Shown here: one piece after another, positions 1 through 64,000 of the stretch
How positions within the stretch are numbered: position 1 is the stretch's first letter
How the letters are laid out: every line of letters begins with the position of its first letter
Assembly (NCBI GenBank): GCA_965207375.1
Contig: OZ242274.1
Coordinates: forward strand, 1,216,001 to 1,280,000
Origin: Nitrosopumilaceae archaeon
GTDB lineage: Archaea; Thermoproteota; Nitrososphaeria; Nitrososphaerales; Nitrosopumilaceae
Direction of reading: 5' to 3'
DNA: 64,000 nucleotides
Notes under the pieces: generated by a model
What the model saw: the letters and a program-made list of their open reading frames with translations, nothing else
Database searches by the model: none
Told to the model about the DNA's origin: nothing
Made by a program: the position numbers and the translations under genes

Positions 1-1984
1 TTTTGTAAAAGTTTTCATTTAGAGCTTTTAACAGTATGTCATTTACAAGAGTGGATTTGCCAGAACCTGAAACTCCTGTAACTGCAACAAACAGTCCGAG
101 GGGAAACTCGACATTTATGTTTTTTAAATTATTTTGAGCTGCCCCCTTGACTGTAATGAACCCTTGCTTGTTTCTTGTTTTGTTTTCTAGCCGTATCAGA
201 GAACTGTCTTTGAGATATTTGCCAGTAACTGAAGAGTTCCCTGTTAAGATGTTTTTTATCGTACCTTCAAAGACTATGCTGCCCCCGTGTATGCCTGCAC
301 CGCGGCCCAAATCTATTATCCAGTCCGAATTTCGTATTATTTCCTCGTCATGCTCTACAACAATTACGGTATTTCCTAGATTTCGCAGCTTGTTTAGTGT
401 CTTTATCAATCTTGCATTGTCGCGTTGATGCAGTCCAATTGTTGGCTCGTCTAAAACATATAACACTCCTGTGAGATTAGAACCAATCTGAGTTGCTAGC
501 CTGATTCTCTGAGATTCGCCTCCAGACAGTGTGGCACTTGCTCGATTAAGTGTCAGATAATTTAGCCCAACATTTTTTAAAAATTCTAGTCTTTCTTTGA
601 TCTCTTTGAGAACGTCTCGTGCTATGTATTGTTCTGTTTCATTTAATTTCAAGGTAGAAAAAAAATCATAACAGTCATCAATTGATAGATCACATGACTC
701 CATAATGTTTTTGTCGTTGATTTTGACTGCTAGAGCCTCTGGCCTAAGCTTTTTACCATCGCACTCCTTGCAGGGCGTATCACTCATGAACTGTTTTAGC
801 CATTCGCGTTTTGATTCAGATTCTGTTTCTAAAAACTTTCTTTGCAGATTTTCAAGCACACCTTCAAACGCATCTGTGTACTGCCAAGCAGAATCTCCAG
901 ACTTTGATTTGTAATTAAAATCAATCAAGGTTTCTGTTCCGTACAGTATGATATTTTGATTCTTTTTGCTTAGTTTGTTTATCGGCGTCAGCAAATCAAA
1001 TCCAAACGTCTTGCCTACTGCTCGCAGTGACTGCCGCTTAAACGAGGAAAACCGTCCACTCCATGGGACAATGGCCCCATCAAGAATTGTTTTTGTCTTG
1101 TCTGGAATGACTAGGTCTGCATCAAACTCTAATTTTATTCCCAAGCCGTTGCATGCCTTGCACATTCCAAACGGCGAGTTAAATGAAAAGGTCCTAGGCT
1201 CTAGCTCTCCTATGCTTATTCCGCAGTGAGGACATGCATTATTTTGGGAAAAGACTCTGTCATTTTTTTCAGCAGATATCATTACATCCCCTTTTGCAGC
1301 CTTGAGTGCAGTCTGGATTGCTTCAAACAGACGTGAGCGTTGTGATTTTTGTACACCTAATCTGTCAACTATAATCTCAATGTTGTGCCATTTTTGCTTG
1401 TCAAGGGCTACAATGTCTTCTAGTAGAATAATTTCTCCGTCTAGTCTGATCCTAGAATAGCCGTCCTTTTTTATCTGCTCAAACAGCTTTTCATAGGTTC
1501 CTTTTTTGTGTTGTATTACTGGTGCCAAAACTAGAATTTTTGCACCAGAAAATTCCTTGAGTATCGTGTCGCAAATTGTATCTATTGACTGACTGGAAAT
1601 TTTTCTGCCACAATTGGCACAATGTGGAATTCCAATCCTTGCATAAAGCAACCTGAGATAATCGTAAATCTCTGTGGTGGTGCCTACTGTGGAGCGGGGA
1701 TTCTTGCTGGTAGTTTTTTGCTGAATTGAGATGGCAGGGGAGAGGCCCTCGATGGAATCAACATCTGGCTTGTCCATCATTTCTAAAAACTGTCTAGCAT
1801 AGGCAGACAGTGATTCTACATAGCGCCTTTGTCCTTCGGCATATATTGTATCAAAGGCTAGTGTTGATTTTCCAGAACCTGACAGTCCACTAATTACAAC
1901 GAGCTGATTTTTTGGAATGTTTACGTCTATGTTTTTTAAATTATGATGCCTTGCCCCGCGAATTTTTAGCTGTTCATTTTTCAT
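1..1984 (-). CDS. uvrA: Excinuclease ABC subunit A (runs off the window start)
   Basis: Manual translation from ATG at 1984: MKNEQLKIRGARHHNLKNIDV...GLSGSGKSTLAFDTIYAEGQRRY. Also contains LSGGE and LDEPT motifs and a second GVSGSGKS Walker A near position 60. Overlaps the uvrB stop. Confidence 0.97.
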   Translation of the reverse strand, partial: MKNEQLKIRGARHHNLKNIDVNIPKNQLVVISGLSGSGKSTLAFDTIYAEGQRRYVESLSAYARQFLEMMDKPDVDSIEGLSPAISIQQKTTSKNPRSTVGTTTEIYDYLRLLYARIGIPHCANCGRKISSQSIDTICDTILKEFSGAKILVLAPVIQHKKGTYEKLFEQIKKDGYSRIRLDGEIILLEDIVALDKQKWHNIEIIVDRLGVQKSQRSRLFEAIQTALKAAKGDVMISAEKNDRVFSQNNACPHCGISIGELEPRTFSFNSPFGMCKACNGLGIKLEFDADLVIPDKTKTILDGAIVPWSGRFSSFKRQSLRAVGKTFGFDLLTPINKLSKKNQNIILYGTETLIDFNYKSKSGDSAWQYTDAFEGVLENLQRKFLETESESKREWLKQFMSDTPCKECDGKKLRPEALAVKINDKNIMESCDLSIDDCYDFFSTLKLNETEQYIARDVLKEIKERLEFLKNVGLNYLTLNRASATLSGGESQRIRLATQIGSNLTGVLYVLDEPTIGLHQRDNARLIKTLNKLRNLGNTVIVVEHDEEIIRNSDWIIDLGRGAGIHGGSIVFEGTIKNILTGNSSVTGKYLKDSSLIRLENKTRNKQGFITVKGAAQNNLKNINVEFPLGLFVAVTGVSGSGKSTLVNDILLKALNENFYK

Positions 1985-3920
1985 CTTTTGACTCTATCTC
2001 CTTTTTAATTCTGCTTATTTTATCTCTGCATTGGATGGCTTTTTCAAAATCTAAATCTTCTGCATATTTTTTCATCAACGCATCTAACTCTATTATAGCA
2101 GTATTCAAATCGTGATGAGATTTGTGTTTTATGTCATCTAGTGTGGCAACCTGTTTTGGAATTGATTTGATGATGGTTTTTGGAATTATGTTGTGTCTAT
2201 CGTTGTATATGTTCTGCTTTTTTCTGCGTCTGTCAGTCTCCTCTATGGCAGACTTCATAGAGCCTGTAACTGTATCTGCATACATGATTACTGCACCGTT
2301 TGCATTTCTTGCGGCACGCCCAAAACTTTGAATCAAACTAGTATTGTTTCTCAAAAACCCCTCCTTGTCTGCATCAAGTATTGCAACAAGGGACACTTCT
2401 GGAATGTCTAGGCCCTCTCTTAACAGGTTGATTCCGACTAGGACATCAAACTCACCTAGGCGAAGCTGTCGTATCAACTCTGTCCTCTGTAGTCCCTCAA
2501 TCTCTGAATGCATGTATCTGACACGCACCTGTTTTTTTGCAAGATATTCTGCCAGGTCTTCGGCCATTCTTTTTGTCAGGGTAGTTACCAAGACCCGTTC
2601 ATCTTTTGTGACTCTTTTTTTAATCTCTTTAATCAAATCATCCATCTGGTTTTTTGTCTGCCTGATCTCAACTGTAGGATCAACTAATCCGGTAGGTCTG
2701 ATCAGCTGCTCTACGATATTTTTTGATAATTGCTTTTCATATTGACCAGGGGTGGCAGATGTAAAAATTGTATTTTGTATGTACTTTTCAAATTCCTCGT
2801 ATTTTAAGGGCCTGTTATCGTGCGCACTAGGTAGTCTAAAGCCATAATCGACTAGGTGTTTTTTTCTAGAAAAATCTCCCTTGTACATGCCGTGCAGTTG
2901 GGGCAGTGTAACATGAGACTCGTCAATGACTAGCAGATAGTCATTACCAAAAAAATCAATCAAACAAAATGCTTTTTCTCCGGGCCGTCGTCCATCAAAA
3001 TGTCTAGAATAGTTTTCAATTCCTGAACAGTATCCTAACTCTTCTATCATCTCAATGTCATATTTGGTTCTCATCTCTAGTCTCTGCCTTTCCAACTCGT
3101 TTAGCTGAGGCAGTCTTTGTGCAAGTTCTGCTTTTATTGATTTTAGGGCACGCTTGCGCACATCTTTGGCAATAAGATAGTGCTTTGCAGGAAAAATTCT
3201 AATCTGGGAGAGATTCTGCTTTTCCTTCAATGATACATGATCAAGAATGGATATCTTTTCAATGTCCTCATCAAACATGGAGATTCGAATCAAATCTTCT
3301 GAATAGGCAGGAACAATATCTATTGTGTCGCCTTTGACTCTAAAGTTTCCTGGTGCAATTTCTATATCATTTCTTTGATATCTTGCATTGATGAATTTTT
3401 TAATAATGTCATTTCGTTTGATTTTGTCATTTACTTTTACTGTAATTGCCATATCTTTCCAATCTACAGGATTACCAAGTGAGTAAATACAAGATACGGT
3501 AGCTACAACAATTGTAGGCTCGCCAGATAAAAGCATTGCAGTAGCCTCTAGCCGCATCTTTTCAATTTTTTCGTTAATCTGAGTGTCTTTTTCTATGTAT
3601 GTGTCAGTTTGCGGCAAGTAACTTTCTGGCTGATAATAGTCATAGTATGATACAAAATAACCTACATTGTTGTGTGGAAAAAACTGTTTTAACTCTGCGT
3701 ATAGTTGTGCTGCTAGTGTCTTGTTGTGAGATATTACTAGGGTGTTTTTTTTGGTTTGTGCAATGACGTTTGCTATAGAAAATGTTTTTCCACTTCCTGT
3801 AACTCCAAGTAGCGTTTGCACGTTTCTTTTTTTTACGCCGCGTATGAGTGAGTCAATAGCCTGAGGCTGATCTCCGGTGGGAGAAAAATCAGAAATCAAT
3901 TGAAATTTTGATTCAGGCAT
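1974..3920 (-). CDS. uvrB: Excinuclease ABC subunit B
   Basis: GDQPQAI, LGVTGSGKT, YYDYYQPE, DESH, GINLLREGLD motifs; C-terminal UVR domain. Confidence 0.98.
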   Translation of the reverse strand: MPESKFQLISDFSPTGDQPQAIDSLIRGVKKRNVQTLLGVTGSGKTFSIANVIAQTKKNTLVISHNKTLAAQLYAELKQFFPHNNVGYFVSYYDYYQPESYLPQTDTYIEKDTQINEKIEKMRLEATAMLLSGEPTIVVATVSCIYSLGNPVDWKDMAITVKVNDKIKRNDIIKKFINARYQRNDIEIAPGNFRVKGDTIDIVPAYSEDLIRISMFDEDIEKISILDHVSLKEKQNLSQIRIFPAKHYLIAKDVRKRALKSIKAELAQRLPQLNELERQRLEMRTKYDIEMIEELGYCSGIENYSRHFDGRRPGEKAFCLIDFFGNDYLLVIDESHVTLPQLHGMYKGDFSRKKHLVDYGFRLPSAHDNRPLKYEEFEKYIQNTIFTSATPGQYEKQLSKNIVEQLIRPTGLVDPTVEIRQTKNQMDDLIKEIKKRVTKDERVLVTTLTKRMAEDLAEYLAKKQVRVRYMHSEIEGLQRTELIRQLRLGEFDVLVGINLLREGLDIPEVSLVAILDADKEGFLRNNTSLIQSFGRAARNANGAVIMYADTVTGSMKSAIEETDRRRKKQNIYNDRHNIIPKTIIKSIPKQVATLDDIKHKSHHDLNTAIIELDALMKKYAEDLDFEKAIQCRDKISRIKKEIESKDEK

Positions 3921-4243
3921 AGTTTAAATTAAAAAAATTCAGCCCTTTTATTTCATTCTTAAGTTTGCAAATTTTTTCAGTTCTATTTTTTAGAAATAAG
4001 TTACCTGTCGTTAATTGATGAATTTTATAAAGTGCCATACTTGAATCAAATATAAAAATCATCGATTTGGAACTTTATGCACACGACTTAAAGTCAAAGT
4101 GTCAGCTTTCAATACTTTTTTAAAATTATTATACATGGTCTATATTGTCTAAACGACATATGTGTGATCTACAATCAAGTACTGAAATGTGGAAAAAAAT
4201 TATCTATTATTAACTAGGTTTGTTGTATAATTGGAGCAAATGA

Positions 4244-4481
4244 TCATGTGTCAAATACAATTCTAAATGCGTTCTCAAATTCTTCCATGCTCAAATTAAT
4301 CTTTTTTAATATTTCTTCAACATATGCATCACTCATATTGTTACTTTTCGAAAGCGTTACACATTGAATTACCCGTAGAGATAGTTAGGATATTATCAAT
4401 TCCCCATCTAATTTCAAAATGAAAATACTCTTTCATTATTGTTTGAAATTGATACCAATTATAATGTTTAGAATATGTCAT
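4244..4481 (-). pseudogene. HicA-like toxin, frameshifted
   Basis: ATG overlaps the stop of the upstream HicB-like gene (ATGA). The first frame reads MTYSKHYNWYQFQTIMKEYFHFEIRWG...; the shifted frame continues VTLSKSNNMSDAYVEEILKKINLSMEEFENAF, resembling the HicA C-terminal helix pair. Confidence 0.5.
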
Positions 4482-4687
4482 GCTGGAATCTCTATGGATA
4501 AAAGTTTCTTGACCGCTGTTGGATTGTGAATAAGACATGTCGTAACAGCCTTGACGATATCCTTTTGCATTTGCTCTTCTGTAGGGGATTCTACTACAAT
4601 GGGTAACTCTTCGACGATTCCTATAATTCCTTGTCCGCTGTCTTTTATAGTTACATATATGCTACCATTAATTGTAAATTCTGTCAT
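4478..4687 (-). CDS. HicB-like antitoxin
   Basis: 69 aa with GIVEELPIVVESPTEEQMQKDIVKAV, resembling the HicB partial RNase H fold; coupled to the HicA-like gene. Confidence 0.6.
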   Translation of the reverse strand: MTEFTINGSIYVTIKDSGQGIIGIVEELPIVVESPTEEQMQKDIVKAVTTCLIHNPTAVKKLLSIEIPA

Positions 4688-4748
4688 AGTACATTATTAC
4701 TAAAGTAATTTATTTAGTTTGTGTTCTACGGTTCGTAATCTTATGTGT

Positions 4749-4930
4749 CCTGATCAAGGAAATTAGATGATGGCACTAGTCCAAGTTCTACAAGATCCCA
4801 CTCAAGAAACAATGCAAACAAACACAAAACCGTAAAATTGAGAATATCTGTGGAACCTTGTTTTGTAGGTCTAGATGTTTCACAAAAATGCCATTCAAAC
4901 ATCTATCCTGGATGTAGACGGCAATGAACT
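4749..4930 (+). mobile_element. Remnant of a second IS110-like family (left end plus degenerate transposase N-terminus), copy 1
   Basis: Homologous to 38749-38990 on the minus strand (shared gatcaaggaaatt, atgcaaacaaacacaaaaccgtaaaattgag, tggaaccttgttttgt). Encodes EPCFVGLDV, a DEDD-transposase-like start. Confidence 0.6.
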
Positions 4931-5187
4931 AAGACATGATTCGTAATTAGATCTGGACACAGATTTTTGCTCTTGTTAGGCGTGGTTTTCTAATCTCGAA
5001 TCACCTATAACATGTTGTTTTGAAATTATGACGATTCTTGACACAAATTTTTGTCATTATCAAAAACAGATAAAAATTCAGGAGTGATGATAATCTTCAA
5101 AATTTCTACTAGTCAATAAAATAGGACCGTATCCAATCCTTAAATGTCGATAAAATCCTTAAAATAGGATTATTAGATGCTAAAACC

Positions 5188-5799
5188 ATGACACAACATG
5201 TATCATTTCGTTCAACTGTGGCATATCCACAACTATACTACATGTTAGAGCACGGAGATTTTAAACAACGACAGATGGCACGAGACTTGGACATACCGCA
5301 CGGTTTACGAGTCAGTGGATTTGTAAACTGGTTGATATCTCTAAAATTTGTTGAAAAGGTACGAAATAGAAAACACGGATTAAACGTCTATAGGGTAGTT
5401 TCCCCGTTATCGTTAATCAAATTTTATAGCAACTTTCGAAAAATGGAAAAATACAAAATAACTAGGGACTGGGGAGTTGATAGAAACAAAGTCATCAAAT
5501 ATCTTAAAGATCAGGGCGTAGTTTTTTGCCTGACTACTGCACTAGAGCATTACACTGACTATGTCCGTGATCCTATGATTAATGTTTATGTAAAACAAGA
5601 TTTTTGGAACGAGATGCAAAAAAAGGAAACATCAGGAACAGTACGTGTCAACATGTATCCGTTTGATTCCTTTTGTCAGGACAACAGTATTGAAAAGGAT
5701 GGTTTGAGGATCACTACAAAGCTTAGAACTTTGATAGACCTATACTGTGATGACAAAGCATACACTGTAGAGCCTTTAATAAAGCAATTATGGCCATAG
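5188..5799 (+). CDS. wHTH + AbiEi-like (type IV TA) antitoxin / transcriptional regulator
   Basis: N-terminal HTH (QRQMARDLDI); C-terminal GLRITTKLRTLIDLY motif typical of AbiEi-like proteins; overlaps the downstream nucleotidyltransferase. Confidence 0.65.
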   Translation: MTQHVSFRSTVAYPQLYYMLEHGDFKQRQMARDLDIPHGLRVSGFVNWLISLKFVEKVRNRKHGLNVYRVVSPLSLIKFYSNFRKMEKYKITRDWGVDRNKVIKYLKDQGVVFCLTTALEHYTDYVRDPMINVYVKQDFWNEMQKKETSGTVRVNMYPFDSFCQDNSIEKDGLRITTKLRTLIDLYCDDKAYTVEPLIKQLWP

Positions 5800-6539
5800 A
5801 GGGAGACAGGTATGTGCCTGAGCTGACAAGCAAGAGTAAGGCGGAGTTGCAAAGATTTGCAAAATGGTTTAACATCAATCAGGGTGGTAGTTGGCCTACG
5901 GTAATAGGAGGATGGGCGGTGTGGTCATATAACGACCAAGGATTTGGATCACGTGATATTGATTTGATTCTTCCCTCAGACAAGTGGATTGAAGATATGA
6001 TGATTAAAACATATTTTCCTGCAAGTGGTTTTCAACAATATAAAATAGGTGACCCAGTTTTTGGCGAACCACATTATGGCAAACAGGTAGATGATGACAT
6101 TATCTTTTTTGATTTGATTTCGGCAGAAACTTGTAGGAATGACTCTGTCAATATGGGTGTAACTGTGGATTGGAACTGGGTTTATGATGATCAGCAGGTA
6201 CGATCCATTGGATGTGATGCATCAATCAATGTACCTTCATTGGAGATGCTCATAACATTGAAGATAATTGGTTGCATATCAAGACGCAGGAATATGATAA
6301 GAGCTGATGATGTGTCATACTTTATGTCTAAAATTTGGAAGGACTGTTATGATATTGCAAACTTGACAAACCATTTGTTTCCGGATGGTAAAAAACTGCG
6401 GTATCATTTTGCAAGAACCGGCCTAAATAAGACGTTGATTCAAGAATTTTTGGAAATTTGTGATGGACAAAAAAGTGCACTAGAGGCGGGCAACTCAAAA
6501 GCAGAGCCATTAGAGGATTTACTTGATTTGTTAAAGTGA
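5790..6539 (+). CDS. Pol-beta-superfamily nucleotidyltransferase (AbiEii-like toxin)
   Basis: VIGGWAV...GSRDIDL motif, later LITLKI and KDCYDI motifs. Confidence 0.7.
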   Translation: MAIEGDRYVPELTSKSKAELQRFAKWFNINQGGSWPTVIGGWAVWSYNDQGFGSRDIDLILPSDKWIEDMMIKTYFPASGFQQYKIGDPVFGEPHYGKQVDDDIIFFDLISAETCRNDSVNMGVTVDWNWVYDDQQVRSIGCDASINVPSLEMLITLKIIGCISRRRNMIRADDVSYFMSKIWKDCYDIANLTNHLFPDGKKLRYHFARTGLNKTLIQEFLEICDGQKSALEAGNSKAEPLEDLLDLLK

Positions 6540-7040
6540 TAATTAGACAAATTAGGGCATTGCAGGCATAAATTTGAACTTTACAATTTGTGGATGATGC
6601 AATTGCTAATTTACTAGTGTCAAGACAATGCTCTGGATTTTTGTCTCTTTTATGATGTATCAAATTCGTGCCTAAAGTCATCATTATTTTTACAATGTTA
6701 ACACTAATTTTGACAATGTTTTACAACTTTTTGTAAAACCACAGGTTAGTCATTAAACACATGTCAAATTATTAAACACAATTTCAAACTTACTATATTA
6801 TTCTATATTGATTTTCCCCCTTGATCCTGTTTTTATAGATTTTGCAAATGCTGATGACTTTGCACTTTTTGATTTGAACATGTATGTATTTGTTCGTTAA
6901 TTTACACAAATCACTATAACTTGCATATTTTGTAATATTTGTAAAATACCAAAACATGTAGATTGTGCAATTCAATTTAGAGGTCAAGCACTTTGTAAAT
7001 TTGACTCGTTATGAATCATTTAAATTTTAAACAATACTGT

Positions 7041-7676
7041 TTACCATACTGGCTCATCTATCATCTTGAGGCCTTGAGGGGTTATCTCAAAGCCCATGAT
7101 ATGAAGTGTCTCCTTTGCAGTAGGTGTATTTCGGTTTTTGATTTTTTGTGCAAGATCCATGCGTTCGTTTTGCCTCATATGTTGGCCGATTTTGTATTTT
7201 CCATGAATGCTTTGTGCAAGTATCTTGATTACTGCTACGTGATTTAAAACATCCATTTTGTGATGTAATGGTTCATATCTTCCTTCGGGCTGATATTTTT
7301 GCATAAGTGCATTTAGTGCAAGAGCCTTTTCTTGAGGATCCTGCACTAGTATCGATCTTCCTTTGATTACAACACTGATGTAAAGTGTGTCAGCTAAAGA
7401 TGCATCGGTGGGGCTAGAAAAGTAAGATGGCAAAAATTCAAGCTCCCTATCCACCTCAAAACCTGATTTTGGATTTACCTTCATGTTTTCTAGTTTCTCA
7501 CCCCTTGTATGGGAGTGCATGTAAATTGCATTGTTAAAAAAGACAAAATTCATTGGAATGATCTGAGGATAACCGTTTGAATCAATGGTTGCAATTCTTC
7601 CAACATGTTCATGGTTTAAAAATTCGATGATTTTTTTGCTGGATTGGATTTGTAGGCGCCCTACTAGCTGCATCAA
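7041..7676 (-). CDS. Pyridoxamine 5'-phosphate oxidase-like flavin-binding protein
   Basis: VGRIATID-NGYPQIIPMNF, YMHS..GEKLEN split-barrel motifs. Confidence 0.88.
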   Translation of the reverse strand: MMQLVGRLQIQSSKKIIEFLNHEHVGRIATIDSNGYPQIIPMNFVFFNNAIYMHSHTRGEKLENMKVNPKSGFEVDRELEFLPSYFSSPTDASLADTLYISVVIKGRSILVQDPQEKALALNALMQKYQPEGRYEPLHHKMDVLNHVAVIKILAQSIHGKYKIGQHMRQNERMDLAQKIKNRNTPTAKETLHIMGFEITPQGLKMIDEPVW

Positions 7677-7703
7677 GTAAAGGTGGCAATCATGGTATAA
7701 AAA

Positions 7704-7967
7704 TCAAGAATCCGATTCAGACTGCCGTCTCAAAAAGTCACGCTCTGCCTTTTTGATTTTAGCATTTTTTGCAACATCTTCACCCATATCCATTAACTCA
7801 TACAGGCCGACATCTGCTACTAGTTCATCTTCGCCTTCTTCATCTAAATCATACTCGACATCAGTTAAAATCTCGATATTTTCATCTAGCATGTCTAGGC
7901 ATTTTGTAAGGTCTTCTTTGAAATCCTCAGAGTCCATTATTGTTATCTTGTGTAATTTGTTTTTCAA
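7704..7967 (-). CDS. Small acidic hypothetical protein (start may be ATG at 7937)
   Basis: Open frame in line with neighbours, D/E-rich. Confidence 0.55.
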   Translation of the reverse strand: MKNKLHKITIMDSEDFKEDLTKCLDMLDENIEILTDVEYDLDEEGEDELVADVGLYELMDMGEDVAKNAKIKKAERDFLRRQSESDS

Positions 7968-7968
7968 A

Positions 7969-9066
7969 TTAGAGGTTCATTTCTTTTGCTTTTTGACGCA
8001 AATGTGGCATTACATGTGTAGCAAATTTGTCAATAGAACCAAAATAGTTTTTGCCCCAGAACCTGATTACAAAGTGGTTTACTCCTGCCTTCATGAATCG
8101 CTCAAATGTTGGGATCATATCATCAGGCGTACCTACTGCTGTAGATGATCTTGCAATGGATTCTGGAATCTTAGTGGCAGCCTCTCTCATCTTTACTATC
8201 CAATCCTGATTTGACATTGAATACTCTGTAAAGTATTTGACAAAATCAAAGCCCTCGATTTCTTTTAGCTGGTGAACTCGGAGAATCTCTGGTTTGAACA
8301 GGCTGACCTTTACTGCCTCTTTCATTCTAGCCCAAGACGCTTCTGCATCCTCAGAAAAATAGACATCAATATCTAATGCAAATTGGAATTTGTCCTTTTC
8401 TTCTTGTGTTCGTTGATACTTGTTCATAGAATCTTGGATCTGTTTTTTATGATCTTCAAATAATTCTGGAGTGTATCCAATTGGTAGCCAGCCTTCGCCA
8501 AGCTTTCCAGTCAATGCCAATGTTCTTTTGCCCCCTGATGCCATGTATGTGGGTGGATGGGGTTTTCTAATTGAAGGTGCCTGTAGGCATGCGCCTTTTA
8601 GTTTGTAGTACTTGCCCTCGTAATCTACTGTATTATCTGGCGTTGATTTGTACAGTGTTTTGATAAGCTCAATTTGTTCTGCCCACTTTGAAACGGGTTT
8701 CTCAAATGGTATGCAAAACTCTTTTAGATTCTGCGCCTCTCCTGCACCAATTCCTAAAATTGCTCTGCCCTTAGAAACTCTGTCTAGGGTAATTGCTGCA
8801 AGTGCAATGTTTGATGGATGGCGTCTGATGGCATCTGTAACACACGTTCCTAATTCCACGTTGTTTGTAACTGCTGCAATGGCAGATAGCATGACCCACG
8901 GGTCTAGCACTGTGGCATTTTTCCATTGTGGCACATTTGTATGATCCATATAGAAGATAGAATCATATCCTGTTTTGTCAGCTAACATGCAGGCAGTCAA
9001 TATCTGATCTTCTGTATATCCTGCTCTTGCAACATTGAGACCATTTTGAATTCCAAATTTTATCAT
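7969..9066 (-). CDS. LLM-class (luciferase-like, probably F420-dependent) oxidoreductase
   Basis: Start trimmed to MIKFGIQNG; GYDSIFYMDH, LDPWVMLSAIAA, LDRVSKGRAILGIGAG motifs. Confidence 0.92.
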   Translation of the reverse strand: MIKFGIQNGLNVARAGYTEDQILTACMLADKTGYDSIFYMDHTNVPQWKNATVLDPWVMLSAIAAVTNNVELGTCVTDAIRRHPSNIALAAITLDRVSKGRAILGIGAGEAQNLKEFCIPFEKPVSKWAEQIELIKTLYKSTPDNTVDYEGKYYKLKGACLQAPSIRKPHPPTYMASGGKRTLALTGKLGEGWLPIGYTPELFEDHKKQIQDSMNKYQRTQEEKDKFQFALDIDVYFSEDAEASWARMKEAVKVSLFKPEILRVHQLKEIEGFDFVKYFTEYSMSNQDWIVKMREAATKIPESIARSSTAVGTPDDMIPTFERFMKAGVNHFVIRFWGKNYFGSIDKFATHVMPHLRQKAKEMNL

Positions 9067-9242
9067 GATTGCCCTTACCTTTTGTTGATATGTACTGTGC
9101 ATAAATAAGTTTAATCTAGATTTTTGTGACTGTGGTTTTGTTTGTACTTGCATGATCCGAATATCGCAAAAAGTGCAATTATCTGAAAAAACACTATTCA
9201 TCTGTATTGCTGCATTTGCAAAAAACAAAAAGGGAAAAAGGA

Positions 9243-10187
9243 TTACAAATTTCCTGCTTTGATGTCTTTGAGACACTTTACGACATCTTCTTTGGCAATT
9301 GGAATCGGATTTGGATCTAGGTGACCTTTATCTGTCATGACTATGTCTGCTGCCTCATCTGGGTCTGCCTTGAGTTCAAGTCTGTCAAATCCTAACTTTT
9401 CCATGCATTCTTTGAATTTGTCATAGAAAATTGACTTGTTATGTTTGTGTGCAACTGTTGTACACGAAGACAAAGAGTATCCGTGTGGCACGCCCTCATT
9501 TGAGAACACATATGATAATGCATGTCCTAATGTGGTAGAACAGTTACCAAATCCCATTCCGGACAACATAGAACCATACGGATAGTTTTCTGGCTTGTCA
9601 TTGATAATTGCATCATAAAGAATTTCAAATGCCTGTTTGCAAAGTGTTTTTGTCAGGTCGTTGCCTAGTTTGCTATCATAGCCTTCAGTAGCTTGAGCGC
9701 ATGCATCACAGACGGAGTTTTTGATTACCTGTTCTGGTGTTCCGTCCATAAAGTACGAGTCAACAACTGCCATGTCGGCTAGGAATTTGTCTTCTCTTAG
9801 TAGTTTCTTTTTGCCATCAAATTTTAAGACGCAATAAGTTGTCATTTCTGCCCCTGTGCCAAAGGTTGTAGGAATAAGGATTTTTTCCTTGCCCATTTCT
9901 GGTGCTGCGTATTTTACAACGTCCATGGAACTTCCACCACCTAATCCGATTAGTACAGACGGGTTTTTGTCCTTGAATTGTGAAATCACAGAATTGACGT
10001 CATCAATTGATGGTTCTGGTTTTACTTGGTCATATAACATATAGTCATTAATGCCCATTTTTGCCAACCACTTGTCAGATAATTCTGGCGGAACAGTTGT
10101 AACTATTAGGGCATTTTTTGGATATTCTGTTTGACCTAGTGCGTTTTCTCCAAAGTTGATAACCTTTGGAATGCGTACTGTGTGCAT
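9243..10187 (-). CDS. Iron-containing alcohol dehydrogenase; likely malonic semialdehyde reductase of the 3HP/4HB carbon-fixation cycle
   Basis: Start trimmed to MHTVRIPK; GLGGGSSMD, IPTTFGTGAE, GHALS, VPHG motifs. The specific function is inferred from recalled similarity and context to Nitrosopumilus Nmar_1110, not verified. Confidence 0.85.
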   Translation of the reverse strand: MHTVRIPKVINFGENALGQTEYPKNALIVTTVPPELSDKWLAKMGINDYMLYDQVKPEPSIDDVNSVISQFKDKNPSVLIGLGGGSSMDVVKYAAPEMGKEKILIPTTFGTGAEMTTYCVLKFDGKKKLLREDKFLADMAVVDSYFMDGTPEQVIKNSVCDACAQATEGYDSKLGNDLTKTLCKQAFEILYDAIINDKPENYPYGSMLSGMGFGNCSTTLGHALSYVFSNEGVPHGYSLSSCTTVAHKHNKSIFYDKFKECMEKLGFDRLELKADPDEAADIVMTDKGHLDPNPIPIAKEDVVKCLKDIKAGNL

Positions 10188-10230
10188 GGATATTGACCCT
10201 AATTGATTATTATTATATCTTACAAAATTA

Positions 10231-11502
10231 TTGAAAAAACACTTGAGTGATTCTATTAGGACAAATGAGACAAAAGAGAATGATGCTGCATTAATCTTGG
10301 AGGCAGGCATTGCTGCTGCCATGCCTTTTGCCATCCTGACTAAAATTCTCAAAAGAGGCAAAATCATCATAGGCAAAAATGTCATCAACACAGGCAGTTA
10401 CTGTGCAGTCCGAATAATCTCCTTTGGCAAGGCAGGTCTTTTGATGGCAAATGCATTTGACAGTAAAGTAAGGGTCAAAGATGGAATCGTGGTAATTCCA
10501 GAAGGAATTGAGATTCCTAAAAAATCAAAGTTTAAAATTATTTGCTCTACCCATCCTGATCCCGGAAAAAACAGCGTACAGGCTGCAAAGGCAATCCTCT
10601 CATTTATCCAAAAAACCAATCGCGACGAGCTTGTCGTATTTTTGGTCTCAGGAGGAGCCTCTGCACTAGTTGCGCTACCTGACAGAATCACACTTTATGA
10701 AAAAATTCAGACCGGCAAATTATTATTAAGATCTGGTGCAAACATTGCAGAAATCAACTGTGTGCGAAAACATCTATCAAAAATTAAAGGTGGCCACATG
10801 GTATCTGCACTTTGTTGTGATGCAGTTGCATTGTTGATGTCTGATGTAAAATCAAATGACATGACAACTATTGCCTCGGGTATGACATACTGTGATAAGA
10901 CGACATTTTCTGATGCATTAAAAGTGATTAAAAAATACAAATTATACACCAAAGTCCCAAAGGGGGTAATCACACATCTAAAGGCAGGCACAAGAAACAA
11001 GATTCCAGAAACTCCAAAAAATGCACAAATTAGAAATTTTGTGATTGCTTCAAACAAAAATTGCATCAATGCAATGAAAAAAAAGGCAAAAAAACTAGGA
11101 TACAATACAAAAACAACTACAATATTTGGCAAGGTTGAAAAGCAGGCAAAGGCATTGGCAAAGATTGCACCTAAAAAAAATATGTCATGTGTGATTTTTG
11201 GCGGAGAAACCACCGTACTTGTACGGGGCAACGGACGAGGAGGAAGAAATCAGGAGCTAGTGTTGCGCATTGCAGATAAAACACAGCATGATTTAATCAT
11301 AGGCTCGATTGGGACAGACGGAATTGACGGCAATACAAAATATGCAGGAGCCATGATACGCACATCAGAAATTGACAAATCCAAAATCGTGACATATCTA
11401 AAAAGTAACAATTCAAATGCATATTTTAAAAAGTTTGGCGGCCTGATTGAAACTGGTCCAACACAGACCAATCTGCTAGATATTGGAATCATGTTGTCAT
11501 AA
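10231..11502 (+). CDS. Glycerate kinase (MOFRL family)
   Basis: FGKAG, LVSGGASAL, VRKHLSKIKGG, GGETTV, GGRNQE, GTDGIDG, TGPTQTN motifs. Confidence 0.93.
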   Translation: MKKHLSDSIRTNETKENDAALILEAGIAAAMPFAILTKILKRGKIIIGKNVINTGSYCAVRIISFGKAGLLMANAFDSKVRVKDGIVVIPEGIEIPKKSKFKIICSTHPDPGKNSVQAAKAILSFIQKTNRDELVVFLVSGGASALVALPDRITLYEKIQTGKLLLRSGANIAEINCVRKHLSKIKGGHMVSALCCDAVALLMSDVKSNDMTTIASGMTYCDKTTFSDALKVIKKYKLYTKVPKGVITHLKAGTRNKIPETPKNAQIRNFVIASNKNCINAMKKKAKKLGYNTKTTTIFGKVEKQAKALAKIAPKKNMSCVIFGGETTVLVRGNGRGGRNQELVLRIADKTQHDLIIGSIGTDGIDGNTKYAGAMIRTSEIDKSKIVTYLKSNNSNAYFKKFGGLIETGPTQTNLLDIGIMLS

Positions 11503-11724
11503 AGTCATGTCTTGGTATAAATTGACCAAATACAAGTAATTAGGATTCATGTCATATATTAAAAATTTGTTTCATTAAAAATAATAAAAGCAAACACTTT
11601 TTGATAAAAATCAGAATATACTTCATATACATTGATAACTAAATTATATCATGATGCAACAAAAAACACGACGTACCGATTTGTATGCCTACAAATCTCA
11701 AGACATCAAAAGGAGGCATATGCC

Positions 11725-11973
11725 ATGACTCAGACAGTTTACGTGCTGATTCAGTGTGATCTTGGATCTGAGATTGATATTATCAAAAACATTGCAGATC
11801 TTGCAGAGGTCAACGAGGTTAGGGGAACATATGGAATTTACGATATTTTTTGCAAGGTGACAGCAGACACAAAAGAGGCAATAGACAAAATCATAACTGA
11901 AAAAATCAGGAGAGTACCTTATGTAAGGTCAACTATAACGTTGCACTCAATACCTTCACAAGGTGGAAAATAA
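11725..11973 (+). CDS. Lrp/AsnC ligand-binding (RAM) domain protein
   Basis: Start MTQTVYVLI preceded by aggagg; GTYGIYDIF motif. Confidence 0.85.
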   Translation: MTQTVYVLIQCDLGSEIDIIKNIADLAEVNEVRGTYGIYDIFCKVTADTKEAIDKIITEKIRRVPYVRSTITLHSIPSQGGK

Positions 11974-12213
11974 TTGATAGAAAAAAAATTCGATACAAAC
12001 AAACTATACAGCAAAATCATACATTACTATGTTGACAAAAAAGGATATAACAAACAAAAGGCCAACAGAATTGCACAATATGTAATAAAACGGGAAATCA
12101 ACAAAAGAATCTGCAAAAACCCTGACTGTAGCCATCTTTTTGAGGATCACATACGAAATGTGGAAACGTGTCTGATGCTTGATTGTGATTGTAGAGAATT
12201 TGTGAAACATTAA
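11974..12213 (+). CDS. Hypothetical protein with C-terminal Cys/His metal-binding motif
   Basis: CKNPDCSH...H...C..DCDC. Confidence 0.7.
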   Translation: MIEKKFDTNKLYSKIIHYYVDKKGYNKQKANRIAQYVIKREINKRICKNPDCSHLFEDHIRNVETCLMLDCDCREFVKH

Positions 12214-13169
12214 ATAAATCCGTCTAGAGTGTTTTGTTGTAATGGCTGTGCATCGATATCGTGTTTCCTGAGATAAGCTGCAAATTCGTTGACAAACCCG
12301 TGTATAGTGTACACCTTTTCGGCTTTGGATTTGATTACCATGTCTACTAGTTCGGCAAAATCACAATGATCACTTAGTGCAATAGAATAATCTCCACGTC
12401 TTCCAAACTGACAGCTGGTAGATTTTGCCCACCCTGTAAATCCAATTGTCAGTGCCCCATATTTTGACTTCATGTGTTTTACAAACTCGTTTTTTTCTGA
12501 CATCATGGGGGCTACCATTATCCATGGTTTTTTATCTAGCAATCCTTGTTTTTCGGCATCAGAATGTCCCATGGATTCTTTTAATTTCACTCCAAAACTT
12601 TTGTGTATTTCATTTACTTTCTTTACCGAATCGTGCAGATAAAACGGCTCCCAGTGTTGAAATAACTGTGTGATAGTTTGAGCCTTTCCTAACTGATACC
12701 CCATCAAGATTACAGGTATACCCTTAGAGTACAAATCAGAAATTATTCCATTGACCTGTTTTTGAATAACATTTATTGGAGGAAAGGAAAACTCTGGCAG
12801 CCCAAACGTACACTCTGTAATCAGAGTTTTGCATTTGGGGACACTACCTCCTGGCAAAAATCCTCTCTTTCTTGTACAGATATCGCCTGTATAATACACT
12901 CCCTTAAACAACAGCCCCCTAGCTCCAAGAATGTGGCCCGTGTCGTATAGTGACACATTGTCAAATTTAGCCACATGATTTTCCATAGTAAAGCCGCGCA
13001 AGCCTGCAATGTCTCTAGTTTCATTTGAGGCAAGAATTGTTCCTCCATTTTTACTCGGAAGATGATCCATATGTGCATGGGATACAAAATTCAGTCCGGG
13101 ACCTGCAGTTTTTGGATCCAAGGCTATCTTGATATTGTCTGCCTCACAGACAATTCCGTTTTCAGTCAT
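12210..13169 (-). CDS. Metallo-beta-lactamase/beta-CASP exonuclease
   Basis: Start trimmed to MTENG; SHAHMDH, GHILG, YTGD, ECTFG, SDHCD, IHG motifs. Confidence 0.9.
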   Translation of the reverse strand: MTENGIVCEADNIKIALDPKTAGPGLNFVSHAHMDHLPSKNGGTILASNETRDIAGLRGFTMENHVAKFDNVSLYDTGHILGARGLLFKGVYYTGDICTRKRGFLPGGSVPKCKTLITECTFGLPEFSFPPINVIQKQVNGIISDLYSKGIPVILMGYQLGKAQTITQLFQHWEPFYLHDSVKKVNEIHKSFGVKLKESMGHSDAEKQGLLDKKPWIMVAPMMSEKNEFVKHMKSKYGALTIGFTGWAKSTSCQFGRRGDYSIALSDHCDFAELVDMVIKSKAEKVYTIHGFVNEFAAYLRKHDIDAQPLQQNTLDGFI

Positions 13170-13310
13170 CAGTACTTTTGCACTCACAAAATCATGGCAA
13201 ATTAAATTTGATATAAACTGCAAGGTTGATTTGTTATACACAAATACTCAATGACATTTTGTAATTGATCTGTGTGGGCATATAATCAAGTGTCTTTTCT
13301 GTTGGCAGTA

Positions 13311-14310
13311 TAGTAAATTGAGTTGATATTAGTTAATTTTATAGACAGATCTAAATAGGAGAACTGTACTATTATAGGTGTGAAGAAAAAATTCCTTCCA
13401 AACATATCAAAAAATCGTTTGCGCAAGATGGAAAAGAACGAAAAAGATCCCAAAGCAAAAAAGATTCTACTTGCATGTATAGCAAAAAAAGAAAAAAAGG
13501 AATTAAAAGAAATTGCTCAAACGTTAAACACACCATATAATACGATCAGAGGATGGCTTCACCGTGTTTCAGAAGATGGATTAAAACACAGACATGACAT
13601 AAAAAACAAAGGAGCGGAATGTAAGCTTGATGACAAACAAATTGAAAAATTACTAAAGACGCTTGACAATGGACCAAAAGCAGCAGGTTACGAGTCAAAC
13701 CTATGGACATTGAGGCTGATAAACATGTACATCAAAAAAGAATTCAAAGCAGACTATCATGATGAATCAATATGGCAGTTGCTACGCCGACTCAAATGTA
13801 GACCTATTGTTCCTAGGCCACGCCATCCAAAATCTGCAACACCTAAAAAACGCAAGGCATTCAAAAAAAAGCTCATAGGGCAGCTACATATTGGACCAAT
13901 AAGGGATATACCGTCTAGTACAAGATGAAGCTCACGTGCAGATGAAAATCGTGCCCAGAAAGACATGGACCAGACAAAAAAACCCCTCAATATCTACCAA
14001 GGGCATGTGGGGAAACAAAAGAATCACCATTATGGGCGTTATCGGCAAAGACGGCAAACATTGTTTTGATTTTTACAATTCGGGAAACTGGGACAACACA
14101 AAGGATTTTCTTCTCAAGGTCTATAAACAATTTGGTCCCGTACTGATCTTTATGGATAATGCCTCTTACCATAAAAAACATGAACTCAGAGCTTTGACTC
14201 GCAAATTCAAGGGCAAGATGCAGTTTAGATTCCTGCCAAAACATACACCCGAACTTAATCCCATTGAACCGCAATGGAAAGGCTGTAAGGGTTGGGTGCA
14301 CAGTACCACT
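13311..14310 (+). mobile_element. IS630-family element, inactivated and right-truncated
   Basis: Left end TA|tagtaaattg. OrfA 13380-13928 (HTH, WTL, PRPRHPK); A8G slippery site 13863-13871; DDE frame VQDEAH...MDNASYH...PELNPIE. An extra frameshift lies near 13913, and neither a C-terminus nor a right IR was found. Confidence 0.88.
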
Positions 14311-14322
14311 AATACTCAGATT

Positions 14323-14838
14323 TTAATCCTCTATATCTGAATCAATATCTTCTGTGGAACGCAGAAATTTATCTGAATATGATGCTCCAAATCCTTTGAA
14401 GGAATTTCCTGATTTATCGGAAAATCGTTTTAACATGTCAGAATAAAACCATACATTGTCAAACGTGTAGCGTTGTTCTTTTGTTAATAGATCGATAATT
14501 CTATTGACGTCTTCTGATTTGTGATTTGTGTGCAAAATAAAAAATCGCTTATCACTGACATATAAGAAAAATTCATACACAGCGTTGGCAAAGTTGATTC
14601 GTAAAATTTTCATGTGTTGCAAACCTGTATCTGATACTTTACACGACATTTCATTTGTGTCTAATAGTGACGGAAATCCTTCATCTGATTCAAGTATGTA
14701 TGTCTTTAATTCTCGTAAACGTCCCTTTGTGGAATATTCTTTATCTTCATATTTTGGGGAATAAATTGTATTTTCCAAGTAATCCATAAACTCTTTGTTT
14801 GTTTGTACTAGTGGAAGTTTAGTAATGGTTGTTGACAA
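14323..14838 (-). pseudogene. Hypothetical protein, probably 3'-truncated at the IS630 junction
   Basis: 171-aa ORF ends abruptly where the IS630 transposase is cut off. Confidence 0.5.
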
Positions 14839-15092
14839 TATTTATCACCATAAATTAAATTTTTGAATGGGTACTTTAATCCTAAGTGTAGATTTCAAAT
14901 CATATGTCGTCTAACATACATCGTCTTGCTTTTCTGATTGCCCACCTGCTGTGTTTTTGTAGTATGTCTACTGGCATATTCTTAATTTCAACTTTTATCT
15001 TAGAAAATTTAATCTAACTTGATATCTGTAATACTTACATTTTACTACCTAAATATATGAAAAACTTTAGAAAATCCACATGTTGTAAAATT

Positions 15093-15374
15093 TTAAAATT
15101 TTGGTAGATTGAGCAGACTATCGTATGGGGAATCTGTACGCTCGGTTCTAATGTATGTAGGCTCTGCATTTTCAGGGGCAAGTTTTATCGAAACTCTAAT
15201 TCCTTCGGCTTCGATATAGAATGTATGGTGTAGTTTGTCCCTTCCCTTACCCTGTATCATTTTGATAATGTCTTCAACGGGAACTGATTTGCCATCCATT
15301 TTGACATTGGTGATTATTTGGCATTTTTTTTCAAGTCCTTTTTTACGAATGTGGGTGATTTTATGTCCGGTCAT
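15093..15374 (-). CDS. DUF3892-like protein
   Basis: 93 aa from MTGHKITHIRK, ending YIRTERTDSPYDSLLNLPKF, the typical DUF3892 tail. Confidence 0.7.
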   Translation of the reverse strand: MTGHKITHIRKKGLEKKCQIITNVKMDGKSVPVEDIIKMIQGKGRDKLHHTFYIEAEGIRVSIKLAPENAEPTYIRTERTDSPYDSLLNLPKF

Positions 15375-15454
15375 ACAATATGTCAGTATATGCAAGAATA
15401 AGAACTGTTCATTTACCGTATGAATTAATTGCAGGTCAAAATACGATAAAATAG

Positions 15455-16072
15455 TTGCTACAGTTGGGAATTTTAATATCGGGCCGTGGAAGTAATATGG
15501 AATCAATCTTAAAGGCAATAAAAAAGAAAAAAATCCAGGTTGCACCTGCCGTAGTTATTTCAAACAAAGTAGATGCAGCAGGCCTGAAAACTGCCCAAAA
15601 ACTAGGAGTTACCACCGAAATAATTCAAAGCAAGGGATTTGCAGGGTCTAGAACAGACTATGATATGGAGGTTATCCAGATACTCAAAAAACATGGCGTC
15701 ACCCCAAATAACGGACTAGTATGCTTGGCTGGATTTATGAGAATACTCAGCTCAGAGTTTGTAAAAAAATACAAAAACAGAATACTAAATATTCATCCTG
15801 CACTATTACCTGCATTTCCGGGACTAGATTCACAAAAACAGGCACTTGACTATGGTGTAAAATATTCTGGATGTACAGTTCATTTTGTTGATGCTAGAAC
15901 AGATACGGGTCCAATAATTCTCCAATCTGTTGTAAAAATAAAACAAAATGACACCGATAAAACACTATCTAAAAGAATACTACAGCAGGAACACAAAATC
16001 TATCCTCAGGCAATTGATCTTTTTGCAAAAAAAAGAATCAAAGTAATTGGCAGAAGGACAGTCATCATCTAA
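15455..16072 (+). CDS. purN: Phosphoribosylglycinamide formyltransferase
   Basis: ISGRGSNM, LAGFMRIL, NIHPALLP, GCTVHFV, DTGPII motifs. Confidence 0.97.
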   Translation: MLQLGILISGRGSNMESILKAIKKKKIQVAPAVVISNKVDAAGLKTAQKLGVTTEIIQSKGFAGSRTDYDMEVIQILKKHGVTPNNGLVCLAGFMRILSSEFVKKYKNRILNIHPALLPAFPGLDSQKQALDYGVKYSGCTVHFVDARTDTGPIILQSVVKIKQNDTDKTLSKRILQQEHKIYPQAIDLFAKKRIKVIGRRTVII

Positions 16073-16389
16073 GAATCAGAACCTCCAAAAAAATACAAGA
16101 CACGCAGCTCTTTTTTGTTACCATGAAAATAATGTCTTGTGTTTTTTGCAACAAAAAATATCTTGCCAGGAAAAACGGAATAGTCTCTATCTCTTATTCT
16201 CAGGTAGCCATCCCCTGATACAACATGGTAAATTTCGTCACTGTCATGTGGTTGCTGGGTGTCTTTTTGGCCTGGTTTTAAAACAAGTATGCCTGCAGCT
16301 AGATTCTGGCGGTTGATAAAGGTATGAAAATAAGAGTTGTCTTTTTTGATTTTATCAACATAGTCGTTGATGTTAAAATCTAATTTCAT
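16069..16389 (-). CDS. Cupin domain protein
   Basis: Start trimmed to MKLDF; QQPHDSDEIYHVVSGDG...HYF cupin motifs. Confidence 0.88.
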   Translation of the reverse strand: MKLDFNINDYVDKIKKDNSYFHTFINRQNLAAGILVLKPGQKDTQQPHDSDEIYHVVSGDGYLRIRDRDYSVFPGKIFFVAKNTRHYFHGNKKELRVLYFFGGSDS

Positions 16390-16670
16390 TGTGCAACTAC
16401 TTGATAAAATCGCGGTGTCGGCATTTGAGCCATGTGAAAAGTCATCTGTTTGTGCCATTTTGCATGAATCTGACTTTGATGCATCTTCTCAAAGGTATCT
16501 CTACTGTCGTGTTCTACTATGATACGAAAAGAGCCGTCTCCTGATTTTAAGAGTCGTCTGCTTACAAATCCCTCACATTGGCAAAGCTCCACATTGGCAT
16601 CTGAAAATGATTTTTCAAAATTCTTTTCTGCTCCCGGCTTTAGTTGAATGTCTACTATTGCAATAAACAT
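16386..16670 (-). CDS. Antibiotic biosynthesis monooxygenase (ABM) family protein
   Basis: LKPGAEKNFE, EGFVSRRLL, HQSQIH pattern. Confidence 0.85.
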   Translation of the reverse strand: MFIAIVDIQLKPGAEKNFEKSFSDANVELCQCEGFVSRRLLKSGDGSFRIIVEHDSRDTFEKMHQSQIHAKWHKQMTFHMAQMPTPRFYQVVAQ

Positions 16671-17021
16671 AATGTATCACTTTGGAGCTCTAATAATTGC
16701 GTTTGCAAACGCGTCTTTTTGGTAACTGATCGATTTTACACGTGCTATGCCTGAATCAAATGTAAAATTATAAATTTGACATTTTTTACACATGCTAGGC
16801 AAGTGTTACTAGAATAATTCAAGTTTACAGGTGGGTTTTTTTACCTAAATTCGTACAAATTGCAGGCGACGAAGGTAGATGTTGTATAACTATTAGATCG
16901 TCAATGGACCATGATTTGTTTTTGTTGGCTCAAAATTGAACCTGATTGTTAAACTCTTCTCAATTTTTAGTTATTTTGAAAGTTTCTTGATCAAGGAATT
17001 TCTATGATATTAGGTAGAACG

Positions 17022-17093
17022 TGGACCAGACGGGATTTGAACCCGTGACCTGCAAGTTCTTAGGTTGCTGTGCTGCCAGACTACACCGGCACA
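17022..17093 (-). pseudogene. tRNA-like pseudogene (apparent anticodon AAG)
   Basis: Perfect T-arm ACGGG-TTCAAAT-CCCGT, AGGTC variable region, 3' CTGGTCCA, D-arm GTGT...GCAC. The acceptor and anticodon stems have mismatches and about 3 nt are missing before the D-arm. Confidence 0.7.
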
Positions 17094-17494
17094 CAATCTT
17101 TATAAAATTAAGTCTTGTATTAAAATTAAGTTTTCGGCTTATTGCGCTAGGTTACACTAGCCTATTTTTTTAATTTCTGCCTATGTGTCTAACCTCATGC
17201 CGGTTCTTTTGTATTAATTGTTGATGGCAAGCAGGCCATAATTTACTCGAGTTGTCTCCGCCTAGATTACAATTTGGATATACATATCAATTACAGTAAA
17301 CAGGACCTAACGAATTTTACCAACATCTGATACAAAAAATCTTGAGTTTTGTTATTTTGTATATTTCTTGCAAATCAGTGCAGAAAAATAATAATGTGAT
17401 ATTGTGAATTTTTGCAAAAATTAAACACAAAAAACAAACAAATGTTAATTTTGTCCTAAACCATCTTTATCTTTTAGTAAATATACATTTTGAC

Positions 17495-17857
17495 ATGTCA
17501 ATTTTGATGCATGACGAATTTGAAGAAAACCGAACCCAAAAGGCATTGACAATGTTATACATTGACAGAAAAAATGAATTCAAAGAGCTTGCAGAAGCAA
17601 TAATGCACAAGGATCCAACCGTTGAACCAATAAAGGACTGGGAATATTTTATTCTCAACTTTTGTCTTGATGTAAGCAAGGAATTCAAATCTTGGATAGG
17701 CCAAACCGGAATTTTAAGGAATTCTGATCTCAAAGCCTTGACCATACTAAGACAGGTTGGCAAAGGGAAAACCTCAATGAATCAACTAACTCGGCTACTT
17801 AATGTGTCATATGATTTAGCAGAGGAATTTAAGGTAATTTATCGCAGAATAGAGTGA
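17495..17857 (+). CDS. Hypothetical protein
   Basis: 120-aa ORF with protein-like composition. Confidence 0.75.
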   Translation: MSILMHDEFEENRTQKALTMLYIDRKNEFKELAEAIMHKDPTVEPIKDWEYFILNFCLDVSKEFKSWIGQTGILRNSDLKALTILRQVGKGKTSMNQLTRLLNVSYDLAEEFKVIYRRIE

Positions 17858-18042
17858 CTATTCCATTTAGATTTGTTTTTCAATTAAATTGTTTTTTTGA
17901 GCATGTGTGCTTTTGATATACTCGATACATCTTGACTCTGAATTTGGTGTAAGACTTGAAATCTTGTAATATCATTGGATACTTGATGTTTTTTGATAGA
18001 TCTTTTTCAAGAATTAAATAGCAAACTGCCACAATTTATCTC

Positions 18043-18900
18043 ATGGTTGGAATAAAAATTGACGGCAAGCTAATTGCACAATCTGTAAAGGATAGAGTAA
18101 AACAGGCAGTAATACAATTAAAAAACCAGGAAGTGCAACCGTGTCTGGCTACTGTACTAGTTGGAAGTAATTGTGCCTCTGCCACATATGTTAGAAACAA
18201 ACACAATGCGTGTGCAGAGGTAGGCATTGCGACCCAAGATCACAAACTTGATGCAGACATTTCCCAGTCTCAATTAGATGAATTAATCTCAAAACTAAAC
18301 AATGACAAATCCGTTCATGGCATACTAGTACAGCTGCCATTATCCAAACAGTTAGACGAGTTTGTTACCGTTTCAAGAATTTCACCGCTCAAAGATGTTG
18401 ATGGCCTAACGCCACACAATGTGGGTCTGTTGGCAATGCAAAAGGCAGCACTAGTTGCATGCACACCCTCTGGAGTGATGGAGATGTTTGATTATCACAA
18501 TATTGACCTGCGTGGAAAAAACGTGGTGGTAATTAACCGGAGCAATTTGGTTGGAAAACCCCTGTATCACTTGTTGCTGGCAAGAAACGCCACAGTAATT
18601 ACATGTCATTCACAAACATCAAATTTAAAACAGCAATGTGTCAATGCAGATATTATAATTACTGCTGTAGGAGACCGGACAAAATTTACGCTTGTACCTG
18701 ATATGATAAAACAGGGGGCAGTTATTATCGATGTAGCAATTACGCGTCATAACGAAAAACTTGTAGGTGACACAAATTATGATAGCATAATACAAAAGGC
18801 ATCTTATGCCACACCGGTACCCGGAGGCGTAGGCCCAATGACTGTTGCAATGCTTTTAAAAAACACAGTTACTGCAGCCTCGCTTAGTCGACTTGGCTAG
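18043..18900 (+). CDS. folD: Methylenetetrahydrofolate dehydrogenase/cyclohydrolase
   Basis: YVRNK, GILVQLPL, KDVDG, CTPSG, RSNLVGKP, TPVPGGVGPMT motifs. Confidence 0.97.
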   Translation: MVGIKIDGKLIAQSVKDRVKQAVIQLKNQEVQPCLATVLVGSNCASATYVRNKHNACAEVGIATQDHKLDADISQSQLDELISKLNNDKSVHGILVQLPLSKQLDEFVTVSRISPLKDVDGLTPHNVGLLAMQKAALVACTPSGVMEMFDYHNIDLRGKNVVVINRSNLVGKPLYHLLLARNATVITCHSQTSNLKQQCVNADIIITAVGDRTKFTLVPDMIKQGAVIIDVAITRHNEKLVGDTNYDSIIQKASYATPVPGGVGPMTVAMLLKNTVTAASLSRLG

Positions 18901-19447
18901 TGTACAAAAGGCAGCGCTAAGAAAGATGCTGCTAGAAAAACGTGACAATACGTCTCATGATTTGATGGAGATTGCTTCGCGCAAAATTCACAACAATTTG
19001 CGCAAAATTTCTGAATTCCGACTGGCAACAAAAATCGGAATGTATTATCCTCTAGGAAGTGAAACCTTTACACAAAGAATAATGCAAGAGGCAATAAGCA
19101 AGGGTCTTGGGGTGTATTTGCCAAAGGTTATCCGAGACGATTTAGAATTTAGGCAGATCAGCGGATTTTCCAGCCTAGAATCTGGAAGCTTTGATATTAT
19201 GGAACCAAAAGACCGGTGCCCTATAGCTCCTAAAATGGAAACAGTTCTCATACCTGCAATAGGTGCCTCCGTAGACCGATACCGACTAGGATATGGACGG
19301 GGATTTTATGACCGGTTTTTGGCAAAAAATCAAACGGTCAAAATTGTACTGTGTTTTCAAAAGCAGATTGTAAAAACAATTCCAAAAGAGCCTCACGACA
19401 TACAGATGGACTATATAGTTACAGAACAAAGAATTTACAAATCATAA
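18893..19447 (+). CDS. 5-formyltetrahydrofolate cyclo-ligase
   Basis: KAALRK start, RLGYGRGFYDRFL, EPHDIQMDYIVTE. Confidence 0.95.
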   Translation: MASVQKAALRKMLLEKRDNTSHDLMEIASRKIHNNLRKISEFRLATKIGMYYPLGSETFTQRIMQEAISKGLGVYLPKVIRDDLEFRQISGFSSLESGSFDIMEPKDRCPIAPKMETVLIPAIGASVDRYRLGYGRGFYDRFLAKNQTVKIVLCFQKQIVKTIPKEPHDIQMDYIVTEQRIYKS

Positions 19448-19525
19448 CTCTAGTCCGAGGGTGTGCAAAACTTGGTCTTTTAGGTAGATTTGCCATTGAT
19501 TCATTTAGCTTAATTATGGCCTGTA

Positions 19526-22500
19526 TTGTATCAGAAAAAGCAGAAAATGACCCTATACGAAGAGTTTGACTCAAAAAAGATAGAATCTCACATACGTAAT
19601 TATCTGCAAAATTTAGACATCAAAGGTCTAATCTTTGATTCAGACAAGCCTGGAAAAATGCGATTCATAGAGGGTCCGCCGACAATGAACGGAACCCCAC
19701 ATGCAGGACACCTGCGAGGCAGGGTAATCAAAGACCTATGGTATAGATATCATACTTTACAGGGAAACAAAATCGAATTTAATGCAGGATGGGACACTCA
19801 AGGATTGCCAATAGAACTACAGGCAGAAAAGGAGTTGGGCATAACGGGTGGAAAAACAGAAGTTATCAAAAAAATAGGCGTTGAAAGGCTTGTATCACAA
19901 TGCAAAAGTTTGGTTCAAAAATATAATCAGATATGGGTCAAAGTCGATGACCTACTTGGAATGTCGTTTAATTATAAAAAAGCATACTGGACCTACAAGG
20001 ACGAGTTTATTGAAAAAGAATGGCAGGTTTTAAAAAAGGCAAAGGAAAATAAAATACTACAACCAGATAATACCGTAATTGCATACTGCCCAAGCTGTCA
20101 GACATCCCTTAGTCATGCCGAGGTAAATCAAGGATACGCAGAGGTAAAAGACCCCTCACTATACTATAAGGTGAAACTTTGCGATGAGCAGGCATACTTG
20201 ATTGTCTGGACCACAATGCCATTTACACTAGTCACTGATGCCATGGTTGGATTAAATCCGGATGAAAATTACAATTACGTCAATGTTGAAAATGAAATCT
20301 GGATTGTAGGTAATACTCGAATGACTGAATTTTTTGCAGAAATTGGCATCACAGATTACACGGTACAAAAAACTGTTAAAGGCTCAGAATTTGAGGGCAA
20401 AAAATACATCCACCCGTTAGTTGATGAGATACCTGCACTTGCCCAGTGTGCAAAGGATGCAAACTATCATGTTGCCGTATCTGAGAAATTCGTTGATGCT
20501 AGTACCGGAAGTGGACTGGTGCATCTTTCACCTGCAAATGGTGAGGAAGACATTCGAATTGCAAACAAACGTAGAGTAAAAATCTTCAATCCTATAGATG
20601 ATGAGGTAAAGTTTACTGCAGATGCAGGAAAATACCAGGGTCTGTTTGTGCGTGATGCAGACAGTATTATAGCAGATGACCTCAAGCCAAAAAATGCCCT
20701 AGTCAAAATTGGAAAAATCAAACACAAGTATCCGCTGTGCTGGCGCTCCCATCACCGAATCGTGTGGCTTGCAAGAAAGGGCTGGTTTTACAAACTAGAC
20801 CGACTAGATCAAAAGGCAATAGAGGCTGCACAAAATGTAGAATACTTTTACGAGCAGCCAAAAAACCGATTTTTGGGAATCATCAAAGAAAAGCACCCGT
20901 GGTGTATATCTCGTGAAAGAATTTGGGGATGTCCTCTACCTGTTTGGATGTGTCAGGATTGTGCAGGCCAGACATGGTGTTTTTCAAGAAAAGAAATAAT
21001 AGAATCTGCACACAGTCTGCCAGATGGAAAAAACTTTGAACTCCACAAACCCTGGATTGACAATGTCGTTTTAAAATGCAAACAGTGCGGAGGCACAAAC
21101 ACAAAACGAGAACAATACGTCTTAGACACTTGGCACAACAGTGGCTCTGCACCATTTTCGTCACTATCTGATGATGCCTATAGACAGGAAATACCTGCAC
21201 CGTTTTTCACAGAAGGCATTGATCAGACGCGTGGATGGGCATATACTTTGCTAATTGAAAATGTAATTTTAAACAACGCACCCATCTCGCCATACAAGGC
21301 ATTTTTGTTCCAGGGACATGTCTTGGATGAAAAGGGAAACAAGATGAGTAAAAGTCAGGGCAATGTTTTAGACGGGGAGACTCTATTAACAAAATATCCT
21401 GTGGATTTGGTTCGATTCTATTTTATTTGGAAGTCAAGTCCGATTGAGCCGCTAAACTTTGATACTATAGAACTCATGTCTAGACCGTACCAGATTGTAA
21501 GTACTTTATATCATCTGCATCTGTACTATACACAAAATAGCCAATATGACAAATTCGATGTTACAACTAGTATAATCTGGGCCAAAGAAAACGACCTGCT
21601 AACATCAGCAGATATCTGGCTATTATCAAAATTGCAAAACCTAGTCAAAAATATGACCGATCTCAACGACAAATGTCGCCTACACGAATCAGCAAAATCT
21701 CTCGAGGATTTTGTTATAAATTCGCTTAGCCAGACCTATATCCCAATTACGCGCCGTGAGTTGTGGGATGAGGGCGAATCAAAAAAGGACAGGCGCTGTG
21801 CCATATATGCTGTTTTACACAATGTACTAAAAACACTAGACGTACTCATTCATCCAATGTGTCCGTATACGAGTGAATATTTGTACCTCAATACATTTGC
21901 AGATAACAAATCAATACTTTTGGAGAGCTGGCCCAAGCCGCAAGAGTCCCTAGTGTATCCTTTAATGGAGGAAAAATTTGACTTGATGAGGCAGTGCGTA
22001 TCGGTTTCAGCAGCCGCTCGAATGAAGGGCAAACTAAAACGAAGATGGCCCATACGTGAGGCAATAATTTGTTTGCCAAAGGGACAGGGCCAAAAACTAG
22101 AATCACTATCTGATTTTTTAATTTCACAGCTTAATGTGTCAAATTATACCATTTGTGAATTGGAAAATCACGATGGTATAGCTCAGGTACTAGAAATGAA
22201 GGAAAAATCTTTACCAATTGTGCCAATAGTTGATCTAAAAAGAAAACAAATTGGACCAAAAGCAAAACAGCACATGACACAGCTCCTCAAAAGATACCAG
22301 GAAACTGACCACCAGGAATTTATCACATCACTGCAAGAAAAAAAACAGTATACCTTTGAATTAGAACAAAACATAACGCTAGATGCAGATGACTTTGATG
22401 TCTCATTTGGGCCAGCAGATGGATATGCTATTTCACAGCGTGACAAAATTATCGTCATCATTCCGACTATACGAGACAGGCAGACTATTGCAGAAGGCCT

Positions 22501-22741
22501 CTTAAAAGATGTTGCAAGAAGGATTCAGACACTGAGAAAGGAAAAAGGATACAATCCTACAGATGTCTTAGATGCCGTATCTGTTTTGGACCTAGATGAA
22601 GAGTCAAAACAAATGCTACAAGAAAAGGTAAAGGATCTTGCGTTTTTGGTACGTGTAAAAAAGATAGACTTTGCCAGATCTTGTCAGGATTATACACAAT
22701 ACGACATTGATGGCAAAAAAATATCCATAGGCATAAAATAG
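19526..22741 (+). CDS. ileS: Isoleucine--tRNA ligase (ATG at 19547 is an alternative start)
   Basis: EGPPTMNG.PHAGH (HIGH), GWDTQGLP, WCISRER.WG, EGIDQTRGW, KMSKS. Confidence 0.97.
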   Translation: MYQKKQKMTLYEEFDSKKIESHIRNYLQNLDIKGLIFDSDKPGKMRFIEGPPTMNGTPHAGHLRGRVIKDLWYRYHTLQGNKIEFNAGWDTQGLPIELQAEKELGITGGKTEVIKKIGVERLVSQCKSLVQKYNQIWVKVDDLLGMSFNYKKAYWTYKDEFIEKEWQVLKKAKENKILQPDNTVIAYCPSCQTSLSHAEVNQGYAEVKDPSLYYKVKLCDEQAYLIVWTTMPFTLVTDAMVGLNPDENYNYVNVENEIWIVGNTRMTEFFAEIGITDYTVQKTVKGSEFEGKKYIHPLVDEIPALAQCAKDANYHVAVSEKFVDASTGSGLVHLSPANGEEDIRIANKRRVKIFNPIDDEVKFTADAGKYQGLFVRDADSIIADDLKPKNALVKIGKIKHKYPLCWRSHHRIVWLARKGWFYKLDRLDQKAIEAAQNVEYFYEQPKNRFLGIIKEKHPWCISRERIWGCPLPVWMCQDCAGQTWCFSRKEIIESAHSLPDGKNFELHKPWIDNVVLKCKQCGGTNTKREQYVLDTWHNSGSAPFSSLSDDAYRQEIPAPFFTEGIDQTRGWAYTLLIENVILNNAPISPYKAFLFQGHVLDEKGNKMSKSQGNVLDGETLLTKYPVDLVRFYFIWKSSPIEPLNFDTIELMSRPYQIVSTLYHLHLYYTQNSQYDKFDVTTSIIWAKENDLLTSADIWLLSKLQNLVKNMTDLNDKCRLHESAKSLEDFVINSLSQTYIPITRRELWDEGESKKDRRCAIYAVLHNVLKTLDVLIHPMCPYTSEYLYLNTFADNKSILLESWPKPQESLVYPLMEEKFDLMRQCVSVSAAARMKGKLKRRWPIREAIICLPKGQGQKLESLSDFLISQLNVSNYTICELENHDGIAQVLEMKEKSLPIVPIVDLKRKQIGPKAKQHMTQLLKRYQETDHQEFITSLQEKKQYTFELEQNITLDADDFDVSFGPADGYAISQRDKIIVIIPTIRDRQTIAEGLLKDVARRIQTLRKEKGYNPTDVLDAVSVLDLDEESKQMLQEKVKDLAFLVRVKKIDFARSCQDYTQYDIDGKKISIGIK

Positions 22742-22791
22742 GCTCAAAATGATAATGATGTTTTATTAAACGGTTTAGGGCTATACCATAC

Positions 22792-23376
22792 ATGTCAGAC
22801 TCTGAGAAAATCAATATAGTTGGCGTAAATATTCTCAAACAAAACGGCATAAATGTAGAGGAGCTAATTGAGGCCCTAGTTACAAATGCTGCAGTAGAAT
22901 TTACTGCATACTATTATTTTACAAATCTGAGAACTCATTGTACGGGAATGCAGGGCGAAGGCGTCAAGGGAATCATTGAGGATGCAAGGCTAGAGGACCT
23001 CAGCCACTTTGAATCTTGTATAGAGAGAATCCATCAATTGGGAGGCTCGCTTCCAACCGATGCAGTTGACTTTATCAAAATGTCAGGCTGTGAATTTTTG
23101 CAACTGCCTCCAAACCCCACTGATCTCAAGGCAATTTTGGAAAAATGCCTAAAGGCAGAACAGGGAGCAATTGTAAACTGGGATAAAATCTGCAAGATGA
23201 CCCATGGCAGGGATCCGGCAACATATGATATTGCAAAGGATATTCTAGCCGAGGAAATCGAACACGAATCATGGTTTTTGGAGCTGCTATACGGCAGACC
23301 TTCAGGACACATGAGAAGAAGATATTCTGGCGAAAGACCGCATACCAAAAAGCATTCGCGTGCACTTGACATGTAA
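22792..23376 (+). CDS. dps: Dps-like (DPSL) ferritin-like protein
   Basis: EFTAYYY, EDARLEDLSHFE, EEIEHESWF, GRPSGH motifs of archaeal DPSL. Confidence 0.92.
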   Translation: MSDSEKINIVGVNILKQNGINVEELIEALVTNAAVEFTAYYYFTNLRTHCTGMQGEGVKGIIEDARLEDLSHFESCIERIHQLGGSLPTDAVDFIKMSGCEFLQLPPNPTDLKAILEKCLKAEQGAIVNWDKICKMTHGRDPATYDIAKDILAEEIEHESWFLELLYGRPSGHMRRRYSGERPHTKKHSRALDM

Positions 23377-23477
23377 ATGGGAAAATATCCCATCAAAATT
23401 TTTTATTTAATTACACCGATTTGTTAGTAAGGGGCAAAAGTCTGAAGTTAAATAGAAAATACGGACAATAATATATC

Positions 23478-23807
23478 ATGGTAAAGCAGATTAGTTTGGA
23501 TGCGTGGCAGATTAATCATCTTGCAGGCCTGCTTAGAAAGGGATCAAAAATAGTCAAACAAACAAACAAGCCTATTGTGCTGTATAGGCAGACTCTAGAG
23601 GAGGAGGAGCAAAGCTATGAAGAAATCATCTGCTCGCTTGCCGGAGATTATGTTGTAGAGCAGCTAGTAACATATGGTGGAATGATCGTGCCTACCTTTC
23701 AGCAGCAACACGTCTATCTGATTGATGACTATCCTCAAATAATACTTGAAAAAAGCAAAGAGCGGTTTTTAGAAATAATAGACCTGCTTGAAACTCAAAT
23801 CCAATAA
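23478..23807 (+). CDS. Hypothetical protein
   Basis: 109-aa ORF immediately upstream of sucC. Confidence 0.75.
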   Translation: MVKQISLDAWQINHLAGLLRKGSKIVKQTNKPIVLYRQTLEEEEQSYEEIICSLAGDYVVEQLVTYGGMIVPTFQQQHVYLIDDYPQIILEKSKERFLEIIDLLETQIQ

Positions 23808-23854
23808 TTACATCCTACAGTTAATAAAGAACATTGTGGGCACGTTTTTTGCAC

Positions 23855-24958
23855 ATGCGTTTATTAGAGTATCAGGCAAAGGAGCTATTTGACGAATTTA
23901 ACATTCCGATACCTCCTAGCAGGGCATCAAAGGATGTAGATAAGGGCAGACAGGATGCACAGGAGCTAGGCTTTCCGTTTGTGATAAAAATTCAGGTTCC
24001 TGTAGGAGGACGAGGCAAGGCAGGAGGAATTGTAAAGTGTCACAATACAGACGAATTTGATATCAGGTATAAGCAGGTTTTAGACCTAGAGATTAAGGGT
24101 GAAAAGGCGCGTGCTATTTTGTTAGAAAAGATGGTAGATATCAAAAAGGAGCTGTACCTTTCGTTGTTTTTGAATCGTAGCAAGAGGTGTTATACTATTA
24201 TTGCCTCCTCTGATGGAGGCGTAGAAATTGAATCTGTAAAAAATCAAATCATAAAAGAGGTGGGTCTAGGTGATGTCGATGAGGCAACTGCGCAAGAGAT
24301 AGCAGCCCAGATGGGACTAGAGAAAAAGGCAGCCGATGATTTTGTAGATATTTTACAAAAGCTATCTCAAATTACAACACAAAAGGAGGCAGAGCTTGCA
24401 GAGATTAATCCGTTGGCAATTACTCAGGACGGCTCGCTTTTGGCTTTGGATGGCAAGATAATAACTGATGATAATGCAAACTTTAGACACGATGAACTGC
24501 AAAAATATCAGGAAAAAACACAAATCGAGGAGCGTGCAGAAAAGGCAGGATTTAGTCTAGTTGAACTAGACGGAAATATTGCAGTAGTTGGAAACGGTGC
24601 AGGACTAGTAATGTCTACACTTGATATGTTATCAGATAACGGTGGCAAGCCTGCATGCTTTCTTGATGTGGGGGGAGGTGCAACCACTGAATCAGTTTAT
24701 GAAGCACTGACCCTTATTAGCAAAATGGATAGAGTAAAGGCAATTTTGGTCAATCTGTATGGTGGGATTGTTAAAACAACGACGGTGGCATCTGCATTTA
24801 TTCAGGCTTATCAAACCGGATTAATTGACTTGCCCGTATATGCAAGATTAAAGGGAACAGAATCAGAAAAGGCACGACAAATGCTACAAGACTCTAAGAC
24901 TAAAATGTATGATTCTGTAGAGGATGCAATAAACTCTGCAGTAATGGGGGTAAACTAG
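23855..24958 (+). CDS. sucC: Succinyl-CoA synthetase beta subunit
   Basis: MRLLEYQAKE, GGRGKAGG, EINPL, GNGAGL, FLDVGGG. Confidence 0.96.
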   Translation: MRLLEYQAKELFDEFNIPIPPSRASKDVDKGRQDAQELGFPFVIKIQVPVGGRGKAGGIVKCHNTDEFDIRYKQVLDLEIKGEKARAILLEKMVDIKKELYLSLFLNRSKRCYTIIASSDGGVEIESVKNQIIKEVGLGDVDEATAQEIAAQMGLEKKAADDFVDILQKLSQITTQKEAELAEINPLAITQDGSLLALDGKIITDDNANFRHDELQKYQEKTQIEERAEKAGFSLVELDGNIAVVGNGAGLVMSTLDMLSDNGGKPACFLDVGGGATTESVYEALTLISKMDRVKAILVNLYGGIVKTTTVASAFIQAYQTGLIDLPVYARLKGTESEKARQMLQDSKTKMYDSVEDAINSAVMGVN

Positions 24959-25864
24959 TTGGCAAATGTCTTTGAGCTGTTGCGGGGCAATGTCACAGAT
25001 GCAGATTATGGAAAAAAACCGGTAATTGTTCAGGGAATTACAGGGGCATATGGCTCTATACATACAAGAAACATGATATCATATGGAACAAACGTGGCAG
25101 CAGGTGTGACTCCTGGCAAGGGAGGACAGCAATTTGAAGGTGTGCCTATACATGATACGATACAAGATGCAGTAGATGCAACAGGTGCAAAGATTTCAAT
25201 TATTTTTGTTCCTGCAAAATTCTTTCTTGATGCTGCAACTGATGCGTTGCAGGCAGGCATAAAACTACTAGTTGCAATACCTGAACATGTTCCAATTCTA
25301 GATACGATGCGCGTTTTGGATTTGGCAGGCAAAAATGACGCAATTGTAATTGGTCCAAATACGCCTGGAATCATGATTCCTGAAATAATCAAGATAGGAA
25401 TTATGCCGCCTATGCCGTTTAAGGCAGGAAAAATTGCGGTTCTTTCAAAAAGTGGAACTCTGCTTTATGAAATTTCAGATGCGCTAACTAGTGCAGGATT
25501 CGGACAGGCAATTACAATAGGTATAGGTGGAGATCCGGTCAATGGGACAAGGCTTGTTGATGCCTTTGATATGGTAAAAGACTCAGATATAGATGGACTT
25601 GTTGTGGTAGGTGAGATTGGAGGAGACTCTGAGGAGATTTTAGCTCAGAGAATTATTGATTCTGGATTTGACAAGCCTACTGTGGCATACATTGCAGGAC
25701 GTGCAGCACCCAAAGAAAAGAGAATGGGACATGCAGGTGCGATTATAATGGGAACATATGGTTCAGCAGAATCCAAAATTTCAATGTTTAACAAGGCAAA
25801 TATTCCTGTAGCCAAAAGGCCTGCAGAAGTACCTGTACTTTTGGCAGGAAAGATGAAGGAATAA
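24959..25864 (+). CDS. sucD: Succinyl-CoA synthetase alpha subunit
   Basis: VQGITG, GVTPGKGG, IGPNTPG, SKSGTL, RMGHAGA. Confidence 0.96.
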   Translation: MANVFELLRGNVTDADYGKKPVIVQGITGAYGSIHTRNMISYGTNVAAGVTPGKGGQQFEGVPIHDTIQDAVDATGAKISIIFVPAKFFLDAATDALQAGIKLLVAIPEHVPILDTMRVLDLAGKNDAIVIGPNTPGIMIPEIIKIGIMPPMPFKAGKIAVLSKSGTLLYEISDALTSAGFGQAITIGIGGDPVNGTRLVDAFDMVKDSDIDGLVVVGEIGGDSEEILAQRIIDSGFDKPTVAYIAGRAAPKEKRMGHAGAIIMGTYGSAESKISMFNKANIPVAKRPAEVPVLLAGKMKE

Positions 25865-25888
25865 AAGAGAGTGGCTTTGAGGTAGACC

Positions 25889-26056
25889 ATGCCCATTACA
25901 GATCCTGAAAAAAAACGAATTGCACAGCAGGCAAGACTGCACATGAGAATCTGCTTTAACTGTGGGGCAAGAAACGATATCAATGCGACAAGATGTCGCA
26001 AGTGCAAAAATCCGTATCTTCGACTTAAAAACAAGACACTTGGCGCAAAGAAATAG
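25889..26056 (+). CDS. rpl40e: 50S ribosomal protein L40e (not in ORF track)
   Basis: MPITDPEKKRIAQQARLHMRICFNCGARNDINATRCRKCKNPYLRLKNKTLGAKK. Confidence 0.95.
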   Translation: MPITDPEKKRIAQQARLHMRICFNCGARNDINATRCRKCKNPYLRLKNKTLGAKK

Positions 26057-26095
26057 ACCTAAAGACAAAAAAACTCTTAATGTTTGTCTATTATT

Positions 26096-26190
26096 GGACC
26101 GGTCGTCTAGCTTGGTTTGGATGACGCACTCACACTGCGTAAGGAATTAATTTCCCGCAAAGGTCGTGGGTTCAAATCCCATCCGGTCCA
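26096..26190 (+). tRNA. tRNA-Val(CAC) with a 20-nt intron at non-canonical position 44/45 (26142-26161)
   Basis: GGACCGG/CCGGTCC-A acceptor; ACGCA-CT-CAC-AC-TGCGT anticodon arm; BHB-type motif tgcg[taa]ggaa-ttaat-ttcc-cgca[aag]. Splicing restores the AGGTC variable loop. Confidence 0.93.
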
Positions 26191-26457
26191 TTTTAATTGT
26201 AGAGTATTGATGTTGCGTCTTGATTTTGTCTGTACTGATTTTTGATTGATTGTAATTTACATGTCAAAATCATCGGTTAGGGGTTTTCTGTTCAAAATTT
26301 AGCTGTGATAATTTCTGTATTTGCCTTGTTTAATTCTGATATGATTTTCAAAAATTTTTACGGGTTTTGCATCTTTAGAAAATCGACATGCTACAAATTA
26401 TTGTCAAAGAGGTTTATGTGCAAACCCTGCTTTTGTGTTGTCTTTCTGTCTCTTGAG

Positions 26458-28217
26458 GTAACAGTTCGGTCTCTGGAAGTTACCTGACAGAAACGGTTAA
26501 AGATCATAAAATCCTATATTGTGTAGTTGATTGCCAAATCTGAACTGCCAAACATAGATTGGAACAACCCAGATGTGGTAAAATTATTTGAATACGTCAC
26601 AGGACGGTTTGAACGTGTAGAACGTGACAACAAGCAGCTAAACAAAGTAAATCATCAGCTTGAGATGAAATACCGTATATCGCAGAGTGAAAACGAGCAG
26701 CTCAGAGCACAGATAGCCAAATTGATGGGCAGTCAAGACTCAAAGACTGTTGCAAATGCCCCTCTCAAAGATGCGACAAATACAGACTCGACACCTGTAG
26801 AGGAGTGAAACACACTACCCAAAAAAGGATTCATCTCAAAAGGCGCGAAGCTACAACAAGCGCACATTTACAGGATATCCACATATAGAATCTCCCAAAA
26901 AGCCGATTCCTTCAAGTGTCACACCGCAAGAATATCAGAGTACTGTAGATCAAGAATTCTGTCATGTGTGCGGCAGTAGGGTCTCAGAATGGTGTGAAAC
27001 ACACCAAAGAACCATTCGCGATATTGTAGGTGGTAAATGGAGTCACACCACATACGGTATAACAAGACGCTACTGTAAAAAATGCCGCAAAAAGCAGGCA
27101 CCTCCAATCAAGGGAGCACTGCCAAGCGAATTGTATGGAACCAACATCATCTCAATGTTTGTCTTTCTCAGATGTCTTGGAATTTCCTTTGAGCACATGC
27201 AGGAAATTATACATACGTTACATGGAGTATACGTTCAAAGGTCAGTTATCGTGCAATTGTGTCACAAGGCAGCAATGATGCTTAATCCGGTACGTGAAAA
27301 TATTCTAGAGGATATCAAGAACAGTCCACAAATAGGCGGCGATGAGACAGGATGGTTCCTAAACGGAGTAAATCATTGGGTATGGATAGTGGTGACAAAA
27401 ACATCTGCATACTATCACATTTCCCAGTCACGCTCAAAGATGGTAATTGAAGCCATAATGGGCCAGTTTGAGGGAATCACGCTGTCTGACTCGTATCCCG
27501 GATGGAATGATATAGGTCTTTTACATCAGAGATGCCTATTGCATTATTTTCGCGACATGTATCGTACACTACAAAATAATGCAAGTGCAGAATACTGTAT
27601 ATTGTTTAACAAGTTGTACGATATTTTACATGATGCCATAGATACTGCTACCTGTAGCCCTGAGGAGGTAAAGTGCTTCCTGTACAGGATAGATGAAATA
27701 ATAGGTAATTCATGGCAGGATTCAGACTGTACACGGTATGTAAAGCGACTCAAAAGGGAAAGGGAACAGTTGTTTACGTTTCTTACAAACCCTGTAGACT
27801 ATCACAACAATGCAAGCGAGCGTGGAATAAGATGCATATCAAGGATGCGCAAGATTCTGTACGGTAGTCGTTCTGAATCCGGTATTGAGACTACTGAGAC
27901 TCTCATGACCGTATACTCTACGTGCAAGCTGCGAGATGTCAACTTTTACAAGTTTGTCAAACAGTATCTAGACGGTGACGTGCAAAAGATTCCAATGCCT
28001 GAGACTGTACCTGAGACTGTACCTGAGATTGCAGCAGCATAATTGTATCAATTACTAGGCAGAAAAGAGATTTCTGGTGACATGATACAGTCAAGCCTTG
28101 GATTATTGCAATGATTCTATGAAATAATGTAAAGATATGGTAGCGTCATCTCACATATTTTGAACAATGATGATTTTTGTACGCCTAGATTATCGCTTCC
28201 ACAGACCGATCAGTTAC
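26458..28217 (+). mobile_element. IS66-family element with frameshifted transposase
   Basis: Terminal IRs gtaacagttcggtctctggaag / cttccacagaccgatcagttac. Coiled-coil N-part 26527-26808 and a second frame open from 26801 to 28042 with CHVCG, GGDETGW, SDSY, HQRCLLH, NNASERGIR motifs. No target-site duplication seen. Confidence 0.9.
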
Positions 28218-28422
28218 CGATATTTGGATCTTTTTGGTATTGCTAGGTGTGAAAATTAGGGAAATTGGCTAATTACGAATCAACTCTATGGTAGGATCAA
28301 AGAGCTTTGGCATATCTTTGTATACCTTTTATCAAAATTATTTCAACCTTGATTTGGGAGACCTGAGTATGTACGTCCGTATTTATCAAATCCTTAATAG
28401 CAAATCTCAAAGCTATGGTGCA

Positions 28423-29925
28423 ATGGTACAAAAAACAAAACTGCTCATATTACCACTTGTTCTGACGCTGATATCAGTACCGTTAGCATTTGGACAAGAT
28501 ACATCAGATACCATGCAAGGTCTTGATGATGTAGAGTCTTATGTGATATCGCCACTAAAGCAATACAATGCAGGTGTACTAGCAGAACAAATTATCTGTG
28601 AAAATAACAAAACATTGATGCAGCGACCAAATTCAGAACCTGCATGTGTCTATGAGACATCTGTAGAAAAGCTAGAGATACGCGGATGGGTTGTACTGTA
28701 CACACAGGACACTGTTTCATTATCTCCGGAACGTGATACCTCGTATACAGTATCAGAATCATCGGATGTTACTTTTAGTGCACCGTGTCTTTTCTGTTCC
28801 ACCCTAGATCTGTCCAGTTTCCCAAAGATTGGTGAGATAGCTACTGCTACACTTCATGTACCTAGCAGTACGCATATCAGTATTCCAGAAGATTGGGGTA
28901 TGAATGTGTATTTTTATTCTACTGATCCTGATGCCGTAGAATTTCTAGATGTGGAACCGACAACAGTCATATCCAAAAACGATGGTTCTGTACAGGATAT
29001 CTATAGAATGCCATTTGTAACAGAAAGCAACAAACCTACAACATTCTCAATCCAGTTCAAGATTATAAAAACTGGTCAGTTTTCCATACACGGTGGAATT
29101 ACAGATAATGAATCAAATTTTGTTACTCTTTTGGTAACAGAAGATGGCACTGAGGAATTTGTTCCACAATATGCTCCTCCACCTGTTCTAACCGAACTGT
29201 ACGCCAAAGAAATCAAGGAATTGCGTGTCATAATTGACAAGAGAGGCGGCGTTGGACCTGAGATGATAAACGTTAGAGACAGTGAAATTCTGATGGATAT
29301 AATACGATTTGAGGGACTGTTAACTGAACAGGAAGCTGAAAAATATTTGTCATTTGTATTACTAAATACAGAGAGACTATACGGGGAAGAATCCCTTACA
29401 TGGCGTCAAGTAGAACAGATTCTCTTAACTGATGAATATCTTGCAGAATACATAGATCATAAAACACGTCAGGATAACCGACCACTACAGGTTCCTACAG
29501 TATACTATTCTGATTGGGGTGCAGACGGATGGAATGACGGCTATGACAGTACACTTGAGGACATTAGAAGATATCTAGCACAGGGCAACTATATGACGCA
29601 ATCCCAGATAGACCAATACATCAAGGATTATATCGCAGACGATTTCCTTGATGTCCAAAATTTTTCTTTTTCATTTTTGCCCAAGGCATATGCTGCAACT
29701 ACCATACATCTAAAGGGATGGATATTAGCAGATCCCTCATTTAGTGACAAGACCGATGACCGTATCAGTGGCATTGAAGTATGTGGGCAAAAAAAGATCC
29801 CAAATGGTTACATGACACTAAAAACCACGCGTAATATCCTTGCGTGTGATATTACTGATGAAAATGGTAAATTTGGTAAGTGTTTACGTCGTGAACACAT
29901 GATAACCACCCCTGCGCTGTACTAG
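28423..29925 (+). pseudogene. Large secreted/surface protein, 3'-truncated at the repeat + IS110 insertion
   Basis: Signal peptide MVQKTKLLILPLVLTLISVPLAFG; SPLKQ...C...PACV module. The frame runs into the repeat/IS left end after DITDENGKFG. Confidence 0.75.
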
Positions 29926-29929
29926 TGAT

Positions 29930-30040
29930 GAATCGACCCCTGATTAGGTATGGGCTACGCGCCCTTGGTCGTGAATGGGGCAATCCGAGCTGCTGTGTAA
30001 TTGGGCTACGCGCCCTGATAGATGTGTGCAGCTTCCGATC
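29930..30040 (+). ncRNA. Candidate bridge/seek RNA of the IS110 element
   Basis: Two stem-internal loop-hairpin units sharing tgggctacgcgccct. The loop strands match the target junction (gtcgtg, ttaggta) and the donor junction (atagatg, tgtgt). RNA boundaries are approximate. Confidence 0.78.
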
Positions 30041-30074
30041 CGTCAAAACATCCGTAAGGAGGTGAAAAGAAAGG

Positions 30075-31166
30075 ATGAAAACATACATTGGAATAGACAT
30101 TGGAAAGAAAAAGTGTGACGTATGCGTCATAAATGGTACAGGACGAGTACTTGAGACCTGTCAGTATATGAACACGGTAGCAGATGCTAAAAAGTTTGCA
30201 GAAACCATGGCACGAAAATACACGGGAAATAAAAAAACATGCAGTGCTGCATGTGAAACTACAGGCAACATGTGGAATGTTACCTATGCTAAATTTGAGG
30301 CAGCAGGTATACCAATCAAGCTTGCAAATACGTACAAGATGGCCATAATTGCCAAGACTGGTAAAAAGACAGACAAGGTGGATGCACAAAAGATAGCACA
30401 GGTATTACGAATGGATATGATTCCAGAATGTTATGTACCAAAACCGGACATACGAGGAATACGTGCAATGATACGACAGCATATCAAGATAGTACATGAT
30501 AGGACACGAGTGATAAACAGAGTACGCAGTCTTTTAGACAGACATGATGTCTCAATTGATACAGTACAAGTATATGCAGTAAAGACAATGCAGTATCTAG
30601 AGTCTGTATCTCTTGATGAAATACATGATGAAATAATTCTGCAGCAATATGTCCGACAGATCAGACATCTGACCGAAGAGTTGACCAAAATGAATGATTA
30701 CATAGAACAAGAGGCAGCAAACAACGAGTATGCCAAACTATTGACAAGCATGACAGGGATGGGAACATATACTTCATTGTTGCTAGCAGTCGAAATTGCA
30801 GACATTTCAAGATTTGATAATCCAAAGAAACTTGTTGCATGGGCAGGTCTGTGTCCTACCATACACCAGTCAGGAGATCAAAAATATCTTGGAAGGATGA
30901 AGAAACTAGACACCAACAGTATAGTGAATTGGGCAATGTGCGAGGCAGCAAATGTGGCAGTAACACATGACCCTAGGATGAAATCAATATACGAATCTGC
31001 AAAAAGGCGACATGCAGACAAGCATGCACTTGCAGTTGTTGTAGTTGCAAACAAGATGATAACAATATCATGGCACATTCTGAACACAAAGACACCATAT
31101 TCGTCACACAATACAAGATTGTATCAGCGCAAGCTTGCTAAATTGGAAAAGGCACGTCAGAAATGA
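30075..31166 (+). CDS. IS110-family DEDD recombinase/transposase
   Basis: YIGIDIGK, CETTG, KTDKVDA (DEDD); AWAGLCP..HQSG catalytic Ser; aggaggtg SD upstream. Confidence 0.96.
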   Translation: MKTYIGIDIGKKKCDVCVINGTGRVLETCQYMNTVADAKKFAETMARKYTGNKKTCSAACETTGNMWNVTYAKFEAAGIPIKLANTYKMAIIAKTGKKTDKVDAQKIAQVLRMDMIPECYVPKPDIRGIRAMIRQHIKIVHDRTRVINRVRSLLDRHDVSIDTVQVYAVKTMQYLESVSLDEIHDEIILQQYVRQIRHLTEELTKMNDYIEQEAANNEYAKLLTSMTGMGTYTSLLLAVEIADISRFDNPKKLVAWAGLCPTIHQSGDQKYLGRMKKLDTNSIVNWAMCEAANVAVTHDPRMKSIYESAKRRHADKHALAVVVVANKMITISWHILNTKTPYSSHNTRLYQRKLAKLEKARQK

Positions 31167-31920
31167 TTTGTACCTGTCAAATCCGGTATTAAGCTTGCTA
31201 GCGTTAGCTATAAATGATATACTAAATAATTAGGCACGGAACGGAAACGCAATAGGGATACATCAAGGTACGCGCCGGGGTGGTTAACATAGATGTCTAA
31301 AATTACCATAAATTCAAAACAACGTTAACAGATACATCTGTTTTCATGTGTGGTATCGTGGAGCAATGCCGGACTAAATTATCTAGAAGAGATGATAAAA
31401 TACCTCTAGATGGGTAAAAACGATGTTAACCCTTACTAAAATTTTAGTCACAACAAGTACAAAGCGATTAAGAACCATTTTCAGGCCCCTAATCACAATT
31501 ACCTTTGAGTAATCGACTATCATAGTATGTAATGTAATAATTGTAATTAAAAGTTATAATATTTTCAGGCATAAAAAATACATAAAATAGGATTTGAACC
31601 CACGAAACCCTACGGTAATCAATTGATAGTCGATCTATTTTGACTAGGTTCACAAATCCATGCAATGTTGAATCTAAAGGCATGTAATTTATTTCCAAAA
31701 GATTTTTGATTCTGGATTGAAAAGTTTGCAAATAAGCTTGATCAAAGACCATTGACAATAGGCAAGTCATGGGGAAAGATTACAACATATGCTTCACCAG
31801 AAACTGATCTTGTAGCAAATCTAACTAATCATCAATAGTTTTTCACATGTTTTTAAAAATTTCACACATATTTTTACTTTTTAAAAATTTTCAAATACTA
31901 GACCATATTATAAAAAAATC

Positions 31921-32130
31921 ATGATAATTGGCAAATTACAAAACAACCAAAAGGCAATCAAATTAGACGTTGAGCTTTATTGCATCAATTGCAACAAAAA
32001 AGTTCCTGGTGGAATAAAGACATCTGAGATGTATTTTAGAACAAAAGAATTTGCAATTGAGTTAAAACAATTTAAAAAAAATTATCTGTGTGGGATTTGT
32101 CGAGATAAAAAAAGGACAAGTAGACTATGA
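31921..32130 (+). CDS. Small C4 zinc-finger protein
   Basis: CINC...YLCGICRD. Confidence 0.7.
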   Translation: MIIGKLQNNQKAIKLDVELYCINCNKKVPGGIKTSEMYFRTKEFAIELKQFKKNYLCGICRDKKRTSRL

Positions 32131-32435
32131 ATCCCTTGTTTCAGCTAAGCACTAGAAGTTATGATAAGGAAATAATTTTAGTAAGGCAGGCACTTGCAGA
32201 TCTTCAAACCCAATGCGGAGTTCAAAACGGATATGTTATAGAGGAGCCATTTACAAAGTTTGGTTGGACGTTTTTTAATATACAGATTAGTGAAATCCTG
32301 GCAGACACTATTGAAAAATCTGGAATTATGGCAGGAGCTGCAGGCTACAAAATCGGAGAACAGATTACCAATTTTGTAGGCCATTATCTAGAACAAAAAG
32401 GCAGCAACGTTAGAATCAAACAGATTGATTATTAA
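32127..32435 (+). CDS. Hypothetical protein
   Basis: 102-aa ORF coupled (ATGA) to the upstream gene. Confidence 0.7.
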   Translation: MNPLFQLSTRSYDKEIILVRQALADLQTQCGVQNGYVIEEPFTKFGWTFFNIQISEILADTIEKSGIMAGAAGYKIGEQITNFVGHYLEQKGSNVRIKQIDY

Positions 32436-32979
32436 AAATTGCTTCATAATTCGGCAAACTCATCAACGTATTCAGATATGTAGCATGAATAATCATCAGC
32501 AAATACACTAACACATTGAGAATATAAGAAATTATCTGATTGCCAGTACATTTGATGATATATTGCAGACAAACAATCTATAGTCTTTTGACGTACAGAC
32601 AAGGCCCGGTCTTGCACATGTCTGTCTGGTAAGAGATATTACATCTGTACTATTCTGTTTTATCTCAACGCTTTAGATCTAAAGAAACTACTTACAATAC
32701 TGACTGCTTACATTGAAGGCATATTGATACACTAGACTTTATGCACAATTGACTAATTCGAAATAAAATTTTTAAATTTGAGGCTAAAAAATGAGCATTT
32801 TTAATTCAAAATTCAATTATGCATAAGGTCTACTATTCAAATCATTTTGATATATTTCTTTTTACACCTTCAAATTTCTGTTACTATTATTTTGAATCAT
32901 TAAAATGATGATAAACCGCATTATATCAAATACCGTACAGTTTATCAATCCGTATTTTGATGCCCAATCGTAGGCAAGC

Positions 32980-33615
32980 ATGAAGATTATTGTAATATTT
33001 GATTTTGATGGAACATTGGCAGATTCTGTGCACATATTCATTGATGCAATCAACAAATTTGCAGACAATTTCAATTATAAAAAAATAAAACCAGAGGAGC
33101 TAAAAATGTTACAATCAAAACGTCCTAGGCAGATCCTACGCCACCTCAGAATTTCTCTGCTAAAATTACCTTTTGTACTAAAGCGAATCAGAAAAGAGAT
33201 GAACAAAGCAGTAATACATGCAAAGCCATCAGTGGATATCAAAGACACGCTAACAACTCTAAAAAAGAACGGATGTGAAATAGGAATTTTAACGTCAAAC
33301 ACAGAACAAAATGTAAAGGAATTTTTGATAAACAACAACTTGGATGTTTTTGACTTTTTATATTCTGGAAACAGCGTATTTGGAAAAGGTCGTGTTCTTC
33401 GTAAAATAATTCAGAAAAACAATCTTGCTAAAAACCAGATATTTTATGTTGGTGATGAAATAAGAGATATTGACGCTGCAAAAAAGACCCAAATAAAGAT
33501 GATTGCAGTCTCGTGGGGATTTAATACAATTGAGGCATTAAAAAAAGAAAATCCAGACTATACTGCAGAGACACCACAACAAATCCAGAACATAATTTTG
33601 GGCAAAAAAGAATAA
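32980..33615 (+). CDS. HAD-family hydrolase (phosphoglycolate phosphatase-like)
   Basis: FDFDGTLADS, ILTSN, YVGDEIRDI, VSWGFN. Confidence 0.93.
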   Translation: MKIIVIFDFDGTLADSVHIFIDAINKFADNFNYKKIKPEELKMLQSKRPRQILRHLRISLLKLPFVLKRIRKEMNKAVIHAKPSVDIKDTLTTLKKNGCEIGILTSNTEQNVKEFLINNNLDVFDFLYSGNSVFGKGRVLRKIIQKNNLAKNQIFYVGDEIRDIDAAKKTQIKMIAVSWGFNTIEALKKENPDYTAETPQQIQNIILGKKE

Positions 33616-33643
33616 ACATATACCATCAGGGACAAATCTTCAC

Positions 33644-34183
33644 ATGAGCAAGAATTTCTGGCATGATATTGAAACTGGTAGCGATATTCCCGAAATTGTA
33701 AATGTTATTGTAGAGATTCCAAAAGGCTCCCAAAACAAGTACGAATACGATAAAAAACACAACATGATGAAACTAGACAGAGTTTTGTTTTCACCATTTC
33801 ACTATCCTGGAGATTATGGAATCATACCGCAGACGTTGTCAGATGACGGAGACCCACTAGATGCACTTGTACTAGTCACAAATGCAACGTATCCTGGAAT
33901 ACTTGTAGAGGCAAGACCCATTGGCTTGCTTCGTATGAAAGATGATGGCTCATCAGATGACAAAATTATCTGCGTTTCAACAAATGATCCTAGATATTTG
34001 CACACTACTGACATTTCAAACATTGAGGATCATTACAGATCTGAGATTGCTCATTTTTTCCAAGTGTACAAGGATCTAGAAGGCAAAAAAGTGGAAATTC
34101 TAGGGTGGGAGTCTGCAAAGGATGCAAAAAAGGTGATTTTAGATTCTGCAAAAAACTACAAAAACACCTTGAAAAAATACTAG
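33644..34183 (+). CDS. ppa: Inorganic pyrophosphatase
   Basis: EIPKGSQNKYEYD, YPGDYG, DGDPLD, YKDLE. Confidence 0.97.
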   Translation: MSKNFWHDIETGSDIPEIVNVIVEIPKGSQNKYEYDKKHNMMKLDRVLFSPFHYPGDYGIIPQTLSDDGDPLDALVLVTNATYPGILVEARPIGLLRMKDDGSSDDKIICVSTNDPRYLHTTDISNIEDHYRSEIAHFFQVYKDLEGKKVEILGWESAKDAKKVILDSAKNYKNTLKKY

Positions 34184-34403
34184 TGCCATCTTTGTATTTT
34201 TTTCTAAAAGTGCAAAACTATACAGTAGCAATATCGTCTGATGTATCTAACATGTTTAGGTAAAAAGGCATTTTGAACAAATACTGTCAATAACTGTTTT
34301 TGGTGATTTAATTCAATAGCTGTATAATTTAGTTGGGTTTGTATTTGCCAAATTCCTCTTTTCTTGCATTAGTTTTTTAATAACTGCAATTTTGTTAAAT
34401 CAA

Positions 34404-36170
34404 ATGGCAAAGTTTCAAACACAAAAATGGAGTTTGGTAGAACTTGTACGAGATCCCAAAAGTGCAGAATTTAAAGCCCAGATAGAGGAGGTTCAAAAAC
34501 TCGCAAGCTCATTTGAGAGATTAAAATCAAAACTAGACAAAAAAATGTCTACAAAAACATTTCTAAAGATAATTTCAGCCAAAGAAAAGCTTGTTGAAAA
34601 AATTACCATAATTGGAGGATTTGCATCTTTAGAGTATGCAGCAAATACACAATCAGATGAGGCAACCTCACTGCTTACTCAAATGAGCAAGCTGGGCTCA
34701 GATGTATCAAATCAAGTACTGTTTTTTGACCTGTGGTGGAAACAGAAAATAGACGAAAAAAATGCCCAACGCCTGATAAAAGAATCAGGCGAGCTGCGGG
34801 GATATCTGGCTCACAAAAGATTGGTTGCCAAATACTCTTTGAGTGAACCCGAAGAGCGAATCATTAACACACTAGATGTTACGGGGGCCTCTGCACTGGT
34901 GAAAATATATGATAAAATTACAAATGCCTTTGTATATACTGTAAAAATCGACAATACCTCAAAACAGATGACAAGAGAGCAGCTGACAAACCTTGTAAAA
35001 AGTGCAAATCCAAAAACACGCAAAGCAGCATATCAGTCACTTTTGGGAAAATTTTCAAAAAACAGTGGAGTGCTTGGAGAAATCTATCAAAATATTGTTT
35101 TAAACTGGAAGGATGAAGGCATACAAATTCGCAACTATCCATCCCCCGTATCTATTAGAAATATTGCAAATGATATTGATGATAGAACCATTTCATCTTT
35201 ATTGGATACGTGCAGGGCAAATGGTACAATTTTTCAAAAATTCTTTTTACAAAAGGCAAAGATTGCAGGAATGAAAAAACTAAGACGTTATGATTTGTAT
35301 GCTCCTGCACCAAAGGCCGTAGAAAAAAATTACACCTATGGCAAGGCAGTGAATCTAGTGTTAGAGTCCTTGGCACTGTTTAGTCCTAAACTTGCAGGAT
35401 ATGCAGAAAATGTGTTTTCACAAAACCATGTTGATTCATCTATACGGCCTGGAAAAAGAGACGGGGCATTTTGTAGTACGTTGTCTCCTAAAATAACCCC
35501 GTTTGTTTTAGTAAATTATACCGGAAAGATACGTGATGTTTTTACCTTGGCACATGAGTTAGGCCATGCAGTACACAGCCAGGCAGCTGCCAGACACTCT
35601 ATTTTGGTCCAAGATGCTCCATTACCTCTAGCCGAGACTGCATCGACATTTTCTGAACTCTTACTGTATGATAATATTTCAAAAAAGATATCGCCTGGAG
35701 AGAGAAAATCAATGCTTTTGACAAAAATCGACGATCTGTACGCTACTATAATGAGACAGTCGTTTTTTACATTATTTGAGATAGATGCGCACAAACAAAT
35801 TGCTCAAAACACTACAGTTGAGGAATTATCCAAAACATACCTTTCTAATCTTAAAGCGCAATTTGGAAGCTCAGTTGTAGTCTCTGAGGATTTTGGAATT
35901 GAATGGAGCTGTATTCCTCACTTTTACCATACGCCATTTTATTGCTATGCGTACTCTTTTGGGAATCTTTTGGCACTATCATTGTTTCAAAGGTACAAAA
36001 AGGAGGGCAAGGATTTTGTTCCTGCATATCTTGACATACTAGCAGCAGGTGGCACGACAAAACCTGAGATGTTGCTTGAAAAGCACGGTTTTGATATTGG
36101 CTCTACAAAATTCTGGCAACAAGGTTTTGATTATATCAAGGCCCATGTTGGACAATTATCAAGACTGTAA
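34404..36170 (+). CDS. pepF: M3-family oligoendopeptidase F
   Basis: GKRDGAFC, TLAHELGHAVH, AETASTFSE, IPHFYHTPFYCYAY. Confidence 0.93.
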   Translation: MAKFQTQKWSLVELVRDPKSAEFKAQIEEVQKLASSFERLKSKLDKKMSTKTFLKIISAKEKLVEKITIIGGFASLEYAANTQSDEATSLLTQMSKLGSDVSNQVLFFDLWWKQKIDEKNAQRLIKESGELRGYLAHKRLVAKYSLSEPEERIINTLDVTGASALVKIYDKITNAFVYTVKIDNTSKQMTREQLTNLVKSANPKTRKAAYQSLLGKFSKNSGVLGEIYQNIVLNWKDEGIQIRNYPSPVSIRNIANDIDDRTISSLLDTCRANGTIFQKFFLQKAKIAGMKKLRRYDLYAPAPKAVEKNYTYGKAVNLVLESLALFSPKLAGYAENVFSQNHVDSSIRPGKRDGAFCSTLSPKITPFVLVNYTGKIRDVFTLAHELGHAVHSQAAARHSILVQDAPLPLAETASTFSELLLYDNISKKISPGERKSMLLTKIDDLYATIMRQSFFTLFEIDAHKQIAQNTTVEELSKTYLSNLKAQFGSSVVVSEDFGIEWSCIPHFYHTPFYCYAYSFGNLLALSLFQRYKKEGKDFVPAYLDILAAGGTTKPEMLLEKHGFDIGSTKFWQQGFDYIKAHVGQLSRL

Positions 36171-36241
36171 TGTCTGATTTGGATAATATTTTGATATAAT
36201 TTGGTCAAAGCCTTAAATCAAAATCATTAATCTGCCATGCA

Positions 36242-36973
36242 ATGAACGCAAAACAACGAACCGGAATTCTTGCAATATCTGTAATAGCTGCAATTATGAC
36301 TATAGGCAGTATTGGAGTTGCAGAATCAAGTGCAGTCAAGACGATAACCTATGAGGTCACAGTTACAAATATCACGCCAGGCCAACCAATAACTCCTCCG
36401 TTACTTGTAACGCATGCCAAAGATATTGGAATTTTCTCGGTAGGACATTTGGCAAGTGAACAGCTTGGACAACTTGCTGAAAATGGAAATGCCCAACCGC
36501 TAGTTCAAAGCATTACTGAGGCAGGAGCTTTTGATATTGTACAGGGCACTACACCACTAGTTCCAGCAAATGATCCGGGACAGACAGATCTGAATCATTC
36601 TGAGACATTTACCATTACGGCAAGTGGCCAGCAGAAATATCTTTCATTTGCAAGCATGTTAGTCTGTACAAATGACGGATTTGCAGGTATTGATAGTGTA
36701 AGATTGCCTTACTATAACGAAAAAACAGTTTATGCAAAAGGCTATGATGCAAGAACCGAGGTAAACACCGAAGATTTTGCTGATATGGTACCTCCATGTC
36801 AGGGCGCAATTGGAATAACATCAGACGATGAGGGTACAGGTACTAGCAATCCTGAAATTGCAGAAGATGGTGTAATTATTCCACACGTGGGAATCTTGGG
36901 CGGCAACGACCTTACATCTGCACATGCATGGAGTAATCCTGCAGTTAAAATCGATATTGTGCGTGTAGGGTAA
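36242..36973 (+). CDS. Secreted spondin_N-domain protein
   Basis: Signal peptide; YEVTVTNIT, QPITPPL..TH, LAENG, SFASMLVCTNDGFAG, YDARTEVNTE motifs. Confidence 0.85.
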   Translation: MNAKQRTGILAISVIAAIMTIGSIGVAESSAVKTITYEVTVTNITPGQPITPPLLVTHAKDIGIFSVGHLASEQLGQLAENGNAQPLVQSITEAGAFDIVQGTTPLVPANDPGQTDLNHSETFTITASGQQKYLSFASMLVCTNDGFAGIDSVRLPYYNEKTVYAKGYDARTEVNTEDFADMVPPCQGAIGITSDDEGTGTSNPEIAEDGVIIPHVGILGGNDLTSAHAWSNPAVKIDIVRVG

Positions 36974-37629
36974 TCACACCACAAGTTATTTTTTTTCAAG
37001 ATGATTGGGAGCATTTTAACATCTTTACAATTACCATTATTCTAAAATAGGTGTAATTGTTTTGCTTTTTGAAGCTTCAGCCTAACTGCATCCCTCTGAT
37101 TGTTTGCCAAGAAATTTGTACCTGTTGATCTAATTTCTGTCATGGCCGTGCCTTGAGAAAAATACAAGTACTGTAAATGGTGGTTGCAACAAACCGGTAT
37201 TGACAAGATGTTATGATATGGGTATAATACAGGGCATATTGCCATGTCCATAATAATTTCTATTGTCAGATCGATTTTCTAGACAACTTTAGAAAGTCGT
37301 CCTGTTACAATTCTCGTTTCATGGATATCAATTATTTAGGTGCAATAAATCTAGAAGAATTGTTTGAAATGTTTCTGAGCGAACACTTTGGTGATAATAA
37401 TCATGATGAGTAAATTATTGATTTTGTAGTTTTTTTGATTTTCTCAATGAAATAGATTCAACAATAATTGATAATCAAAACTTTACAGAAATCCAACCGT
37501 GCGGCATTGCGTGCAAATGTTTTAGATGATTCGTTTGAATTCTTTATCTAGTAATTCTTCTTATTGGTATAAGAATAGTAAATTAGATATTAATAATTAA
37601 CAATTCGTATTATCGTAGGTGTTTTCTAA

Positions 37630-37705
37630 ATTTTTAAAATGTGGGGCTGGCAGTCACGCACTGACTGCCAGTCATTTTGTCCCCCGAATCGGTTTGAAAT
37701 TCGAT
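37630..37705 (-). ncRNA. Candidate small RNA / strong hairpin
   Basis: Perfect 10-bp stem ctggcagtca/tgactgccag (37647-37671) flanked by gggg/cccc. On the minus strand a TTTATATC box lies at ~37727-37734 and a T-rich tail follows the hairpin. Confidence 0.4.
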
Positions 37706-38047
37706 GTCTATTCTATTTTGTATGTTTGATATAAATACGAATCGAATCGGTGCACAGATTTGAGTATTGTAAATTATTTGGTTATGTCTATTTTGAACAG
37801 TGCAACTGTACCTATAACAAAAAGATGTTTGGTTAGATGATGTACAATGTGCAGACTTTAAAAAAATTCAATACCTGTGATTTTTGCATCACATTTAGGC
37901 ATGGTATTTTATGTCTTCAATCTATTACGGTAAGAGTTGATTCGTAATTGGCAAATCTTGCCACAATTTCCATTTGATTATGCTAAGTTCCAAACATTTT
38001 GTGTTTTATGACACATTAACAGAAAATGTTAGACGGTTAAGCAATGC

Positions 38048-38668
38048 TTAATTTACAGCCTCTATTTTCTTCAAGGTGTCAGCTATTTGTTGCTAGAGTG
38101 GATTAGAATATTTTTGAGTATTGTTTTGGGCTTCAGCTACAGTCATAGGATTATCATGTTATATAATGCCAAATGCTGCCAAAACTCTATTCCATCTGTC
38201 AACGTGTTCTGCACCAAGATGCGTTTGTTCTGCCATTAGCCTTGCACCGTCTATTACTGCAGGATCAATTTCAGGTATTGGACTATCTGGTATTGGAACG
38301 CCAGATTTGATGCCACTGATGCCACCGTCACCGCCACTTTCAGTATCAGATATTATGACTGTCTGGCTAGTGATTCCGGTTAAACTATGTCCTGTACTTG
38401 GAAGTAACGTAATTGTGAGTGCCCCCGCCCTGATCCCCTGCTAATCACCGGAGATGCGAAAAGTGCAATCGTTGTCCATATACTTGTCGCATCGATTGTA
38501 AAAGTACCTATGGCCGAATCGGGAAAATAGGCGCCTTCTTGGGTAATGGAATATCTTGTATTGTGTCCCCATCTGTACTCGGGTTAGGACCAACATGAAT
38601 CTGTGGAGAAATACCGGCACCCTCAAGTATGGATGGTGGAAGATTAGTGTTGAGTTGTACTGCATACA
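38048..38668 (-). pseudogene. Decayed surface-protein 3' end: beta-rich (Calx-beta/Ig-like) segment plus the shared C-terminal domain
   Basis: Translation ...GALTITLLPSTGHSLTGITSQTVIISDTE...IDPAVIDGARLMAEQTHLGAEHVDRWNRVLAAFGII*HDNPMTVAEAQNNTQKYSNPL*QQIADTLKKIEAVN, with two in-frame stops and upstream frameshifts. Confidence 0.85.
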
Positions 38669-38705
38669 TTCTATTGTACGAAAAATAGATCTGTCTAGAT
38701 TGGCG

Positions 38706-38727
38706 CCTCCACAGACTGATTAGTTAC
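38706..38727 (+). mobile_element. Isolated IS66-type terminal inverted repeat
   Basis: cctccacagactgattagttac versus the IS66 right IR cttccacagaccgatcagttac (28196-28217). Confidence 0.7.
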
Positions 38728-38748
38728 GAAAATCAACTAATTACGAAA

Positions 38749-38990
38749 TCCAAGGTTGTCCTTGATGTCACAAAGATTATTTCATATCTTTTTATTGGCC
38801 AGTTCATTGCCATCTGCGTTCATGATAGATACTTGAATGGTTTTTTTGTGAAACGCCTATACAGACAAAACAAGGTTCCATAGACGCCCTCAATTTTACG
38901 GTTTTGTGTTTGTTTGCATTATTTCTTGGAGACTGAGATTCTGTAGAACTGGGATTTCACTATAATCTAAATTTCCTTGATCGGGGCATC
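38749..38990 (-). mobile_element. Remnant of the second IS110-like family, copy 2
   Basis: Homologous to 4749-4930; degenerate MEPCFVCIGV..KTIQVSIMNADGNELANKK. Confidence 0.6.
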
Positions 38991-39000
38991 TATGATTATG

Positions 39001-39465
39001 TTAAACGCCTCTGCTTGTTTTGATTTCAATGGTTCCCATCATCCATGGATGAGGTTGACAAAAATAATTTATTTCCATGGGCTCTGTAAACAAAAATTCG
39101 TATGTTTCATTTGGCAGTATGACACCATTGGAACCAAAACTACCACTGTACTGATCAGCTGTTCTATGATCAGGGGTTACAGTATGTGCTATACTGTCAT
39201 CATTTGTCCATACCACCTTATTGTCTTTAGTTAGTGTGACTACGGAATGATTTGGAACATAATTATCATTTCCTTCCGTTGTAGCTCCTTCAACTATAGA
39301 TATTTGATAAGTCATTTCAGGTTCCAATATTGCATGTGAAACAGAGGGTTTTTCAAGATATTCGGGTAAATAAAACATTTGATAGAAAATTATACTTGCA
39401 CCCACTGCGATTATCATTGTCATTATACCAATACCATAAGCATGACTTGTTTTTTGCTCACTCAT
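39001..39465 (-). CDS. Membrane-anchored cupredoxin (blue copper protein)
   Basis: N-terminal TM helix; WTNDDSIAHTVT and YFCQPHPWM type-1 Cu ligands. Confidence 0.92.
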   Translation of the reverse strand: MSEQKTSHAYGIGIMTMIIAVGASIIFYQMFYLPEYLEKPSVSHAILEPEMTYQISIVEGATTEGNDNYVPNHSVVTLTKDNKVVWTNDDSIAHTVTPDHRTADQYSGSFGSNGVILPNETYEFLFTEPMEINYFCQPHPWMMGTIEIKTSRGV

Positions 39466-39702
39466 AATATTTTTAATAAAAAAAATAATTTAAAGGTTTG
39501 TCAATAAAACAATTTTATTACTGGATTCATATCTATCTTAAATTTACAAAGTTTGCAACATTTCAGATTTTTTGAAGCTTTTACATAAAAAATTCAGAGC
39601 CCGAAATTTGACATCTCAATTACATGCAGCACTTTATACACTCGATCTATCTGCAAAGTTCTCCGATCTAAATGACTTAGAAATCTGCAATTTTTGCAAC
39701 AT

Positions 39703-39834
39703 CTATGGAATTTCTTCTTCAATATCACAGCAAAATTTGTGAACCCAGATGCCTTTGGAGTTTTTTAAGATCTCCTTTCCTGCCTTGATGGGCTCACCAC
39801 ACTCGGTACATTTGCCTGCAAATCTAGCCTTCAA
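39703..39834 (-). CDS. Small Cys/His-rich protein (43 aa, not in ORF track)
   Basis: TTG start: MKARFAGKCTECGEPIKAGKEILKNSKGIWVHKFCCDIEEEIP. Confidence 0.7.
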   Translation of the reverse strand: MKARFAGKCTECGEPIKAGKEILKNSKGIWVHKFCCDIEEEIP

Positions 39835-39903
39835 ATTGATCTCACCATTAGCTAATCAAAATTAACTACGAGCAAATTAATGTATCTAGTTAGAACCTAT
39901 ATT

Positions 39904-40014
39904 ATGATTGGATTATGCCATAAATGCTATGCTAGTGGGGTCTCTGTCATTCTTGATGAAAATACGTCAATGACGCTTTGCACAAAGTGCCGCAACCAAG
40001 CAACACAGGAATAG
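39904..40014 (+). CDS. C4 zinc-finger microprotein (36 aa, not in ORF track)
   Basis: MIGLCHKCYASGVSVILDENTSMTLCTKCRNQATQE. Confidence 0.6.
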   Translation: MIGLCHKCYASGVSVILDENTSMTLCTKCRNQATQE

Positions 40015-40066
40015 ATCTGTACACTAAAACAAAGCAACTTTATGTGACAGAAAAAAAAAGTAAACT

Positions 40067-41740
40067 GTGAGCGACATCTTAGCTAGCTTTCCAGAACAAT
40101 ATATGCCTAGGACGATTCAAAAAGACATTTTACACCAGATAGAGGAAAAATTAGATTCTGGATACAAAAAAATCATACTGTCTGCACCAACTGGGGTAGG
40201 AAAATCGCTGATTGCAGCAGCTACTGCCAGACACTTTGATAATTCATTTATTGTAACTGCATCAAAACATCTACAGGATCAATACAGCAAAGATTTAGAT
40301 TTTTTAAAGCCAATTAAAGGAAAATCCAATTTTGTCTGTCAGAAATTAATGAAAAATCAAAAGATTCACGACTCTTCTAGTGCAATGCGACTCGGCCTAA
40401 CATGTGAAAAAGGAAAATGCATAGAAAAGATTTCAAAAAATGATGTAATAATTGAAGAGACATGTGAATTCAAGCCAAAAATAAAGGAGGTAGCATCAGG
40501 CTTGCACACGACAAGTTCCTGTGATTACTATATGCAAAAATATATCGCACTAGCTGCACCTCATTCGATATGGAACTATTCTGCATATTTTCAGATAATG
40601 AAGTATAACAAACAACTATTTGCAGATTATCTGAACAGACAAATTGCAATTTTTGATGAGGCGCATAAAATTGAAGATCAAATTATACAATTTATAGGAA
40701 TTAACATCTACAAAGGAGTATTAGATGAATGTGAAATAAATATTGACTCGTATGATTTGACAGATATTGATTCTATCATATCGCTGTCTGATGCAATGGC
40801 AGATTATTATGCAAAGAGGTTACATGACTTGGAGGATAATGCATCTACCCAAGACCCAGATGGTAAACTAGAGACAAGATTAGAATCTAGATACCAAAGG
40901 GCAACTAGAGACAGAATAGCGATGCTAGAAAACAAAAAAAATTTTGTTATAAGCAAACCAGAAACAGACTATGAAGGCAACTTTAAATCCATATCGATAA
41001 ATCCCATTGATATCTCAAAATATGTTACAGATTTTTTTCAAACTCCATATCAGCTGTTTATGTCTGCAACAATAGACAGAGCTAGTTTTTGTGAAAATAC
41101 TGGCATTGACCCACAGGAGGTAGCCATAATAGACACCCCCAAATCTCCATTTCCATTAGAGAACAGACAGGTCCGCTTTTTAGATATCAGGCGACTCAAC
41201 AGCAGATCAACTGATGATGACAGACTAGCAATAATTAAAAAAATTGACGATCTCATGAATTTATACTCTGACACACGGGGACTGATTTTAACATCGTCTA
41301 TTTTTTGGTGTAATGAAATCAAAAGACATTTGTCGCCAAAAAATCAAGGACGAATAAAAATATGTCATAGTAAAAATGAAGATGGCAAGACACAGGATGA
41401 AATACTAGACGAGCACGCTAAAACGCCTAATAGCGTATTGCTGTCTTCATCATTGTGGGAGGGCGTGGATCTAAAAGATGATTTATCTAGATTTCAAATA
41501 ATTGCCAAAGTTCCATATCCTAATCTAGCAGAAAAACGAACTAGTGAAAAGATGCAACTTTTTCCACTATGGTATGACAGCCAAACATTGATGAAATTAT
41601 TGCAAGGATTGGGCCGTTCAATTAGAAACGATAAGGACAAGGCAAATACATACGTTTTAGATGCCTCTGTTCATCATGTTTTGAGCAAAGCAAGAAAACT
41701 AATTCCAAAGGCGTATTATGACACATTTGGTTGGAATTAG
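40067..41740 (+). CDS. DinG/XPD-like SF2 helicase
   Basis: APTGVGKS, KGKSNFVC, DEAH, MSAT, WEGVD, QGLGRSIR. Confidence 0.92.
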   Translation: MSDILASFPEQYMPRTIQKDILHQIEEKLDSGYKKIILSAPTGVGKSLIAAATARHFDNSFIVTASKHLQDQYSKDLDFLKPIKGKSNFVCQKLMKNQKIHDSSSAMRLGLTCEKGKCIEKISKNDVIIEETCEFKPKIKEVASGLHTTSSCDYYMQKYIALAAPHSIWNYSAYFQIMKYNKQLFADYLNRQIAIFDEAHKIEDQIIQFIGINIYKGVLDECEINIDSYDLTDIDSIISLSDAMADYYAKRLHDLEDNASTQDPDGKLETRLESRYQRATRDRIAMLENKKNFVISKPETDYEGNFKSISINPIDISKYVTDFFQTPYQLFMSATIDRASFCENTGIDPQEVAIIDTPKSPFPLENRQVRFLDIRRLNSRSTDDDRLAIIKKIDDLMNLYSDTRGLILTSSIFWCNEIKRHLSPKNQGRIKICHSKNEDGKTQDEILDEHAKTPNSVLLSSSLWEGVDLKDDLSRFQIIAKVPYPNLAEKRTSEKMQLFPLWYDSQTLMKLLQGLGRSIRNDKDKANTYVLDASVHHVLSKARKLIPKAYYDTFGWN

Positions 41741-41796
41741 ATGCTTTAACAAATTGACTTAAGTTATCTAGAAAATCAAAAGCAGAAACTATTGAT

Positions 41797-43044
41797 ATGC
41801 CAATTTTAGAATGCACCAAAACTATATCCGTTAGCAACCTTAATAATTTGACGTTAAAATTTCTCATCGTGTATAAAATAATACTTGTTTTTGCATTAAT
41901 TTTCATGATTGGTTTTGCAGCAAGCAGTGCATACTCGCAGGCACAAAGAGCCACATTCCAAGAAACGGCACAAATTTTAGTAGACAGAACAATAACTAGC
42001 AACATAACGTCCTCAGTAACACTACACACAACTAGCAATCAAGAAATCAAAATTCCTACCCAACTGAGTCAGAAAATTCTGCAAAACCCACGAATCGTAT
42101 CTGTAATTTTGACCAATCAGGAAGGGTGTGGCGTATTAGGAATATCTGATCAAAATTGCATTCTAGTCAATGTTTTAAGAGGCCCAGAGGATACCAACAT
42201 CATCAAAGTTCAAGAATCTGCCAAAAAATTTGGTGATAAGATAATTGATGATGTGAATATGGTGTTTGGCACAGATGCAAAGCACCATTCCAGCTATCTG
42301 CATTACCGAGATGCAAATAAGCAGATGCTTGAAACATCAGGTACAGTATCTGGAAAGGATGTAATATCTGCAGTATACGCCATGCCAAAAGAACAAACAC
42401 AATCTATGTATCAAAAAATATCTACATTAACTGTTGCAAGAGAAATTAGAGATGCCGGAGGATTTTATGATGTCGCACATGCCTTGTCGTATCATGATGA
42501 TTCGCACATGGCCTTTTCTATAATTCCGTTAAACGGTAACTTACTGTATCAGATTAAAGTATCTGCAGAGTATGCAGGAGCAGAAGATACAAACCAGTTC
42601 AGACCGCTAGATTATCTCCAAGTAGATGAAATTACGCGCTCAAAATATTTTGAAGGCGGATTTTATCCGCTAAATTCAATATTTCAGATAGTGATGTTAT
42701 CACCCCAGCAAATTCAGCTACATGACACAAACACAAATCCAATTCCAACAGTTACCGTAGATGGTGAGACAATACCTACAGAGCTTGTACAAAATGGTTG
42801 GATATTTGATGAAACTGTGGGGACTAAAATTGAAGGCAAATACCTGTTTGGCACAAAAACGTCTGCAAGCGGAGATGAACTAGCATTGGCATTTGGAGCA
42901 GTTGGAGAATCATCAAAAGTATCTACAAATATGCAAGACGATACAATTGAGCTTGATGAATCAATTGCAATAGTTGCAATAATTGCAATATTTGCAGTAG
43001 CAGCTGCCGGATTTTATCTTAAAGGGTACAGAAAAGGTCCTTAG
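41797..43044 (+). CDS. Exported protein with C-terminal membrane anchor (true start probably ~41870)
   Basis: Hydrophobic leader ending SAYS; C-terminal TM helix followed by LKGYRK. Confidence 0.8.
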   Translation: MPILECTKTISVSNLNNLTLKFLIVYKIILVFALIFMIGFAASSAYSQAQRATFQETAQILVDRTITSNITSSVTLHTTSNQEIKIPTQLSQKILQNPRIVSVILTNQEGCGVLGISDQNCILVNVLRGPEDTNIIKVQESAKKFGDKIIDDVNMVFGTDAKHHSSYLHYRDANKQMLETSGTVSGKDVISAVYAMPKEQTQSMYQKISTLTVAREIRDAGGFYDVAHALSYHDDSHMAFSIIPLNGNLLYQIKVSAEYAGAEDTNQFRPLDYLQVDEITRSKYFEGGFYPLNSIFQIVMLSPQQIQLHDTNTNPIPTVTVDGETIPTELVQNGWIFDETVGTKIEGKYLFGTKTSASGDELALAFGAVGESSKVSTNMQDDTIELDESIAIVAIIAIFAVAAAGFYLKGYRKGP

Positions 43045-43592
43045 AGTAACAATACTGCTGCAGAAAAGACCGTAGTCCATTTACCATCCTTGTCACCTTT
43101 TGCAGTTTGCGTGATGTTTTGTGTTTTGTAGATTTGACCTGAGACATTCCATTGTTGACGCTTTTCGTCCCAGTTTTTATCCACATCAAATGGAATCCCC
43201 AATGAGGATGCCAGCATTTGTGCGGCAATGTCCTCTGCATAATCTCCTGCCTGCTTTTCATTTTGACCAAATGAATCGTATTCAGAAAGGTATCCGTATC
43301 TGTTTGGATCAGCGGGTCTTGCTATTCCTACAGATGCACCACACAATCTGTGTGGTTCGTTGGTTTGATTGCGGGAATAAATTGTAAATAGGATTTGTCC
43401 TGGACTGATTTCTTTTAGTCCTGCGGCTCGTGAGACAAGTTTTGCATTTGGCGGAAAAATACTGGAAATCAGTACGATGTTGGTTCCTGCGATTCCTGCA
43501 TCTCGTAAAGCATATTCAAAACTAGTCAATCTGTCCTCATGGATGCCTTTTCCACGAGTCAAAAATAGCTTTTTAGCAACTAAATCTAGCAA
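43041..43592 (-). CDS. pdaD: Pyruvoyl-dependent arginine decarboxylase
   Basis: SFEYALRDAGI..NIVLISSIFPP, YGYLSEY, AEDIAAQML. Confidence 0.93.
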   Translation of the reverse strand: MLDLVAKKLFLTRGKGIHEDRLTSFEYALRDAGIAGTNIVLISSIFPPNAKLVSRAAGLKEISPGQILFTIYSRNQTNEPHRLCGASVGIARPADPNRYGYLSEYDSFGQNEKQAGDYAEDIAAQMLASSLGIPFDVDKNWDEKRQQWNVSGQIYKTQNITQTAKGDKDGKWTTVFSAAVLLL

Positions 43593-43925
43593 ATCTGAAT
43601 TGAGAAAATATTGTTAATTATTTATATTATTTGCATGTCTCATCAAAATACGTATATGACAGTTGGGTTTTAGATGCATGATTTTATAATGATTATCTAA
43701 ATTCTCCATTCTGACCTCAGTTGCAGTGTTTTATTGTGGATTTTTGACTAGAGAATTAATACCTCCTATCTAATCTGATTTGCTTTAAAAATCAAATAAT
43801 TTCTCAACTCTTGGCCTGAATATTTTTGATAAAATGCTTTTTGAAATAATGTTAGATCTTTTTGCAAGGTTAGAAATATTTAGATTCTGCATAGTCATGC
43901 AAATGTGTACATGATTTTTTTGCAA

Positions 43926-44018
43926 GTGTTAACGTCACGCCTAAATTTTTATTTTATTTTTTGATGGCAAAGTAATCTCATATATGAAATTACCATAAAT
44001 TCAAAACAACGTTAACAG
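43926..44018 (+). repeat. ~92-bp dispersed non-coding repeat (MITE/REP-like), copy A
   Basis: gtgttaacgtcacgcctaaatttttattttatttttt...aaattaccataaattcaaaacaacgttaacag; inverted ends tgttaacgt/acgttaaca. Confidence 0.8.
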
Positions 44019-44246
44019 ACACATTTTTTATTATTCTATTATATTACCTGGTATTACAAGCAATATTGTTAGTTGCTAGCTGTGTTGTAATTATGTTTTT
44101 TAAAATTTTTAGATGCAAATTTGCAAAACATGATTTATAATCAAAAAAGATGACATCACTTGGATGTTTAATTCACATTGCAGTGTGAATCAGAATCTGC
44201 CTAGTTTTTGTTAATGCTTGCAACAAAAAACTTTATTGCCTTGTAC

Positions 44247-44456
44247 TCATTTGTCGCCGCTACGCTTTTTCTTTCTATAATCACGTGGGCGCGGGGCCTG
44301 TGTTAGAAATATCCATCCAAAAAATCCACCCAAACACAAATTGATTGTTCCTAACATGGTAAGATAAAACGCCGAAAAATTCAACCCCATCACGATTCCA
44401 ACAGTACCGGTTCCAAAGAACATAGCCATGATGACTTTGAGCCTGTACGGTTCCAT
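44247..44456 (-). CDS. Small two-TM membrane protein
   Basis: Start trimmed to MEPYRLKVIMAMFFG; two hydrophobic segments and a basic tail. Confidence 0.75.
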   Translation of the reverse strand: MEPYRLKVIMAMFFGTGTVGIVMGLNFSAFYLTMLGTINLCLGGFFGWIFLTQAPRPRDYRKKKRSGDK

Positions 44457-44560
44457 GTACTTGAGTTTAAACACGATTTGCTCAAGGTTTGAGCATATTA
44501 AAAACTGACGGTAAAAATTGAGATAACACTTTAAAGCTTCAAGATGGGCAAAAAATTCGT

Positions 44561-44635
44561 GCCAATGTAGCTCAGCCTGGCTAGAGCATTCGCCTTGTAA
44601 GCGAAAGGTCATGGGTTCAGATCCCATCATTGGCT
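44561..44635 (+). tRNA. tRNA-Thr(TGT)
   Basis: GCCAATG/CATTGGC acceptor; TTCGC-CT-TGT-AA-GCGAA anticodon arm; ATGGG-TTCAGAT-CCCAT T-arm; TTTAAAG box upstream. Confidence 0.96.
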
Positions 44636-44843
44636 TTATACTATAATTGACAGAGGTACAGTCTGTCACAGTCTGTACATCAAATTTTAGACACATCTTG
44701 GACAAACAATGCCTTGGGTTCATCCTTTAATCTGCTGATATTCAAGGGTTTATTAATAGTCAAAATAGCTTGCGCATATCGCAATAATGACGGACTGGCA
44801 ATGAGCTTTTCTGTCATTGCTATGAGAAAGAGAAAAAGAGAAA

Positions 44844-46670
44844 ATGACAAAATTTGAGGAATTGGGGATAAAGACATCCATCTTGGAAGGATTAGCCAAG
44901 CTTGGCTTTGATGAGGCGTTTCCGATTCAAGAGGCGACCATACCTGTATTACTTTCAGGAAGAGATGTTGTAGGTCAAGCACATACAGGCTCTGGAAAAA
45001 CTGCTGCATTTGGAATTTCAATGTTGCAACAAATCAAACAGGGCGGAGGAATTCAGGGTCTCGTCATGGCACCAACTAGAGAGCTTGCAAATCAAATATC
45101 TGATGAGATTAAAAAATTCGGTAAATTTACTGGAATTAAGGTGGTGACAATTTATGGCGGCCAAGGAATGGGAATTCAACTTGATGCATTAAGAAAAAAT
45201 CCAGAAATAGTTGTGGCAACACCTGGCAGACTAATTGATCATATAAACAGAGGATCTATTGTTTTAGAAAACATATCTCATGTTGTATTAGATGAGGCAG
45301 ATACCATGCTAGACATGGGATTTATTGATGATATAAAATTCGTATTACAACTAACTCCTGATGAGAAAACAATGTCTTTGTTTTCAGCTACGATGCCTGT
45401 GGACATTCTCAGACTTGCCGAAGAGCATCTTCGAGATGCAAAACAATTCCTACTAGACGCAGACGATCTAAGTGGCGAGGGAATTGATCAGTCGTATCTA
45501 GTCATAAAAGATAGGGACAAGCCAGAACACCTCTTTAATTTTATCAACGAAAATGATGGAAAACAATGCATAGTATTTTGCTCTACTAAATACAGAACAC
45601 GTGATGTAGCATATCTGCTAAGAAAAAAATACAACACAGTAGTTATTGAAGGAGACATGTCGCAACCCAAAAGAGAGGCATCTATGTCAAGATTCAGACA
45701 GGGAAAGGCACAAATCTTGGTGGCCACAGATGTGGCATCAAGGGGAATCGATGTCCCACAAGTTTCGTTGGTAATCAACTATGATGTGCCAAATCAAGAC
45801 ATGACATACTTTCACAGGATTGGAAGGACCGCAAGAGCAGGTGCAAAGGGTCGTGCCATCACTTTGGTGTCATATTCCTCTATTGGAGATTTCAACATAA
45901 TAAAGCGTCAAATCAAGGTAGACCTAAAAGATCTCAACAAAGAAATGGGAATTGAAATTTCTATCCCAGATCCGCTAAAGCGAGATGTTGCACCTAGAAG
46001 ATACGGATCATACTCTCGTGGAAATAGAGACAAGCGCGGATTTGGACGCAGAGATAACAGAAGCTCTCGAGGTGGATTTGGACGCAGAGATGATAGAAAT
46101 TCCGGCAGTGGATACAGAAACAGTGGATTCAGACGAGACGGTGACAGAAACAGTGGATTCAGACGAGACGGTGACAGAAACAGTGGATTCAGACGAGACG
46201 GTGACAGAAACAGTGGATTCAGACGAGACGGTGACAGAAACAATGACAGAAACAGTGGATTCAGACGAGACGGTGACAGAAACAATGACAGAAACAGTGG
46301 ATTCAGACGAGACGGTGACAGAAACAGTGGATTCAGACGAGACGGTGACAGAAACAGTGGATTCAGACGAGACGGTGACAGAAACAGTGGATTCAGACGA
46401 GACGGTGACAGAAACAGTGGATTCAGACGAGACGGTGACAGAAACAGTGGATTCAGACGAGACGGTGACAGAAACAGTGGATTCAGACGAGACGGTGACA
46501 GAAACAGTGGATTCAGACGAGACGGTGACAGAAACAGTGGATTCAGACGAGACGGTGAAAAAATCAGCAGTTATAGAAATCAAAGACGTGATGGAGACGG
46601 TGGCAAACCTGGATACAAAAACCAGTCTGAGAACCGAAAGAAATTTGGAAATCTGCGCAGCAGATGGTAA
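44844..46670 (+). CDS. DEAD-box RNA helicase (DeaD/CshA-like) with repetitive R/D/G tail
   Basis: AHTGSGKT, PTRELA, TPGR, DEAD, SAT, SRGID, HRIGRTARAG. Confidence 0.96.
   Translation: MTKFEELGIKTSILEGLAKLGFDEAFPIQEATIPVLLSGRDVVGQAHTGSGKTAAFGISMLQQIKQGGGIQGLVMAPTRELANQISDEIKKFGKFTGIKVVTIYGGQGMGIQLDALRKNPEIVVATPGRLIDHINRGSIVLENISHVVLDEADTMLDMGFIDDIKFVLQLTPDEKTMSLFSATMPVDILRLAEEHLRDAKQFLLDADDLSGEGIDQSYLVIKDRDKPEHLFNFINENDGKQCIVFCSTKYRTRDVAYLLRKKYNTVVIEGDMSQPKREASMSRFRQGKAQILVATDVASRGIDVPQVSLVINYDVPNQDMTYFHRIGRTARAGAKGRAITLVSYSSIGDFNIIKRQIKVDLKDLNKEMGIEISIPDPLKRDVAPRRYGSYSRGNRDKRGFGRRDNRSSRGGFGRRDDRNSGSGYRNSGFRRDGDRNSGFRRDGDRNSGFRRDGDRNSGFRRDGDRNNDRNSGFRRDGDRNNDRNSGFRRDGDRNSGFRRDGDRNSGFRRDGDRNSGFRRDGDRNSGFRRDGDRNSGFRRDGDRNSGFRRDGDRNSGFRRDGDRNSGFRRDGEKISSYRNQRRDGDGGKPGYKNQSENRKKFGNLRSRW
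46117..46558 (+). repeat. Coding tandem repeat, 14 x 30 bp (NSGFRRDGDR) with two 12-bp inserts
   Basis: Unit gaaacagtggattcagacgagacggtgaca, counted by eye. Confidence 0.95.
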
Positions 46671-46715
46671 TTTTATAAACTTTAAGAGTCAGTGTGTGAT
46701 AATTAAGAATATAGA

Positions 46716-46952
46716 ATGCATATAGGCTATGTTTTACTAAACTGTGATCTTGGAGCAGAGGAATACCTCGTAGAGCAAATCAAACAAATACCTCATGTTA
46801 AACATGCATATCTTACGTTTGGTGCATATGATGTAGTAGCAGAGATTCATGCAGATACTCAAGAGGATTTTGAATACACTGTAGGCAGCAAGGTGAGAAA
46901 ATTATCAAGGGTCGTAAGCACCATGACTCTAAATGTAATAAACCCCGAATGA
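46716..46952 (+). CDS. Lrp/AsnC ligand-binding domain protein
   Basis: YVLLNCDLGAE, TFGAYDVVAEI, STMTL. Confidence 0.87.
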   Translation: MHIGYVLLNCDLGAEEYLVEQIKQIPHVKHAYLTFGAYDVVAEIHADTQEDFEYTVGSKVRKLSRVVSTMTLNVINPE

Positions 46953-46985
46953 CAGTTATATGAGACACTAAGAGTTTGAAAAAAG

Positions 46986-47273
46986 ATGGATAAAATAGAA
47001 TATACGGACAAGGTTTTTGCAATCAATCACAACAACCCTGAACCACTAGTCAAACACGCACTTCATCAATTGGAGCTGCACGGAATAAAAAAAGAGGACA
47101 TAGAATTAACAGACGCACCTGAAAATGTACAGGTGGGAGCAATAGTGGTTGAAATTTGGCCATATCATCTAGATGTGGCAAGAGTTAGAACAATTCGAAA
47201 TGAATCTTTTATCAGCGGAACCGTAATGACAATTGAGTTAAAAATAGATGCAGATGGAGAATACACAGACTAA
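46986..47273 (+). CDS. Hypothetical protein
   Basis: 95-aa ORF in co-oriented cluster. Confidence 0.75.
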   Translation: MDKIEYTDKVFAINHNNPEPLVKHALHQLELHGIKKEDIELTDAPENVQVGAIVVEIWPYHLDVARVRTIRNESFISGTVMTIELKIDADGEYTD

Positions 47274-47314
47274 ATTACAAAATTAATATCAAGGACACCA
47301 TAAAGTAAAACATC

Positions 47315-47812
47315 TTGAAAAAAAGACAGAAACAAAACCTAATCATGGCAGCAATTGTAGTTGTTATCATTGCAAGCTTGGCAGGATACAGCTATTCGCT
47401 GGAACAAACAAGACAGGTTGGATTTATTTTTGGAAATGAAATTTTTGCAATTCAAGAAAAATTAAAAAATTACCAGGCAGCATTTAGCTCTATGACAACA
47501 CAGTGGGAGGAAGGAGATCTCACAGAATCAGAATTAAATAAATTTGCAAAGAATCACTTTGATAAAATGACTCAATTGATATCTGAATATGACAAACTAA
47601 TACCTCCAAAATCATTTGAATCATCTGTGGCCATCTTCAAATTATCTGCACAATCTCAGCTGGAAAGTGACAGGGAGTATATTTTATGGCTACAAACCGG
47701 AGATGATGCACACCTTATAAGATCTGATGCATTGATTCAAGAGTCATTTGAATATGATACTGCAGCATTAGGAGAATTTAACCGCGCAAAGATTGGAATT
47801 GAGGTACCGTAA
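47315..47812 (+). CDS. Hypothetical protein with N-terminal membrane anchor
   Basis: Basic N-terminus plus TM helix, helical body. Confidence 0.75.
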   Translation: MKKRQKQNLIMAAIVVVIIASLAGYSYSLEQTRQVGFIFGNEIFAIQEKLKNYQAAFSSMTTQWEEGDLTESELNKFAKNHFDKMTQLISEYDKLIPPKSFESSVAIFKLSAQSQLESDREYILWLQTGDDAHLIRSDALIQESFEYDTAALGEFNRAKIGIEVP

Positions 47813-47840
47813 TTCTTTAATTTTTGAATACGTAACAAAT

Positions 47841-48599
47841 ATGATGAAAAAGTATCTTTTAGCAATGGTTTTGGCGACTTTTTTGATGCCTGCATATGCT
47901 GAGGTCTCAATACACAATGATCAAAAATACCTTGCAGATGATCAAAGCATACACATTGTGGGTGAACTACAAAATGATTTGGAATATACAATAAGTCAGG
48001 TCTCAATCAAGGCCACCCTATATTCAGAAGATAACGAAATTTTAGACATAAAAAGTGTAGATTCCCTAGTTAGAACGATATCGCCTGGAATGAAGGCGCC
48101 CTTTGACATAGTTATCATAGATAAAAAATCAAAGGAAATGGCAAATTACGACCTAGAGCTGACCTATCAAATCAGTGCACCAAAAAGCCAAGTGATAGAG
48201 ATTACCAATTCACAATTGATACGAGACAAATTAAACAACTTGATGATTTCAGGAACCGTTACAAACAAGGGAGAAATCACTGCAAATACCGTATCTATAG
48301 TTGCCACATTGTATGATATCTCAGGCAATGTGGTAGCCGTTTCAAAGCTGCATGCAGAGCCTGATTATCTAAGAAGCAATGATCAAACTCATTTTGTGGT
48401 TATTGTTCCAGATAAGACAAAGTCTGATTCTGTACGCGACTATGTGCTAGTGGCCGAATCCGAAGAATACGCAGCCGTTCCAGAGTTTCCAATTGGTTCG
48501 GGATTGCTATTGGCAGGGTCTGTGGGAGCATATGTCCTAATTACAAGGGTGCCGAATCGATTTATAGCAAGTTTAGTGTCTGTAACCGATTTAAAATAG
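47841..48599 (+). CDS. Exported FxLYD-domain protein with PEF-type C-terminal sorting signal
   Basis: Signal peptide ending PAYA; two ATLY(S/D) repeats; VPEFP + TM + basic tail. Confidence 0.85.
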   Translation: MMKKYLLAMVLATFLMPAYAEVSIHNDQKYLADDQSIHIVGELQNDLEYTISQVSIKATLYSEDNEILDIKSVDSLVRTISPGMKAPFDIVIIDKKSKEMANYDLELTYQISAPKSQVIEITNSQLIRDKLNNLMISGTVTNKGEITANTVSIVATLYDISGNVVAVSKLHAEPDYLRSNDQTHFVVIVPDKTKSDSVRDYVLVAESEEYAAVPEFPIGSGLLLAGSVGAYVLITRVPNRFIASLVSVTDLK

Positions 48600-49026
48600 A
48601 CTCTATGTTTTCATAAATGATTTTCTTGTCTAGGGCAATGGGATTTTCAAACCTTACCTCCATTGTGATGCTGAGCATATCTTGATCTGTGTGTGAAACC
48701 GATATGGAATGCGTACTCTTAAAGGAGGAGAGAAATTTTTTCCAGTCTGATATGCGGGTAAGTGATGATTGCACCTGTTCTGTTAGGCCATCTATTAACA
48801 TGAACTCTTCGGTAAATATTCCGAATTTGACCATGGGAACGGTCAGAAAACCACGGGTGATTTTGTCTGAATTTTTATGCATCTGCTCAATTATCTCCAA
48901 TTCTTTTTCAGGAGATTTTATTTTTCCATAATCGGGATCAAAATACCCTGCAACCTGCTTTTTAGAGTCATAGATTTTGTAAAAATACTCTTCAAAATCC
49001 AACTTCCACATGTATTTTCCAAACAA
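48562..49026 (-). CDS. Hypothetical protein
   Basis: 154-aa ORF, start uncertain. Confidence 0.7.
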   Translation of the reverse strand: MFGKYMWKLDFEEYFYKIYDSKKQVAGYFDPDYGKIKSPEKELEIIEQMHKNSDKITRGFLTVPMVKFGIFTEEFMLIDGLTEQVQSSLTRISDWKKFLSSFKSTHSISVSHTDQDMLSITMEVRFENPIALDKKIIYENIESILNRLQTLNLL

Positions 49027-49046
49027 AAGTGTTAGATAAACGTAAT

Positions 49047-49343
49047 TTAGCAGTTACAGATTGGTTTTGACCCAGTTGATTGTTCAAAGTCTGCTATCAT
49101 CTTTTTCTGAGTTTTGTCAGGATCATCGACAAAGAGTTTCTGATAGGTGTATGTTTTTTGTTTACATTTGTCTGATTCAAAATCCGTATCAAGATATTTT
49201 GTAAACTGTTCTTGAAGGTTTTGTGCAGCACCGATAAATAAGACGGTAGATTTTCTGTCATAAAAAACGTAGATTGCAGGTCTGGGTTTTACAAACCTGG
49301 CACTGTCTATCCACACTTGAACCTTTTCTTCTAAAATTTCCAT
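49047..49343 (-). CDS. GIY-YIG-like small protein
   Basis: PAIYVFYD...LFIGAAQNLQ...KPICN. Confidence 0.7.
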   Translation of the reverse strand: MEILEEKVQVWIDSARFVKPRPAIYVFYDRKSTVLFIGAAQNLQEQFTKYLDTDFESDKCKQKTYTYQKLFVDDPDKTQKKMIADFEQSTGSKPICNC

Positions 49344-49530
49344 GGCTCTAATTTGTCAAATAATACTGTGCAGAACACTCTTTGCAGCAAAAAATACTAA
49401 TAAATAATTCAAATTCCTTATTACAATTTTTACAATGCGTCAACATATAACAATTTGATGTGAGCCTAGTATAAGAACTATATACAAATGCAAAGAATCA
49501 ACTTAATAATTTGAATCATTCACAAATATC

Positions 49531-49854
49531 ATGACCATATCAAAGGAGAACAAAGAGTTCATTGCTGGCTTGATTGATTATTACATATCTACTGCCTCCT
49601 CATACAAGGATTTGGCTCGGGTATACAGCGACTTTACTGATTCTCTTGAAGATACTACACTAGGCATGATAACAGGAAGCATTTATTCTAGTTTTATGCA
49701 GATTTATCAAAACCAACAGGTGACACCTAGCATTGAAGATATTGATGAATTCAATCAAATGATAAAGGCTAGATCATCTGAAATTAAAAAGGCAATCTTG
49801 GAATTAAAACCTGAAAAAGAAACTCTGATATCAAATACAGATACTAGAAAATAA
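49531..49854 (+). CDS. Hypothetical protein
   Basis: 107-aa ORF with upstream TATA-like ttaata. Confidence 0.72.
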   Translation: MTISKENKEFIAGLIDYYISTASSYKDLARVYSDFTDSLEDTTLGMITGSIYSSFMQIYQNQQVTPSIEDIDEFNQMIKARSSEIKKAILELKPEKETLISNTDTRK

Positions 49855-50192
49855 AATGTGCAACACGTGTATAGAATAGATTTAGCTGTATCTGCAAAAG
49901 TCGTAACATGTCTACTTTTTAAATCTGTGTGCAAAAAACTCCAAGCATATTCTTGGGGTTTTATATGTGATTTAGACGCAGGCACTTGAGCCAAAGTGTT
50001 GTCAAAAATCATACAAACAGGGTTTATGCCTCCTAATTTTCCCTGCTGTGACATGTCAGAATGTATTTGCCTTTAGTTCTTTACAAATTCTGATGGTTTG
50101 TTTGTATTTGATTTGCAAATTATAAGGCCTATGAATATGTCCTTGGCACAAAACATGGATACAATTATAATTTTTGAATAAATGGGATAATC

Positions 50193-50285
50193 ATGAAAGC
50201 GAATGGGAGCAAAGTGATCTTCTTTTTAGGTGTGGGCTTTTCGCTAGTTGTAGCAATGATTAGTTTGATGTTTGCATTAGGATAA
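50193..50285 (+). CDS. Single-TM micropeptide (30 aa, not in ORF track)
   Basis: MKANGSKVIFFLGVGFSLVVAMISLMFALG. Confidence 0.45.
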   Translation: MKANGSKVIFFLGVGFSLVVAMISLMFALG

Positions 50286-50409
50286 ATGAAAATCAGTTTA
50301 GAACATGTACATGAATTAAAAATTTAGTTAAAAATCGCAAACAGTTCAAACAAACTTTTAGAGTTTCTTTGATCCTTGTTATATATTGTTTTTACATAAC
50401 TTGTACAGG

Positions 50410-50516
50410 TTACGAGGAAATCATCAATCGTAGAGCGATTGAATGAAAAGAAAAGGGAAAAGATCAAATGTTATTGCCCATGGTAGATGCCATGGATATT
50501 TCCTCGTCCTTTTTTT
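50410..50516 (+). ncRNA. Candidate structured small RNA
   Basis: Closing stem acgaggaaat/atttcctcgt, two internal hairpins, TATA-like ttatatat at 50379-50386, T7 run at 50510-50516. Confidence 0.5.
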
Positions 50517-50940
50517 ACAATTAAATTTGTGTGATGTTTAGAATCTGCAGAGTTTACACATGATAATTTTAAAAAATAATGAAACCAAAATGCGTGCAAG
50601 CATGACGCCATAATAATGGCATTTTATGATTCTGATATTTTTTAAATTTACTATATGCTGATGAATAAATCCTGCTATTTGTTAATCCTGTATAATGTAC
50701 GAGTATTCTTTCATAGGCTGAATTATGCCTCCAATGAATCTTAATGCCAAATCTGTAGGAAAACGGTATTGATACTGTGTTTTATCTTGATGTATTACAA
50801 TATATTTTGTATAATGTAACTATTTAGATCGCAATAAACTAGCTGTTTCTTTGCTAGTTGCAGCATAATCAGAGCCATCGCTGTATCCAGAAAATTCACT
50901 AACTGTATGATTATATAATCAATAAATATTTAGTTACGGT

Positions 50941-51792
50941 ATGCTTCACTTGACAGACCCCGTTACCAATTATGGAAACTTGATGTCCTACAAGTTTTAC
51001 ATCCGACCTGCAGCACATGCACAGTTTGGCTATATTGCAAAAGTCAAATCAAAGCATCAAAAAAATGTACATCATGTATTGCGTTTGTTATTCATTCATG
51101 GGGCCTGCACCACCTGGGATATGGCAAAGATACGTCTTAATAACACCAATGAGATTCGAGAAAAGGAAAGGGAATACCGGCGACTCTTTGTAGGAAGAAA
51201 CGACGGCGTACGACATACAAACGGCATATTGGATCTTGGTCTCGTGATAAGGCAGGAAAAGATCATTGGAAAAAAGATTTCTTGGATATATCGACTTTCA
51301 CTGCATGGAATTTTGTACTGTCTAGATGTATTAGAGCCTACAAAAAAGGATATTGACACAATGGCATCAAAGTATGCTGCATCACTACCTATGATATTTG
51401 GAAGGTGGGATGTGTTAAAATCTTTTCTGGGAGATGACGTATACAGATTGAGTGTGCTTTCAAAGGCACTCTTTTTGGATAACGCTACGACCACATCTGA
51501 CACATCTAATCCTCTGCATGAACTTATGACTTTTGTTCATATAAAATACAAAAAACATTTTGATTTAATATCTGAGCAGGACTTGGCAGAACAGATAGCA
51601 TATTGGTTTTACACATATATGCGATACTATATACATCCAAAATCTAAAAAAACTTTGAGCAGTAACGGTAAGATAAAAAAGATGTTCATGCAGGATCCGC
51701 ACCTTCACAAATGGTACGTGAAATTTTTCAAAGATGCCAAAGCCTATTACAAGCAGAGACTTTATACTATGAATTCTGTAACCTCGCCTTAG
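50941..51792 (+). CDS. Hypothetical protein, probable winged-helix regulator
   Basis: GACTTWDMAK, YRRLFVGR, YRLSLHGILYCL; convergent with the two-component pair. Confidence 0.75.
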   Translation: MLHLTDPVTNYGNLMSYKFYIRPAAHAQFGYIAKVKSKHQKNVHHVLRLLFIHGACTTWDMAKIRLNNTNEIREKEREYRRLFVGRNDGVRHTNGILDLGLVIRQEKIIGKKISWIYRLSLHGILYCLDVLEPTKKDIDTMASKYAASLPMIFGRWDVLKSFLGDDVYRLSVLSKALFLDNATTTSDTSNPLHELMTFVHIKYKKHFDLISEQDLAEQIAYWFYTYMRYYIHPKSKKTLSSNGKIKKMFMQDPHLHKWYVKFFKDAKAYYKQRLYTMNSVTSP

Positions 51793-51798
51793 TAAATT

Positions 51799-52164
51799 TT
51801 ATTTTGCATGTCTTATTATCATTCTTTCAAGGTCTGGCCAATTTATGGGCTTGTTGATAAGTCCTGCAAGAGATCTTTTTTTGGCATATTTGTATTTCTC
51901 GTCATCTAGTGCATAGCTTGATGTAAGAACAACACGTGCATTGCAGTCGCGCTTTTGAATACTCAAAAATGTATCATAACCGTCTATCCCTGGCATTCTA
52001 ATGTCCATAAATACAATATCGGGCCGAAACTCAAAATATTTTGTTATAGCCTCTGCTCCATTTGCTGCACCTACTGTAATGTATCCGTCGTCAGCTAGTA
52101 CAAGCTGGCATGACTCTCGAACCTCATAATCATCATCGACTATCAGTATCTTTTTGGACTTCAT
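51799..52164 (-). CDS. Stand-alone response-regulator receiver
   Basis: ILIVDDD, PDIVFMDIRMPGIDG, NKP. Confidence 0.95.
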   Translation of the reverse strand: MKSKKILIVDDDYEVRESCQLVLADDGYITVGAANGAEAITKYFEFRPDIVFMDIRMPGIDGYDTFLSIQKRDCNARVVLTSSYALDDEKYKYAKKRSLAGLINKPINWPDLERMIIRHAK

Positions 52165-53411
52165 TGTTCCTCCTGTATTTTTGGAAGATGCACTGTAAAT
52201 GTCACGGGGTTGTTTTGTACCGTGATGCTTCCACCGTGGGACTTGAGTATGTTTTTACAGCTTGCCAAGCCCAGACCTGTACCTTGTAGCCGTGTGGTGT
52301 ATAGCGGTTCAAATATCTTGGTAATGTTTTCTTCAGGTATGGACGGTCCAGAGTCCTCAAACTTCATTATGATATTGTTGTTATCTTCTGTCAGTCTTAT
52401 TGTTATGTTCCCTGTTTTACTGTCAATTGCATCTATTGCGTTTCTTATAATGTTTGCAAAGACGACTTGGATCTTTTCACGGTCACATTGCACCTCTATG
52501 TCATTTTCTGGAATCACCATCGTAACATTTTCTGGAATATCTATCATCTCAATGGATTGCTTCAAAATGCCCCGTATGGATTCTTCTGTTACTGCGATCG
52601 GTACTGTCCGTACATAATTCATGACCTCTTCTATTTGGTGTGACATCCTATTTATACATCGATCCACCCTTGTAATCTCGTATTTGATGACATTATTTCC
52701 CTCATTGTGAGTATGAATTCTTTTCACAGAGTTTTTCATTGCTCCAAGCGGATTTTTTAGATTGTGCGCCATAGAAGCTGCAAACTCTCCTATGGTGACA
52801 AGTTTTTGTTCCTTTATTGTTTTTTCTGTATACCTGCTAAATATTTTCCAGATCATTGTGATCATGAAAATATGTGTTATGACGTTGATTATGCCAAGTA
52901 TTATCTGTAAAGTTATCAATTCAGCTGACAGCATGTCGACTTTATGTCCGAGTTTTTCTGTAAGTTCATCAGATAGTTCAATTAGCTCTTGACCTGCCTG
53001 TTCTATATTTGCAATGTCTGTATCGTATATTGTGTCTTGTTTTATGACATACAATATGTCCGTTTTGTATTTCCCAAACTTTTCCCACATGATGTTCCAG
53101 TCTGTATCAAACTGTGCAGGGAACCTAGATTCCTCCATCTGTGTTGGCGCGATATGCATCCTTAGTATTTCCATATTATCTGATAGTATCCTGATGGACT
53201 CTAGTACCTCATCTTGCGTTTGGTTGTACACGAGTGTATGATGCATCTCCAATAGAACCGTGCTGGTAAGAACTCTATTTTTACCTGAGATGTTTACGAT
53301 CTTTCCTGCTAGACTATTTTGAGATTCAAAGTGCACAATTACTAAAAAGCTTACAATAATCAAGACTATTTGTAGCGATACTAGTATAATTACCCTGTTT
53401 GTCGCCTTCAT
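52161..53411 (-). CDS. Membrane sensor histidine kinase
   Basis: Two TM helices; AHNLKNPL H-box, NIIRNAIDA, DSGP, GTGLGL. Confidence 0.95.
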   Translation of the reverse strand: MKATNRVIILVSLQIVLIIVSFLVIVHFESQNSLAGKIVNISGKNRVLTSTVLLEMHHTLVYNQTQDEVLESIRILSDNMEILRMHIAPTQMEESRFPAQFDTDWNIMWEKFGKYKTDILYVIKQDTIYDTDIANIEQAGQELIELSDELTEKLGHKVDMLSAELITLQIILGIINVITHIFMITMIWKIFSRYTEKTIKEQKLVTIGEFAASMAHNLKNPLGAMKNSVKRIHTHNEGNNVIKYEITRVDRCINRMSHQIEEVMNYVRTVPIAVTEESIRGILKQSIEMIDIPENVTMVIPENDIEVQCDREKIQVVFANIIRNAIDAIDSKTGNITIRLTEDNNNIIMKFEDSGPSIPEENITKIFEPLYTTRLQGTGLGLASCKNILKSHGGSITVQNNPVTFTVHLPKIQEEQ

Positions 53412-53740
53412 GCTAAATGTTGGTTTAGGAGGTAAAAATCCTTGTCGGTGTTTGTAGTATAATGCCTAATTATGGGGTAGATCGATTTTGTGTAAACGTG
53501 TACATAAAATACACAAGATGTGATTTTGACGTACAATTTAAGCGTGGCACTTTGAGTTCGATCTACCTTATGACTAGTGCAATCCTTGCATAAACTAAAA
53601 GTGTGATAAATTTTACGCCTTAAATTTGCACCGTATACATATCAACAGGTAATGAATTTCTACCCTGTACAACCAAATCATGTTTGTATCCAAGATAAAA
53701 AGAATTCAAAGGCAAAAGAAATGCTTTTGATATGTGGTAT

Positions 53741-53833
53741 TTGTCAACGTTGTTTTGAATTTCTGGTAATTTTAGACATGAAATTACTTTGCCGTCAAAA
53801 AATAAAATATAATTCCAGGTGTGACCTCAACAC
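53741..53833 (-). repeat. ~92-bp dispersed repeat, copy B
   Basis: Reverse complement gtgttgaggtcacacctggaattatattttattttttgacggcaaagtaatttcatgtctaaaattaccagaaattcaaaacaacgttgaca aligns with copy A. Confidence 0.8.
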
Positions 53834-53928
53834 TTGCGATATGTGTATCAAGAATAACTTTAACTAGTTTACATTATGTATGATTTTTTTTATTTCGCTT
53901 CCAAGTGATTATGTGAAAAGTACGGCAA

Positions 53929-54020
53929 TTGTTACCTTTGATTTGAAATTCTGATAATTTTAGGCATAAAATTGCTTTACAATCGCAAAAATAAAAAAAA
54001 GCCTAGGCGTGTGGTTAACC
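53929..54020 (-). repeat. ~92-bp dispersed repeat, copy C (diverged)
   Basis: Reverse complement ggttaaccacacgcctaggc...aattttatgcctaaaattatcagaatttcaaatcaaaggtaaca. Confidence 0.65.
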
Positions 54021-54574
54021 TTTGCAAACATTGACATGCGCGTTTCTTCAGAAAATGGTTTTTCTTTCTAAAATTATCATGTGTCGTTTAAAATTAATGA
54101 CATGTGTGATAAGAATTTCTAGAACTTGAATGTTGGTTCAGTAAGGTATAGGTATTTGATGTAAATTATGTGATGATCTAGTCATCTAGAGCATATAATT
54201 GCAAGCTTGTCTCTGTGAATTACCTCTTGTAATGTAGTCAAAAGAAGAATTTAGTATGTGTAATTTTATGTGTGTTGTGAGATTTTTATATATCGTACTA
54301 GGTAAGCATAAATCATCTCAAGAATTTAAAAAAACTAGTGTGACTATGCATTATTTCAAAAAGAACTTATGGTACTTGTACAAAAGGCATATTCATAATG
54401 GAGTGGAACAAAAAAAAGTATTTAATTATCAATTCTAAAATCATTCTAAAAATTTTATTTCACAAGATCACATTCCTGTTAAAGATTTTGATACAGAAAA
54501 TTTCTCTGTGTACATCTAGGATTGTATAACAAATAAAAAAATAATCTAAACATGTAGAGAATAAAAAATCTTAA

Positions 54575-54665
54575 CTGTTAACGTTGTGTCTAGATTTTTA
54601 TTTTATTTTTTTAAAAAATAATTTTGTGTTTTAAAATTATCATGAATTCAAAACAATGTTAACAG
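54575..54665 (+). repeat. ~92-bp dispersed repeat, copy D
   Basis: ctgttaacgttgtgtctagatttttattttatttttt...aaaattatcatgaattcaaaacaatgttaacag. Confidence 0.8.
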
Positions 54666-54944
54666 ATACAAAACAGATCATGTACTTGTTTGCCTCATGC
54701 TTAATTTTTCAATTATATCATCATGTGTTCACAAATTAACTCTTACGTGAAAGTACCATAAGCATTCTACAAAAAACAATTATGGTTCGTTATTTGTACC
54801 AGATGTTATTACAAAAAGAAGCATGCCGTAATTCAATATATGTCCTTATATCACCGTACATGATAGGTGAAAATAATGACAAATGATAAAACTCAACTGG
54901 CAATTCAGACACTTGCCTGGTCTATCTCATTTTAGGTGTACCTC

Positions 54945-56516
54945 ATGAAACTTGCTTCTAGTGCTATAATTTTGGCAACATTGCTTGTAACAAGTGCTGT
55001 ATTTGCAGCATCTCCTGTAGCATTTGCACTTCACAACGGTGACCACTCTGGCCATCCAACTATTGATAAAACCATACCACCACAGCTAAACCTTAATTCA
55101 AAATCACGTGAGCTGACAGTCACCTTTGATAGGGCAATTGTACAAGGCAACGTTGATCCTTCAGAAATAACAATATACGATAAAAGATATAGATCCAGCA
55201 TCTCTCTTGATAATGCCAAGGTAACTCATGACAGTGACAAAAAAATAACCATTACACTATCACAAAGTCAGGCAAACACCGTAAAGTCATTTGATACGAA
55301 CAAAGATTATGTTTCAGTAGAGGGTCCCGATGGTAAATTTACCTCTAAAATTGAGAATTCTGTGCCGTTTGTAGTCATGAAACGTGCAATTTGGGACGAT
55401 GAAACGTACGTATATGGCAAAACCACATATTTTTCACTCAAAATTGTAGATATCGTACCGCTACTCCCATCTGAGGATTCACAAAAACAAATTGCCGCAC
55501 TTGAGGCAAAAAATACAAAATTATCTAGCGATATACTTGACCTTCAAAACGAGATATCAACACTAGAATATCAGATACTCTTACTGTCTACAACACCTTC
55601 TACTATCCTTACAGAATACGCCGAATTACAAAGTAAGGTCAAAACTCTAGAGGCAGAAAAGATCACACTACAAAACAAAATTACAGCACTATCTACAGCA
55701 CCTAACACTCTTGCTACAGAAAATGCACAATTACAAAACAAAGTAACCACACTAGAGACACAAAACGCCAATCTGCAAAACAAAACCGCTACTCTAGAGG
55801 CAGAAAAGATCACACTACAAAACAAAATTACAGCACTATCTACAGCACCTAACACTCTTGCTACAGAAAATGCACAATTACAAAACAAAGTAACCACACT
55901 AGAGACACAAAACGCCAATCTGCAAAACAAAACCGCTACTCTAGAGGCAGAAAAGATCACACTACAAAACAAAATTACAGCACTATCTACAGCACCTAAC
56001 ACTCTTGCTACAGAAAATGCACAATTACAAAACAAAGTAACCACACTAGAGACACAAAACGCCAATCTGCAAAACAAAACCGCTACTCTAGAGGCAGAAA
56101 AATCTACATTACAGAGTCAGATAACTGCACTACAGAGTCAAGTAACTTCACTTCAGAGCAAAATCACAACACTAGAAACAGAAAACACCAACCTAAAAAA
56201 TAATGTAATAATACCTGTTGTAGAAGACCAGCAACAACCACAAAATACAACACAAAATATACCACAGCAACAACCTGAACCAATACCAACACCTGAAATA
56301 GATCCGACCTTAATTGAAGATGTAAAATACCTTGCATCACAAACCCATCATGGTAACCAACATGTAGATAGATGGAACAGAGTGCTTGCAGCATTTGGAG
56401 AAATAGAACATGACAATCCGATGACTGCAGCCGAAGCTGAGGCTAATACCAAAAAGTATTCTAGTCCACTCTGGCATCAGATAGCAGACATCCTGAAAAA
56501 ATTAGAGGCTACATAG
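54945..56516 (+). CDS. Secreted coiled-coil stalk protein with the shared C-terminal domain
   Basis: Signal peptide ending VAFA; Ig-like (Big_5-type) N-region; long heptad coiled coil; P/Q linker; HVDRWNRVLAAFG...HDNPMTAAEA...LWHQIA domain. Confidence 0.88.
   Translation: MKLASSAIILATLLVTSAVFAASPVAFALHNGDHSGHPTIDKTIPPQLNLNSKSRELTVTFDRAIVQGNVDPSEITIYDKRYRSSISLDNAKVTHDSDKKITITLSQSQANTVKSFDTNKDYVSVEGPDGKFTSKIENSVPFVVMKRAIWDDETYVYGKTTYFSLKIVDIVPLLPSEDSQKQIAALEAKNTKLSSDILDLQNEISTLEYQILLLSTTPSTILTEYAELQSKVKTLEAEKITLQNKITALSTAPNTLATENAQLQNKVTTLETQNANLQNKTATLEAEKITLQNKITALSTAPNTLATENAQLQNKVTTLETQNANLQNKTATLEAEKITLQNKITALSTAPNTLATENAQLQNKVTTLETQNANLQNKTATLEAEKSTLQSQITALQSQVTSLQSKITTLETENTNLKNNVIIPVVEDQQQPQNTTQNIPQQQPEPIPTPEIDPTLIEDVKYLASQTHHGNQHVDRWNRVLAAFGEIEHDNPMTAAEAEANTKKYSSPLWHQIADILKKLEAT
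55644..56101 (+). repeat. Coding tandem repeat, 3 x 147 bp (49 aa = 7 heptads) plus a partial unit
   Basis: Units start at 55644, 55791, 55938 and 56085; the amino-acid units are identical. Confidence 0.93.
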
Positions 56517-56732
56517 TCTTGATTATAGAGCAAAAAGCACATGTGTAATGAAAAAGTGCAGGAATTACCAGAAATCATCTGCAAAATTTAGATTGTCTTG
56601 ATTATGCCAATGTCTAAACTCTGAACAATTGTATGAAAAGACAGTTTGTATCAATCTGTGTTTTGTGTAGGTGCTATAATCGGATTTGGTAAGGATTAGG
56701 AAAAACCGTTATAGTTAGAGATAAAAAGCAAG

Positions 56733-57071
56733 ATGTCTGTTCTAAATTACATGTCAGAAGTATCAGAATTTAAAATACAGCAAATCATTGACAATGGTCA
56801 GGCAGTACAGATGAATCTCATCGAAAATGTAAACACAGAGCCAATTTCACAAAAACAGATGATTATGGAGTCAGTTGCAAAAAAACTGGATTCTGAAACT
56901 AGGGAACAAGTAACTCCACTGCTAGAAGCTATTTTGCAGGCACAGCCCACAGTCAAGGTAAAAAGCTACCAGCAAACGTCGATAAATGTGGCCATGCCAA
57001 AAAACCGATATGAACGAATGGGCAGACCACAGGTTGGTGCAATTGTCGACATACAGTTAAAATCACTCTAG
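56733..57071 (+). CDS. Hypothetical protein
   Basis: 112-aa ORF; [10 protein letters not shown] motif. Confidence 0.72.
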
Positions 57072-59090
57072 ATGGGATGTAATTTCTGATATTGATTTTA
57101 AGGGCAAAGAACAGCTAAAATTCTTACATACAAATGAAGTTGTTTGCAAGGGATCAAATTCCTTACCCTCAAAAAAGGCAATTGATTTGAGAGATTCTAG
57201 TTGCTTTGGGTTTTGAACTGAGACTAGAATCGCCTCTGGTATGTACTGTTTTGAAATTTCAAATGTTGTTTTGCCATCTGTATCTAGTATTGTGATTTCT
57301 GTTGGTTTTTGAAGATACAGGTAAATGGTATTGAGCATATATCCAAATCCAAATGGATTTTCTGCTGCCATCTGTGCCTGGGATCTGAGTATCTTCTCAG
57401 ATGTGCCAAGATAATTTTCATTTTGGGTCATATGGTATAGTCTTAGCAAGAGGTGTGAGGCAACTGAATTTCCTGAAGGTAGCGATAAATCGTAATTGTT
57501 TTTTGGACGAACTATCAAACGTTTCTGATTATCTGCAGTCATAAAGAAACTGTTACTTTGTTCATCCCAAAAGTGCTCCAACAGGTAATTGGCAAGCTCT
57601 TGTGCCTTGTTCAGATAAACTATGTCAGGACAGATTTCAAAAACATCAAGCAGGGAGCTAGCATAATACGCATAATCTTCTAGATATCCTGCGATTTTGG
57701 CATTGCCATTTTTGCAGGTACGCACAAGTGTTTTATCTTTGAATAAATTTTTCTCAATAAATGAAATACATCTTTTGGCAGCATCTAAATATCTAGAATC
57801 CCCAGTAACCCGATATCCTTTTGCAAATGCAGTAATCATCAACGCATTCCAGGAGGTCAAAATTTTGTCATCTAATCCAGGTGCAATGCGATGATTTCTT
57901 ACCTCTAGTAATTTTTGAGTGCAACGGTGCAGTAATTTTCGTATATCTTGTTCTTTTATGCCGCTTTGAAACGCCACAGTAGAAATATTTAGATTATTGC
58001 ACAGAATGGTATTGCCTTCCCAGTTGCCTCCATCAGTTACATCATAATACAGACAAAATGTTTCTGCATCATTTCCTAGGATTTGCTGTATTTCACTTTT
58101 CTTCCAGACGTAAAATTTTCCCTCTACGCCCTCTGAATCTGCATCCTGTGCAGAATAAAATCCTCCATCTGGACAGGTCATTTCACGTAAAACATAGTCT
58201 AATGTCTTTTGTAGTATTTCTAAATATACAGAGTCTTTGGTAATCTGATAGGCTTCTGCATAATTAATTGGAATCAGGGCATTGTCATAAAGCATTTTTT
58301 CAAAATGAGGAACCAGCCATCTTGCATCAGTGGAATATCTGTGAAATCCTCCTCCAATCTGATCAAATATTCCGCCACGTGCCATTTTGTTTAGAGTCTT
58401 TAATGCAAATTCTTGGAATTTGGAGATTCCAGATAATTTTGCATATTTGAACATAAAAGAAATGTTTGCAGCATTGGGAAATTTGGGAGCAGAGCCGAAT
58501 CCGCCATGAGTCGTATCGCCTAACTGTAGCAGGTTCATTGCTGCCTCATCTAAAATTGTTTTTTCAATGTCAGAGGTCTCTAGTTTTTCAGTACGGTCAA
58601 GATTCTGTATGAAATTTTCTGCAGACTGTTTTATGTCATTGGGTTTTTCCTTCCATGCCTGGGACAATTGCCCAAGTATGCTTCCAAATCCCGGTCTGCC
58701 ATATGTATCCAAAATTGGAAAGTATGTTCCTACATAAAACGGCTTTTGGTCTGGGGTCAAAAATACACTCAATGGCCAGCCTCCCTGACCTGTTGCAATT
58801 TGACATGCCTTTTGATAAATATCGTCAATATCTGGACGCTCTTCTCTGTCTACTTTGATGTTGATAAAATTTTCATTCATGACTTTGGCAATTTCCTCGT
58901 TTTCAAAGGATTCGTGAGCCATTACGTGACACCAGTGACACGAGCTATATCCGATGCTTAGGAAAATTGGTTTATTTTCATTTTTGGCCTTTTCAAGTAT
59001 ATCATCATTCCAAGAATGCCAATCTACTGGATTGTGGGCATGTTGTAAGAGGTATGGACTAGTTTCGTCAATAAGGTTGTTTTCTGCCAC
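57063..59090 (-). CDS. Thioredoxin-domain protein, YyaL/SPATA20 family
   Basis: [43 protein letters not shown]. Confidence 0.95.
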
Positions 59091-59439
59091 AAACTTTGTA
59101 AATTGTAATTGGTATTTGTATCTACGCTGTTTGGGTACAAGAAACTAAGTCTAATCTAGTTATGATACAGGCAAGACGAAGCTGCCTTTTTTGTATTTTC
59201 ATTTGATATAATTTGCAGTATCGCGCCACTTGATCTTGTAGATACAATATTTGAAATTATGTATAGTATGAGTTTTAATTGGACAGCCTTCAGAGACAGT
59301 CTGAGTTTATGATGTGTGGTATTGACTGTAAAAATTATGGATTTGGTATTTTTATGGATACAAAAATCTACATGTTTCAATATGACTTTTTAAAAAGTTT
59401 CAATAGAAATTATTTTGTTAAATGCGTTACATCTGGGTT

Positions 59440-59667
59440 TTAGATTCCCTCTCTTCCTTCCTCTAACTCGTAAACTCTGACATTAATTTTTGCCAGCAAT
59501 TTCATTTTGGATTTGTTTGCCTTTTTATCGTGACTGTAATCTTTTTTTTGTATTAGCTCCTCTAACCGTTTTAGCTGACTATAGTCAAGGGACTTTAAGC
59601 TTTGTTCACTGACAATTTTTAACAGAGTTACTCTTTCCATATCTTCTGAAGAGATCTTATCTGTCAT
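59440..59667 (-). CDS. Hypothetical protein
   Basis: 75-aa helical ORF. Confidence 0.65.
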   Translation of the reverse strand: MTDKISSEDMERVTLLKIVSEQSLKSLDYSQLKRLEELIQKKDYSHDKKANKSKMKLLAKINVRVYELEEGREGI

Positions 59668-60226
59668 CTCAATTCCTGTTCCAATTTACATAACGTATCA
59701 GTTACAGGAAATGATTTTTCAAGTTTGTATGTTTTAAAATTTAGTTTTTGTTTTGTTTTGGAGCATATGTTTATAGGTGTAATGTATACTGTACAGAAAT
59801 TAATTTTTTGTATTGTATTTATTCTAAAACCCTGCATTGTACACAGTATTTTGTATTGTTTGTACTGTGTGATTATGATGTTCCATGCAGTCGTAATCTG
59901 AAATCTCAAGGTTTGTAAAATATCATAAAAAACTGTTGGCAGACTATTTTCCATTATACCTTTCATGATATGGTGTTTAACAAGTACATTTTAAACTTGA
60001 ACTGATAAGCTCCTGCTAGTTTTGACTGTGTAATTGTCAAATTGTATGACACAAAGATGGTTCAAGATTCTCTCTACCGTAGAGCCTTTTCTGACTGTTT
60101 GATTTTTGAATTTATATGAAAATTTCATGTGTATCTCTGCGATCTAGTATACGTCTTTACAAAACATCAAATAACTAGCGTAAAATCAGGGTTAATCTAA
60201 TATGTGCAAAAAAGCCAGCCATCATT

Positions 60227-61264
60227 ATGTCAGAAAAAATGAGAGCCATGGTTTTAGAAAAACTAGGGCCTATAGAATCAAAACCCTTAAAGCTATCAGA
60301 AATTGAAAAACACCAAATTAAAAGACCAAACGAAATTCTAATCAAAATTCAGGCATGCGGTGTGTGCCATTCGCAATTGCATGGAATAGAGGGGGATTGG
60401 AAGGAGTTAGGAATTCCCCCACAACTTCCAACTGTCCCAGGCCATGAGGTGGTAGGCACAGTTGTCGAGATAGGAAAGGACGTAACAAAATTCAAGCTAG
60501 GAGAACGCGCAGGCATCTCGCCACTGTTGGAGGCATGTCAAAAATGCAGTTACTGCCTAGAGGGAAAGGAAAATCTATGTGAGGACTCTGAGGTTTTAGG
60601 TGAGACTCTGAGGGGTGGATATTCTGAATATGTTACAGTATCTGAGGATTTTGCAGTAAAGGTACCTGATGCCATGAATCCTGAATATGCAGCACCACTT
60701 TTTTGTGCAGGTATCACTGCCTACAAGGCAGTAAAGGCTGCCGAGCCCGAACTAGGAAAGAAGGTAGGAATTTTTGGTATAGGTGGGGTAGGACACATGG
60801 CAGTACAATTTGCCAAGGTTGAAGGATTTGATATAACTGCCATTTCAAGAACACAAAAACATCTAGATATTGCAAAAAAATTAGGTGCAACCCATACAAT
60901 AGTGTATAATCAAAATCAAGATACGGTGCTGTCTGGACTAAAAAATACTGTAGGATTACTTGATGTGGCGATTGTTTTTGCACCCTCTGATCACGTAACT
61001 GATACTGCAATAAAATCTGTAAAGAAGGGAGGTCTGATAGTAATTGCAACAATTGGACAAATCAAGGGCTTTGTTGCATTTGAAGAAAAAACAATTCGAG
61101 GCACATTGATTGGATCAATACACGACATGAAACAGGTAATCAAAATCGCACAAGAATATCATCTTGAGGTAATATCTGAGACGTATCCGCTAGAGGAGGC
61201 AAATGAGGTCCTAGAAAAACTCAAAAACTCACAAATAGACGCAAGAGCCGTCCTTGTACCGTAG
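60227..61264 (+). CDS. Zinc-dependent alcohol dehydrogenase
   Basis: ACGVCHS, PGHEVVG, C..C.YC...ENLC, GIGGVG. Confidence 0.95.
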   Translation: MSEKMRAMVLEKLGPIESKPLKLSEIEKHQIKRPNEILIKIQACGVCHSQLHGIEGDWKELGIPPQLPTVPGHEVVGTVVEIGKDVTKFKLGERAGISPLLEACQKCSYCLEGKENLCEDSEVLGETLRGGYSEYVTVSEDFAVKVPDAMNPEYAAPLFCAGITAYKAVKAAEPELGKKVGIFGIGGVGHMAVQFAKVEGFDITAISRTQKHLDIAKKLGATHTIVYNQNQDTVLSGLKNTVGLLDVAIVFAPSDHVTDTAIKSVKKGGLIVIATIGQIKGFVAFEEKTIRGTLIGSIHDMKQVIKIAQEYHLEVISETYPLEEANEVLEKLKNSQIDARAVLVP

Positions 61265-61273
61265 TGAAACATT

Positions 61274-61426
61274 ATGAACTGTCATAGATGTCATCATATG
61301 GATCGGGCTCATTTGGAATCTGATAAAAGCGATTCGTTAATGAAACTTGGACAGTGTCAGATTCCAGATTGTACCTGTAGACAATATGCTGACGGAATTC
61401 AAAAAATTGATGAGGATTTACTTTGA
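61274..61426 (+). CDS. Cys/His-rich microprotein (50 aa, not in ORF track)
   Basis: MNCHRCHHMDRAHLESDKSDSLMKLGQCQIPDCTCRQYADGIQKIDEDLL. Confidence 0.7.
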   Translation: MNCHRCHHMDRAHLESDKSDSLMKLGQCQIPDCTCRQYADGIQKIDEDLL

Positions 61427-61455
61427 TTCATATGGAATAGGGTGGAAAAAATAAC

Positions 61456-61692
61456 ATGAAAAAGCATGCACCTGCACAGGAAATGAAAAAAGATCTTGAC
61501 GACCTGCTATCAAAAATCAATGCGTTGGAGGTAATAGCTGTAGATTCACACCAGAAAGGCACAGTAAAGGTACTACGGGCACTAACTGAGGGTCAAATTC
61601 ATGCAATCAATGAATTTGAGCATCTCAAAAAGGCAATTGATCTAGTGACTCTGCAACTATTTGATGTGCAAAAAAAGATCAATTCACTTTAA
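61456..61692 (+). CDS. Hypothetical helical protein
   Basis: 78-aa ORF in co-oriented cluster. Confidence 0.72.
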   Translation: MKKHAPAQEMKKDLDDLLSKINALEVIAVDSHQKGTVKVLRALTEGQIHAINEFEHLKKAIDLVTLQLFDVQKKINSL

Positions 61693-62166
61693 ACGGGTGT
61701 CACTAATTCCACAACTGGCACATTTGTAGAGGTTGCTTTTTTCAAGCTCTTTTTCTAGCGACATGCCTGCACCACAACATGCACATTTGATATCTGTTGC
61801 ATGTTTTTCAAAAGGTGTTTCAGAGGATGATTGTTCTGTGTCTTTACCGTTGCAGACAGGCCTGTATTTTGATATTATTTTCTCGACTATGTTTTGTCTA
61901 GACTGTGGGGATGAGTCAAACATGGGATATATTGCAACATGTAGATTCTTTTCGGTTCTAGCGTGACTCACCCAGCACTTGAATCTTGAATTCTTTGTGA
62001 AAAATCCTACATCATCGGACTTTGTACACTGATCCACATAGATCAATGAGAACTTTTCCCCATCTTTACCAAGTAATATGTATACTATCTCCTCCATGGG
62101 CGGACCCCATTCGTCAAGTTGGATGGGCCCCATGAATTCATAATGAAGGATTTGAATACTCAACAA
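61684..62166 (-). CDS. Hypothetical protein with C-terminal zinc ribbon
   Basis: CACCG...YKCASCG. Confidence 0.75.
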   Translation of the reverse strand: MLSIQILHYEFMGPIQLDEWGPPMEEIVYILLGKDGEKFSLIYVDQCTKSDDVGFFTKNSRFKCWVSHARTEKNLHVAIYPMFDSSPQSRQNIVEKIISKYRPVCNGKDTEQSSSETPFEKHATDIKCACCGAGMSLEKELEKSNLYKCASCGISDTRLK

Positions 62167-62263
62167 CTAGTATTATTTAGTGTCAGTTTTACACCTTTCT
62201 GATATTTTCATCCTCTATTGCCACTTGAAAAGAATAAATGCGACATGCTTGGATGTTTGCTAA

Positions 62264-62518
62264 ATGGTAGAAAAAGATCCTCACAACTATAGATCAGTTG
62301 GATGGGCCATGATCACAGTTGCTGCCGGACTAGCAGGAATAGGTTTGATTGCACTTTTTATAGGGGGCGATGTGCTGTATTCGGACAACTTTCAGAGGGC
62401 AAAGACTGCAGAGTTTAATCACTGTAAAAGCATAAATTTTGAAAGTAACATATGTGACAAATATTTGGATCGAATCAATACCGAAATTTCTGACGTATTC
62501 GTTGACGACAGGGGCTAG
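62264..62518 (+). CDS. Small membrane protein
   Basis: One TM helix and a Cys pair. Confidence 0.7.
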   Translation: MVEKDPHNYRSVGWAMITVAAGLAGIGLIALFIGGDVLYSDNFQRAKTAEFNHCKSINFESNICDKYLDRINTEISDVFVDDRG

Positions 62519-63204
62519 TAACCATTTGCAAAATCCTCCCACGAATTGAGATTCTTTGTCAGTTTATTCATGGCAAAAAATGCACCGCCTATAATTCCTG
62601 CCTGATAAAATGTATACAAAAATACACCTGCGTTTGTAGGATCGGATTTGGAAAAACTCAAGACCAGCATTGAAAAGAATGTAAACGTACCAACGCATGT
62701 AATCAAACGGTTCAAAAATCCTGCATTCATTCCTACGATTTTTTTGGTAGCAGCTGCCATCAGGGCAATGCTGGAAATTATAAGAAATGTCGCACCGCCA
62801 TTTGCAGTAACAAAGTCACTTATCCATGGCAAAAGACCGTCTCCTAAGATTGTCATTTCCGGCATGACGCTTCCTCCATTTAAGGCAAAGTTAACCGAAC
62901 TAAACAGGCCTCCTATAACGAAGAAAAACAAAAATATTTTCACTATAGAACGCTTAATCGGACTACGTGTTTCTGATGGTCTTATGGCCCGTTCTGTAAT
63001 TTTTATGCCATAAAGAAAGCCGACTGCCATGGCAGGTACAAACATAATATTTATCAAAATTGGAGATTCTTGGTTGATTTTGTCGATTTCAGGATGAAAT
63101 ATCAAAAACAACAATATTGCCATGGCAGCAGAAGCCACAAACAGTATCAAATTAAGATATGTAGGACGTTGCGAGTCTGACATGTCTCGTTCCCAATTGT
63201 ACAC
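62515..63204 (-). CDS. Multi-pass membrane protein
   Basis: About six hydrophobic segments. Confidence 0.8.
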   Translation of the reverse strand: MYNWERDMSDSQRPTYLNLILFVASAAMAILLFLIFHPEIDKINQESPILINIMFVPAMAVGFLYGIKITERAIRPSETRSPIKRSIVKIFLFFFVIGGLFSSVNFALNGGSVMPEMTILGDGLLPWISDFVTANGGATFLIISSIALMAAATKKIVGMNAGFLNRLITCVGTFTFFSMLVLSFSKSDPTNAGVFLYTFYQAGIIGGAFFAMNKLTKNLNSWEDFANGY

Positions 63205-63297
63205 AGTATATTGTCACAAAACAACGATTAAAGAAACAACAAAAAATCATTTATGTAAACAATTCAATTCTGTTTACCTTTTTAACTGCCAAATGCT

Positions 63298-63516
63298 ATG
63301 TTTTGTGTGAAAATAGCGCATATTCTAGTTGTGGGGGGTGGTTTTGTAGTGTTGTTTGGTTCAGTTTTTCACCTTCAAGGCCTCTCAATTGTAGGTCCGG
63401 AGGCCTCGTTTATGTACTCAAATCCAAACTGGGTAACGTACGGTTTTCAGATGATAGTTTTAGGTGTAGTAGCTATCTGCGCAGGATTGGCAATTTGGTT
63501 AAAAATCAGACGATAA
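63298..63516 (+). CDS. Small two-TM membrane protein
   Basis: Two hydrophobic segments flanking QG..VGPEASFMYSNPNW. Confidence 0.72.
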   Translation: MFCVKIAHILVVGGGFVVLFGSVFHLQGLSIVGPEASFMYSNPNWVTYGFQMIVLGVVAICAGLAIWLKIRR

Positions 63517-63740
63517 TTTCACATAAACGAATATGCGGTAAAACATTTCATTATGTCTTCTAGGCTTTGTGTTTTATTCAAATTGTATATCTGGTCTTTT
63601 TGTATGTATAATTTACCATAGTGTATCGCCTTGGATCTTTAACTGAATTGAGTTTATGAAATGCCATGCATACATTGAATGTAAAAATCATAGATTTGAT
63701 ATTTTTGACATGTATTGTTTGTAAGACAGCAATGTTGTGA

Positions 63741-64000
63741 TTAATTTGCAGCCTCTAATTTCTTTAGGGTGTCAGCTATTTGTTGCCATAGTGGATTAGA
63801 ATCTTTTTGGGTATTGTTTTGGGCTTCTGCTGCAGTCATAGGATTATCATGCTGTATAATGCCAAATGCTGCCAAAACTCTATTCCATAAATCCACTTGT
63901 TCTTTTACAGCTTCAATTAAAGTTGCATTTATCGTGTATGTTGGTTCTGGTACTGGTTCTACTGTAGGTGTTGGCTCTACTGGTTCAACCTGTGGTGAAT
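63741..64000 (-). CDS. 3' end of a protein carrying the shared C-terminal domain (begins outside the window)
   Basis: ...SPQVEPVEPTPTVEPVPEPTYTINATLIEAVKEQVDLWNRVLAAFGIIQHDNPMTAAEAQNNTQKDSNPLWQQIADTLKKLEAAN*. Confidence 0.85.
   Translation of the reverse strand, partial: SPQVEPVEPTPTVEPVPEPTYTINATLIEAVKEQVDLWNRVLAAFGIIQHDNPMTAAEAQNNTQKDSNPLWQQIADTLKKLEAAN

Follow-up and report, generated by a model that had tools for sequence, protein, structure and literature searches.

Positions 29894 to 31293 of the window (the whole stretch of 64,000 nucleotides that was analysed; every feature below lies on its + strand) hold an IS110-family insertion sequence from a Nitrosopumilaceae archaeon; the element is autonomous and very probably moves by bridge-RNA-guided recombination. 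The bridge-RNA reading is well supported at the sequence level, where it rests on structural covariation, the matching of guides to DNA, the retargeting of sister copies and the comparison of empty with occupied sites. This comparative evidence upheld the preliminary description of the region, which had proposed an IS110/IS1111-type element with an upstream two-loop bridge RNA, and every letter and coordinate that it gave for junctions, stems, loop strands, hairpins and repeats proved correct. The element is a known kind of RNA-guided mobile element in a little-studied arrangement, and because its mechanism class has already been established its value is chiefly comparative.

The element measures 1,400 bp (1,402 bp counting one TG), similarity between copies stops exactly at both of its ends, and contigs from public runs break at 29891 and 31295, matching these limits. 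Its junctions read tacgtcg-TG-aacacat on the left (TG at 29892-29893) and aacataga-TG-tctaaaa on the right (TG at 31294-31295). Subterminal inverted repeats at 29899-29917 (5 nt inside the left end, or 7 counting TG) and at 31272-31290 (3 nt from the right end) constitute the best inverted repeat between the ends (19 nt with mismatches, score 13); their core is 12 nt long with one mismatch, and beyond the repeats lie TG plus AACAC at the left end and AGA at the right end. Repeat length is 9-25 nt in relatives and 12-19 nt in the window element. Four full copies of the element, 98-100% identical, were found in the genome.

An intact gene at 30075-31166 encodes a recombinase of 363 amino acids with the two domains that place a protein in the IS110 family, an N-terminal DEDD RuvC-like domain and a C-terminal Transposase_20 domain (Pfam DEDD_Tnp_IS110, PF01548, 1.6e-27; Transposase_20, PF02371, 4.7e-21; NCBIfam NF033542, 223.8 bits against a cut-off of 140). 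Among PDB entries it matched ISCro4 (1.1e-15) and IS621 (5.1e-14). Residues D8, E61 and D100 were invariant and D103 and S266 at least 90% conserved among 13 relatives, and the catalytic D, E, D and D, together with the S of the SG motif, line up with the corresponding residues of ISCro4. The best matches outside the phylum were on a Haloarcula plasmid (33.6%) and on alphaproteobacterial plasmids (27-30%), annotated merely as 'IS110 family'. An archaeal host had been thought unusual for such an element, a view at odds with a survey that lists 662 archaeal IS110 recombinases (10.1101/2024.06.21.599552). A GGAGGTG motif at 30058-30064, before the start codon, is kept upstream in nearly all relatives and presumably serves as ribosome-binding site; the minimum-energy fold joins it to the left repeat (CCACCCC).

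Upstream of the recombinase gene, and beginning 29 nt from the left end of the element, lies the putative bridge RNA gene (29923-30046, ~124 nt), which was matched by a covariance model (R1) at 121.8 bits, the sole match in the window and one of eight in the genome. A fifth helix, P1, which adds to the stems and hairpins of the preliminary description and whose 5′ strand at 29927-29935 pairs with 30036-30044, closes off both units. The target-binding unit (unit 1, 29937-29980) has an outer stem of cccc (29937-29940) and gggg (29977-29980) and an inner hairpin at 29952-29964; the donor-binding unit (unit 2, 29988-30033) has an outer stem of agctgc (29988-29993) and gcagct (30028-30033) and an inner hairpin at 30003-30015. 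The two inner hairpins share the identical sequence gggctacgcgccc, each within an identical 15-nt module. This duplication had been put forward as unusual; the identity of the module is indeed lineage-specific, but the two inner hairpins of relatives are often, though not always, alike.

Across sources the model found the RNA in 96 of 100 (97 matches), nearly all of them Nitrososphaerota, and at every locus whose positions were compared the match lay directly upstream of the recombinase gene and on its strand. RNAalifold applied to 20 relatives recovered four helices, with compensatory changes at 12 of 17 pairs. The covariance comparison across relatives that had been suggested as a check on the fold likewise bore it out: among 78 distinct rows of an alignment (A3) that was fitted to the model's own structure, compensatory double changes occurred at 23 of 26 pairs, 91.2% of cells were paired (70.9% in shuffles) and the covariation score was 0.564 (0.192 in shuffles; ≤0.106 with partners slid), values that none of 500 shuffles reached. 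P1 showed two-sided changes at all nine of its pairs (79.6% of cells paired), the unit 1 helices (2 and 3) double changes at every pair (95-98% paired), and the unit 2 helices (4 and 5) were paired in 97-98% of cells. G-U-type cells outnumbered A-C-type cells (98 vs 47), an excess consistent with a + strand RNA. A single-sequence fold of the window predicted both units, yet it was no more stable than shuffled sequence (z = −0.58; 58 of 200 shuffles folded as well), so that the window on its own is weak evidence for an RNA. A search against Rfam matched no family.

Each unit carries two candidate guide strands; whichever loop is considered, the 5′ one complements the top strand of the DNA and the 3′ one repeats its sequence. 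In loop 1, the right-target guide (RTG, ttaggta, 29944-29950) is complementary to top-strand TG plus CCTAA, pairing with the TGtctaa of the window copy only through two wobbles, and the left-target guide (LTG, 29968-29975) consists of GTCG, the TG core and AA; its first part, gtcgtg (29968-29973), equals the left target plus core, and the AA that follows repeats the element's two opening bases. In loop 2, the right-donor guide (RDG, tgtgt, 29994-29998) is complementary to element bases 2-6 (ACACA), covering neither the core nor element base 1, and the left-donor guide (LDG, atagatg, 30018-30024) equals the last five bases of the element plus TG.

Correspondence between guides and DNA was evaluated in 37 distinct elements whose ends had been set solely from TG and the subterminal repeat, with the guides unused (of 97 rows, 54 failed the end criteria and six more were removed as duplicates). 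Cognate matches exceeded non-cognate matches for LTG (4.73 vs 1.82 of 6), RTG (4.30 vs 1.95), RDG (4.65 vs 2.86) and LDG (5.08 vs 3.60, with at least 5 of 6 in 36 of the 37 elements). None of 10,000 permutations reached the observed match for any of the four strands, although kinship among the sequences inflates these tests, those on the donor guides most strongly. Loop 1 therefore agrees with insertion sites and loop 2 with element ends, the two correspondences that the preliminary description had proposed to examine. Five or more of six matches were reached by just 23 (LTG) and 22 (RTG) of the 37 elements, and some right flanks missed their guide almost or entirely (0 of 6 in L036 and L049; 1 of 6 in L125 and L133). 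Of the 37 elements, 32 have a 2-nt LTG extension that repeats the two bases with which the element opens, and one has an extension that matches its own target.

Donor guides are conserved within lineages and differ between them, following the element ends (AACACA with TGTGT(T), AATACA with GTATT, AAGGCA with GCCTT, ACTTTA with TAAAG); likewise, ends in ATAGA or ATAGG accompany the guides ATAGATG or ATAGGTG. Siblings with the same loop 2 differ at 51 loop-1 positions, and both flanks follow an element's own guide at 27 of these, one flank at 22 and neither at two. Within the genome studied here, copy L004 carries TTTTTTGTG in place of the TTGGTCGTG of the other copies and sits behind gatttgTG, not acgtcgTG.

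On this evidence, the ~124-nt RNA, encoded inside the left end and ahead of the recombinase gene, would present two internal-loop units within one closing stem, of which loop 1 would read the target and loop 2 the element ends. In unit 2, the 5′ strand would pair with the first bases of the element and the 3′ strand with its last bases plus TG; put together, these make up the circle joint. With both duplexes held on the RNA, the DEDD/serine recombinase would then carry out strand exchange at TG, and entry would leave TG as the sole duplication. That the RNA is transcribed and bound by the protein, that a circle forms as intermediate and that catalysis takes place are presumed by analogy with IS621, ISEc11 and ISEc21, the mechanism of characterised relatives having been published (PMC11208160, PMC11208158, PMC11187229).

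It is conceivable, if unlikely, that the RNA acts mainly as a short target-seeker in which loop 1 works alone, as in IS1111 seekRNAs, or that transfer is direct and circle-free, the ends being recognised via the subterminal repeats and a flanking copy of the target, with loop 2 accessory. The ends and guide order are of IS1111 type, and the abundant IS1111 RNA is described as a 70-100-nt seekRNA with two target matches, for which donor flanks had to match the target (PMC11187229); a preprint describes a pathway with a truncated target-loop RNA for one IS110 element (10.1101/2025.10.25.684509), and loop 2 has short guides here (5 nt, and 5 + 2 nt). Against such a division of labour, the strands of loop 2 track the element ends from lineage to lineage, and the enclosure of both units within one covarying closing stem argues for a single RNA carrying both, as the bridge-RNA reading supposes.

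In nature the element targets an IS66-family element, at its terminal repeats, and the miniature derivatives of that element. Flanks of the full copies follow the consensus (GTCG or TTTG)-TG on the left and TG-(C/T)CTA on the right. The 18-nt left flank of the window copy (29876-29893; GTCG at 29888-29891, followed by TG) matches an IS66-family terminal repeat at its outer end, and the same 18 nt open three IS66-family copies whose sites are unoccupied. On the right, 31294-31335 holds the TG core, the target tctaaa and the right part of a MITE-like repeat of ~100 bp that ends near 31335; many contigs with other left contexts join at 31293-31297 and leave at 31335-31337. The flanks of the window copy are chimeric, IS66 repeat on the left and MITE interior on the right, and a search of the genome for an empty site of this composite type found none. 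The empty target acgtcgTGtctaa that had been proposed is absent from the genome, but the closely similar ACGTCG-TG-CCTAG lies unoccupied there three times. The unoccupied site GTAAGTGTTTACGTCG-TG-CCTAGATTTTGACC occurs three times in the IS66-family terminal repeat, and copy L002 occupies this very sequence, with TG on both sides. Nothing beyond the core is duplicated: the empty site has one TG, and the occupied site has TG on either side of 1,400 bp.

A second alternative, that the family is real and the copies in the present genome are relics no longer mobile, is judged quite improbable. An in-frame TAG interrupts one of the four full copies, the genome also has at least seven remnants with truncations or deletions (in L005 and L007 the stretch between the two 15-nt modules is deleted), and the closing stem of the window copy has one A-C mismatch where relatives have G-C. 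Set against these signs of decay, two of the full copies are 100% identical over 1,400 bp, the 363-codon frame is open in the other three of the four, matching targets are still unoccupied, and the guide variant of L004 fits its own site. An explanation of the upstream region as DNA (protein-binding sites or a cruciform) or as a translation-control leader, with flank and end matches as by-products, draws on the predicted pairing of the left repeat with GGAGGTG, which could mask translation, but is very hard to credit, since loop strands vary freely among sister copies with stems kept, this variation tracks flanking non-element DNA in a way that neither a leader nor a binding site explains, and the excess of G-U cells fits a + strand RNA.

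The element is called IS1111-type by its ends and guide order. For the IS1111 group, PMC11187229 gives subterminal repeats of ~11-13 bp lying 7 (or 6) bp from the left and 3 bp from the right end; the 7/3 spacing seen here, which had been regarded as unusual, is together with the loop-strand order the pattern published there. As that group is described (ISEc11, ISKpn4 and ISPa11; PMC11187229, PMC11208160), further likenesses are a DEDD recombinase with a GL-P----SG motif (GLCPTIHQSG here), an RNA in which the complement of the top strand comes 5′ to the match with the bottom strand, and site-specific insertion into repeated sequences. As described, IS1111 elements differ in having the RNA downstream of the gene in a long right end (here it is upstream, and the right non-coding end is 127 nt), proteins stated as 330-350 aa (363 aa here), and, for many orthologues, donor guides in a multi-loop where the present element has a simple internal loop. 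The upstream position of the RNA, also considered unusual, is indeed atypical for an IS1111-type element, but has a precedent in ISMtsp17, an IS1111-type element whose upstream non-coding region receives a one-sentence mention in PMC11187229 and which is therefore likened to ours by description alone.

With IS621 and ISCro4 of the IS110 group, the element shares a left-end RNA upstream of the gene, two internal loops (target first, donor second) with one loop strand per DNA strand, a dinucleotide core and alignable catalytic D, E, D, D and S. It differs from them in its reversed strand order within loops (by the criterion given in PMC11208160), its long subterminal repeats (2-3 bp there), its TG core (CT there), its shorter guides (target guides and left-donor guide of 5 nt plus core; right-donor guide of 5 nt lacking the core), the closing stem that links its two units, and a protein identity of only ~23-25%. 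In IS621 as published, the handshake guides adjoin the top-strand guides, whereas the extra non-cognate match here adjoins the bottom-strand guide. Whether the Nitrososphaerota clade, intermediate between the IS110 and IS1111 groups, forms a third type of bridge recombinase by its architecture seems doubtful; such a type would combine IS1111-type ends and guide order with a crossover point at the opposite side of the RNA gene, so that the RNA would come to lie at the left end. Under this doubtful reading the 2-nt extension of LTG could be a bottom-strand handshake, implying an order of strand exchange opposite to that of IS621.

The family provides a natural data set in which guides, ends and flanks can be read for at least 37 distinct elements; it comes from ammonia-oxidising archaea, for which the literature searched contained no characterised system of this kind. 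It uncouples the position of the RNA gene from guide order and subterminal repeat length, traits that define the split between IS110 and IS1111, and can be used to test the mechanistic linkage of guide order, repeat length and strand-exchange order. The small size of the system (a 124-nt RNA and a 363-aa protein) and its many visible self-retargetings make it a reasonable candidate for the bench. The element also bears on ecology, since the terminal repeats in which it inserts belong to a different insertion sequence family of its own genome. In the published descriptions, IS4321/IS5075 (in Tn21-family terminal repeats) and ISEc21 (in IS3-family transposase genes; PMC11187229) similarly use one defined position in another mobile element, whereas here the host element belongs to the IS66 family, with its MITE-like derivatives, and the organism is an archaeon.

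Finally, the right non-coding end contains a block, CTAGCGnTAGCT[AT]TAAA, common to 11 of 37 aligned right ends, within which TATAAAT (31209-31215) is a possible outward-facing archaeal promoter; under the doubtful third-type reading, a complete outward promoter in the right end would turn on the RNA and the recombinase only upon circle formation.

The IS110-family insertion sequence measures 1,400 bp (29894-31293), lies between ...tacgtcg-TG on the left and TG-tctaaaa on the right, and carries a single long open frame (30075-31166, + strand) for a recombinase of 363 aa. This protein has the Pfam domains DEDD_Tnp_IS110 (1.6e-27) and Transposase_20 (4.7e-21), both typical of IS110-family transposases, scores 223.8 bits, above the cut-off of 140, with the NCBIfam model "IS110 family RNA-guided transposase", and its only relatives of solved structure are the bridge recombinases ISCro4 (1.1e-15) and IS621 (5.1e-14). 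Alignment with 12 relatives showed D8, E61 and D100 to be invariant and D103 and S266 to be kept in at least 90%; aligned with ISCro4, all five fall on its acidic residues and its SG serine. Subterminal inverted repeats were located at 29899-29917 and 31272-31290, with TG plus 5 nt outside the left repeat and 3 nt outside the right. The host genome (4.30 Mb in four contigs, 37.5% G+C; family relatives searched measure about 1.1-2.7 Mb) contains 15 DNA matches to the element, all on contig C1 (2.16 Mb). Four are full-length copies (100, 100, 98 and 98% identity), among which identity breaks off exactly at 29894 and 31293, and the others are truncated or decayed. The flanks of the full copies are ttacgtcgTG and TGtctaa (window copy), ttacgtcgTG and TGcctag (L002), tcacgtcgTG and TGcctga (L003), and gatttgTG and TGcctaaa (L004).

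A stretch of 181 nt separates the left end from the start codon, and both structural units of the preliminary description, whose coordinates and letters all agree with the sequence, are found there. A single-sequence fold predicted both units with a stability no better than that of shuffles (z = -0.58), and an Rfam search of 29500-31700 (E up to 10) yielded five weak unrelated matches and no bridge-RNA-like family. The case for the RNA therefore rests on relatives and covariation. A regular expression for the twin hairpin found almost no matches in relatives because the hairpin sequence varies, and alignment was used in its place. Protein searches of 301 genomes of the same order gave matches at E ≤1e-60 in 17, including the host genome, and a one-genome-per-species scan confirmed 137 relatives among 167 candidates, the best 80 of which were retained. 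Hosts of the scan relatives were nearly all Nitrosopumilus, Nitrosopumilaceae or Nitrososphaerales, with a few Bathyarchaeia and one bin labelled Gemmatimonadales. The relative in that bin (L098, CAZUIY010000068.1) has a typical RNA and sits on a short contig of 1,795 bp, while the other hosts are archaeal; it reflects either a binning error or a transfer.

The same upstream layout was present and alignable in relatives of 33-56% protein identity. RNAalifold on 20 relatives recovered four helices with compensatory changes in 12 of 17 pairs, and a fifth helix closing both units (29927-35 with 30036-44) was added before model building. The resulting covariance model matched 97 times across 96 of the 100 sources; the other four are loci that hold only the C-terminal part of the gene. 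The RNA match lay directly upstream of the gene on the same strand in each locus whose positions were compared. Across 78 distinct rows of the model-fitted alignment, 91.2% of cells were paired (shuffled: 70.9%), 23 of 26 pairs had changed on both sides (shuffled mean: 17.9), and the covariation score was 0.564 (0.192 when shuffled and at most 0.106 with partners slid by 1-3 columns); fitting to the model favors structure in this alignment, and the independent RNAalifold result agrees. The excess of G-U-type over A-C-type cells (98 versus 47) fits an RNA transcribed from the + strand. The two-unit structure described upstream of the recombinase is confirmed, and its interpretation as a bridge RNA is well supported by comparative sequence evidence. 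Within the host genome the model matched eight times: once in each full copy (four), three times in remnants and once in a copy that is both divergent and decayed. This genome also has at least five other intact genes of the IS110 family (L022-L027; 25-32% identity to the studied recombinase), which gave no match to the RNA model and are probably members of other subfamilies having their own RNAs.

For comparison of guides with DNA, element ends in relatives were set without reference to the variable guide positions, by requiring a TG at each border and taking the best inverted repeat with offsets fixed at 5/3; an unconstrained inverted-repeat search had misplaced the ends in many loci and was replaced by this rule. 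Rows were kept if the repeat score was ≥7, the left end lay 25-40 nt from the RNA and the element measured 1,200-1,600 bp, conditions passed by 43 of 97 rows (37 distinct). The 54 dropped rows comprise loci that are incomplete, copies that have decayed and lineages in which the rule missed the right end; the last group includes a clade (L043, L054, L099-L107) that was left out of the counts and whose left flanks agree with the guides by eye. Matches were scored over six variable positions in the 37 elements. Mean cognate and non-cognate scores were 4.73 and 1.82 for the left-target guide (at least 5/6 in 23 of 37), 4.30 and 1.95 for the right-target guide (22 of 37), 4.65 and 2.86 for the right-donor guide (29 of 37), and 5.08 and 3.60 for the left-donor guide (36 of 37). 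For each of the four guides, 0 of 10,000 permutations reached the observed match; relatedness inflates this test, most strongly for the donor guides, whose sequence is kept within lineages. Misses on the right flank were L036 and L049 (0/6) and L125 and L133 (1/6), and a one-base shift was apparent in the right-target match of L125, L068, L113 and L118.

Sister elements with identical loop 2, the donor-binding loop, differed at 51 target-guide positions; at 27 of these both flanks followed the element's own guide, at 22 a single flank did, and at 2 neither did. Likewise, L004 carries TTTTTTGTG where the three other full copies carry TTGGTCGTG, and it stands behind gatttgTG, not acgtcgTG; the L004-type guide variant also turned up among the contigs of the four sequencing runs examined out of 14. 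Loop 1, the target-binding loop, is thus hypervariable and follows the insertion site, and loop 2 follows the element ends, the pattern that had been put forward for a covariance check. The loops with which bridge RNAs bind target and donor behave likewise in the available text of PMC11208160. Comparison of these sequences indicates that the clade has repeatedly retargeted itself. Two relatives in one other genome (L052 and L059, genome G038) are missing the first 8 nt (AACACATG) that are present in the sister copy L036, so that the subterminal repeat directly adjoins the left flank after a TG; both flanks are still matched by the loop-1 guides.

The target sequence GTAAGTGTTTACGTCG-TG-CCTAGATTTTGACC... 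occurs unoccupied three times in the host genome, and L002 occupies the same GTAAGTGTTTACGTCG/CCTAGATTTTGACC sequence with a TG on either side; together, these sites show that insertion is precise and that the core is a single TG. This sequence is the outer end of an IS66-family insertion sequence, a repeat of ~1.55 kb (C1:1939807-1941153, with others near C1:1824036 and C1:879856) that encodes a 449-aa protein with a DDE_Tnp_IS66 domain (1.1e-38); the terminus recurs, inverted, at the opposite end of the repeat. The target lies inside the outer terminal repeat, about 16 nt from the tip. A MITE-like repeat of ~100 bp with IS66-type termini contains a second version of the target, ...TTTCG-TG-CCTAAAATT..., and is present in at least six copies (window 31296-31335; C1:563804, 1026400, 1580303, 552998, 1381598 and 2048628), and ...GATTTG-TG-CCTAAA..., which fits the L004-type guide, is found unoccupied near similar termini. 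The element thus resides in the termini of a different insertion-sequence family. The window copy is flanked by an IS66-type terminus on the left and by a MITE's right half on the right, and no unoccupied site of this composite form was found in the host genome; its two flanks may therefore derive from different sites, and the composite may have arisen by recombination between two copies. Contigs from four of 14 public sequencing runs agree with this picture: they break at the element ends, and many contexts join at 31293-97 and exit at 31335-37, the end of the MITE. A 545-aa host open frame (28288-29925, + strand) crosses the IS66-type terminus and ends inside the element; without the insertion, its terminus would be different. 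A tRNA-like Rfam match nearby (31579-31663, - strand) was rejected, scoring 26.8 bits under a gathering score of 29, and ARAGORN found no tRNA there. On contig C4, two inverted arrays of ~25-nt tandem repeats (423486-423560, + strand, and about 425812-425861, - strand) each contain TTTCGTGTCTAAA, which is similar to the element's target.

By analogy with IS621, ISEc11 and ISEc21, the recombinase would bind the RNA, with loop 1 holding the target: its 5′ strand would pair with the top strand at TG + CCTAA, its 3′ strand with the bottom strand at GTCG + TG. Loop 2 would hold the joint of a circular copy, its 5′ strand corresponding to element bases 2-6 and its 3′ strand to the last 5 bases plus TG, and strands would be exchanged at the TG. 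In 32 of 37 elements the two bases that follow TG in the left-target guide equal the element's first two bases, and in 1 of 37 they equal those that begin the right target, although this extension shows only two states (AA and AC), which implies few independent events behind the 32. In this it is similar to the handshake guides in IS621; those match non-cognate DNA and adjoin the top-strand guides in what PMC11208158 describes, whereas the extension in the studied element adjoins the bottom-strand guide. A handshake-like extension of the left-donor guide (identical to the target's first two bases in 10 of 37 elements, to the donor's in 1 of 37) was set aside, as the base composition is T-rich. 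The left end has no space for a promoter ahead of the RNA, and a TATA-like motif (31209-15) lies in a conserved right-end block common to 11 of 37 aligned right ends; an outward promoter at the right end, driving RNA and gene only after circle formation, is possible on this sequence evidence.

Like IS621, the element has its RNA in the left end, places the target loop before the donor loop and uses a dinucleotide core and the same catalytic residues, but the strand order within each loop is reversed, and it differs further in its long subterminal repeats, TG core, shorter guides and a closing stem that joins the units. The 7/3 subterminal repeats, described as typical of IS1111-family elements in the sections available of PMC11187229, and the "top-strand complement first" order are instead those of IS1111 elements, in which the RNA is downstream of the gene rather than upstream. 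Section 6 of that source mentions that in a few elements of the IS1111 type, such as ISMtsp17, the non-coding region lies upstream, and that two diverged elements, one of them from Haloferax by name, have non-coding regions both upstream and downstream; it does not describe their RNAs. Among the features that the preliminary description had listed as unusual, the upstream RNA with IS1111-type ends is atypical, with exceptions on record, whereas the archaeal host is not unusual, one survey counting 662 archaeal IS110 recombinases (10.1101/2024.06.21.599552). The mechanism class is already in print, as are archaeal hosts and a reversed order of guides; what is new here is an archaeal clade that joins a left-end RNA to ends and a guide order of the IS1111 type. 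The literature searched contained no paper on the bridge RNAs of Nitrososphaerota, and the clade may already be included in a preprint of October 2026 whose visible portion reports 32,190 bridge RNAs and, drawn from data on bacteria and archaea, 86 covariance models (10.64898/2026.10.21.760802). Outside the phylum, the best protein matches were on a Haloarcula plasmid (33.6%) and alphaproteobacterial plasmids (27-30%). The RNA model matched weakly upstream of the gene on the Haloarcula plasmid (22.7 bits, E 1.5e-5) and on a Bradyrhizobium plasmid (14.4 bits, E 0.006), and gave no match on Ensifer and Klebsiella plasmids; these hits are too weak to place the clade.

Two remnants in the host genome (L005, C1:555716-556203; L007, C1:1740117-1740203) are missing the stretch between the identical 15-nt modules around the hairpins at 29952-64 and 30003-15, so that a single hybrid loop is left, made up of one target guide (right) and one donor guide (left). 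One contig of run X4, from another sample, shows this 51-nt skip as well (window 29950 to 30002). In the minimum-energy fold, 29907-29917 pairs with 30054-30064, which sets the left subterminal repeat (CCACCCC...) against the GGAGGTG motif ahead of the start codon; if a transcript spanned the circle joint, competition from the right repeat for this predicted pairing would be possible. Complementarity between the repeat and GGAGGTG is limited to lineages with CCACC in the repeat.
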